From Octopus vulgaris (lineage: Eukaryota), in assembly GCA_951406725.2 (NCBI GenBank), contig OX597824.1:39060001-39124000 (forward strand): a stretch of DNA of 64,000 bases, given 5' to 3'. Position numbers and translations under genes: made by a program. This document shows, one piece after another, positions 1-64,000 of the stretch. The first letter of the stretch is position 1. Every line of letters begins with the position of its first letter. Below the pieces are notes generated by a model, which was given only the letters and a program-made list of their open reading frames with translations, was not told the origin of the DNA and did no database searches.

Positions 1-55
1 CTAAAGGCGGTGCTCCGGCATGGCCGCAGTCAAATGACTGAAACAAGTAGAAGAG
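1..55 (+). mobile_element. SINE family A, 3' end (cut by window edge)
   Basis: ctaaaggcggtgctcc-gcatggccgcagtcaaatgactgaaacaagta matches the tails of the copies at 11485 and 43243. Confidence 0.8.
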
Positions 56-115
56 ATTATAAGGGTATCTATTTACTTCTGTTATGTATGTGTGTGGATG
101 TATGTATGCATATAA

Positions 116-147
<32 letters not shown>

Positions 148-179
148 ACACGCAAGCACATACACTCATACACACACAA

Positions 180-216
<37 letters not shown>

Positions 217-634
217 ACATATATATATATATATATAACATATATATATATAACAGGAATAGCCACCATAGTGGATACCTAGTACGCTAGAAGAAGCCAA
301 ATCGCCTTTTGAGAATATGTTCTCAAAACGTTTAGCAAAAGCCAGAATGTAGGCAAGCAAGACAAATGAAATGAGACAGAATAAAGCAATTAACTTCATA
401 CCTTAAGATTTCGCTATTAATGGTCACCAACGTAATCATCTGTAGCTCGTCAGTGAAGTCGTTGCAAAAACACATAACCAACGGAAATAGATACAAATCG
501 TCTCCACGACAGAGAACATACAAAGTTCCACCAATTATGTATCGAAAATATCCATCCAAATATCTTCATACTGGTGCGCCAAACCGAAAGGAACTCATAT
601 ATACATAAAAATACATACATACATTCGTACATGT

Positions 635-930
635 GGAGGCGCAATGGCCTAGTGGTTAGGGCAGCGGACTCGCGGTCGTAGGATCGCGGTTTCGATTCCC
701 AGACCGGGCGTTGTGAGTGTTTATTGAGCGAAAACACCTTAAAGCTCCACGAGGCTCCGGCAGGGGGTGGTGATCCCTGCTGTACTCTTTCACCACTCTT
801 TCTCCTACTCTTTCTTCTGTTGGCCTGCTCGCTTAGCCAACGGGGTGGCGTCATTCGAAGGCTAAAACAATGCGAACGCATTGTGACCAGCGATGTGTAA
901 CTACATCTGATGGACTGGTTGGTCACGTGG
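635..930 (+). mobile_element. tRNA(Arg)-derived SINE
   Basis: tRNA-like head with A box TGGCCTAGTGG, TCG anticodon loop and B box GGTTTCGATTCC, followed by ~220 nt unrelated body; no intact acceptor stem. Confidence 0.75.
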
Positions 931-2791
931 TTACATATCTATGTAAAGATAAACATTCTGGTTGGTTACATATCTATGTAAAGATAAACATTCGTACATT
1001 CGTAAAGATAAACATTCGACGAATTCTACGGTTGGCTATCGAGCTTGTAATGTTGTGTTTTTCTCTTATATTTCTTGATTTTGTTGCACTGATGAACATG
1101 AAATGCATATTCTGCATTAAATGCGAAATCACATGTGATATGTAACTGAATTCTTTTTTAAAATGATGTGTTTTGAAGTTTTGCATTCGGTAAAATTTTG
1201 TTTATTTTTAGTAGTTTTGACCGCATTGGTCCCTCTTAGCGTGTTGGTATCTACGAATAGTAGTACCCTCAATATAATATAATATAATATATATATATAT
1301 ATATATACTATCAAAGACCAAACTATATATAGAGATTAACAAAGGCAATCTCCGTCTGAAATCTTTACCGAAGATCACTCAACCCTTATATTTTCAATAT
1401 TCCTTGCTGGTGCTCAGTTGCTCATTTGGTAGTTTTGTGTCACTAGCCAGGGTTTTCTAGTATAACCATTAGTAGTTTGATCTATAGTGCCGTTTTACGT
1501 AAATATGCCCCTCTATTTTTCTTCTTTCAGCAATTCGTAGGAGTATTCATGTTCTTCCTAACAATTTCTTTGCTAGCACTTGTTATTCCGATATTTGTAT
1601 TACAAATTAAAAGCGAAATAAAAATCCCATTCAAATTTCATCATATTTTTCTCACTTTCAGCATCTAACAGCCGTCATATGTACCTATGGAAAATAGTTC
1701 AGTTTACTGCTTCTTAATAATCACGATTTTGCTATGTCTATCGTTAGTTATTTTTCTATACATTCTACTTTTATTAAAACAGCGACAGGTACTGAAGTAT
1801 GGTCTTTTGTTTCTTTTGCTGATCTTGCATCTACCAGTTATTAATTTACCTCTAGCGACTTCGTCTTCATCACAAGTATTAGCAGTACTTATCTACGTAA
1901 ATGATACGAGTATACAAGAACCAATTCATGAAGTAAAAAAAAAAAGAAACAACACAAAATCGAAGTCAATGCAAACGTGGCAAAAGAAGAGACAGGAAAA
2001 AGTAGGCTACGTTTCGGTTAGAAAAGGTAAGTTAAGGAAAGGAAATGGAGAAAAAAGGAAGGTGGAGGAAACGAGCGTGTACTATACTGGAAGTCAAGGA
2101 ATGAACAAATTGTTTTCAACAAAGGAGAGTGAAGATTAAAGAAGATAAGCGTGACAAGTGTACGTGGTATAAATTGTTGTGCTGAAATGAATTATCTGTA
2201 AGATACATTTATGCGTGTTCTAGCTGAATAGTTCGTTTTTGCCGAGCAATTTTTACAATAAGATGTACACTAAACAAATTTTTGTTTATTCTATGTCAGA
2301 CCATACCTTCCCCGACAGACAGGCGTCTTGATCGGGACAGATTTGTGCAAATTTCGCAAAAAAACTTCGTTGAGAATTTTTTCCTTTTTAAATTATTTAC
2401 ATGTCTGTTCGACCATTTCACATGACTTTATTCATTAAAACTTATGAAAACTTCAGAAGTTTTTTACAACGTTGGTCGTCGTAATGCTTTGCTTTCATTT
2501 GTTTAATAAAAATTCCTCCGCGTAATGATTTTGCTTTCATTTTGTGATAGACAGTTATCATGTAAAAGAAAAAAAAATGCCAGCTTTCAAATTCTGTTTT
2601 CTGATCAGGTAAAATTGATTAAACTTTAAACCTCAGTAATATTTTTCTGAAATTTTTCTGCAACAAATAAATAACAAAATCGGATTTAATGTGGAAAATT
2701 ATCACATTATGCCACATTTGAAAATTTTGACGTAATTTCACAATTTCACAGTATGTGACGGCAACAGGGAAAACACTACAAAGGTAAAGAG

Positions 2792-2885
<94 letters not shown>

Positions 2886-4726
2886 CACACACAAGCACAC
2901 ACACACATACGCACGCAGACATTTACAAATGTACACAGGTAATCACGAGTATAAATATATACGTATATACATATGTATGTATATGCGTATATATGTATAT
3001 GTATGTATCTGTGTGTGAGTGTTTCTTTACGATGGACAGTAGAAAAGCCACCTACCCCTCCCCTTATGTATTCCTCACACCCACCTTTCTTTCTCTTCCT
3101 CGGTGTTTTAAAAGTTAGTTATAAGTATGTGCATGTGTGTGTGTGCGTGTGTGTGTAGTGTGTGTATGTATCTATGCATTTTATGTATTCAGCATCGCGT
3201 TTATATCCGTGAATGACAGCTATATTAACATTAATATTCCATTGCCACTCCATATTTGTCGCTTACACAAGGCTGTTCTCCCCTTCCCTGATATTAGCCA
3301 CACTCACTATGCCACCACATATCCCTCACACTAACACTCTTTGTGCCTTTCTCAATCTATCAAATAATAGCCCATCCACACTAAGGGGCCATTATAGAAT
3401 TTTATTGAAATCCAATTAGCCTATAAGTGAACTGGATGTTAGTATAACAAGTATGCAAAGTTTCGTCAAGATTGGCTTACTGGTGTAGACAGCAAGATGG
3501 TAACAGACAGATTGACAGACCGAAATGGCCGTTTATGTATAAGATGTATGGACAAAATGTGTGTGTTGTGCGGATAGTGAATGGAGGAAACTGTAGATGG
3601 GTGGTGTGTGGTATGCAAGGCTTCGTAAAATGAGCTTGTGGATATGTGTTGGGAGATAGATGGGGAAGAATGATGAGCAGTTGAAGTGAATTAAATGTTT
3701 AAACAGTTGAGCGCATGTGTGGGTGTGCGCGTGCGTGCGTATGTGTGTGAGTGAACGCAAAGATAACTTTGCAAACATTGTCTCGGGTGAATGTGTACAG
3801 CTTCGTGTACAACTTCGAGTAAGACATTATGTTTGTGGGAGGGTATTATGAGAGTAGGCAGTGATTAAGCACTGGAAGAAGTGACGCAGTACGGTTCGAT
3901 ACATCGGTAGAGAAAATGGTTGGTGAGGGTTATGTGCGTATGTGTGAATAACATGACTTTTTAATCTTTTAGTCACACGGCTAGGCAGTGTCCATGATAC
4001 GGTTCACGGATTCCAAGATTAGTTGAGGAAAGTGGGGAGGGGATTAATGTATCCCTAACCCGAAAACTTAGGCAAGAGAATTTTAATTTGTATGCTTTCT
4101 TTCTTACTAAGATTTCATGATACTGGATAGAATAAGAAATTATATCTAAGTTGTTTGAATCATGATAGACTCAGTAATCCCATCGGACTGTGGTGCCTTA
4201 GGCGGTCACCTTGTGTACTAAACTCTTATTGTGTGTCCTATTCAGAATTATTCCATTCGTTTCTGTTGAAATACTTCGGAAATTCTAAAACTATTTCGTT
4301 CTTTTTTCCTAATAACTACTTGTCCGCTTGTTTCCACACCTGTATAACAAAAAATCCCTATACAATTTGTTCCTTGTATCACCTGATCAGATCCAACTGA
4401 TTGACATGTGTATATATAAATATATATATACATAAGCATGTATGTATAGAAATGTGCGTGTTTGCGTGTATGTGTATGTATGTCTATAGACACACACACA
4501 TGTCAATAGACTGGGTATTTTAATCGAAGTGTACAGAATTCCATATTCATTACGCCAGATCTTAATCGAGTTCGTGCTAGGGATTCAACGGAATTTCATT
4601 CCACAACAGGCACCTCTGATAATCACAGGGATACATAATCAGAATGTTACCTAATACTCTTTTGAATCCCTAGCGCGAAACCGATTAGTAAAATCGGTCG
4701 TAATGGATAAATAATACTGTACACTT

Positions 4727-4771
<45 letters not shown>

Positions 4772-5063
4772 TTGTATATAAAACTTTTGAGAGAAAGTTA
4801 AATGATTATTTTTGGGGAATGATAATTCTGGAAGCAATACATATTCTCCTATAAAATTTTGGGTTGAAACACTCTTTTGGTTAAGACTGTCCGTGATAGA
4901 TGCGCCAACATCTCTTGTACACGTGACAGGTAGTCTGTCATTGGATCAACACCTTCGAATTTCTCTGTCCATTTTCGAAATTTTATCAGCGGGAATTGTA
5001 TGTTGCTGAGGTCATAAGAATTTAATAACAGCTCCAAAGAATATATAGATAGATAGATAGACT

Positions 5064-5105
<42 letters not shown>

Positions 5106-5659
5106 CGGATAGACCGACTGACTGACAGAGAGACAGACAGCATGACAGACAGACAGACAGATAGATAGATAGCTAGATTCACACACATACATACACACAT
5201 TCACATACACACATACGCACACATACATACAGATACACAGACGCACACACGTACACACATAATCGCACCAGAATACAGGAAAAAAAGAAACCATAAGTTA
5301 TTTTCTCAGAGAAAAGACGTTGAAATATCGATTAGAAATTTGATTTCCCTTCCCATCTGATATCAAAATATTTATCACGATATCATTGTGTACAATTCAT
5401 GTAGTGTCAGCTAATAAGCAACTTAAAATGTTTGTTTAATGAATTCATGTTATGGTAATGAATTTATGAAGTTCCACATTCTTTCTGATGTTCTTTCTCC
5501 TTCACTCTCTCTCTTTCTCGCCCTCTCGTCTCACTCTCACTCTCTGTTTTACAAGACTGTGACATTAATTCCTGATAGATTAATTCCCATGGGATAAGTG
5601 TGTTTATGGGTTGTATGCATGTATGTATGTATGTACGTACATACGTATATACGTATATA

Positions 5660-5714
<55 letters not shown>

Positions 5715-5841
5715 AGATTCCCATCCGTGATGATACCATTTCTAACTAAAGGAAGTGAACCTTCAAATTCTCATAATGTATTATGCATGTATATACATAT
5801 AATATACAATATCTATATACATATCTACAACTACCTAACTG

Positions 5842-5954
<113 letters not shown>

Positions 5955-6453
5955 ATATATACTATAATGGAGAAAGCTGCTTATTAATTAGGTATGTAAC
6001 AATTACTAAAAATACTAAAAGAAAGCAATTATTAAAGGGTTGACCGTCGGGAAATATTTTTACAAATTCATGTTTTAATAAATTTCCTTTAATTTCGATT
6101 TCTCAAGTTTATTGAAGTTTTTAAACTTCATTTTCTCACAAACTTAAATATCCACTGCGTCAAATTCATCATAGATTTAAATATGCGTTGCATTCACTGC
6201 GATGTAATCCATTCTCATTTGCAAAGTTTCTCACTTTCTCTTTTAACTTATCATTCGCAATTAATGGATACGCAATGTAAAATTATTATTTATTGAATGA
6301 AAAAAATTTAAGATACTCGCAGGATAGCTGTGAGAAGAGCCAAGAAAGTTGGATAATTACTATTAGAAGACGAGAAAAATACAAACAAAAAGTTACCGAC
6401 AAGTACTCGAAACTTGCACCTTATTCACAGTTTCCAAACACAACTTCCACAGT

Positions 6454-6529
<76 letters not shown>

Positions 6530-8514
6530 AATGCATACTCTCACACACACATAGATACACATACACACATGAAAGGCAATGAATATGTGTGTGTGTGTGT
6601 GTGTGTGCGTGCTGTTCACTCACAAAACTTCGTGCTGCTTTACTTTTGTGAATTTTTGTCTGTGAATTAGTCGCGGTTTCAAAGCGACGAAAATATTTTG
6701 ACACAAATGAAGTTTTAATGTTGAAGTGAAACTAACGGTATTTGTGTGTTCTTGAATGGCTTACAAACATCTTCCTCGCTGCAATTGCTTTTGTTTCAGC
6801 ACCCGATCTCAGATCACGTCACTTACTATGCAAGTACATCTCCGTAATTTTTTTAAACCACTGTGGATAAATTCTGTCAATGACCTCAGGCTCTCCTGTA
6901 TCTTAATTTCTAAACAGAAACAATCAAGGGCAGGGTGTGGGGTTACAAAAAAATCATAGTTTCTCGAATTTTCTTTTTTATAGTATATAAATGTAATTAT
7001 AAGGGAAAATATTGGAAAACATCAATACATGAGAGAGTGATAAAGAAACGAGGATGAGTTTCTTTGGATGTGCAAGAAACAACAGCCAAATCGCCCTTAA
7101 ATCACGTTTCCCTCCGAAAATATAAACAATTTTTAAAACTTTTTTTTTACCGAAAATGCTCATCCCATGGTTTTGAAGTGCAAAAAAAAAACTGGCCAAA
7201 GTAGGTCCGGAGTGGGATGATGAGGGAGGGGGTGTATAAAAAAGAGTTTTCAAAACTTTTTTCACACGAAGATGCCCCCAACCCCATCATTTCGATGGCT
7301 GTAGTTTAAAAAAATGGGGAAAATCCCCGAAAAAATTTCCCCCACAAATTTCTTTATAATCGTAATCTATGCAATTTGAACGGGCTTTGTATAAATTTTC
7401 ATTAAAAGATATTCATCTTCCTGACAGTTATGAGGGAAAAAGCATCAGATCGTGTGGATTTTCTGAAACCCTCCTGTCCACCCCCTCGCAAACATTCTTT
7501 CCCATAAATCCCTATATACTCTGAAGCCACATAATCTAAGCGGTATTTGTAGAAATTTTGTTAAAAAGTATCCATTTTTCTGGATGTTATGAGGCAACAA
7601 AGTCGAGAGCGTATACAACTGTAGTAATGCCCTTTTATTTATACGATATTTTTTATTTCATGTTTATTTCATTCATTGCATGTAATATTCTGTCTCTCAC
7701 TCACACACACACACACGCTGTAAAGCTTACAGATGGGCCGCTGAATTGAAATCTTTATGTTGCTTTGAGGGGAAGGAAAAACTTGACAAACTGCTCCCCC
7801 TCTGTTGTTGGACTACTCTGATGTTTGTTTGAATAAGAGAGATTATGAGTGTCATACAATAATGAAAGCAATATTTACTAAGCAAGTGAGCACTATTATA
7901 CAAAGAAATAATTAGACGTAAAATATAAAGATTATTATAAATTGGAATCAAATGAAAATATTATCAAGTGGCTACCAGTATATATAATATGCATATCTGT
8001 ATATATATGAATATATTCATGGGTACGACTTCAAATTGCGCTACTGGGGCTCTGGTTCAGGAGTTCAAACATTTTTTGAGGTGTGTGAATCCACCTCTTA
8101 GACACTGTTTCTCCCAGGTCTCCTCTGTCCTGGAATAGTAGCACTGACGTGTCCCATTCATGGATTAACTTGTATATGAGTGGTCTTGCATAGAAATACT
8201 CGGGTTGGTGTCAGAGGTGCAGTAAATCCACATGGAACGAGGGATACCTGGTTCTTTTTTAATGCATCCTTCTAGAAGACTAACTCGTATATAAAAATTG
8301 CTGCTCTATTGAACCAGATATATTGCACTTTGCTTATCTCTGGGTTTCTTGGTATTGCTTCTGAGAGTCATTGAGGTGCTATACATGCCACATTCGACTT
8401 AAAACACTTACATGAGTACTGTTGGCATTACCAGTCAGTGATAGTTATGTTCATCTTACAAGTAGACAACCTTCACATGTACATGCATATATGCGTACAT
8501 TCATACAAATATGA

Positions 8515-8745
8515 ATGGCTATGTTGTAAGAAGCTTGCTTCCCAATCACATGGTTTCGGGTACAATCCCACTGCGTGGCATCTTGGTCAAGTGTCCTCTA
8601 CTATAGCCACGGGCTGACGAAAACCTTGTGAGTGGATCTGGTTGACGGAAGCTGAAAGAAGCCCGTCGTATGCATATATGTATACACATGTGTATATATG
8701 TAATCTCTCTCTCTCCCTCTCTTTCTCTCTCTCTCTCTCTCTCTT

Positions 8746-8777
<32 letters not shown>

Positions 8778-8986
8778 TGTATATGTACGTAATAAATATA
8801 TATGTACGTATGTTTGCGTGTACGCGTGTTTTTTTCCCTCACCGCTTGACGACCGGTGTTGGTGTATTTACGCTCCCGTAACTTAGAAGTTGTGTAAAAG
8901 GCCTGGACTCGATTCGTTTGAGTAAAACGTTTCAAGGCGGTGATCCAGCATGGCCGCAGTCAAATGACTAAAACAATTAAAAAAAG
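8515..8986 (+). mobile_element. SINE family A (tRNA-derived, internal microsatellite)
   Basis: Head ...gcttgcttcccaatcacatggtttcggg, body gtggatctggttgacggaagctgaaagaagcccgtcgta, tail gcatggccgcagtcaaatgac; aligns by eye with the other copies. Confidence 0.85.
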
Positions 8987-8991
8987 TTAAA

Positions 8992-9045
<54 letters not shown>

Positions 9046-9047
9046 AC

Positions 9048-9111
<64 letters not shown>

Positions 9112-10389
9112 TGCAGGTAAGTGAATAAATACATAGATCGATATATGTTCTCTTAGATTAAAAAATCTGAGAAATGTTTTATTGAACACATATATTAATA
9201 TATGAATTTGTAAGACGATGGTGATTGATTCTATCATTTTCCGAAGTTTGTTGCTTAATGCGACATTTTCGTGGAGAAATGATTGCTTCAAGCAAAAATG
9301 TCTGTACAGCAACGACGTAAATCACCACCTTTTGTACAAACTTCACGCACACACATATATATGCGTGTGTGTCTGTACATACACTATTCATATATGTGTG
9401 TGTGTATGTGTATATATGTATGTTTGTGTGAATGTGTGTGTGTATGTGTAAATATACATGCGTGCGTACGGGAGACATAATGAATTCGTAAACAAGAATC
9501 GAAACCTCAATCTTCATGTTTGATTCCATTCTTTTTGACTTCGTTCTTAGAATTTGTTGGTTCAACCTGTCAAGTTCTTCACCATCTTAAACGAGACAAA
9601 ATTTGATTTAGATAGATCATCTAATTTCATTGTTATTGACCTAGTTCAACTTCAGGACAGCTATAAATTCGAGTTACCTGTTGAGAAACAGTCTCTTTCT
9701 CTGCGCAACTTTCTGAGAATTAATTTCCCTCATATTTTACTCAACCGCTTGTAGACATTTACTTTCTCATCTATGATAACCTTACGTCAACTTCACATAA
9801 AGTCTGCAGCAGCCCACTACAAGAGATTCTCTATCAAAACTATCATTTGTAATTACTTCCAACTCGTCGTGATTGTGAAAAACTTCGTAAGGTTGAATAA
9901 AATCTATGAGTATAAATCATCTCGCTTCAGTTTCTCTCAGTGCATCCAGAAATAATTAACTGTCACAGACAACCTTTCTCAGCCTCTTTTTATCTCCATT
10001 CTTCCACGTCTCAACCTACCACGGTCTACCAGTTATAATTATACCGTTAACATTTTCTGACTCCAACGTACCACTTACATCTGGTAACCCGACACATCAA
10101 GTCTCTTAAAAATGGCTACATTTTGCCTTTCAACGTCATAATTGTTGACATTTGCATCTTACAATTAACTGATATACATAGGTGATCTTCGACATATAGT
10201 TTATAGTTTTGCTGCCGAGTGCTGCTGGCAGGAATGAAAATCAGTGCTGCGAAGACAGACACTCGTCCTCTCAAGGAAGACTGCGCAATGCACTCTACAT
10301 GTGAGTGAGTTCTACTGAAACAGGTAGAGAAGTTAATGTATCTCAAGGACATTTTCACGAATGATGGAAAGTAGAAGGCTTAACTAAGT

Positions 10390-10935
10390 GCAAGAATTGC
10401 AAGAGCTGGTGCAACAATGCACCAGTTTCACCATACGTTCATCATTAAGATGGAGGTAGGTGTAAAGGGCAAACTTATTATCTTCAATTTGGTGTTCTGC
10501 CTGCATTTACTTATGTTCGTGGATCTGGTGTAATGAGAAAGAATACGATCAGGAATACAAGCGGCCGAGATAGGGTTCGTCGGAGGTGTCTTTGGAGTAA
10601 CTTTACACGACAGAGTGTGTAGCTCGGAGATCAGAGAAGCGCTAGACGCTACTTTTCCGAATTGAGAAATCACAGCAACGATACGACGGGTAGGTGCTAG
10701 AAACGTCTTGGGAAAGAATCGCTGGACAGGTTTTGCGGGCAAGACCAAACAAGAGACCAGGAGTGGACCACGTGCAGGATGTTTTGGATAGCATCCGTGA
10801 ACTTGGTTGGTCTTGCTTGAGGATCCAGCCGGATCAACTGGAGACGGTTGCTTCTGACAGGAGCCGATGGATAGTGTGCTTGAGGACACTGCCCCACGAC
10901 CTTTCCAGCATAAGTGAGCGAAGAAGATGAGATGA
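10390..10935 (+). mobile_element. RTE-clade LINE 3' fragment, decayed
   Basis: Broken frames read RIRSGIQAAEIGFVGG/GVTLHDRV-SSEIREALD, ERIAGQVLRARPNKRPG and LETVASDRSRW, typical of the RTE ORF C-terminus. Confidence 0.65.
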
Positions 10936-11484
10936 TATGTGACACATACACACGCACACATACACACACACAGACACACACAGACACACACACATGATGG
11001 TGCTCCAGTATGGCCACAGCATTAGGGCTGAAACGTATAAAAGAATTAATGAATATAAGTATGTATATGTGTAAATACATATATATGTGTGTGTGTGTGT
11101 GTTCAGACACCGACACATATATATGTATATGTGCATGTGCATGTATATATGTATATGTATAGGTGCATATATCAACTGTTTCTTTGCTAAGTTTAAATCA
11201 CCATCCCTCCCAATCATCAGATTATGTAATGGGAAGGCTGTAAGTCATTAAAAGTACTGCTATTACTAAAATATATGTTCGAAATACTTATAAAAGACAC
11301 ACATATGAAAATTGCTTTGAGAAGCGAATATTGAAGCCAATTATTTCAAATCTCAGACACAATACATTAGATTGCTGACACACATTTTAATTCCATTTAC
11401 ATGATTGATGCAAAGCATATAAAAGCTATACATGTCACCTCATTAACGAAAAAGAAAGAGCTAATAATATTATTTTATTAGTAT

Positions 11485-11899
11485 GCGCACGAGTGGCTGT
11501 TTGGTAACTGTGTGGTAACCGTGTGGTAGCTTGCTTACCAACCACATAGTTCCGGGTTCAGTCCCACTGCGTGGCACCTTTGGAAAGTGTTTTTACTATA
11601 GCCTCAGGCCGACCAAAGACTTGTGAGTGGATTTGATAGACGGAAACTGAAGGAAGCCCGTCGTATATATGTATATGTATATATATATGTGTGTGTGTTT
11701 GTGTGTCTGTGTTTGTGCCCCCAACATCACTTGACAACTGACGGTGGTGTGTTTACGTCCCCGTAACTTAGCGGTTCGGCAAAAGAGACCAATAGAATAA
11801 GTACTAGGCTTCTAAAGAATAAGTCCTAGGGTCGATTTGCTCGACTAAAGGCGGTGCTCCAGCATCGCCGTAGTCAAATGACTGCAACAAGTAAAAGAG
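11485..11899 (+). mobile_element. SINE family A, full length
   Basis: gagtggctgt...gttccgggttcagtcccactgcgtggcacc head through gtcaaatgactgcaacaagtaaaagag tail. Confidence 0.9.
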
Positions 11900-12056
11900 G
11901 GTATGGTGTGAAAGTCAGCTCAGATGCGAAAAATAAAAACTGTACTCTTACTAATATGGCTCAGTGTCGGGTTTTAAGCTTCACGTTAGATAGACGTAAA
12001 GCAGTTTGTTGGTTCACAGTCTTTCAATTTTGTATTTCATGGCACTGAGTTAATAA

Positions 12057-12635
12057 TCCTTTCTACTATAGGCACAAGGCCTGAAATTTTGGGGAATGGG
12101 GAAAGTCGATCACATTGACCCCAGTACTTGACTGATACTTAATCTATCGACGCCGAAAGGATGAAAGGCAAAATCGACCTCGGCAGAATTTGAACTCAAA
12201 ATGTTCTGGCGAAATACCTATTTCTTTACTACTCGCAAGGGGCGAAACACAGAACGGACAAACAAGTACAGACAAGCGGATTAAGTCGATTACATCGACC
12301 CCAGTGTGTCACTGGTACTTAATTTATCGACCCTGAAAGGATGAAATGCAATGTCGACCTCGGCGGAATTTGAACTCAGAACGTAATGGCAGACGAAATA
12401 TACCTATTTCTTTACTACCTACAAGGGGCTAAACACAGAGGGGACAAACAAGTACAGACAAACGGATTAAGTCGATTACATCGACCCTAGTGCGTCACTG
12501 GTACTTAATTTATCGACCCTGAAAGGAGGAAAGGCAAAGTCGACCTCGGCGGAATTTGAACTCAGAACGTAGCGGCAGACGAAATACCGCTAAGCATTTC
12601 GCCCGGTGTGCTAACGATTCTGCCAGCTCGCCGCT
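12057..12635 (-). mobile_element. SINE family B, three nested/tandem units
   Basis: Minus-strand head gcggcgagctggcagaatcgttagcac; the core gagttcaaattccgccgaggtcgactttgcctttcatcctttc occurs three times (~12160, ~12340, ~12525). Confidence 0.9.
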
Positions 12636-12749
12636 TTGAACTAAGTCAATAACGACGTCATGAATGAAATATTATTGGAGTATTTTCACCGTACATATAA
12701 GAACGTGTACAACAAGAATAGATTTACTAGCTGTAGTCACTTGGATTTT

Positions 12750-12835
12750 GTAATCATGCGAGGTATAGAACATCCATCGGATGTACCCATAGCAGGGCAA
12801 AATATCAACAATATCCTTTATGCAGACGATAGAAA
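12750..12835 (+). mobile_element. Tiny LINE reverse transcriptase fragment
   Basis: IAGQNINNILYADD in ORF 12660-12851 (YADD catalytic motif in RTE-like context). Confidence 0.55.
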
Positions 12836-12859
12836 GATCTACAGAAGTTAGTTTAAAAG

Positions 12860-13378
12860 TACGAAATAAGTACCAATCACGCACTGAGGTCGATGTAATC
12901 GACTTGGCCTTCCCACAAAATTTCAGACCTTGTGCCTATAATAGAAAGGATTATTATTTATGTGAGTGCGGTGGTGAGCTCGCAAAATTGATAGCACGCT
13001 GAGAAAATGCTTAGCGGCATTTCTTCCGACTCTTTACGTTCACGTTCTGGGTTCAAATTTCGTTGAGATCGGCTTTGCCTTTCATCCGATGAAATTAGTA
13101 GAAGCTATCCGCTTACGCTTAACACCTGGCCTTATGCCTATAGTAGAAAATAATTATTTATGCTAGCAGACTGGCGAGTTGGCAGAATCGTTAACACATC
13201 GGACAAAATGTGCAGCAGTATGTTTTACAGCATTTCGTTCTGAGTTCAAAATCCATCGAGGTCAACTTTGCCTTTCATCTTTTCGGATTGATAAAATAAG
13301 TTAGCAGTTGAGCACCAGAGTCTATGTAATCGACTAGCCCCCTCCCCTGAATTTTCAGGCCTGTAGTAGAAAGAAATC
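12860..13378 (+). mobile_element. Cluster of SINE family B copies (3' fragment 12860-12955; copies 12968-13152 and 13170-13378)
   Basis: Same head/core/tail (gttcaaat...ctttgcctttcatc; tagtagaaa) as 12057-12635, opposite strand. Confidence 0.8.
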
Positions 13379-14633
13379 ATTTTAATTATGCGAGTTTGGG
13401 TTTTAATGGCGATTATGATAATTTAAAAGAAAGTACAAGGTACGACAAAAACACTTCAGATTTGCCATTCTTGATAAATGTTTCAACAGCAAATGAACAG
13501 TGTGCCTAGGTCTCAGTCACGATGGTGACTAAAAAAATACCCAAACAATAAGATGTTTGCTACATGACGAAATCCTTATCATCTACTTTAACTCCACTAG
13601 TTCCAGACCGAGGGCTATAAAAATTTGAACTTTTTTTTTGCGTCTTCTGCATCACCAGTTTGCAACATAAGAATTATTGGAGCAATTTTGAAAAACATCG
13701 ATAATTTTAAATATTTACGAACCAGTTGGAGAAAAACATCAAAAAAATTTAATCAAAGACTGGAGAGGCCACAAGAGAGATTCTAGGAGATTGCAATTCT
13801 TGCAAGAAGTAGCAGTCAAACTTCTCTTGCACCACAGCCTAGTGTCATTGAAAAGGAAGCTAGATACAGACCGTCATAAAGCAGGATGAGGTTGTCACAG
13901 CTGGAACTCCTTTGATAATATATCTGCTTGGTCAGGACTAACTGAGAGCAAAATAAGAGCAACGGCTGTTAATAGAATGAGCCAAAGAGGGCTTCTCTAC
14001 GTATATCTGTTCAAATATTCGTCTGGCAATGAGTGAGGAAAAATCCTAGAGATGACATAAAACCCATACTTACATATGGACACGTCTCCTTGAATATCAA
14101 CAGATAAGTGCAAAAGCTTATAAATGCTGTAGTAATATGAAACCCAATTGAGTCCTCTACAGAGAGAGTAACGAGCGCTGAAGTACTTAGACAAACAAAA
14201 ACCACCAGATAACGTCTTAAAAGCCTCATGAAACAGAAGGTTAAGTTCATTGGACAGTCTCGAACATATGAAAACATCTACTGGAAAACTAAAGAGTAAA
14301 AGAAGCCAGGGAAGACATGGTAAGATACTGGATAGGCGACAGCGCCTGTAAGTTGTTCACTTGTGTGAAATACAAAATGGCACGAAGAACCACGATTGGT
14401 TTCGTATGTCGGTATGATAAAAAAAGAAGAAAATATACATATAGAATTATATTCTCAAGTTGAAGATAAAATACATCACGATCTTAGCAATATTTTTATG
14501 TAATTATCTATTCGTGTGTATCTTTATCGCAAATTTTTATGGTGGATTTTGGAGCAATGGCTCTGATTTTAGCAAGTGGTATTATATATCCTACCTAATC
14601 TTATATGTGCATGTATGTATGTATATATGTATG

Positions 14634-14667
<34 letters not shown>

Positions 14668-14762
14668 TGTATGTATGTATGTATGTATGTATGTATGTAT
14701 GTATGTATGTATTTATGTATGTATGTATGTGTATGATGTATATGTGTATATATGTATATATG

Positions 14763-15161
14763 GGTGAAGGCGTGGCTATGCGGTAAGAAGTTTGCTTCCC
14801 AACCACATGGTACCGGGTTCAATCCCACTGCGTGGTACCTTGGGCAACTATCTCATCTACTATAGCTTTGGGCCAACCAAATCCTTCTGAGTGGTTTCGG
14901 CAGACGGAAACTGAAAGAAACCCGTCTTATGTATATATGTCTATGTGTCTTTGTGTGTGATTGTTCCCCATCACTACTTGATAACCGGTGTTGGAGCGTT
15001 TGCGTCCCTGTAACTTAGCGGTTGGGGGAAAAGGGACAGATAGACTAAGTACTAGGTTTTAAATAAATAAGTACTGGAGTCAATTCTTTCGACTAAGAAT
15101 TCTTCAAGTCGGTGCCCACAGCATGGCTACAGTCAAATAACAGGAACAAGTAAAAGATAAA
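14763..15161 (+). mobile_element. SINE family A, full length
   Basis: ggcgtggctatgcggtaagaagtttgcttcccaaccacatgg head; gcatggctacagtcaaataacaggaacaagtaaaagata tail. Confidence 0.88.
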
Positions 15162-15344
15162 ATATATACCATACCCCCTTCTCTGGACTGCTGCATCGCA
15201 GAACATCGGATTCCCCTCAGTGTTTCATCTCCAGTTGATATTTGAAAGATATTGTTTTGGTTAATATACCTAAGCACACCTAGTCGTCACTCGCAAGCAA
15301 ACGCAGACTTCCTTACATCCCTTTCATCTTATAATAAAAGAAAG

Positions 15345-15571
15345 TAAAGTTCCTTCCCGAGACATATAGACTTTCCATTGCTCATATATATACGCCACCT
15401 GGATGGGATGCCGGTCTCTCGCAGGTTTACTCATTTTTACCAGCTGAGTGGACTGGGGCAACGTGAAATGAAGTGTTTTGCTCAAGACCACAACACGTCA
15501 CCTGGTTCAGGAATCAAAACCACAATCTTACAACCATGAGTCCAGTACCCTTAACCACTAAGCCACTCGCC
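15345..15571 (-). mobile_element. SINE family C (tRNA-derived); related fragments at ~16800-16940 (-) and ~43905-43990 (+)
   Basis: Minus strand ggcgagtggcttagtggttaagggtactggactcatgg...gattcctgaaccagg (A/B boxes), then tcttgagcaaaacacttcatttcacgttgc shared by the other copies. Confidence 0.75.
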
Positions 15572-16685
15572 TCAACTCTCACCCTGTACTTAGCGAAACA
15601 TCCATGGCGTGGGAACTAGAGGCGAACTTCTTAAACAAACACTAACACCTGCGCTCATTTTATCATTCATAAGCACTGGTCCTGTGAACTGTTAAAATTG
15701 TGAGAAAATGTATTAGAATTTAAGGTATCTTTCGTGTCAAAATATCAACATAATAGTGACCAATCGAATCCAAGAGAGCTTCTGGGAGATTACACATCTT
15801 GCAAAAAGTAGCTGTCAAACTTCTCTTGCACTACAGCCTAGTGTCATTGAAAAGGAAGCTAGATACAGACCGTCGTAAAGCAAGATGAGGTTGTCACAGC
15901 TGGAACTCTTTTGATAATAGATCTGCTCGGTCAGGTCAGGACTAACTGAACTAAACAATAATAGCAAAATAAGAGCAACGGCAGATAAGAGAATGAGCCA
16001 AAGAGGGCTTCTCTACGTTGTTACTTGTTCTGCTAAAATTAATGATTAAATCTCGCTAAAAAACAAACCACTTCCTACTATCTGAAATAAGGCGAAAACA
16101 CATTTGATCATCTATTCGTTGCTACAATACAGTAGACGGAATGGTAACTGTTGGAAATCCTTCGGTCAGGACTCACCTGGGGACAAACAACAAGAACAAC
16201 AAGAACAACAACAAGAACAACAACAACAACAACAACAAGAGCATTAACAACAACATAAAAAACAACGACAAGACAAACAGAATGGTCCAATAAAACTACA
16301 CTATGTTGCTTTTACTCTACTAGAAATAACTTCCAAATTTCCTGCTAATCAATCGCATGTTATTTTCTAAAATAAAACGACTACTCATTAGATGAACATG
16401 CGTTTAGATAACTAAAAAAGGAGAGGTGGACACAGGTGGAACTCTTTTAACGAAGGATCTGTTTGATTTATCCGAGGCTAAGCTATAACAGCAACACCAA
16501 CAATAAAATAAAATGGTAAAACAATTGGACATACGAGTAGCAACATATTCCAATCCTCACAGTCGTTGTCGTTACATAGCAGTTTAATCATTCCTGAATA
16601 GCTAGATAAATTGCCAGAACACTATAACATCACTTTATGAAAAACTGTCCCTCACTCTGTCTCCTCTCAATAAAAATGCAAATGG

Positions 16686-16733
<48 letters not shown>

Positions 16734-17169
16734 CGATGATGATGATAATGTTTGGGCTGTACATTAGGTCACTATGTCCTGAAAATTGACGTTGCCTGTA
16801 CCACACATCAGGTGTCGAAGTGAATGCAGAACAATGTGAGACGAAGCGTTTTGCTCAAGAACTCAACGCATCACCCGATCCAGGAATCGAAACTACGATA
16901 ACGTGATTGAGAGTACAACACACTAACCACTAAGGTATGCTCTCCCCACACATACACAATATACACTCTCTAAAACGGAGGTAGTTCTAATAACTTGGCT
17001 GGTAAACACGATTCTTCTTCAGTAAATTCTGGTAAATTAAAGTTGATTAAGGAAAATCAATCACAAAAGCAAACCAAACTGCAATAACAGTAATAGAGCA
17101 CCCATGTAAACACTTGACTTGCCAAAAATAACAGCCAAATTCCCACTAATCACATCTTATTTTCTTAAA

Positions 17170-17540
17170 GGCGCAGGCGTGGCTGTGTGGTAAGAAGTTC
17201 GTTTTCCCAGCACATGGTTTCGGGTTCAATCCCACTGAGGAACACCTAGGGCAAGTATCTTCTACTATAGCCTCGGGCCGATCAAAGCCTTGCGAGTCGA
17301 TTTAGTAGACGGAAACTGAAAGTATTCCGTCGTATATTTGTGTGTGTTTGTCCCCAACCATCACTTGACGATAGGCGTTGGAGTGTTTTGCCCCCTTTAA
17401 CTTATCGGTTCGGCAAAAGAGTGCGACAGAATAAGTACCAGGCTTTAAAAAGATAAGTACTGGGTTTGATTTGTTCGACCAGAATTCTTCAAGGGAGTGC
17501 ATGGCCGCAGTCTAATGGGTGAAACAAAAGATAAAAGAAA
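17170..17540 (+). mobile_element. SINE family A
   Basis: ggcgcaggcgtggctgtgtggtaagaag head, gcatggccgcagtctaatgggtgaaacaaaag tail. Confidence 0.88.
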
Positions 17541-17804
17541 GTTAAAAAAATGAAAGATCACTGAGACTATGTATGCCTGAGGTTTAAAAAGACTTGAAAG
17601 TCGTTACTGGAATGTCCTTCATCATAGGTTTGCTCTGTCCTTGGGGCTGAACTAAAACAACTTGTGAAACTTACTTTATCAATCTTGAAAGGATGAGAGA
17701 CAAATACATCCCTGAAGGAATTTGAACTAAGTGCTAAATACTATAAAGTATATTGTCTGGCAGTTTATCAGTTCAGCTATCAACCTCTCTACATGAATAT
17801 CACT

Positions 17805-18140
17805 TTTAAATTTTAGGACAAGACCGGGAATTACGGGGACGGGGTTAAGTTGATTACACCGGCCCCAGCGCTCAACTGGTCAGGCGCGGTCTCAGGAATT
17901 TTTCGAAGGAAGGGCGCATGGTCAGAAAGGAATACAATTCCAGGAGAAAAGGGCGTAATATCATTATTTAGAAGGGCGCAGTTCTTTTCTTGAGGCGGGG
18001 CACGTGCTCTTCATGCCTCCCCACCTTGTGCCCGTCCCTGCTGGTACTTATTTTATCAATCTCGAAAGGATGAAAGGCAAAGACGACTTTGGCGGAATTT
18101 GAACTTATAACGTAAAGAAGGACGAAATGCCGTTAAGCGT
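17805..18140 (-). mobile_element. SINE family B interrupted by a 160-bp MITE
   Basis: Family B sequence on both sides of 17881-18040 rejoins as ...gctcaactggt|acttattttatc... Confidence 0.8.
17881..18040. mobile_element. MITE with CAGG...CCTG termini and 5-bp TSD (CTGGT)
   Basis: Termini caggcgcgg / ccgtccctg; CTGGT at 17876-17880 and 18041-18045; GC-rich interior. Confidence 0.7.
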
Positions 18141-18624
18141 AACTCGGCCACATTTCCAAGGTGCCTACGAGCCTGTTGTCAGACCAGTTAAGAGAAGTGT
18201 ACATGGCTGCTAGCCTTCAACCTTCAATGATCCAGTTCATATAGGAGTAAATAGATCCAATAATTAATGTACAACTTGGAAATTAAGTTATGCTAATTAA
18301 TATTTGAGAATATCACACTCGGCTTAAACAGCAGCAAGTATTAATATTTTAAAATCGAAATTTTATGTATATTGATGGCTTTCAGCTAATCGATTATGGA
18401 TGATCACCGTATTTAAAATATTAAGATTGCGTATTGCACTTTTAAGTTCAATTAGCAGTCACTTAGATCTCATAACTGTTTCATTTCCAGGCGTCAAGGG
18501 AGCTAATTTCATATTAAGCATCCATTGAAGGATCTGAACTCAACATGGTGACATATCCAGCCGATTTCCGTTAGCTCAGCTCTACGATATGCATAAATTT
18601 AAATGCTTCAAGATTTTGTATTAT

Positions 18625-19010
18625 TTATCTTTTATCTTTTAAATGTTTCAGTCTTTGGACTGTTGCCATGATGGGGCACTACTTTGAAGGCTTAAGCCGA
18701 ACAAATTGACCACAGTACTTATGTTTTAAGCCTGGAACATATTATATTGATCTCTTTTGCCGAACCGCTATGATACGGGAATTTAAACAAACCGAATCAA
18801 GTTGTCAAGCAGTTCGGCCGGGGAAGGGGACACACACACACACACTCACACACACATACTACTGTCTTCCCCACTCTTTCCTCTTACCAAATACACTCAC
18901 ATGTCGGTCCGATGCAGTAGTGGAAGACTTTTACTTAAGGTATCGCACAGTGGAGCTGAGCCTGAAACCACCAAAGCAAGTTTCTTTATTACATAAGCAT
19001 ATCTGCTTCC
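18625..19010 (-). mobile_element. SINE family A variant, decayed
   Basis: Reverse complement of family A tail and body (tcttttgccgaaccgcta, ttgtcaagc). Confidence 0.65.
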
Positions 19011-19689
19011 AATTGACTTAGAAAAATGAGAATTGGGATGAAAGGAAAGAGATTTAGTTTATGTAATGCCAATTATAACGAGAATCGAAACCGAAAAGAC
19101 AGAATGCTTAGAATTTACAACTATAGTTGTTTGATCTCTGAGTGGGTCTTAAATGTAATTATGTTTTGTCTCAAATTAGTAACAAAGTTAAATGTAACAT
19201 GAAAACAAAAATTCGGCTCATGAGAACTTCGAATTCTAGCCTTGGTATTCTGTTAGAAATACTAAACACCAAACATCTGACTGAAAACAATGAAAAAAAC
19301 GTTACAAATGACAAACAGCAGAAATATGAACAAATTATGGGTCCTTCATCGGTTTTAACGATGATTATTCATTTGTTCGATCAAGTGGATGTCCGACTCG
19401 TTAAATTATTCCCTAAGTGGCTGAGTACTCCACAGACAAGTGTACCTTTTATTTAATTCCAAAGCCGAATTAGACTAGCGTAACACAGTATATGACAACG
19501 GTGTTCCTCTAAAATTTATGTACATCCATTCGAGGTACTGTCGAAAGGGCATAGTCTGAGACGTCAATTTTTCCACTGCGCGGAGGGACCAAAGGCTAAT
19601 GGAAACTCATTACTGTTTGGCATTTAAACACATTTAATTTCATTCAAAATGCTTAATTTAGCTTGATACCTCAGCGTATAATAAATATA

Positions 19690-20770
19690 ATGACAATAAG
19701 GGAACCTATCATCCACGTGCAGACACTGATCGTCTATACATGAAGAGAACAAATGTTGGAAAGGGACTGATAAATGCGGAAGACTGCATATCGAACTCGG
19801 GAGTGTACTGAGATATCTATCCCTAAGTGAAGAATGAGTTAGGAATGAGGGAGTATTGAAAGTAGAGAAAAAAGGAAAAACAAAGGAAGAAGTACAAAAA
19901 GGACATGAAGAATCATTACGCAACAAGAGACTACGTAATCAATTCCGTGTAGCCACAACTGAAGTTGCTGGAAAACATAGGTGGGATTGGTGGATGAAGG
20001 GGACACTGAAAAAGAGACTGAGAACACTATAGAGAGAGCGCAAGACCAAGCTTTGGCCACGAATTGGAGAGTCAATCTAAGGAATGAACAAGTGTTTCCA
20101 ATGTGCCGCATGTGTAATAGAGTGGACGAAACCATTGCCCATAACACGAACGTATGCTCTAGACTTCTCCAAAACCACTGTAAGTTGTGACAATACGACG
20201 AGTCAGCAAAAGTGCTACATTGGAAACTGCGTGTAAAGTGGGGACAAGACGTGGTATGAGCTCAAACCGCAGAAAGTGACGTAGTCGGAGACTAGCAAAA
20301 TCCTTTGGGATTTCCCAAACCAAACAAATTAGATACTAGAGCATGACAGACTGCATATAGCGATGGTCGACAAGATGCACTACATTTGCTCTATAGTTGA
20401 TGTTCTTTGCCCCTTTTACCGACGAATAATCAAGAAGGAAGGCGAAGAAATAGATACATACCATCCTTTTAAGTATGAAATAGCCCCACTATGGAAAATG
20501 AAGAAAGTGAAGATAGTGCTAATTATTGTTGGATCCTTGGGGACAGTATCAGAAGGCATCAAGAGGAATATAAAGGAAGTCGGAATAGGTAGAACTGTTA
20601 CAAACATTTGACCCCTTGGGATAGCCAGAATAATCAGGAAAGTATGAGATAGTTGAAAAGAACAGATGGCGTGGTACTGTAAGCTTCTGGCACCAAGCCC
20701 GCTACGCATGCAAGACTCCGGAATTCCAACAAAACCTGAGATTAAAAGAATAGTAATAATAATAATGATA
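19690..20770 (+). mobile_element. R4/Dong-type non-LTR retrotransposon 3' fragment (CCHC knuckle plus restriction-like endonuclease), decayed
   Basis: AQDQALATN, CRMCNRVDETIAH...C, KVLHWKL, KILWDFP, VDK...IVDVLCPF, KYEIAPLWKMKKVKIVLIIVGSLGTV across broken frames; ends in a TAA-repeat tract. Confidence 0.8.
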
Positions 20771-21703
20771 ATCTTTTCTACTATAGGCATAAGACCTGAA
20801 ATTTAGGTAGTTGATGTAATTGACCGCAGTGCTCGACTGGTATACTTTATCTATCGACCCGGAAGGACGAAAGGCAAAGACGACCTCGGAGGAATTTGAA
20901 CTGACAGACGAAATGTCGCAAAGCAATGTGATTAACATCCGTACCTGTTTTAGTAGAAGTTTATATATGGTTGATTGTAACGCTAAAAGTAGCAATTACA
21001 TTTCCATCATATCAGTTAATACGATCTTTAATAAATAAAGTACACGTTTATTTACCTAATCCTACATTACCTAAAAGGAAGAATGGGCTATGTTTGGAAA
21101 TCTGTTGATCATTAATCTGCTCTGTCAGGGCTGACCAACCTTAAGATACACCCCAACAACTCCAGCAGCAGCAGCAGTAACAACAACAGAATCATCAGTA
21201 CACAACTGGTGTTTGTTTCAGGTAACCTACTCAAATTCAAACTTAGAAGTTTGAATGATAAAATTAAATACTAGTGAAATTTCGAATTCAAGAAAATTGA
21301 TGAGGAACTGTGCTGGCAAAAAAGGTAACTGTAAATGCAGAAGTTATTGTAGTATGTCAATAAGTTCGATTACGTTAAAAAGACAAATATATATATATCC
21401 AACCGCGCTCTCCGCTCTCCATCTTCGCCACCACTTCCCTGCCCTAGGTATATATATTTAACGATGATTGCTCATCTTTCTAATGTCCCTACCAAATATA
21501 TTCATCGTTTTCAGTTTTGATCGCCATTACGTGATAATGTCCAGTCGAAAGGGCATTGTCTGAAATGTCAGCATTTTTCCGCTGCGCAAAGGGACCAAAT
21601 GCTACTGGAAACTAATTACTCTTTGGCATTTAATTAAAGATATTTAATTTAACTCAGCATACGTAATTTAGTGTGATGCATCAGCGTGTAATGAATATTT
21701 AAC

Positions 21704-21810
<107 letters not shown>

Positions 21811-22344
21811 TTTTAACATTAATTTTAGGTTTGGCTGAATAAACAGGATAAACAGAAATCAATACACGTTTCTATATATTTAATTACTTTTATTCGGCAG
21901 AAGTTACAAAGCGATTCACGGGCCGAGTGTTTCGTGCTTAACATTAATCGAATTGACTTTAAATGTGTGAATTTGCTTTTGTATATATTGAATTATAATT
22001 ATATTGTTTCTCTGGTTTGTACGAGAAAAAATCTGAAAGGGCATTCATTTATTCAATGAATTGCTTAATGGACAGAATGTTTGAAAAATATGTATTTTTC
22101 ACGCGACCCTCCATCTTAATTGTTTTTTCTCTCGAACAATCGTAAGATAATTATAACTAAAATTCAATCTATATAGAAGCAGGCTCGTAAATTTGAAAAC
22201 AGTTTTATAAGTGCTATTGCACAAAAGTTCCGGCCTTTCAGTCACTTTATAACATCTGCCGATTGAAAATAATACAACATTAATAATAATAATACTTGAC
22301 AACATAGACACAAAACCAACAATTTTGCAAAATAAAAATAAGTT

Positions 22345-23560
22345 ATATAAACACCTGTGTTTGACTGGCTCTTTATGTTATCTATCCTAGAGGTATAAAA
22401 GGCGAAGCTGATCAGTGGAGGTTGAACTCGGAATTTCAAGAACCGAATCAAATGTCTCAAGGCAATTTGTCCAGTGCTCTAACCGTTCTACCAATGTAGC
22501 CCCACAACTCAGGATTGTTTCGTATATAGGCACAAGGTCAGCATTTTCGTAAGGAGGGTATTATACGATATCATCGACTCTAGTATTTGACTGGTGCTTT
22601 ATTTCATCAACCACCCGAAGGATGAAAGGCGAAGCTAAAGTGGGTGAGATTTTACCTGAGAAATTAAAGAGCCGGAACAAATATCTCAAAGTATTTTGCC
22701 CAGTGCTCTAACGATTCTGCCAGCTACCACTGATATCAATAATGGTTTCTAATTTAGGCACAAAGCTTTTCTTGATGGGATGGGGTTAGTTGATATCGGT
22801 ACCATCAAACCTCAGTATTTGACAGGTGCTTTATTCTATCGACCCTACAAAGATGAAAAGCAAAGATGTGTTCTGTGAGATTTGAACTCAGAACATAAAG
22901 AAGTGGAAGAAATGACTGGAGACATTTTGTCTGATGCTGTAATAATTCTATAAATCTTCTACAGTCATGTCATCATATAATAGCATTTAATTTATTATGG
23001 CATTCAATGTAACACTCCACTGTTGTGGAACTCCAGCCACCTTTTGGGAACATTAATAAACTTTCTTTCACATTGCTTAACATTTTATTGTCTAGGTGTC
23101 AACTGTACCAATGAGTTACTGATGCATATTTTCTCAGTCGACTTTCTGTAGGTATTACACTTCATAGTTTAACACAGTAATAATTGTTTTTAACTTTAAA
23201 GAAGGGTTAAGAAGTTAGTCAATTATTTTGACAGCAGTACTTCACTGGGGACTTTATTATATCGGTACCAGAAGAATGAATGGCAAAGTTGACCTCGGTG
23301 AGATCTAAACTCAGAACGGCAAGATTTAAAAATATATTGCAAGGCATTTTATCCGACACCCTAATCTTTCCACCAATCCGTCGCCTTTTCTAAAATGATG
23401 ATAGAATGATTTCTGGCATGAACATAGAATCGCATACTGCGGGTGGAGTGAGTACAATTAATTGTATCGGTTGTAGATTTTGATTTGCACCTATTTATCG
23501 GCCCTAGTAGATTAAAAAGTTAAGTCAACATCGACAGAATTTGAACTCGATACACAAATT
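22345..23560 (-). mobile_element. Cluster of about five old SINE family B copies
   Basis: Degenerate gatgaaaggcaaagt...gatttgaactcagaac cores at ~22395, ~22620, ~22850, ~23275 and ~23520. Confidence 0.7.
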
Positions 23561-24917
23561 GGCATAAGTAAATATATCGGGAAGCATAACCTTCTCCGTT
23601 CCCTTTGCCGATTCTCCCTGCAAAGGGAACATACAAACCCCAACGCAGACATAAAATTGTATTTACTATGACACAGGGAGATAGGGTCTTATAAAGTTAG
23701 GAGGACGTTATAAAATATCCACCGCAAACTTCACAAATATTTAGTTTAGATCAATGAAAACTTATAGAAATAGCTACAAAGCACAAACAAATCACAAATG
23801 AAACAAAACAACTGTTTTCTGTCATCAAGAAAAGCAAGAATTACATCACAGATACTGATAGTTATGAAGAAAATGGTAAGAAACAAAGAAATTGTGCAAA
23901 AAGTAAAAATTAAGTAAAATTGGGGCCACAGAATGCCATGTTTAAAATGATGGCGACAAAAGGCCCTACATTGCCAATATCTGACGAAAAGGAAAATGTA
24001 GAGTGGGATAGAATTAAACAAAGTAAAAATGGCAGCTTTTAAGCTGAAACGCCATGATTCTTGGCAGAAGCATAAGATCGAAGACTTCCTATTGTAAGTT
24101 ACCAAAAGAAAATCATGAAACAACCCTTTTGATAGCACATCGCCTGGAATCGACTCTGGTTCTATTATTCAAACGTCTTGTTTTAGAGTAATATAACATA
24201 AAACCCGCCATTAAGATTCCATGCTTGTTTATGTTCCAAACACCAGCTTAATAATAATAATAAAGTTATTTTGATATATTTTCATTATTTTCAAAATTAA
24301 CTGAAACCAAGTAATGAAAGGTTAAAATAAATAATCGTAGGGGATATTGGATGTTGAGGCTGAGAAGAAATAATTAAAGATATTGTCCCTGTCGACCCAG
24401 CGGCAATACGCCGTGAGGAAGGACGGAGTTAGGGTTTTCTTACACTGGAAAGGTTGTCTGCAACGTGTAATACCAACATAAGACCAGTCGTATGAACAGG
24501 CAACAGAAATACTCTAAGAGACTGAGAAAGTGTACTACGTTAGGATATGACAATCTAGATAAAAAAGGAAAATGAAAGAAAATGCGCTTGGTATTGTTGA
24601 GAAATGCAGGGTGCAACAGAAAACCATTTCATATTTTATACAGTCATTGGTATGAGGCCAGAGAAATTAGGCAGGTAGCAATGGTGTCTTCATGTAGCTA
24701 ATGTGTTATGTTTCCGTAACCATTATGGTTTAGGCCAGTACATCAAAAATGATGAATCTGGGACTTTCCTTTTCTTCCATCCCGTACTTAATCTATGTAT
24801 CAGTCACAACAGATGATGAAATATTTCTAAAAGAAACGGAGAAATTGTCCAAGCCTAAAGATCTGGAGATAGAGGTAACAAACAGGTAGGGAGTGAAAAA
24901 AGAAACAATCCCCATAT

Positions 24918-25130
24918 TGGTTTCAAATTTTAGCACAGGGCCAGTAATTTTGGGGGCAGCGGTAAGTCACTTACATCGACTCCAGGCTTTAACTGGGACT
25001 TATTTTATCGAACCTGATAGGATGAAAGGCAAAGTTGACCTCGACGGAATTTGAACTTAGAAAGTAACGACGGACGAAATGCCGCGAAGCATTTTGTCTA
25101 GCTTGCTAACTTTTTTGCCAGCTCGACCCC
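24918..25130 (-). mobile_element. SINE family B (further copies ~20773-20915, 27615-27825, 27880-28090, 37824-37986, 38095-38190, all minus)
   Basis: ggatgaaaggcaaagttgacctcgacggaatttgaactt...gccagctcg core and head. Confidence 0.8.
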
Positions 25131-26400
25131 TTAAATCCCTATTTAAATATATGTTTTGCTACTTATGACTGAAGATCATTCAGTCAAAGCAGCAAATGTG
25201 ATCGTATTATAGAAAATAATTCTCGTAGGCTCAGCATACGTATTATGTAAAATACAGTCAATATAATAAAAATGCAAAACCAAGACAAAACAGTGGTCAT
25301 GCCTAATACGAACAACTATGTCTTCAATAGAGCACACGTAACACGAAATAAAAATAAAAATACTAAAATATAAAAACGTCTGAAAATGACGTTTACTTAA
25401 TTACAAGAAAGAAAATTGAAATATTGCTTACTTTATTAAGCCGGAGCATTCGTACCATGAGACAATTTTGCCATTCAGTGGTATATTTATCGCTTCAACG
25501 ATTGATAAACACGATTAATTTACTAAGAAAATCACCTTTTAATGTGCAACATATTTCCATTATGGTTTACTAAGAAGGAAGCGGGTTGGTTTTATTGATG
25601 ACTTTCTCAGGGTTTCTGCGACAAAGTGAAATCAATAAGATTTGGATTCACATGGATCACCTTGATTATCAGTAGGGTGGTGTCAGCTGCAAATACTGAT
25701 GAAGTTCCAAAGGATTCACTTTATGGTGGTGGTGGTGGTGATAATGTTGTTGGTAGTGCTGGTGGTTGCTAAAGGTCTAAGAGTTGATTTTATTATGGGA
25801 TTGCCACTGGGTTTAGGGAATATGGGTTGGTACAACTTCTGGTACTGTAGAACATCTTCCTGTTCTTGTTAGTATTGATATATTTATGCTCTCGATATTA
25901 CTGTTGTTGTAATTGTTATTGTTGTTCGTGATATTTTGTTTTCGCTTGTTACTTTTAACTGTTGTCGCCTTTGATGTCATGCTCAAAGGATGATGTTTAA
26001 TATCCTGGTATCTACATAATTAAGTATACATGGACATCAGTAAATATATACATGTACTCGCCACCTACACACACATATGCAACAAATACATCTCCAAACA
26101 AGTTTAAGTTTTGCTAGAAAAAGTATTTCAGTGAAGAACAGTCGCGCAATATCAATATAGTACAATATACACAACAAAACCTCATTAAACTAAGAAATCT
26201 CTACGTAAATTTAAACCATACGAAACTAAAATCCCAAATGAAGGGCAAATCCAAAGCGATGAGAACACAAGATGCCAATGAATAACACGTACAATTATCA
26301 CAAGCACATCATCAACGAGCAGACAAATGTCCACAAACACACACACACACACACATTAATTATGTGCACGTATATACACTCATATACATACACACACGCA

Positions 26401-26444
<44 letters not shown>

Positions 26445-26668
26445 CATATACATGTATGCTATTGATGTATATAATTTTTAGGTACCTGTATATATTCCTT
26501 CCATTTTTCGATGAACGACTAACGTACGAAACGTTATATTTTATCTTTCCAATAAAGCGTCAAGAGAAAATCTAACATGGCAAATTTTGGTACTTCTTTC
26601 GTGTCCTTTTAAATGCTCATTGTATTATTGTATTTACACTAAACATATAATTTCATGTATATATATGC

Positions 26669-26731
<63 letters not shown>

Positions 26732-26787
26732 ATTTATATTTTATTTTTATTTTATCTAGTTTCAGCTCACGAGCTATGCGGGGCACC

Positions 26788-26839
<52 letters not shown>

Positions 26840-26883
26840 AATATGTAGATATAGGCATATACATGCACATATAAGCATTTTCG

Positions 26884-26932
<49 letters not shown>

Positions 26933-28499
26933 CATATATAGATTCACATATATACATGTACGTTTAAATATTTGTTGTGCAAGATTTTTTATGTGAAGTC
27001 GTGTGTTGAAACAGATATTGTTATATTTCGGAATGATCATTTTGCCAGTTTAGCCAATATACATATATCACATACACCTATAAATATTTATACGAATGTA
27101 TATATAAAATGCATTTGAATAAATGTTGAATATGCATTTATATATGTATATAAATATGTTTATGCATATGCGTACATCTATACATATTCTTCATATAGAG
27201 TCAATGAATATGAACATGTATATATGTATGTGTGTGTTTATGTATGTATATATTAGTTTTCATCCAATAAACATCAAAAGAATATAAAGAAAAGAAATAA
27301 CAAAAATGGCAGTATCATCATCCATCATCCTCATCATTACTACCACCACCAACAACAACGACAACAATACCATCACTACTACCACCACCATCACCACCCA
27401 CCACCACCCAAAAACAACAAGACCGACACCACCAACACTATCACTACCGCCCCATCATTAGTTTCAAACTCATCATCAACCTCAAGAACAACAACAATGT
27501 TGAAATATTAAAGAAGAAGAGCAACAACTAACATGAATAGAATGAATAGATAAATATTAAAGAAAATGAATACAGAAGGAAAAGAAAGGGATCAAACGAA
27601 CCAATAAAAGGGGTCTCAAATGTAGGCACAAGATCAGTAATTTTTAGGGACGAGTATTAGTCGATTACATCGGCGCCAGTAGTTGAGTAGTACTTATTGT
27701 AACGACTCCAAAAAAAGATGTACCTGCAAAAGTGATCTCGGCGGAATTTGAACTCAGAACTTAAAGAAGTATAAGAAATGGAGTTAAACATTTTGTCCGA
27801 AATGCTAACTATTTTGCCAACAATAATCCTTTCTGTTATAGATGCAATTGTATTCCTTTCTTCTATAGATACAATAATAATCCTTTCTACTATAGGCACA
27901 GGGCCTGGCATTTTGGGAGGAGGTCGTTCGTCGATCTCATCGAGCCAAGTGCTTAGATGGTTCTTATTCTATCGACCCCGGAAGGCTTAAAAATATATTG
28001 GGCGGAATTTTGAACACAGAACGTAAGACCGCATAAAGTACATCTAAGCATTTCGTTCGAAATGCTTACGAGTCTGCCAACTCATCTCCTTGAAAAGAAA
28101 TCGATAATAATGTTAAATAATTTGTGATGAACGTGCTAACTAACTTAAATATAAAGTTAAATATGATAAACCAAAAATGAAATAAACGAAGAAACATTGA
28201 AAAGTATAAATCTACTTCTCAACAGCGGTGTCTGTATGGCAGGCCTGGAAAACATTCTAGTCACCGGAGGAAATTTCGTTTGCATACAGATTAGAAATTG
28301 CTGCAAGGGGAAGACTTTCAACAACTCTCTTGAGAAATATGCTTTGAGCTTTCAAACAAAAATGGCAATTAATTATAAGTTACATACCTATGTGTTTGTG
28401 AAATTAAAGATTCACTATTTTCCTGGACATCTTTGCAACCCCTCGGGTTGTTATACACTTGGGTTTGGCAACTGATGATGAAAATGTCAACCACCTTCG

Positions 28500-28745
28500 C
28501 TCTAAGCGGTCGCTCGACCGGCTAGAAATAGGAGCTAAATTTCCGTCAAAACCTTTTCTTGTCTTTAAAAACAAAACAAAACAGAAAACAAAAAGAAAAA
28601 CAGGAAGAATACGCTGGATAATGTGTAGTCCTGGACTTTAATAGAAAAAATGAAATAGAAGGCCGGTATATTTCAACGGTGATAAATATTTGAATAAAGA
28701 TCTACTACTTCAGCTTTGACCTGGTGTTAAACAACAGCAACAGTA
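28500..28745 (+). repeat. Old dispersed repeat family D (also ~13795-13965, 15795-15960, 16020-16200, 16310-16495, 29400-29600)
   Basis: Shared motifs gctagaaatagcagccaaa at the start and gatctg...cag..ctgacctgg..ttaaacaac at the end. Confidence 0.5.
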
Positions 28746-30445
28746 ATAACAAGTACAAGAACATCAACATCGACAATTACAACCACAATAACAGCTACGT
28801 CAGCAAGAGCAGTAACAACAACAACAACAACAAAATAACAACAGTAAAACCAACGGCAGCAGTAGCACCACCAGTACCACCACCATAACAACAATAATAA
28901 AAAAAAACAAAATCTCCAACAATAACAGCAACAATAACAGAAGCAACAATATCACCAACCACTGCTGCCACCACCACCGCTACTACCACCATCACAACCA
29001 CAACAACAATAACAACAAGTCTCTGTACTGCTGGGGTGGTTAGGAAAATTCGTTTAAACTTTAAGTTCAAAACTGCTGTGATCAGATCAACTTTATTTCA
29101 TATTTACACTTCCGAAGGTACAATAAAACAAGTACACATCATATACTGACTTCAATGATAATCGACTATACTGCCAGATATAAAGAGATATCAACATTGT
29201 GAAATTGTGAAATTAATTCATCTGCCCGCTTAATCCACACCCACGGCTTTCTGTCTCTTTCGGCTTCTGGGTTATTGTGTTGGTATATTAACATTCTAAA
29301 ACTCGTGTTAATGTTCTTTGCCGAATCCTTCCTGTCCGATGACTGTACCTGCAATACCACTAGAACTACAATTTCTGCTGATCCAACAAGGAAGACCTTG
29401 CGAAACTGCTTAGTCGATTGTTAAAAATGGTAGTCAAAGCTTACGTCAGATCTCACATTGAAGTTTTTTTTTTTTAATGGGAAGAATACATTATTTTAAT
29501 GTAGTTCTAGATAGCCCCAAAACGATGCCACGATAACGGACGGGGTATTTTCGTTTATAGCTCTGCTCAGTTAGGACTGAGCTGGAGTTAAACGACAATT
29601 GCCGTTTCTACGGAACTTGAACAACCGACTGTTCGACTGACCGACGAACAATCACCTGTTCCGTTTCATACGAATCGTCCTCTTGCTTAATGTTCAGTTG
29701 CACAGGATGGACCAAAAACACAACAAAGTATAAAAATCCTGTTGGTGTAACAGCTGAAGCCGCTAGATTGTACCTACAGATCACAATATGTAGTTACACT
29801 TCGTGACTTTTGGCACATCATCATCGCTTTCAAACTTAAAAAGCTATTCACTTTCCTCACCCCCATCACCGTCCAACTCAGCATATCTGGATTCCACGCA
29901 TCTACTTAACAGAGATCTGTCACAACTACATCCTCTGCTTCTCACTACAGGAAGGGGGAGCTTCCACGTGGTTGTACTGATGGACAGAAATAAGTAATCA
30001 AATATCCTTAAAATTGCACCCAACTGTCTTAAAGTAAAATGAAGTGGGGCGCGGTGAAGGGTATGTACAGAGATGCTCCACTGTGTAGGCGGAAGACGGG
30101 ATTGTCACGGCTGGAATGTGTACATGAGACCTAACAACAAAAACAACAATATTAATAAGGACAAAAATGCTAACAACAGCTGCAGCAATACTATCAACAG
30201 CAATACTAACGACACCAATACTAACAACATGAGAAGCAATACTAATAACAGCAGCAACAACAGCAGCAGCCGTGCAAGACTTTGGACCTGGAGATCTCCA
30301 TTTCCAGCGACTCCCAGGGCCACTTCCCAGTGGTGTCGGGCATCAACGAAGAGCCCTCGACTACAAGAAGACGACCAAAGTTTTTTTTTCCAAGGTCTGG
30401 GGTCTCCCGCCCCAAAGCCCTAGACCATCACCTAATCAACCTATC

Positions 30446-30485
<40 letters not shown>

Positions 30486-31032
30486 GCAGCAGCAACAATA
30501 AGAAGAGAAATACTAAGAACAACTATACTAATCCTAACAACATCAACAAAACTTGAAACATGGACTGCGATATTACCAACAACAGAACAATCCTCGTTAA
30601 GCGTGCTACACCATTCTCTTCATGAAGTGGTAAAAGCAATAAACTTCACGCGCACACTCACGCATACACCAAGGAAAAAAACCCCTCAAAGTTAACTGTA
30701 GCTATAGTAATTACGCATATATAACTGATAAATAGTATAAAATGAACGAACCACGAGAGACAAACTCTAATAAATAATGAGAAGCTTAAAATAATATAAG
30801 CAAATAAAACTTTGTATAATTACAGTAATTAATAATGTAAATGTCATATCACGTACTAATATAGTTAATTAAAAAGAGATCTTTTACTTCGTATATACAT
30901 GCATACTGACACGCATACGCCTCTATTATTCAGAATGATATGCATATATAACGTGTATAAAAATATATATATAAATGTGTGTATGTGTATATATATAAAG
31001 ATAGATAGATAAACAGACAGATAGATAGATAA

Positions 31033-31073
<41 letters not shown>

Positions 31074-31132
31074 GACAGACAGAAAAAAACATACAGGCAG
31101 ATAGAGATAGATAGATAGACAGATAGATAGAC

Positions 31133-31218
<86 letters not shown>

Positions 31219-31660
31219 GCAGAAAGAGTAGTATATATAAATCTATATCCAATCCACATTTTAATAATTATACGGAATTATACGGATACACATAATGTTT
31301 ACATTATGCACGGGCAAACAAACTGACGCACGCACGCATACACACGCACATGCAAACGAAGGCAATGTTATTGTACAAATAAAGTTTGAATCCAACTTTT
31401 ACTTTTGCAACTAATCCGAAAGTAAAAGTGAAAGTAGATATATCCACTTCTTGAATAAACAACAAACTGTAGAATATAGCAATATAGCAGTATAATTTCA
31501 ACAGGACAAATAAACATTATGGAATTGGGCATCATTTCTGATATATATATAGGTATATATACATACAAAAACGTATGTGTATATACATATATATATATAA
31601 ATTTGTGTGAATGTATAAGTGTGAATATGAATATGCATATATATACATACCTACCTACAT

Positions 31661-31736
<76 letters not shown>

Positions 31737-31895
31737 GTATATGTATGTATGTATGTATGTATATACACTCACACAGAAATAGCAAGAATTAAGAAGGCAT
31801 AAAAACAACGGTGCGATTTCAATTATTTTTTTTTTTACTTCATGATAGTTTATGGGTAGTGAGGAAAGATGTTGTTAAACTTCATATATATGTAT

Positions 31896-31947
<52 letters not shown>

Positions 31948-32570
31948 GATCGTGAGAGAGGAACGAGAAATAAAAAACAGAAGAAAGCTTGGAGCATGTA
32001 GGAAGGAAAAGGTAGGTAATTTAATTAGTAGAACTTTTAAAAATAAGTCCTGTTATGTGTTTTTGGTTTGTTTTTTTTTTAGATAATATAATTTCCATTT
32101 CGACATTTTTAGTGTCATATCATCATAATCATCATCAACATCATCATCATTATTATTATTAATTATTATTACTTATTGTTATTACTATAATCATTCTTAA
32201 TATATTAAAAATTATTTTACCATTATTATTTTCTTCCAAAATATAAATTTTATCTCGTTTTCTTCTGTTGCTATTTTGTGAATGTATATATATGTATATA
32301 TATATTTCTTGAAATATATATATTTTCAAAATCATTTCACCTGGTTTTCATTTCTTTGATTTCTCATTCTGAAATGAATGTTAAATATTTTGTCTTTTTT
32401 TTTTTTTTTTGAAAAATTTGGTTTCCTGAAATAGACATTTTTTAAAAATGATTTTTTGCTTTTCTTCATGTGACTTGTTTTCTTTCTCCCGGTCATTGTG
32501 TAGAACCTTTGTTTTTCCTTATTTAAATATTCCAATATTTGCATTAATTTTCGTTGCTCCTAGCAACCAA

Positions 32571-33500
32571 TTAACCTTCTACTTTCTCTACATTTCGTTT
32601 AACGACGTTTTTACTGATATTTGATGGAACACTTCTTTTACCAACCAATTCTCTGATTCTCTTGTCAAAATGTTCGGCATTTTCACCTTCATTTCCACGT
32701 TTACCAACCAGTTCTCTGATTCTCTTGTCAAAATGTTCAGGATACTCAACTTCAGTTCCTCTTTTACCAATTAATTCTCTAATTCTCTTGTCTGGAAATT
32801 CGATTTCAGTGCCTCGTTTGCCAATTAATTCTCTAATTCTCTTCTCAAAATTTTCAGGATATTCAACTTCGCCTCCTCGTTTACCGATCAATTCTCGGAT
32901 TCTCTTGTCAGGATAATCAATTTCACCTCCACGTTTACCAATCAGTTCCCGAATTCTCTTGTCAGGAAATTCAATTTCTGATCCTCGTTTGCCAACCAAC
33001 TCCCTAATTCTTTTGTCAAAGTGATCAGAATATTCCACATCGTTTCCTCGTTTGCCAACCAATTCTCTAATTCTTTTGTCAAAGTGATCAGGATATTCTA
33101 TTTCGGTCCCACGTTTGCCAACCAATTCTCTAATTCTTTTATCAAAGTGATCGGAATAGTCAATTTCTGTTCCTCGTTTGCCAACCAATTCTCGAATTCT
33201 TTTGTCAAAATTTTCAGGATATCGTTTGCCGACTAATTCTCTAATTCTCTTGTCAAAATGTTCAGGATAGTCAATTTCAATTCCTCGATTAGCAGCCAGT
33301 TCGCGAATGTAATTCTCTGGGCTTTCCATTTCCATGAAACTGTTAACATTTCTTTTTCTTAGCAGGTCTTTTATTCTGTCACCAGACGCCCTAAACCTTT
33401 TGTCAGCATTCGAGTAGCTTTTAAAGTCATGAGTTTCCACAAGCAGTGAAGATGCCAAAACGGCAAGACTTAATTTTAGAATTATTTCATAAGAATGCAT
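32571..33500 (-). CDS. Secreted neuropeptide precursor (309 aa) encoding 7x IRELV-amide and 4x IRELI-amide plus acidic spacer peptides; candidate TRH-like/EFLamide/fulicin-type prohormone
   Basis: ATG at 33500 (MHSYEIILKLSLAVLASSLLVETH, hydrophobic signal-peptide-like). 11 copies of KR-IREL[V/I]-GKR (dibasic cleavage plus Gly amide donor). Repeats differ mostly at synonymous sites. Stop at 32571-32573. Confidence 0.93.
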   Translation of the reverse strand: MHSYEIILKLSLAVLASSLLVETHDFKSYSNADKRFRASGDRIKDLLRKRNVNSFMEMESPENYIRELAANRGIEIDYPEHFDKRIRELVGKRYPENFDKRIRELVGKRGTEIDYSDHFDKRIRELVGKRGTEIEYPDHFDKRIRELVGKRGNDVEYSDHFDKRIRELVGKRGSEIEFPDKRIRELIGKRGGEIDYPDKRIRELIGKRGGEVEYPENFEKRIRELIGKRGTEIEFPDKRIRELIGKRGTEVEYPEHFDKRIRELVGKRGNEGENAEHFDKRIRELVGKRSVPSNISKNVVKRNVEKVEG

Positions 33501-33770
33501 TTCGTTGGTTTGAAGGATAGGGAATTTCAAATCCGTTTCATGCAACAGTCAGTGTCTTTTTATCTCTTTTTCTTTCTTCCTCTAAGGCAAGTTGATAAAA
33601 ATATTAACTTCTGCTGATGCTGTTGCGGTTATCTTTATGTTGCTGCTGATGTACTTGCAGATCGATAAGTTATTAAGATTTCTTCCCTTGTTTTATTTGT
33701 CTCTAAAAGAAATGACCGTGCAGTGAAGGCAATATGCAAGCTGCTGTTAGATAAGTATTGCAGCTTTTAC

Positions 33771-33801
33771 ACTGGATGTTGTAGAAACGCGTGTATTTAT
33801 A
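33771..33801 (-). promoter_or_regulatory. Candidate TATA box plus initiator for the neuropeptide gene
   Basis: Minus strand TATAAATA at 33801-33794 and an Inr-like CCAGT whose A (33773) lies 28 nt downstream, about 270 nt before the ATG. An alternative splice acceptor (TTTCTTTTAG, ~33712-33703) also exists. Confidence 0.4.
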
Positions 33802-33914
33802 AGCAAGAGGTTTGCCCATCTTGCGTAGGATGCATAGGCCTCTCAGCAGGCAGTTTCACTTTTAAGTCCAACCCAAAGCGGCATAATGTTTATCGTTCTT
33901 TTTCTTTTATCGTC

Positions 33915-36288
33915 TACATAGCAGTAGCAGTAGCAGTAGTTCTACTACTACTAGTAGTAGTAGTAGTAGTTTTAATAGTAGTAGTAGTAGTAGTAGTAGC
34001 AGCTTTTGCTGTTGTTTTGTAGTTGCGGAGGAAGTGGTGATGGTAGTAGTGACTGTTGTTGCATTTGTTGTTCATAATAAATCTATCACAGCTCACACTT
34101 TCTTTCAATCACTCTCTACCCCCTCCCTCCATCCCTCCCTCTCACTCTCTCCTTCCCTCCCCCTCCACCTACCACACACACACACACACATACACATACA
34201 CACATACACGCACACACACACCACCTATAATCTACCTCTTTCTTCGCATTCTTGCGTTCATAAAAAAGTTCATACCTGCATCCACTCTGCTTCCACCGCG
34301 ACCACCACCACTGACACTCTGATAACCACCCTCCTTCCCGTCCCCGATTATTCTTGCAAATTGTTTCTTCTTCTCTTTCTTTCTTTTTTTCTTTGTTTGT
34401 TTGTTTCTTTTTTCTTTATTTCTTTATTTCTTTATTTCTTTGCATGCGATCGGTATTTGAATGTCGTTGATTTTATTCTTGTCTTTTATTGTAGTGAGAG
34501 AGTTATTGTTTGTTATAGTTGTTGCTGGTATTGTTGTTGCTGGTATTGGTGGTGTGGTGGTGGTGGTGGTGGTGGTGACAGTGATAGAGAAAGCGGTGTA
34601 GGAGTGTTGTTCTTTTTGTATTAAGTTTATTTTTGCATATATTTTTTTTTGTTTGCTTCTTTTATATATAGCTCTTTGTTGTTCGTCTTGCTGCTACTGC
34701 TGCTGCTGCTGCTGCTGCAGCTCATAGAATTACCTCTTCCCTCTCTCGCTATCACACTAAGGCGGGTGTTGTCGTTATTGCTGCTGCTGCCGCGGCTGCT
34801 GCTGCTGCGACTGCTGTTGCTGTTGTGGTTGCTGCTGCTATTGTATCTGTGACTACGACTACCATGATCAAAACTGCTGCTGTTGTTGTTGCTACTAATG
34901 CTGCGTTCTCCATCTCCTCATCAGCAGCATCATTATCATCATTATCATCAGTAGCAGCAACTACAGTAACAACAACAACAACAACAGCAAAAGCAAAAGC
35001 AGCAACAACAAGCAACACCAACTGCAGCAGCAACAACAGCAACAACAAGCAACACCAACTGCAGCAGCAACAGCAGCATCAGTGAGAACAGCAGCAACTT
35101 CATTATAACTAATCCTTCCTAAAATCCCACCACAACCACAACCACCATTTCCTCTTCCTCCTCCTCCTCCTCCTTCTTCTTCCTCTTCTTGTCCTTCTCT
35201 TCCTTCTCCTCTTCTGCCGCCACCACCACTACGACAACTCCAGCTGTTGCTGTTGATATCGTTGAAACCACATGGCACCACATCACAACCGATGCTGTTG
35301 CTGCTTCTCGTGCTGCTGTTGCTACTGCTGCCGCTGCAACCACCTCTCCTCTTTACTAACGTTACCACACTAGCATCACGACGACGACCACCGCCACGAC
35401 CATGACCACCACCATCACCACCATTATTCATCATTTTCTATGTTCATCACCATTATCCCCACTACTATCGCCAGTAACGCCGTCTCACCGCCTACCATTA
35501 TCACTACCACCACCACCACCACCACTTCCACCACCGCCGCCTCCACCATTGCCTCCACCGTTGACTCCGTCACCACCATCAATGTAAGAGGATCACCTCC
35601 TTGACTTCGCAATCCACCCAATCGCTATTAGCACCACCAACACCGGCCCCCATCATCACCACCACCATCACAACCAGCATCTCCACCATCATCGACACCG
35701 CTGCTGCCGCCGCCACCGCCGCATCTTCCCTCACTACTACCACCGCCGCATCTTCCCTCACTACTACCACCGCCACTAATATTAATACAGGTACATTCCT
35801 GCCTGCCCATCACAAACCCACCCGATCATCAGTAAGAAGTACCACCCCCGCCACTGCCACTCCACCCCCATCAATACAAGAACATCAATGCCTGTCACAC
35901 AATCCACCTCATCGTCACTATCACCAATAACACCGGTACCGCTACCAGCTCCAACATCGCACCGCTTAACGCCATCGCCACCAACAACATTTCTACCATC
36001 ACACCTACAACCAACACCGTCGCCATCATAACACCATCACGTACGTTGTATCTCTTATTTTTGTTGCCGGTGGTTGTGTTGGTGGTAGTGTTGGTGTGGG
36101 TGGCGATGGTGGTTGGTGGTGGTGCTTGTGTTGGGGGTAACGGGGATGGGTTATACCCTTTTTATTGGTTGCGCTGGTGATGGTAGTGATGTTGGTGATG
36201 AGAGATGTTGTGGTGGTAGTGTATGTTTTTGTTGGTGGTGGTAGTGGCGGCGTTGGGTGTTGTGGGTGGTGTTGCTGGATGTGGTGAT

Positions 36289-36333
<45 letters not shown>

Positions 36334-36560
36334 ATGATGACGACGGCGGTGTTGGTAACGGTAAGTTTTAATCATCCAGAACAATTGACGGTACACGGAG
36401 ATACAACCATCGTTAGAGAAAGAGAGAGACAGAGATAAAGACAAAGGGTAAGTGTGAGGGACAGATAGAAAGAGCGAGAGAGAGAGAGAGAGAAAGAGAG
36501 AGGAAGAAGGAGAAAGAGAAACGGAAAGCGAGAGAGGAGGGGAGGGAGAGAGATCCGCCC
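33915..36560. repeat. Compound low-complexity/trinucleotide tract (GTA, CTG/CAG, CAA, CAC/GTG, CCT, GAT, GA)
   Basis: Directly visible; lies just upstream of the neuropeptide gene. Confidence 0.9.
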
Positions 36561-36825
36561 ATTCAACATTTGGATAGCAGCACCGGAGCGACTAACTTCT
36601 CTATTAACTGCCGTTGGATAATAATGTTCACTAGCACGGTTGTTGATGTTGTTTGCCGTTGTTGTAATTGCGATTATTGTTGTTGTCTAGCCCCAGATCA
36701 GCTCTGGTCAAGCATACCTAGGATCGATATGATGCAGCTATGATCATCCCATATATCTTCCAGGCTATGTATGTCACTCACTCATTCACTCACACATTCT
36801 CTCTCACTTTCTCTCCTTCTCTCTC

Positions 36826-36873
<48 letters not shown>

Positions 36874-36899
36874 ATGCATATATGTATTATATGCATACG

Positions 36900-36932
<33 letters not shown>

Positions 36933-37716
36933 TGATTTAGAAGTGGACGATGAGGGTGGTTGTGCGTGTGTGTCTAGGTGGGTGTGTAGGTGTGTGTATG
37001 TCCAGGACATCATTTCGGTGTGTCGTTCGCAATTTAAAACGGCAGCAGCAGTGATTTTAAACTTTTAGCGCCCCACCAAACCACATGCACGGAATAAGGA
37101 TCTTGGTTTGTGTTTATATATATATATCATAACATAGCGAAGACATGACACGATATAGGTAAAGAAATTTGAGAAATTTGAAAAGAAAATACGAAACCGG
37201 TGATTTCTCCAAAAACTGTTACTATACGCAAAATTTTATAAAATTTTTCTAAGACATAACGATTTAAATATATTCTTTAACCATATAACACAAGCCTTCT
37301 ATAGTTTTTTCACTCTTTTTTGTCATCTATACATCAAGCCACGTGCTTTCACATACCAACTCTACCAACTCTCTCTCTCTCTCACGCACACACACAGACA
37401 TATATATTTATACATGCATATATGGATATAGTTATGTGTGCAGCGAGTATACATGTATGCATGTGTATATGCGCGCGCGCACGTGCGTGCAGCATGTAAC
37501 TGTGATTAATGAACCGAGAATTTCCTGTATGGCACCTATAAAGTTTTAGCCCTTGAATTACTTTGTGACTTGTGCCATTTAAAAATAATAATGATGTTCA
37601 ATATGAATAACTCTGACAATCTTTTCAGATTTTGGCACTAGGCCAGCAGTTTTGTTAGGAGGCGGAAGTTGTCTACCCTAGAGCCCAACTGGTTCTTATC
37701 CCGAAAAGATGAAGAG

Positions 37717-37751
<35 letters not shown>

Positions 37752-37764
37752 CGATGATGAAGAA

Positions 37765-37803
<39 letters not shown>

Positions 37804-38029
37804 AATAATAATAATAATAATAATCTTTTCTACTCTAGGCACAAGGCCCGAACTTTTGGGGGTGGAGGCCAGTCGATTAGATTGAACCAAGTACGCAGCT
37901 GGTGCTTAATTTATCGACCCCCGAAAGTATGAATGGCACAGTCGACCGCCGTGGAATTTGAACTCACAACGTAGACAGACGAAATACAAAAACAGCAACA
38001 ACAAAAACAACAAAAACAACAACAACAAC

Positions 38030-38086
<57 letters not shown>

Positions 38087-38409
38087 CATAATATTCTTTT
38101 TAATTTTGGAACAAGCCTACTGAGTTTGAGAGGATCGACTCCATTACTTGACTGGAATAAAGATGACCTCGGCGGGATTTGATCTCAGAAAATAAAGAGC
38201 TGTAAACAATACATGCATACATACACGCGTCTGCACACAATCACAAATACATACATATATACATACACTGTATGTATATGTATCTATATATATATATGTG
38301 TGTGTATTTATACATATATATATATATATATTTATACTTATATATACGGTTAAATATATATACATACGTAAACATACACACACATATATATATTTGCATG
38401 CATACATAT

Positions 38410-38501
<92 letters not shown>

Positions 38502-39130
38502 TGCGCTTTTCCAAAATGTACCCGTATAGAACAGTGTAATGATTAAAAACGAAAACAAAGAACTGAAGTTCTCTAACTCGGCTCAAAGACTTACGTGAAG
38601 CCAAGTTTGAAGAATTTAATGTTTCAAAGAGGGCTCTTGTAAGAAATTTGGCTATTCTAGCAGGTCAAACCATCCCATATAACTTCTCCCATCGGTTAGC
38701 GTAACGAACCAGGAACAGCTGTGTGTGCACGCGCGTCTGTAAACTTTTTAGAGTGGCATTTAATGCTTCATCAGACTGACTATGATATCAAAATAAAGAT
38801 CGATCAGACTGGCTATGATATCAAACTTTTCCAATTATGACCGTCCTGTTTATTTGTCACTTTTGACATATCTTTTATGTAGTTTGGAATACATTTTCCA
38901 ATTTCATATTACTTTTTTTATTTTTCATAAATAGTGAATATGATTCGAAGGAGTGTGTTGGTATTTTTAGCATGTCAAGCGACAGCTTAGAAGCTGTGTT
39001 ATATGCTTGCATGTGTCAGTATGAGCGTATGTGTATATGTCTCATTAAAAATACATACGAATATGTTGTAGTTCAATAGATAGATAGATAGACAGATAGC
39101 TATTGGGGAAAATACATTACACACGGGTTT

Positions 39131-39227
<97 letters not shown>

Positions 39228-39260
39228 TATACATATATATACATATATATACATATATAC

Positions 39261-39301
<41 letters not shown>

Positions 39302-39329
39302 TACTCCAATATCTATCTATCTATATATG

Positions 39330-39383
<54 letters not shown>

Positions 39384-39692
39384 CTACATATACATACATT
39401 TATTAAATAAATGTTAGATATTTAATATACATAAGTTAATAGCACATTAATACATTAACAAATTTGAACCTAATTACGAAATTTAGGGTTAAATATGTAC
39501 ATTTCTGATATTAAAGGAAACTGTAAAAGTTACTTATAAATTTCGCCATATACCGCCCCCATTGAATGCGTGTGTATGAGTGTTTGGGTATGCGTGTGTG
39601 TGCGCGCATGAGTGCGTCTGTGCATATATATGTAGCATCTATGTACCTAAAGATATCTGTCTCTCTATCTCTCTCTCTCTATCTATCTATCA

Positions 39693-39724
<32 letters not shown>

Positions 39725-39741
39725 GTATATCTATCTATCTT

Positions 39742-39782
<41 letters not shown>

Positions 39783-40598
39783 TTATCTATCTACCTCTTC
39801 AAAGACACATACACACACAGATGTTTATGGATATATTTACATATATATGCATATACATGTGTATACATATATATCTTAATATATGTATACGTATAAGTAT
39901 CTTTACATACATACATAAATGTAGGTAGGTACGAGTCTTTAAACAAACACGCATATGTATATATATAGATGTATATAGATACATACATACACACACACAT
40001 ATAAATATATATATGTATATATATATATATACGCACACATATACATATATATGCATGTGTATAACTTTAGATATGAAGATGATTAATACCAATTAAATAT
40101 ATGAGAATATTCTTTGAGGCTTCGGTCAGCGTGCAGTTAGATTTGTTCGGCTGAATAAATTCTGTCTCTTTTCAGTAAATAAAATCTGTGTTAAATGTAC
40201 TGTTGCTTTTAAAAACTTTAGACTTCTAAGTGTTGACACTTCATGCAATATAACTGACATAAAATAATCATAACTCATACACACACACATGAAGACAGGT
40301 GTGTAAACAATAAACAGGTGTATTAGTTTAACGCTCGGGAATGTGAGAAAGTCTTTTACGTTTCGAATCTATGCTCTTCAACAGAAAGGAACACGAGAAA
40401 ATAAACAGAGAGAGAATAAAAAAATTTTAGTTGCTAGCGGTTAATCATGGTAATGGCTGGACAGAGGTGGTCAGACATGGGAGCTAGGAAGAAGGGGAGA
40501 AAATAAAGTACTAGTGATCCCAAAACGAAGGTGCGCGTGCGTGTGTCTGTGAGAGAGTATGTGTATATAAGTATGTGTATACAGAAATGCATATATAC

Positions 40599-40638
<40 letters not shown>

Positions 40639-40719
40639 ATAGATATATGTATGCATGCTTGTATACGTATCTATGTGTGTATACATATATATGTATACAC
40701 ACACACATATATATATATG

Positions 40720-40782
<63 letters not shown>

Positions 40783-40895
40783 ATGTCTATGTCTATTTAG
40801 AGCCGGGCTAATTAGTCATTAGTGTACCCTGTATTCTTGCTCACGGGCGGACAGGCATTATAAGAACTATCAGTGAAATTATTCTTTTCCTTTTT

Positions 40896-40930
<35 letters not shown>

Positions 40931-41059
40931 GCTACCATTGGAACACAAGGTAACAAAAAAGCGGTTCCTTTTGATACCAGCAAGAAACAATAATGGACTT
41001 CTTCACTACACTCAACAGTAATATAGCGATTATACCAACTACCCACAAAACACCACCAC

Positions 41060-41241
41060 ATGGATTCTATTGAGAACTGTAAGAAACAATTATGAACTTT
41101 TCTATTGCACTTTTTATGATATATTTGATAAGGTTCGTTTTTTCAAGAACATGAATTCTATTGAGACCAGTAAGAAACGATTATGAACTTTTCCATTGCA
41201 CTTTTTATAATATTTTTGATAAGGTTCGTTTTTTCAAGAAC
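41060..41241. repeat. Tandem duplication, 2 x 91 bp
   Basis: atg[g/a]attctattgaga...gataaggttcgttttttcaagaac at 41060-41150 and 41151-41241. Confidence 0.9.
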
Positions 41242-41323
41242 CGAAACATGTAAAATTCATAAGAAAAATTTATCTAATATAGTGGCGTTTTCAAACTTCT
41301 TTTTTACAAATATATATATATAC

Positions 41324-41356
<33 letters not shown>

Positions 41357-41494
41357 TGTATGTATGTATGTATGTATGTATGTATGTATGTATGTATGTA
41401 TATAACAATAGGTTGAAAATATGAGGAAAATATATCAAAAGTGAAAGAGAAATGCCTTCTTTACACATAGTTTAATATCTTTTATAAAGAAATT

Positions 41495-41525
<31 letters not shown>

Positions 41526-41667
41526 TTACGGATGTCGTGATATCCAACCGGTTTTCGCTATTTATATTAGCTCTTCAAGGGACATTGTGAAGTAATCATT
41601 TTGAATCTCCAGTATTTTTGCTCCTTATATATATTTATATATATATATATATACATACATACATACA

Positions 41668-41698
<31 letters not shown>

Positions 41699-43080
41699 GA
41701 ATGTATGTATGCATGTATATGAATGTACATGGAGATAAAGTTAAATTCAAGATTAGAAGGCATATACCCATCTCCTGCAGTTTTGGTTACTTGTTTAGCA
41801 CTTTCTTTTTCTGTGCTAAATGTTGTCCGTTGTTCAATGCATGGTGAGAGTGATGTCTTAAGGCTGTTTGACAAAGAATGTCTAATAAGAACCCATTCCA
41901 CCCCACAAAATAAACCTCCCAAAAACCTGCTAAGTTTGAGCAAAACATTTAGCAATTACCCTTGTATGGTAGGAAGATGTTGAAGTGGAGATGAAGCTTT
42001 GCTGCAGTGTCTTAAAGAAAGAAAGAAAGAAAGAAAGAGAGAAAAGAAGAGAAAACATTAAATATGAATAGAGAAACATGCAGCCCATCCTTTCCATATG
42101 CATCTCTCACTCTCTCTTTCTCTCTCCCCTTTTCTCTCTTTCTCTTTCTCTTTCTCTCTCTAACCTGTGACAATTGTGTCGCTTGTCTATGAGTTCAAGA
42201 TATTTTAACACCCGGTGCTTTGAGAGAGTAATCTCCACCACTCCATATCGCAGCCTTCTAGCAAACATGCAAAATACATCTGTTCAGTAAATGTGGTCGA
42301 TAATGTTCATTACACCAGCGCTGCTTCTGTTTCATAATTGAATTTATTCTTTTGCATTGTCCGTGCATATCAAGATATAGTTTTCACGCTGTATGCATAT
42401 AAGTCGTGGAATGGCGGCATGATTCTTCTACGGTCCTGCTTGGATACGAAATGTTGCTGAGCTACGAAAACAGTGAAACAGTGATTTCCATCACTTCTGA
42501 ATGTGTTGTCACTTCAGCCGAAAGCTTAGGTTTTTAACACCTTTGAGACAGTTATTTCCACCACGCCAATTCGCAGCCTACCAGTATATGAGGTCAATAA
42601 TGTTTATATATATATATAGGTGTGGCTGCTTGGTAAGAAGCTTGTTTCTCAACCACATGTTACCGGGTTCAGTTTCACTGTATGGTAGCTTGGGCATGTG
42701 TAATATATTTGGAAAAATAGTAGACAAGGCTTTTTTTTGTGTGTGTGGGAATAATTTTGGTAAGAAGTTTCGAGCTTTTTGATAGCCGTTTTCAAACTGA
42801 AATTCTGTGGTTTAGAAGGTTGTTTAAACAGCAAAAGATTTTTCTTGCAGGTATACAAATATAAAATAAAAATGGAAGATAAAAGATAGAAAAAATAAAG
42901 AGTATAAACCTAATATAAAAAAATAATAAAGAATACAAAAATAAAATACAGCACCATATGGGAAAAAAGAATCAAGAAGAGAAAAGATAAAAGAAAAAGA
43001 TAAAGATGGAAGGTAAGAAAACAAAAAGCCATATTTTTTCAAATATATCATACGGGACCAAGAACTTTTTTATGAATCTA

Positions 43081-43145
<65 letters not shown>

Positions 43146-43242
43146 AGCCCCGGGGGCGATTTTTCCGAGAAACGGTGCTGTTCCAGCATAGCTGCAGTCA
43201 AATGTCCGAAGGAATTAAAAGAATAAATACGTATTCATATAT

Positions 43243-43458
43243 ACTCTTTTACTCTTTTACTTGTTTCAGTCATTTGACTGCGGCCATGCTGGAGCACCGC
43301 CTTTAGTCGAGCAAATCGACCCCGGGACTTATTCTTTGTAAGCCCAGTACTTATTCTATCGGTCTCTTTTGCCGAACCGCTAAGTGACGGGGACGTAATC
43401 ACACCAGCATCGGTTGTCAAGCAATGCTAGGGGGACAAACACACACACACATACACAT

Positions 43459-43513
<55 letters not shown>

Positions 43514-43684
43514 CATATATACGACAGGCTTCTTTCAGTTTCCGTCTACCAAATCCACTCACAAGGCATTGGTCGGCCCGAGGCTATAGCAGAAGGCACT
43601 TGCCCAAGATGCCACGCAGTGGGACTGAACCCGAAACCATGTGGTTGGTTAGCAAGCTACTTACCACACAGCCACTCCTGCGCC
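43243..43684 (-). mobile_element. SINE family A, full length, young
   Basis: Minus strand ggcgcaggagtggctgtgtggtaagtagcttgc through gtcaaatgactgaaacaagtaaaagagtaaaagag; a + strand tail fragment abuts at 43172-43225. Confidence 0.92.
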
Positions 43685-44179
43685 TATATATACATATGTA
43701 AAACACACACTGCGCCTATATATACATAACATATTTATACGTTTTGATATTTCTTCAGTTTTAATAAAAACAACAGAATAACAACTTGGCCCAAATAAAA
43801 ATAGATAAAATGTTTGGTTTCGGGTTTCGTGGTTGTCATAACTTTCAATGTTACCAACCACAATGCATTGGCATGTCCGGTTGAACAGCTCATCAAACTC
43901 TCATAATATAAGCAGTGGTCGTGATTTTCAGATAATTGACCAGGTGGTGCGTGGTGTTCCTGAGCAAAACATTTCTTCTCACGTTGCGCTGCGATCACCT
44001 GACGCATGGTACACCGTGATTTTTTTCATGCAACGTCGATTTGATGGAGAGAGTAAGCTAATGTGCGACACGAAGTTTTTCATCTCTGTAAATAAATCAT
44101 TTGTGCATGTTGTTCGGCAAAAGCTGAACACTCAAAGATTGACTTCGACGGGAAAGTCCATCATATTTGTATATATATA

Positions 44180-44715
44180 TACGAGCAAAACGCTCCCCGT
44201 CCAATGGACGGTGCTGCGTTGTCAGACAGTTAAACCAAATTTTCTCAAAACAACATGTCCCACCGTCCCATAGGCCTCCCCTTTGAGAAACACTGATTTA
44301 ACCTAAATTTGAGACACCAGCAAAAGAAGAAATAAAGATAGACTTTTTTTCTATTCCAAAGAAAAACGATTTTATTCACACAAATATGCAACCGAAGAGT
44401 TTAAAGTACCAGTAATGATAAGGCTGTTGACTGGGAGAACACAAACATGGTTTAAACAGTAAGTTTGGCAGGAAAGAAACAACAGAAAATGGAAGGTGCA
44501 GTTATGATCAGGTCGATGGAAGAAAAGCAGGACAAAAACAGCTTTACCGATCGCATTCTCACCTGGAATCGATTTTTGTAATTTTTTTCAAGACTTATAC
44601 ACGTCCTGATACCGTCGGTATCTACATATCAAATTTGAGCGTAATCGGATGGAGGATGCCCAAGATCCTAGAAAACACACACACACACACAGACAGAACG
44701 GATTTTTATAAAAGA
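44180..44715 (+). mobile_element. Possible non-autonomous Helitron/Helentron-like (DINE-1/HINE-type) element; similar ends at ~3400-3530 and 49800-50390
   Basis: Short hairpin ccgtccaatggacgg near one end; caaatttgagcgtaatcgg...(CA)n acagacag...tttata at the other. Confidence 0.4.
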
Positions 44716-45017
44716 TACACACACACACACACAACAACAACAACAACAATAACAACAACATATGTAAACAGACATTTTGTGTGTGTTTGGAAGCATCGAA
44801 TATGTTTCATATTATACAGATAAAAAAGTAATACAGACAAGAAAGTAATATTTTGAACGCAATATAGCCAGAAACATTGCGTATGTCACTCTTATAAGAC
44901 GGAAAAAGTTGCCAGCAACTTCTGGCAACTTTTTCCGTCTTATAAGGGTGAAATGCCCAATGTTTCTGCTGTTTTCACGGTTATATTGCGTTCAAAATAT
45001 TACTTTCTTTTCTGTAA

Positions 45018-45112
<95 letters not shown>

Positions 45113-45439
45113 AGACGCACACACACATATTCATATTTCATACAATGAGAGCAACATAATAGAAAATTCCAAATAACTGCCAACAATTTCTTTGTAAATA
45201 TAAAACACATATGTTGCTCTGTCGAAAAATATTGCACGGTCCTTAATCCTTAAACGTAATGTTTGACAGTTTTTATAAACATTTATATATGAAAACAGAA
45301 TTATCATATATATGAATGTGTGTGAATGTGTGTGTGTGTCTGTATACATATGTGTATATAATGTATTATGTATACCTGTTTCTGTATGAGTGTGTGTGCA
45401 TGAGTATGTGCGTGTGAATGATTGGGTGCAAGTGTGCAA

Positions 45440-45842
<403 letters not shown>

Positions 45843-46093
45843 TGTGTTGTGATTGTGTCGGTGTATGTGTTGTATATGTGTGCGCGCGTGCGTGCGTGCG
45901 TGCGTGCACACATATGTGCACGTCTGCATTTGTGTTTGTTAAATTTGTCTGTGTCTGTGTGTGCGTGGCAGGACAGCAATTGCTATAATCTGATGCCGTT
46001 TGCATTTGCAGTAGCATCTGAAAGAGAATCTCAATAGCGACGACATTGACAGCGATAATGACGACGGCGACGATGACGATGACGACGACAACA

Positions 46094-46125
<32 letters not shown>

Positions 46126-46339
46126 AATGCTACTGCCTCTAATACTGCTGCTGCTGCTGATGATGATGAAAATATTATAACGATGGCGCCCGACACGGAT
46201 GGAGTTATTGTTGGTGATGCGAATAATTGGTAATGCAAATCTTCATCTAATACCAATATTCCTATGGGACAGTCGTGCTAATACCGATCGCTGTATTACA
46301 CGTGACTGGCTACTAAGGTCATCCTGTCCCAGCAACCAG

Positions 46340-46940
46340 TAGTGTCCAGCATCAGCATCTGTCTTTAATATTCCGTTTAAACGTATGCAGGTCAACATCA
46401 GCAAAGAAGACTTGAACATGGAGAAGATTACAGTGAGCCGATGTTAGCGGGTGGAAAGAACTGGAATTAGGTTAATGCGGAGCCGAAAGGTTTCGTGCAC
46501 CAGTGATGACAAGAGATAGAAAGACGAGTAAGTCATGGGTGGCTGAGTAGCGGGGGTAAAACATTAGCCAACTCCTACGAGCAAAGAACATTTTTGGAGC
46601 GAGAGATGAGAAACAGAGAGGAGACAGCACGCATTTTGGACTTGCTGGAAATTATCTTTGAGAGTTGGAGTGCCAAATACCCATGTCACTCATTTTAAGA
46701 TACGGTCCAGGATGTCTGTATATGTAGCTAGTAGAATCGGCCGGATGTGAACCTCCTTTGGACTTTGGTGAGTGTCAGTAGCTGTTGGGGGCTGAAATGT
46801 TTTCTGACCCTAAAGAGAAAGGTTAGTCTTTGGGATGCGGTCCTAGTTATGTCGTGGATCTATCTTTAATAAGCGAACTCTTCGATGATAGTGAGCCCAG
46901 CGCTTGAGGTTTCTTTGAGGGCTCTGAAGGATGCTCATGT
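46340..46940 (-). mobile_element. CR1/Jockey-type LINE RT C-terminal relic, heavily decayed
   Basis: Minus frames give LGSL/TI..., RTASQRLTFLFRVRKHFSPQQLLTL and TDILDRI motifs. Confidence 0.5.
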
Positions 46941-47018
46941 TCAGAGGAGTATAGAGTGAGGATATATACATACATACATACATACATACATACATACATA
47001 CATACATACATACATACA

Positions 47019-47050
<32 letters not shown>

Positions 47051-47054
47051 CATC

Positions 47055-47093
<39 letters not shown>

Positions 47094-47147
47094 ACACGCA
47101 CACACACATACATGTATGTTTATATGTATATATGTATGTATGCTGTT

Positions 47148-48545
47148 TAGGCATCCGCCGCTATAAACCAATTGATGCAACAACAATCAGGCATCAGTCT
47201 GCCGACCAGCGTCTTCGGGTGAAGTCGTGTTGTCATGTGGTACGTCTTTGTTTTGCAGTGCTTCTCCCCTGTTCGTCGATTTTTGCAGTAGTCGAAACGA
47301 ATGAACAGTGTGCTTCCGTGATTTTCTGTTTCCTGCTAAGGAAACGACCCCCGAAACAGTAATCATGTTTCAAACAGCTTACAAGAACGCTGCCATGAGC
47401 AAAACACAAGTTTAGGAATGGTTTTCACGCTTTAGAAAAGATCATTTGTCGCTTGAAGACGATCCTCGTTTAAGGCGAGTGTCAACCTCCCGAACGAATG
47501 AAAACATCACGAAAATTCATGAAGTGAACTTAGAGGACCGTCGCCGAACAATTAATGAGCTTCTTGATATGACTGGTGTGTCCTGGAGCTCTTGCCAAAG
47601 AATCTTGAGCGAGGAATTACGAATGAAAAGAGTTGCAGCAAAATGTGTGCCTCGCTTGGTTATGGAAGACCAAACGCAGTCACGACTGAATACGTGTCGT
47701 CGTGAACAGAAAAACAGTTGGAAGTTGATCCGGATCTTTTTGCGAAAGTCATCATTGGTGAAGAAAGGTGGTTATTCAGCTATGGCCCGGACACTAAGCA
47801 GCAATCAAGTCAGTGGAAGCATTCGATTTCACTACGCCCTAAAACAGCATTTCAAGTGAAGTCCAGTGTCAAGACGATGCTGATTTGTTTCATCGATGCG
47901 AAAGGAATTGTTCACAAAGAATTTGTTTCTCCTGGACAAACTGTTGACCAGACATTTTTCTGAAGCATTTACGAGACGCAGTGAGATAAAGACGCTCCGG
48001 CCTGTGGCAAAATGGAGTGTGGTGGTTTAATCATGACTATGAGTCTGCGCACACCGCCTTGTGTGTGAGACAGTTATTGACCGAAAATGGCATGACTCCG
48101 CCTCCCCACCCACCTATCCACTCGATCTTGCTCCCTGCGACTTTTTTGTTTTCCCGAATAAAAGAAGTCCTTAAAGGAAAATGTTTTGCAGACGGTCGTC
48201 CTGAACGAAGCTGGTCTTCAAGCAACAAGTGACCATTCCTAAAGCGTGGAAACCACTCGTAAACTAGTGTTTTGCTCATGACAGCACCCTCTTTACCGCC
48301 GGTTTACCAGTCAGAAAGCAGAATTTCACGGAAGCACACAATTCCTTCGTTTCAGCCATCGCAAAAATCGCCGAACAGAGAAGTATTGCAAAACACAGAC
48401 GCACCATGTAACAGTACGACTTCACCCGAGGATACCGCTCGGTATACTGATGTCTAAGGGTCGCATCAAGTAGCCTCTAGCGACGGAAGCCTGAACTACA
48501 ACGGGTTTTTCCACAGGAAATGTTCCTGTTACTTTTGAGTACGCT
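47148..48545 (+). mobile_element. Mariner transposase pseudogene with an inverted copy of its own 5' end
   Basis: MSKTQV-EWFSRFR, LEDRRRTINEL, RVAAKCVPRL, TKQQSSQW, VKTMLICFIDAKGIVHKEFVSPGQTV, HPPxxxDLAPCDF across frameshifts; 48192-48545 is the reverse complement of the 5' region. Confidence 0.88.
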
Positions 48546-48572
48546 GTTATATATATATATATATATATATAT

Positions 48573-49425
48573 AACATTTTATAAAGGGCTTAGTAAAATA
48601 AATTACTTTGCCACATACTGAACTCATTAGAAATAGCAGCCAAAAAAAATTTTTTTAGCCATTTCTAATACTTAAAGAAAATTTCTCTCAGATAGTGTTT
48701 ACTCAAAATAGCCCACGAAGGTATGGGGGTAAAAACATTAAAAAATCACAAGTGCAAAGATTATTTGAGAACGTACATTTCTAGATCAGCCAAATACAAT
48801 TCGACATTTCTTTCGTCAGCTCAAAATTCCTTAATTCGGATTTGTAAACACTGAAAGTAGGAGCATACCCTTTTGGCGACTTTTCACCTCCGAAGATCCG
48901 TTCAAACTAACAGTGCCAACAAATTCAAAATATGCAAGCGAAGAAATTCTGCTCTCGCCTTTCCACCCACGTGGGCTAACCTAGCAAACACCATAATTTT
49001 ATCGGTGAAAACCGAAGCATTAAACAGAGAGAAATGAATTATAATTTCAACAATTGAGGGTAAAATTAATTAATTATTAATCAATTTCACCAAGTATTCA
49101 GTATGTAAAGGGACCAGTATGTAAAGGGACCATTTCTCAAAATAATCTTTGCACTTGTGATTTTTTAATGTTTTTACCCCCATACCTTCGTGGGCTATTT
49201 TGAGTAAACACTATCTGAGAGAAACTTTCTTTAAGTATTAGAAATGGCTAAAAAAATTTTTTTTTTGGCTGCTATTTCTAATGAGTTCAGTATGTGGCAA
49301 AGTAATTTATTTTACTAAGCCCTTTATAAAATGTAATATTTTGAATTCGCCTTAAATGGTCCCTTTACATACTGAATACTTGGTGAAATTGATTAATAAT
49401 TAATTAATTTTACCCTCAATTGTTG

Positions 49426-49427
<2 letters not shown>
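48573..49427. mobile_element. Fold-back, hammerhead-bearing non-coding retroelement (Penelope pLTR/retrozyme-like) embedded in (TA)n
   Basis: 48573-48770 inverts 49134-49334; 49046-49115 inverts 49357-49427; hammerhead core at 48825-48764; (TA)n both sides. Confidence 0.75.
48764..48825 (-). ncRNA. Type I hammerhead ribozyme
   Basis: Minus strand TTTGAG-CTGACGA-AAGA...TCTA-GAA-ATGTACGT-T-CTCAAA: 6-bp stem I, CUGANGA and GAAA cores, short near-palindromic stem III, GUU cleavage triplet. Confidence 0.7.
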
Positions 49428-49460
<33 letters not shown>

Positions 49461-49467
<7 letters not shown>

Positions 49468-49590
49468 AAATTAGGGTATCTGAGAGATACCACCATGCTG
49501 AAATAGCAGTCAAAACCCTGACCCTAAAACCAGGGTTTTGACTGCTATTTCAGCATGGTGGTATCTCTCAAATACCCTAATTTGTAGTTT
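49461..49590. repeat. Near-perfect inverted repeat (60-bp arms, 10-nt loop)
   Basis: aaactataaattagggtat...caaaaccctg / cagggttttg...ataccctaatttgtagttt. Confidence 0.9.
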
Positions 49591-49685
49591 AAATAATTAT
49601 TACCTTTGTATGGTATTTATTCCCATGCTGGCCACTAGATAAACTCGATATTTAAATATCATTATTATCCTTGTTTATAAATCTA

Positions 49686-49802
<117 letters not shown>

Positions 49803-50431
49803 TAGATTACCAGTGACCCGTTGGGTCATTGACGGTTTAGGTTAGAAAACATTGAAGCTGGTTTCAATATTGCATTGAAATAAAAGTTAATTTTATGATG
49901 ATTCAGTTAAATATTTCAATTAGTTCGTGTCATCATAGGTCTAATTTAGAAGTTCATGTTTACGGTTTTATTAATTATTTACAGCATCTAATAGAAATAG
50001 AACTTCCGGGATACACTTAAACTCCAGTAATAGCATTTATTTATGGCTTATGTGCACACTTCTACACAAGTGTAAAAGGAATTGTTATACAACGTAAACA
50101 TAAAATTATTGGAAATAATTTTCACAGTATTATATACTCCCATTTTAGTGTTATGTTACTTTCCGAGTATTTTCCCATTATGCCCCGTTTTAGTCATTAT
50201 ATGAAGATACCCAGAAATCCGAGAATCTCGGGAATCTGTGGTCCGATTTAAACAAAACTTGTTTTATCTCGTTTGTATTCACATTTCAAGGGTCCTTACT
50301 TTCAGAGTATTTTCCCATTATGTGCCGGTTTAGCTCTATTGAATTATTGACAAACACGCACGCAAGCAAGCAATCTCAGAGTTTTAGTAGTACACATATA
50401 ATACACATACACACACACACACACACGTATA

Positions 50432-50723
50432 TACCTTCTCTTCTGACTGACAGGTCGTAAGTCGATGTGGTCGTATGTCGGATTTATATTTTTCAGCACT
50501 ATTTTCATTCAAACTGATGCTTGAAAGCGACTGTATGTGAGATAGTGGCAGGCAATGGATGTCTGGATCTCAGGGAGGCCTGCTTTACCCGATACTACCA
50601 TAGTTATTGTACGCGCAGCTACCCAACGTCTGAAAATCGATTTTTAAAAAATTTATTTACATTTTTATTTCCTTATTTTTTGTGGTCGTAAGTGCAGATG
50701 GTCATAAGTCGAGGAGAAAGTGT
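50432..50723. mobile_element. Probable Tc1/pogo-type MITE
   Basis: Repeated ggtcgtaagtcga motifs near both ends, degenerate TIR, TA flanks. Confidence 0.4.
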
Positions 50724-50724
50724 A

Positions 50725-51690
50725 TACAGGGTCCTAAGGTATTTGAGGACACCTTTTTTGGGTCATTGCTGCATTTTTTTTGCTAACTCTGTATAATCTT
50801 TGCTTCAGAAAATGATAATGGCAGGCCTTGAGCTAACTCAAGAAATGAAGAGGCATGCTGTTATTGTGGTATAAAGGCTGAGCATAGCGATTTAGAAATA
50901 TCTCGATTTTTAAAAGTTACCAGATCTTTCGTCTACAAAGTGTGTAAGGAGCTAGAGATTGAAGATGGAAACGTAACACCAGTGTCAAAGCATAAAAAGC
51001 ATTCTAAATGCTCAGAAGGCATCAGAGCACCTGAAGTTATCCAGCAAGTTCAACAGACCATTGATTAAAATCCCAGAAAGTCCATGAGGTCAATTGCAAA
51101 ATATCTCCATTTGTCAGAAAGAACACTCAGAAATGTTGTCCACTAAGACATCAGATATAAGTCTTATATGATGAGAAAAGATCAATTTGTCAGAAAAGCA
51201 AAAGAAAATCACTATATCAGATATAAAAGGCTCTTAAAGAAACTGGAAAATCAAGCAGAAGAAGATTTGATTTGGTTTTTCTCAAACGAGAAAAACTTCG
51301 ACCAAGATCAAAAAGTTAACAGAAGAAATGACAGAAGGTTATGTGCAGACCATTCTGAAGTTCCAAGCGTTATGCATACAAATTTTTCTGCAACTGTCAT
51401 GATTTTAAGGGTTGTCAGCAATGACGTACATGTGATACCTCATTATTTCTTTCCATAAGGCCTTAGAGCTAACTCTGCTGCCTACATTGACGTCCTGGAA
51501 ATAATTGTTAAGCTCTGGATAGATAGTGTATGCAATGGAAGGCCATATGTGTTTCGGTAAGACTCTGCACTATCACACAAGGCTCTAGTAACACAGGAAT
51601 GCAAGGCTGAAAATTTTCCTCATCCCATAACCGCAAAGATTTGGCCTCCTAATTCTCCAGATCTCACTGGACTATTACATGTGGAGCGTT

Positions 51691-51738
<48 letters not shown>

Positions 51739-52012
51739 CAATGAACATGCTCACAACACCAAAGATTCTATGAAAGATGCCATTGTCAGAGTAATGTCCA
51801 ATAGGAACCAGGACTACTTGATTCAAGCATGTAGAGGATTTAGATCTCATATAAAAGCGCTTGTTGAAGCTGAAGGTCGCTTTATTGAATAACATTATAA
51901 AGAAGGTTTATTTTTATTCTCAGCATCGTTTGATAAAGTTATTATCTGCTATTATACATCTGTATTTTTTTTTATGAACATAAATCTGTTCTCAAATATT
52001 TTAAACACCCTG
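50725..52012 (+). mobile_element. maT (DD37D) Tc1/mariner element, full length with pseudogenised transposase
   Basis: TIRs cagggt...tatttgaggaca / tgttctcaaata...accctg; FFSNEKNF, NRRNDR, DSALSHKA...WPPNSPDL-LDY giving 37 residues between the last two Asp once a small deletion is restored; (GA)n expansion at ~51695-51735. Confidence 0.85.
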
Positions 52013-52129
52013 TGGATAAAAGTTCAGGTTTCAAATGAATAGTAGAGTAATAACGCTATTCATTAATAAAAACTTGTCCAAAACAGCTAAACAGCTGTAG
52101 TAAGTGAACCAATATCCGCCTCTTGTTAT

Positions 52130-52179
<50 letters not shown>

Positions 52180-52626
52180 GTGCGTGAGTGGGTATGTGTG
52201 CATGTGTGTGTGTACATATATGCATATATATATATATACATATATATGTGTGTGTGTGTGTATGCATGTATGTATGTGTATATAGGTGAACGTACACACA
52301 GGTACACACAGCACGCAAGTATAAGCACATACACAAGATTTCTTTCGTTCTATTACTCTTTACCAAATTGTATTCACAGAGCATTGATTATTGCTAGCCT
52401 ATCGTAGAAGCGATTAGTTGAAGGGCGTGCCTCACACGGGTCAATACCGAAAACATGTGGTTGTGAAAAGTCTTTAACCTCTTCAAAAGCTTGTGGTCAA
52501 AATAGAAATAAGTTCACAATGAACCAATATCTATATATATATATATATAATAAAATATTAGGGAATAAATCCAAACTTACAGGGAAAAATCAGATTTAGG
52601 ATTAAATCCAATTTTATAGTAAAATA

Positions 52627-52891
52627 TTATATTATATTAAATTAGAGATAAAACCACTATTAGGCAAATCAAACAATGAAAAGCTTAAGCCAAAACATAA
52701 AATTAATTAATTTATATTATTTTAAATATATATCAAAAGTATTATCTTTTATTAAACTTTTACTTTTAATACTTTTGATATATATTTAAAATAATATATA
52801 TATTTAAAATAATATAAATGAATTAATTTTATGTATTGGCTTAAGTTTTTCATTGTTTGATTTGCCTAATAGTGGTTTTATCTCTAATTTA

Positions 52892-52900
<9 letters not shown>
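52627..52900. repeat. AT-rich fold-back inverted repeat (~115-bp arms) next to (TA)n
   Basis: attagagataaaaccactattaggcaaatcaaacaatgaaaa inverted at 52845-52890. Confidence 0.88.
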
Positions 52901-52959
<59 letters not shown>

Positions 52960-53399
52960 TATATACATCTCCCTTTCTCTTCCACACACACACACTTATT
53001 TTTTAAAATCTACCAATATAACAGTTTTGATTCTGATATAAAAATTGTCTTTGGTTTTTAATAGCATATATTTTTGAGATGAGACTAACTATTTTGTCTT
53101 TACAATTATATTTGAAACATTTTGTATTTATCATAATATTTCTTCAGATAATAATAATTTAATCAGTATGCCTTGTGAATATATGTACATTTATTACGTT
53201 TGTGACAGTTTTACGACTAAGATCAACGAGGTTCCATCACAACGGATTTTATGAAAATTCGTTATATTATAAATGATTAAGATAAACAGTGGAAAATACA
53301 TTGAATCTGCTCCGTTTACTCAAGTGCCCAACATAATTGGCTGAGCAAGAAGAGAAAGCAAATGTTTTATTTTACCATACACATGATATGAGCAGAAGA

Positions 53400-54250
53400 A
53401 AGTTCATACTGATTTTTAGTTTTTGCAGTGTTAACATAAATGGGGTTTCTGGTGCAAGGTTTTTGTGAGGGACTACATCTGACCCAATAATAGCCCAGAC
53501 CTCAATCTTCTCGATTACTTTTTATGAGGCATACTTCAAGCAAGGACCAATGCTTCACAACACTCGAGTGTCAACAGTTTGAAGACCTGCATCGTGCGTG
53601 CGACACACGGAATCAAAGTGGCAGAGATTACGGCAGCTGCAAAACAATTTCTTTCTCATGTAAAGGCAGTAATTGCATGGTTCATGGTCTCAAAAATTTG
53701 TCCTACGAAGAAAGGCTGAGGACGCTCGACCTTTATTCTCTTGAAAAACGCCGCCGCCGTGGTGATCTCATTCTCGTCCACAACATCATAAGCGGGAAGT
53801 GTAACCTCTCGAAAGAGCTGTTCTTCACTCCTGCTCCGGAGCGTCGGCTGCGGGGTCATTCCGAAAAGCTCTACCTGCGACGATTTCATCTCAATCGAAG
53901 GAGAGGAGCTTTCTCCGTCCGGGTTGCGGATCCGTGGAACAAGCTGCCAGACGAGATGGTGAAGATGCCGACGACCGCTTTGTTCAAAGCCTCCCTGGAC
54001 CTCAAGTGGCCTGAACTCTTTACATGAACACCACCCTGTACTTAACTCCATGTCCCCCTACATGGCCTTGCTATTTGCTTTTGAGCCAAATTAACTAACT
54101 AACTAAAAGGGCTGCCATATTGAGTGGAAATAGTTTTGTTGTAATACATGCTACATTAAATTTATATCTGTCTACTACCATTATTTTAGTATCTATAACA
54201 AGTGTTATGCATCGTAAAAGAGTGTTCCAATTTATCTCCAAGACTCTGTG
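53400..54250 (+). mobile_element. Tc1/mariner relic split by a CR1 insertion
   Basis: *PNNSPDLNLLDYFL*GIL at 53480; ...HVKAVIA stops at ~53677 and resumes KGCHIEWK* after ~54106. Confidence 0.65.
53677..54106 (+). mobile_element. CR1-clade LINE, 5'-truncated, young
   Basis: Intact frame LSYEERLRTLDLYSLEKRRRRGDLI...LRGHSEKL...FSVRVADPWNKLP, short 3' UTR and (TAAC)n tail. Confidence 0.88.
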
Positions 54251-55245
54251 TATGTGTGCGTGCATGCATGCGTATGTATGTATGTTCAATTCTGTTTTTA
54301 ACTTTTTGAATTTAACTGAGGAAGGAGCTGGTATCTAACAAACATGCAAAGCTCCAACGCTGGAATGTAGAAAATAAAAACAATGTCAGAATTTAAACTT
54401 GAGAAAAGTGTTGCCTATTTTTACTTTGCCACGTAAAGATTGTAATTGAAATATGCCAGTTAGTTAGTTGATTGCTTTTTCTGAAAACCGTATACCCTAG
54501 CTTATGCGGATTGTCAATTAGACATTTTCTCACAAAACCAAATGCACATATTATTATTGGCACACACGCACACAGACAGACGCACGCGTACACATACACA
54601 TACACACCACATGAGTGTGTGTGCGTGCGTGTGTGCCTGCGCGTGCGCGCGCGCACGGTTTTTTTACTGCCTGCTTGCAGTACACAGATATGGCTAAAAT
54701 AATCTGATCGATCGATAAATAGATTGTGAAGGACAGTTTTATCGGGATTTGCACTTTTGACATTACCGATTCGCGAAGGCGCGCATTGTCTGCATGAATG
54801 AAACGGATGTCCACTGTGTTAGCCTACGCACATGCATACACAGCTACACACAAATCTTACATAGCTACGCAGATGCTTACATAGTTACACATAGGAGCAT
54901 ACACATAAAATCACTAATAGAGTAATACATTCATATACATACCGTCTTGCCGATCGGAGGAGGTTCCAATGAAAGTGTCGTTCTCGTCGCGCAATAATAT
55001 TTCTTACAATATTTAGTCTTGTAATCTTTCATTCTAGTTTGAAATCTCAGCGGTGACTTCTATGCGTATTATCCTAACACTAGCTGAGAAATTTAATAAT
55101 ATACATACACACGAACAGACATGTATATATTTATACACGTGTATTTAGATTTTATAGATATACAATACATAAAAATATATATGCATATACATATCTAAAT
55201 ATATACTCGTACATATACATGCATACGTACATACATACATTCATA

Positions 55246-55308
<63 letters not shown>

Positions 55309-55517
55309 ATTCATGTATATATAATTTTGTCAGCAGAAGTAGGTTATAGAATAATATTCTAGAGGTAGTCTAAATATCACAAGATATGCATTTTCTGATG
55401 GCGACAACTAGTGATTAGTTTTGATACTCCGCTGAATTTATCGCATTTCCTGTCTAAAAGTTCACGTCTGAAATTTTCTCTGATTAACAGTCCACAATTT
55501 AACACACCGTACACCAG

Positions 55518-55633
55518 CTTTAACAATAAATTATTCAACCTCAATTTTTAACAATAAATTATTCGACCTCAATTTTTTACAATAAATTATTCGACCTTAA
55601 TTTTTAACAATAAATTATTCGACCTTAATTTTT
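55518..55633. repeat. Minisatellite, ~28 bp x 4
   Basis: tttaacaataaattattcgacct[c/t]aatt repeated four times. Confidence 0.9.
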
Positions 55634-56329
55634 CTGCATGTCACATTATCAGTTTACCAACATTCTGAGATAATGTATTGATGTACTGTTTATGCTGGTT
55701 GCACCTATATTTAACTGTTCTCCTAGGTAGGCCAGTATAATTTTTCTCATCATCGTTTTTGTAGGTCACTTTTGTACGGTCATAAGTACTTTTCTGAGAC
55801 ACTAACAAGAGAACATGGTGTAATGTTCCAGCAGGAGGAGTTACAACCGTGTTTCGTGGTCTGCTACCACAACAGCTCCTTTATAGGATCCAGTTAGCTC
55901 AAGACACAATCAGGAGGAACCACGTCCGGTTTCGGCCCCTACTCCTTTACTGTTTTGACGTGGCGCCCCCCTTTTTCGGAGGTGTCTTCAATTCTGGTGT
56001 TGGGTGCATGTCTTCTTTCTTCTTCTTTCTTCGGTTCCCTGGCCTCTTCGATGTATCGTCAGCGAGTGTCAGTCAGCGACTGACTGACTTGTCAAATTCC
56101 CCCTTTAAATACCTGCCTCCAGCAGGCAGCCCCAGCAAGAGTGTCACGTGACACTCTCCCACCTTAACTGACTAGTGAAGGCGCATAGCTTTAGCCCGTG
56201 CATTTTCCAAACTACCATCACCTGTCAGTCAGCGAAGCTGATTCAGTGTCAGCTTGTCTCACCTAAAGATGTTATTTCGAATATTTCTTTTTTCTTATAT
56301 GTATATATATATATATATGTTTATCTTTA

Positions 56330-56379
<50 letters not shown>

Positions 56380-56499
56380 TATTTTTCTTATATATATATA
56401 ATTTATATCTAAATCTTTATTTATATTTTGATATTGCATATCTTACTTTTGGTTTGTTGGCAGAAACCTAAAAATGCAATTGTAACTTAGTCTAAATGT

Positions 56500-59400
56500 C
56501 TCAAGCGCATTCAGTAAATGGCAAAAAAGGCTTGGGAACGTCAGGGGAACAGGTCTGGCTCAGCAGGTGTCCCAGTGTATCGCAGGCTGGGCCCGATCGC
56601 CATCCTGCCACTGTGGTCAAACAATCTTCAAGATAAAGTAAAAATAAACATCCTTTGAATTTTGGCTGGTATGTGCGCACACTTCTTGATGATAATTTCA
56701 AGAAGAGGCCAGAAAGCATGTGAGCTTAAAAAATATGTCCTTGATATAGTTGCACTCTCTGAAACTCGTTTCTCTGGTGAGGGTGAAGTAAATGAACCCA
56801 CTTATGGATATACTATCATTTGGAGAGGCCTACCTAAGCGTCAACGTAGAGAAGCTGGTGCTGGGTTGGCTCTCAAGAATTCATTAGTATCCTTCATTGC
56901 AGAGCTTCCAAGTGGTGTATCTGAACGAACCATGTCATGCCGTATTAAACTGTCAATAGGTAGGTTTCTTGCCGTTGTCAGTATTTATGCATCAACAATG
57001 TCCCATTCTGATGAAACTTTAGGACAATTTTATGATGATCTAGCACAGTTATTGAGGAAAGTACCAATTTCTGACAAGCTAGTCATGTTGGGAGATTTCA
57101 ACGCAATTTTGGAAAGGACTACATTCCATGGCCTGTTTTAGGTCGACATGGAATTAGAAAATGTAATAAAAATGGAGTAGCTCTCTTGACATTTTGTACA
57201 GAGAATAATTTGTTTGTTACCAACACTCTGTTTAAGCAGAAAATATATATATAAAACCACCTGGATGCACCCAAGATCTAAGCAATGGCATCTCTTAGAT
57301 TATATTTTGATCAGAAGCGTGATATAAAATATGTTTCTAGCATTCGGGTCATGAGAGGAGCAGAGAGTAAGACTGACCATTGTCGGGTGCGTGGAAAATG
57401 TTTTTCGATAATGCCTAAAAATCGACAGGCTAGTCCTAAGGTAACCAAGAAGTTCAATGTTGCAAACTTTAAATTATCAAGGAACTTGCAAAGATTCAAC
57501 GATCCTATAGAAAGTATCAATCTTGACCCAAACAATCTATGGGAAGATTTTGAAAGAAACGTATTTCAGTCTGGAAGTTCGTCAGTGGGATTTAAATCAC
57601 GTAACTCCAGTGACTGGTTCTCAGATAGATCAGCAGAAATTCATGATCTACTTTTAGAAAAACAAAACTTAGGCAATACACTCCCTTCTCAGTTCTTGAA
57701 CCCCAGCACAAGCGAAGTTTACAGAAAGCTGAAAGGGAAAGTGCAGACTGCTCTGAGGAAAATTAAACAGGAATGGTAGAATGCTAGAGCAAAAGGGCAC
57801 TAGAAGCAGCTGACAGAAATGATGTCAAAGGTTTGTACTCTTATGTTAAGGAGGTATATGGCCCAAAATCTTCAACAGATACAGTGAGAACGGCAAATAG
57901 ACGTTTGCTTCTGACTGACGCCGCTTCAATTCATAAGCGCTAGGTAGAACATTTTTCTGCACTTTCGAATAGATCATCATCTGCTGACATGATCATGATA
58001 GAAAAAATCGAACATTTTCCAGTTATAGAAGAGATGGCATTTGAACAAACTCTAAATGACATTTATTTAGCTGTGAATAAGCTGAATGACAATAAATCTC
58101 CAGGGTCTGATAGTTCCAAATATAGTGTCTGAGTTTCAGTGTAGTTTTCGTTCCTCCAGTGGCAAAGCTGATTGTATCTTTACTATCAGACAATTTCAAG
58201 AAAAGTGCATTGAACAGAATCTTGCCCTATATCATTGCTTTGTTGATTTGAGAAAAGCATTCGCTACTGTTAATCGAAATGCTCTGTGGCTAATTCAAAG
58301 GAAAATAGGTTACCTAGAAAAATTTCTAAACATGATCAAGGTTTTGCATCAAGATATGATTTTGCATCAAGATAAGTTTTGTTGGTAGGCTCTCTGAATT
58401 TTTTGCCGTGGAAAATGGAATAAAGCAAGGAGACCTTGATGCACCCACCCTCCTTGCAATATACTTTGCTGTTGTGTTGTCACAAGCTTTTCAAAGCTCT
58501 GAGGAGGGTATTTATATACAATATCGAACAACAGGGAATGTTTTTAATCTGACCAGACTGAAATTCAAGACGAAGGTTTTTACTTCACTCATTAGTGAAC
58601 TTTTATACACTGACGATTGCGATCTTGTCAGTTATTCTGAAACAGGTCTGCAATCTCTTGTATCGGCATTTGAGTCAGCTTGTGATGATTTGGGCTTGAC
58701 CATCAACTTGAAAAAATTAAAAAAAAAACAGTTGTAATGCATCAACCTGAGTATGGTGCTGTTTGTAACCCCACTAAACCTTTTGTTAAGGGCTGTTGGG
58801 GTTGTTGATTCGTTCATCTGCCTTCGAAGGTCTTTTCAAAATGATGGAAATCTTGATACAGAAATACATCTGCGAATTGAAAGGACTGCAAAAGCATATG
58901 GTGGATTGGTGTCACGTGTTTGGCGCCAGCGACACATAAATAACAATAGAAAATTGGTTCCTTACAAATCATTTGTCTTATCATCCCTGTTGTATTCTTG
59001 TGAAACATGAACTTGTTATGAAAGATATTTTAAATTGTTAGAACAATTCCACCAAAAACAGATGTCTTTGCATCTGCAAGCATCGCCTCAATTAAAGCTA
59101 TAATTCTGAGAAAGCAACTGAGCTGGTGTAGCCATATTGTTCGAATGGTGGATGAACGCATGCCTAAATAGTTGTTTTATGGTGAGCTTCCAGAGGGGAA
59201 ACGCTATCGGCGTAAACCTAAAAAAAGGTTTAAGAACGGCATAAGGATTACTATGAAGTCACTTGGAATGGAACCAGATGACATAGAAACTTTTGCTTCG
59301 GATCGAGCTGGATAACGAACAAAAGTGTGGAGTGGAGTGAAAGCGTTTGAAGAGGCCAGGATAACGCTTGCAAGACTCAAAGGAGATTTAAGGAAGAATG

Positions 59401-59783
59401 TTACGATCGAGAAGGTGAATCACAATGATCTTTTTTGTGCACAGTTTGTGACGGACAATGCTTTTCTTTTGCTGGGCTCAAATCTCATTTGTGAACCCAT
59501 GGAAAACTAACCTCCACCAGCTATTCTGCTTATATGTCTGTGCACAACTTTGAATGCAATGTACGCTAGAAGGTTTGCAAATTTAACGGAGGCCTCAAAA
59601 GACATGTTAAGATCCACAAAGATCAGAACTTATCTGCACCTCTTGGTGGTCCAAATCGAATATGCAATCTGTGTAGGTGTCAGAATATTGTCTGGTTTAA
59701 AAAGCCACGTCTGATGCCATGATGGTTCTAAGGTGTAGGTACAGGTGGTGGTCAAACTCTGCATAAGGAGTACACAACCACCA
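56500..59783 (+). mobile_element. RTE-clade LINE, near full length, pseudogenised (APE endonuclease, RT, C-terminal C2H2 fingers)
   Basis: DIVALSETRFSGEG, LGDFNA, TWMHPRSKQWHLLDY, QCSFRSS..DCIFTIRQFQEKCIEQN, FVDLRKAF, GIKQGD, LLYTDD, LLYSCET; many stops and frameshifts, internal deletion near 58110. Confidence 0.93.
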
Positions 59784-59800
59784 AACTACCATATACATAT

Positions 59801-59901
<101 letters not shown>

Positions 59902-60493
59902 TACGTGTGTGTATGAATTATATATGATTTATATATATGCAGGTATATACGTACGTACGTGCATGTGTGTGATCTCCATGCTTGGTTTTGTCTGTTCTGA
60001 TCTGTTTATATCCACAAAACTTAGTAGTTGAGCAATAAGAGGGCGTCAGATTATGTACTACACATAAAATAATCTTGGAGTCAATTTGATCAGCTAAAAT
60101 CTCGGCTGACTCCAAGGTTAACCGCAGCAGTCGAATAACGAAAATAAAAATAGAAGAAATGAATAAAGAATAAATCTGATTCGGTGGACATATATATCAA
60201 CTAAGGAAATTTGAATTGGCTTTAAAATGGTATCGACCTCATTAATTTACCACAGTCTGCTCAGACCTCCGGAATGGCTTTACCATACCGAACAAAAACA
60301 TCTGAAACATTATACACGAATATATCCTTGTACATCACAACAATTTATAAATTTCACCAAACACAAACATCCAGACATATAATCTGTGTCACAAGTATAT
60401 ATGCACTTACATATATACATACCTTTAATTCTCTCTCTCTCTCCCCTATGTATCTGCATATCGACCCATCAAAAAGTTTACCTATTTGATTTG

Positions 60494-60542
<49 letters not shown>

Positions 60543-61158
60543 GTATATATATAAGTATATATATGTATATATATATATTGTATATATATATATATATATA
60601 TATACACATACATACACCGGAATAAGCACATACATATATATATATGTATATATATATATGTATACACACACAGACACACACATATATATATACAGACACA
60701 TATATGCATCTGTATGTATAAACGCCGTTTGTATATGTTTGTGTATGTGTCCTCTAATATTGACATATTCTATAAGTATCAACTTAAAACATTTTTATGT
60801 GTGAATCAATAAATGGATACGAACGTCTTTTTATGCATCTATTTGTGTATATTTGGTAAAGGAATCTACATATGATTTTCTTTACCCATAAATATATATA
60901 TGCATACCGTCTTACACGCACACATACACACGCCCACGCTCACACACACACACACACACACACACGTACACGTACCCTTGCACATCGATATAAACACAAA
61001 CTTCGTTCTTATAGACAAATATATTCATTTAAATGATTCCGTAAACTTTTATTGATTTTTCTATATAAATGTCTTATATTACAAGATATTGAAACTTATA
61101 AATTATATCAATAAGAAAATACACAAACTCATTACATATATATGTACATTCATATATA

Positions 61159-61200
<42 letters not shown>

Positions 61201-61221
61201 CGAGAGAGAAAGAGAGTTTTT

Positions 61222-61293
<72 letters not shown>

Positions 61294-62141
61294 AATAGAT
61301 AGATAGATAGATAGATAGACAGACAAACAAACATATTTCAATATACACCTGTACATACACAAATTTATATGAATATATGTGTGTATAAATGATTGAGAAA
61401 TGTCATGGGAATAGCAGAGCAGTGTCGATCCATCGAAGAAAACTCATAAAAAGGAACAGCTGAACGATGTAAAAACCACATTGCTAGAAAACTGGTGATG
61501 GTGTGCGTAGGCTAAACGTATTCAAGATTGCGAGTTTCGATAAATTCATATGGTGCCATAGTGAAGTGGAATCTAGTGAGCAATTTAATAGTATTAGATA
61601 CGGATATAGCTAAAACCAAGAATAATTGTAAAGAATATTACCTCAAAAAGGATTAGACAGGCCACATATAAAATAAAATAAATCTCTAAATCTTTAACAC
61701 TAGAACAAATCCAATTATACCTGAAGATAAGAGTATCTTATTATTAACTCCCCTTGAATTCAACTTCTCAAATGATATTAGTCTTGAAGAATTTTTTTCG
61801 ACTACTATTTTTTATTCCCATAGTACTTAGCGCAGGACAGGTGCAGCCATTTGCATAGTTGAAAGAAGGAGTAAACATGCAGATAAGTATTCTGCCTTTA
61901 TTAATTGGGGTAAATAGTTTCATTTACTAGTTTTATTCAATAAATTTATAACATGTATAGAGGTTCTTTACTTTTAAAATATTATTAACTTACGTTTGAC
62001 ATAATAATGGTAATATATACTAGTATTGATAGGGGTAAATTTCGCAATGAATTATTAATTCCGTAAAGTTTATATAGATAGGCGGTTTAATTTGACGTGG
62101 TTATAAAATAGTCGATGAGGGTTTCTTTATGTTATGCTTAG

Positions 62142-62188
<47 letters not shown>

Positions 62189-62404
62189 GTTTTTAGGTGT
62201 TTAATTTTATAAAATTTTTATCAATTTTTAAAATTTTTTAATTTTTTAATTTTAAAAATCTTTTAAATTTTGTAAAAATATATTAGGAAATTATATATAT
62301 AAATAGATATTCTTATTTTTATTATTTTTAATGAAGATATCTTAGAATTTGTATGATTAAGTAGGATCCATTAATAATAATAATATAATAATATAAAGAA
62401 AAAT

Positions 62405-62492
62405 AGCCTGAGGACGCACTGGTGGATTTATGTATTAAGTATACCTAATAGACTGGTAAAACAAACCACCAGCGTAGAAACACGTGTAGCGT
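62405..62492 (+). ncRNA. Minimal type I hammerhead ribozyme motif (Penelope-like element terminus)
   Basis: GC-CTGAGGA-cgcactggtgg...ccaccagcg-ta-GAA-ACACGTGT-A-GC: palindromic stem III, GUA triplet, weak stem I. Confidence 0.55.
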
Positions 62493-62759
62493 TCATTAAT
62501 ATTATCTTCTTTCCCCACAGACTAATAACAGGTAAGGTATATATATATTTTTTAATGTTTATATAACTTTTAATTAATTCTAATGTACTTTATTTTATTG
62601 TACGATATAGTAGGATTTAAAATGATTATATTATTAGATTAGTATTTTGGATATAACTTTCTATGTGTACTCCAGAAAATGAGGTTGTCCTGAATTTGAA
62701 GTTGTGGTCCTATTGGTAAAATCCTAAATTTGTAATAATAATATATATAAATAAATACA

Positions 62760-62833
<74 letters not shown>

Positions 62834-62841
62834 TATATATA

Positions 62842-63323
62842 TATTGAAGAAACGGGAATCAAGAAGGAGTACGGTTGGAACATTTATCTATTATTCGTTA
62901 CAATTGTTTCGACGCAACGTAGTTCTCCAAGAACTCAGGTATTTGATTATGCAACTGTTTATTTGCATAATGCGATCTAGTTTGTTTCCTCAGGTAATAT
63001 ACGAGTGTTGTCTCCGTTAGTTTATGATCGTCGACTTCTGGACCATCTCCTCTGTTCGTCCTGGTTTGAATTTAGTAGCGGCTGATAGATCCGCTTTAGT
63101 AGACGCTAATATATTCAAACCACGATGGACAGAGGAGATGGCCTTGAAGTCGACGATTTCAAAGTAACAGAGACAACACGCGTATATCGTCTGAGAAAAC
63201 ACAACTAGGTCTCATTATGCAAACAAACAGTTGCATAATCAAATACTTGTATTCTTGGAGAACTACGTTGCGTCAAATTGTAGCGAATAATAAATAAATG
63301 TCTAACCTTATCTCTTCTTCAAT
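62842..63323. mobile_element. ~480-bp imperfect palindrome of two inverted hammerhead-bearing termini
   Basis: Arms pair throughout (tatttgattatgcaactgttt / aaacagttgcataatcaaata; ccatctcctctgt / acagaggagatgg). Left arm on minus reads CTGAGGA...GAA-ACAATTGT-A-ACGA. Confidence 0.75.
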
Positions 63324-64000
63324 TTTTATATTCACACATGATGAATGCCCAAATTTAAACTAGGAAATATGTAATAATACTACCGATAGTACTGCGTAAT
63401 TCTGAAGATGGATGAGGTTTATACTGTACTTTACCACATTCCTAACGGAATATAACGTAACTATATATATATATAATGTGTGTGTGAGTGTCGTTGAATT
63501 CGGGTTGGAGTGTATCGTATCATTTATATACATAGAGCAAAATTAGAAATTACGCAATCCACACTTGCTACCAATGTGTAATTATTAAACCTAATGTTGC
63601 TGAGGAGAACATGTGGTAGTAGAAATAGGTACCAGAGTAATGACTTGAGCTTGTAGTGATTAGCTGATGGAGGGAAGCTGTATGATTGTCCGGAAAAATA
63701 TAAAGATAAATTACAAGCTTTACAAAGGTCAGATTAGAGTGAAACACATGTGTGAAATAGACGTGGGTATCTTCTTAGCGAAAATTTTATTGTTTCTTCC
63801 TAATTCTTGATTTTTCTATTATGTGCCCTAGTGTCACCTCGTAACCATTCATCTATACTACGCCTACACAACGCAATACACATACACAACACAACACACA
63901 CACATACACACACACATGCATACACATACATAATACATAATGCAGTGTAATATAACACTATATATATGTACATGAGCTTGCGCGCGTGTGTAAGAGGAAT

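Follow-up and report, generated by a model that had tools for sequence, protein, structure and literature searches.

The window analysed here, a stretch of 64,000 nucleotides of the Octopus vulgaris genome, sits on contig C11 of the 2.8-Gb genome and carries on its minus strand a frame open from 33548 to 32571, in which the first ATG lies at 33500 and the stop codon ends at 32571, giving a product of 309 aa. The precursor is laid out as a predicted signal peptide, with hydrophobic residues 6-21 (Kyte-Doolittle 9-residue mean up to 2.4), then many pentapeptides placed between dibasic sites with an amide-donor Gly. Eleven KR-IREL[V/I]-GKR cassettes were counted, with the seven IRELV pentapeptides beginning at aa 86, 102, 123, 144, 165, 261 and 282 and the four IRELI pentapeptides at aa 183, 201, 222 and 240. 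Arg occupies position 2 in 11/11 of these peptides and Leu position 4 in 11/11, with Phe there in 0/11. An earlier sequence-only reading had described a signal-peptide-bearing frame with 11 KR...GKR cassettes, 7 of IRELV and 4 of IRELI, and this was exact, the signal peptide being a prediction from hydropathy. The features of the coding sequence, all on the minus strand, are as follows.

32571..33500, minus strand: prepropeptide coding sequence including the stop codon, 309 aa; open reading frame, identical by eye to octopusVulgaris.12157
33435..33500, minus strand: predicted signal peptide, about aa 1-22; from hydropathy, with the same N-terminus in Ocbimv22004644 and a similar one in P0038
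32634..33251, minus strand: array of 11 KR-IREL[V/I]-GKR cassettes with acidic spacers (consensus like GTEIEYPDHFD)
32994..33245, minus strand: IRELV cassettes 1-5; peptides 33245-33231, 33197-33183, 33134-33120, 33071-33057 and 33008-32994
32769..32954, minus strand: the four IRELI cassettes; peptides 32954-32940, 32900-32886, 32837-32823 and 32783-32769
32643..32720, minus strand: the final two IRELV cassettes; peptides 32720-32706 and 32657-32643
33294..33308, minus strand: degenerate copy IRELA, aa 65-69, lacking dibasic flanks and the amide-donor Gly

The cassettes are confined to this gene, with all 11 matches to KR-x(3-10)-GKR in a six-frame reading of the window falling in the precursor frame and no second GKR array found there. 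With a looser cassette pattern, 0/10,000 shuffles of the protein gave at least 10 matches, the maximum being 9. At the DNA level the units of the array are only 74-79% alike (periods 54 and 63), and of the pairwise codon differences among the 11 ten-codon cassettes 206/234 are synonymous and the V/I change accounts for the remaining 28. The mostly synonymous variation points to selection on the peptide, and together with the low identity of the units it argues that the array is not a passive DNA repeat. That a non-coding tandem repeat reads like a precursor by chance has a counterpart in a 39-bp array on C4, which does mimic a GKR precursor, but the synonymous bias of the cassettes, the orthologue in Octopus bimaculoides, the ATG with its hydrophobic leader and the TATA box 31 nt before the likely cDNA 5′ end leave such a reading with a negligible chance of being correct. 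The octopus locus is a real, selected neuropeptide gene, in which the IRELA copy is likely, from its flanking residues, not to be released as an amide.

A search of the genome with the protein returned three places, one of them a true match. The match on C4 (L003) was rejected as a paralogue, being a near-perfect 39-bp array whose changes are non-synonymous. This array (G000:C4:63,825,319-63,825,720; L003 1516-1905) has 10 units with 2 changes, both non-synonymous, and reads SPSKSYSEIIGKR in one frame with other frames open too. It is likely a minisatellite mimicking a precursor and possibly a very young peptide exon.

The coding sequence is covered by contigs of 4/4 sequencing runs without joints, gaps or other letters. 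These runs were guessed to be RNA and are not so recorded, and since they are represented by contigs (span 32330-33880) their depth is uninformative on expression level; the gene is likely expressed. The following features lie around the coding sequence.

33501..33770, minus strand: likely 5′ UTR, 270 nt, colinear with the coding sequence, no intron seen
33770, minus strand: likely transcription start, where the X9 contig ends, followed by 24 foreign letters; one contig only
33794..33801, minus strand: TATA box TATAAATA, beginning 31 nt ahead of position 33770
33541-33527, minus strand: out-of-frame uORF of 4 codons, the sole one in the 270-nt leader, its end 26 nt ahead of the main ATG
32020..32025, minus strand: ATTAAA, putative poly(A) signal, the sole such hexamer within 1,070 nt past the stop

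The 24-letter tail of the X9 contig is presumably a template-switch cDNA adapter, which it resembles. Other contigs end elsewhere, X5 at 33782 and X13 at 33746, with X1 extending past 33880, such that the start at 33770 is likely rather than shown. The absence of joints in the contigs over leader and coding sequence means that the gene appears to have no intron between the start site and the end of the coding sequence, and the 4-codon uORF could tune translation of the main frame. The five further frames of at least 170 aa that the window contains resemble simple repeats or remnants of mobile elements. At 53494-54027 on the plus strand there is an open frame of 177 codons that resembles the C-terminal part of ORF2 from a LINE retrotransposon.

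The catalogue entry octopusVulgaris.12157, to which the 309-aa protein is identical, stands in supplements 3 and 4 of a mollusc neuropeptide survey (PMC6425005; De Oliveira et al., 2019), so that the octopus precursor is already known, its sequence having been published since 2019. The same survey holds the O. bimaculoides entry Ocbimv22004644, whose 11 cassettes are those of the O. vulgaris precursor in unchanged order, with a few spacer changes. In its file 4 both octopus entries lie between Tpi-LRNFVamide-2 and Tpi-LRNFVamide-1, with Lottia LRNFV, Deroceras fulicin and Deroceras prqfvamide 1 as neighbours (PMC6425005). The survey defines a lumped cluster group 'Fulicin|PRQFV|Enterin|MIP' and terms PRQFVamide a lophotrochozoan family, while passages of its main text leave the IRELV and IRELI peptides unnamed (PMC6425005). 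A literature search covering journals other than subscription ones found no publication naming IRELVamide among the matches listed; the precursor itself is already catalogued as octopusVulgaris.12157. An exact look-up of the protein in a collection of 15 billion sequences found it absent. The ESM Atlas contains the protein letter for letter, but the clusters it offers are generic neuropeptide ones that all score under 0.9 (best 0.87), with pro-TRH at 0.80 and rank 7; this is a lead at most.

Of 8,000 candidates scored in a protein search, 20 were relatives at E<=1e-3. Source names are given for five, all of them unannotated (Bulinus, Lymnaea, Biomphalaria, Sinanodonta and Potamilus). Peptides of the type xR[E/D/Q]F[V/I/L]-G are present in 18/20 relatives and xREL[VIL]-G in 14/20 (12 of the 18 F-type and 2 pure REL-type). 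Exact R-IREL[VI]-G occurs in 6/20, of which 4, the mixed precursors P0005, P0009, P0010 and P0012, carry IRELV/IRELI beside LRDFV/AREFV copies. All 188 pentamers of the 18 F-type relatives have Arg at position 2, a count that is partly circular since sharing words with the query is how the relatives were gathered. At position 4, 159 have Phe and 29 Leu, indicating that the family tolerates Leu there. The cluster of the Biomphalaria relative has 5/14 members named PRQFVamide or protein PRQFV-amide-like. BLASTP of the octopus protein against Biomphalaria XP_013065371.2 gave 41% over 214 columns (E 7e-26), although repeat precursors align via their GKR-KR sites and such E-values overstate orthology.

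The Aplysia precursor record (PRQFV_APLCA) lists AREFV, PRQFV, VRDFV, VREFV and IREFV amides, and Aplysia IREFV-amide is one residue apart from octopus IRELV-amide. Like the octopus precursor, PRQFV_APLCA and XP_013065371.2 carry multi-copy KR-pentapeptide-GKR units of the form x-R-[E/D/Q]-hydrophobic-[V/I]-amide, whereas the octopus protein has Leu rather than Phe at position 4 throughout, lacks a PRQFV copy, has just two peptide variants and is shorter. The octopus pentapeptide pattern is also seen in Lottia and Theba LRNFVamide, mussel and unnamed LRDFV/IRELV precursors, some with exact IRELV-G and IRELI-G, but there LR[DN]FV copies outnumber the REL-type ones, whereas in octopus all are REL. 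When a matrix was trained on the F-type relatives with position 4 ignored, IRELV scored 13.5 (as IREFV) against 0.4 for PMEFL, the repeat of a second octopus precursor on C15. A genome search with an unnamed LRDFV/IRELV-type relative placed the C11 locus first (58 bits vs 25 for C15), and one with the Bulinus PRQFV precursor gave 48.4 bits to the C15 PMEFL exon as best single stretch and 44.8 to the C11 locus over 5 stretches.

Taken on these sequence comparisons, the octopus gene very probably (about 0.9) belongs to the PRQFVamide/LRNFVamide family of molluscan precursors. A cephalopod precursor of amidated pentapeptides, as first proposed, is supported by the cassettes and by relatives of the family type, with amidation predicted, and the accompanying remark on similarity to LRNFV-amide pointed to the correct family, as seen from the peptides of the relatives and the LRNFVamide neighbours in file 4 (PMC6425005). 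The description of the precursor as 'highly amplified' was not borne out because most relatives have a similar number of cassettes, about 8-14. The boundaries within this group are drawn differently in the literature, with a 'Fulicin-like precursor (LRNFVamide)' separate from PRQFVamide in Biomphalaria (PMC5455113), Sepia PMEFL-amide filed under PRQFV-amide (PMC5736919) and a warning that FV/FL/FI-amides may be phylogenetically mixed (bioRxiv 2021.03.03.433790).

Whether the gene instead represents a new, cephalopod-specific neuropeptide family that came to resemble PRQFV and LRNFV by convergence turns largely on position 4. Leu in all 11 octopus copies set against Phe in most pentamers of the relatives, the missing name in the literature and the fact that only 2/20 relatives (P0001 and P0002) are pure REL-type would fit such a family. 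These two are unnamed, have a leader similar to the octopus one and are likely from another cephalopod. Convergence is nevertheless highly unlikely, given the mixed precursors with both peptide types, the IRELL, QRELV and PRELV peptides of freshwater-mussel relatives and the SRELVamide within the scallop 'LRNFVamide' precursor (PMC5996578). Also against it, two family queries of the genome, which set lower bounds, found no other xR[ED]F[VI] precursor. The preponderance of xR[E/D/Q]F[V/I/L]-amide relatives and the catalogued identical sequence (PMC6425005) likewise tell against the new family that had been offered as one possibility. Membership of the PRQFVamide/LRNFVamide family is most simply expressed as a series within one family, running from PRQFV/IREFV through mixed LRDFV plus IRELV to pure IRELV/IRELI. 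Since RE-L-[VI] copies are a minority in other relatives, the octopus form likely arose by array-wide spread, in which a Leu variant would have replaced Phe at position 4.

The other possibility raised by the sequence-only reading was that of a TRH-type (fulicin/EFLamide) orthologue, whose peptides would serve the TRH-type receptor as its main ligands. The protostome core E-[L/F]-[L/F/V] accommodates IRELV-amide, which has R-E-L in common with the (G/A)(R/N)ELF-amide peptides of Caenorhabditis elegans (PMC8398477), and fulicin is grouped with PRQFV in one published clustering (PMC6425005). The relative P0004 has a sub-threshold Pfam TRH match (22.9 bits vs cut-off 27.8), but for the window protein Pfam gave nothing above cut-off and no TRH hit. 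The core is fitted by 7/11 octopus peptides (ELV) and not by the 4/11 IRELI, and as IREFV of the PRQFV family fits it too, the motif does not discriminate.

The same genome holds a separate EFLamide/fulicin-type gene on C15 (G000:C15:73,232,465-73,239,728, minus strand; L002, L019), with PMEFL and PxF[V/I] frames and synonymous variation among the PMEFL units. Here an AG acceptor precedes an exon encoding 16 x-MEFL-G-KR peptides, and a PxF[VI]-amide (MIP) frame of 1,699 codons with about 110 PxF[VI]-G copies follows 1,259 nt downstream. Oyster fulicin, the molluscan TRH-type peptide, is a splice form of the MIP/PxFVamide gene, likewise in Capitella, and the TRH-type peptides of both animals end in (F/Y)S(E/D)FL-amide (PMC8398477), fulicins being regarded as molluscan TRH-type elsewhere as well (PMC11890989). 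The C15 locus has this oyster layout and is likely, on its sequence, the octopus TRH-type gene, such that the TRH-type slot is likely filled. The fulicin/EFL(G)amide peptides (oyster LOC105328755, octopus C15) share with IRELV/IRELI a C-terminal E-hydrophobic-hydrophobic-amide, but Arg at position 2 is found in 0/17 pentamers of the C15 PMEFL exon and 0/115 of the PxFV exon. The PMEFL exon is tied by its position to the MIP/PxFV exon, whereas the C11 gene stands alone, with no intron in the 4 contigs over its coding sequence and no neighbouring MIP exon in a six-frame pattern search of the window. Orthology of the C11 gene to TRH-type precursors is therefore most improbable. Two sequence-level findings had been named beforehand as counting against the original proposal, an existing catalogue entry and another EFLamide/fulicin-type gene in the genome, and both were made.

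A looser connection to the TRH-type system is doubtful, yet less so than direct orthology. By this account IRELV/IRELI-amide, with REF changed to REL as in nematode GRELF-amide, would be second ligands of the octopus TRH-type receptor or its duplicate, and the PRQFVamide/LRNFVamide family a lophotrochozoan duplicate of fulicin/TRH-type.

In octopus papers the name 'PRQFV' has been given to three different things, which the present analysis separates: the C11 gene for xRE[LF][VI]-amides, the C15 gene for MIP/PMEFL peptides and a qPCR amplicon from an unrelated locus on C29. The 'Ov-PRQFV' qPCR (PMC5736919) was rejected as evidence for the C11 gene, the primers having no match in the window. Both match C29, 160 bp apart (G000:C29:10,641,870-10,642,029; L022 1501-1660), inside a frame of more than 1,000 codons on the opposite strand that contains C2H2 zinc-finger-like motifs but lacks amidated repeats, so that these expression data are irrelevant to the C11 gene. 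They may stem from something other than a PRQFVamide gene, or possibly from a chimeric transcript. A preprint reported prqfv1 and prqfv2 in dopaminergic neurons (bioRxiv 2022.06.11.495763), where the published version has 'pxfv' and 'lxgkr' at the corresponding places (PMC9815951), and prqfva1 was found in dopaminergic neurons of O. vulgaris per the octopus atlas. The name 'lxgkr' fits the L[VI]GKR repeats of the octopus precursor, as it could other precursors, and 'lxgkr' (preprint 'prqfv2') may be the O. bimaculoides orthologue, marking a dopaminergic optic-lobe sublayer. Publications on the optic gland and the peduncle mention a PRQFVamide homologue, with no sequence in the relevant passages.

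Neuropeptide precursors enter the secretory pathway, are cleaved by prohormone convertases at KR, trimmed by carboxypeptidase and amidated by PAM from Gly. On this general biology each octopus precursor molecule would yield 7 IRELV-NH2 and 4 IRELI-NH2, and the acidic spacers between the cassettes would likely be inert. By analogy with the family the amides are likely to act as neuromodulators via a GPCR. In Aplysia, PRQFVamide is reported to suppress contraction of the gut and to make neurons of the feeding circuit less excitable (cited in PMC5736919 and bioRxiv 340984), which makes an inhibitory GPCR neuromodulator the best guess, with the octopus peptides likely, by the same analogy, to be inhibitory on neurons and gut muscle. 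A literature search yielded no publication on a receptor of the PRQFVamide/LRNFVamide family among the matches listed.

As the precursor was in a dataset published in 2019 the gene carries little weight as a discovery, and its annotation value is modest, with a likely promoter and start site added. For the family, IRELV-NH2 and IRELI-NH2 provide two cheap synthetic ligands for seeking its receptor. Should the shared TRH-type origin be true, the family would gain a receptor and octopus would have two TRH-type ligand genes, one of which would possibly mark dopaminergic optic-lobe neurons as the 'lxgkr' marker.
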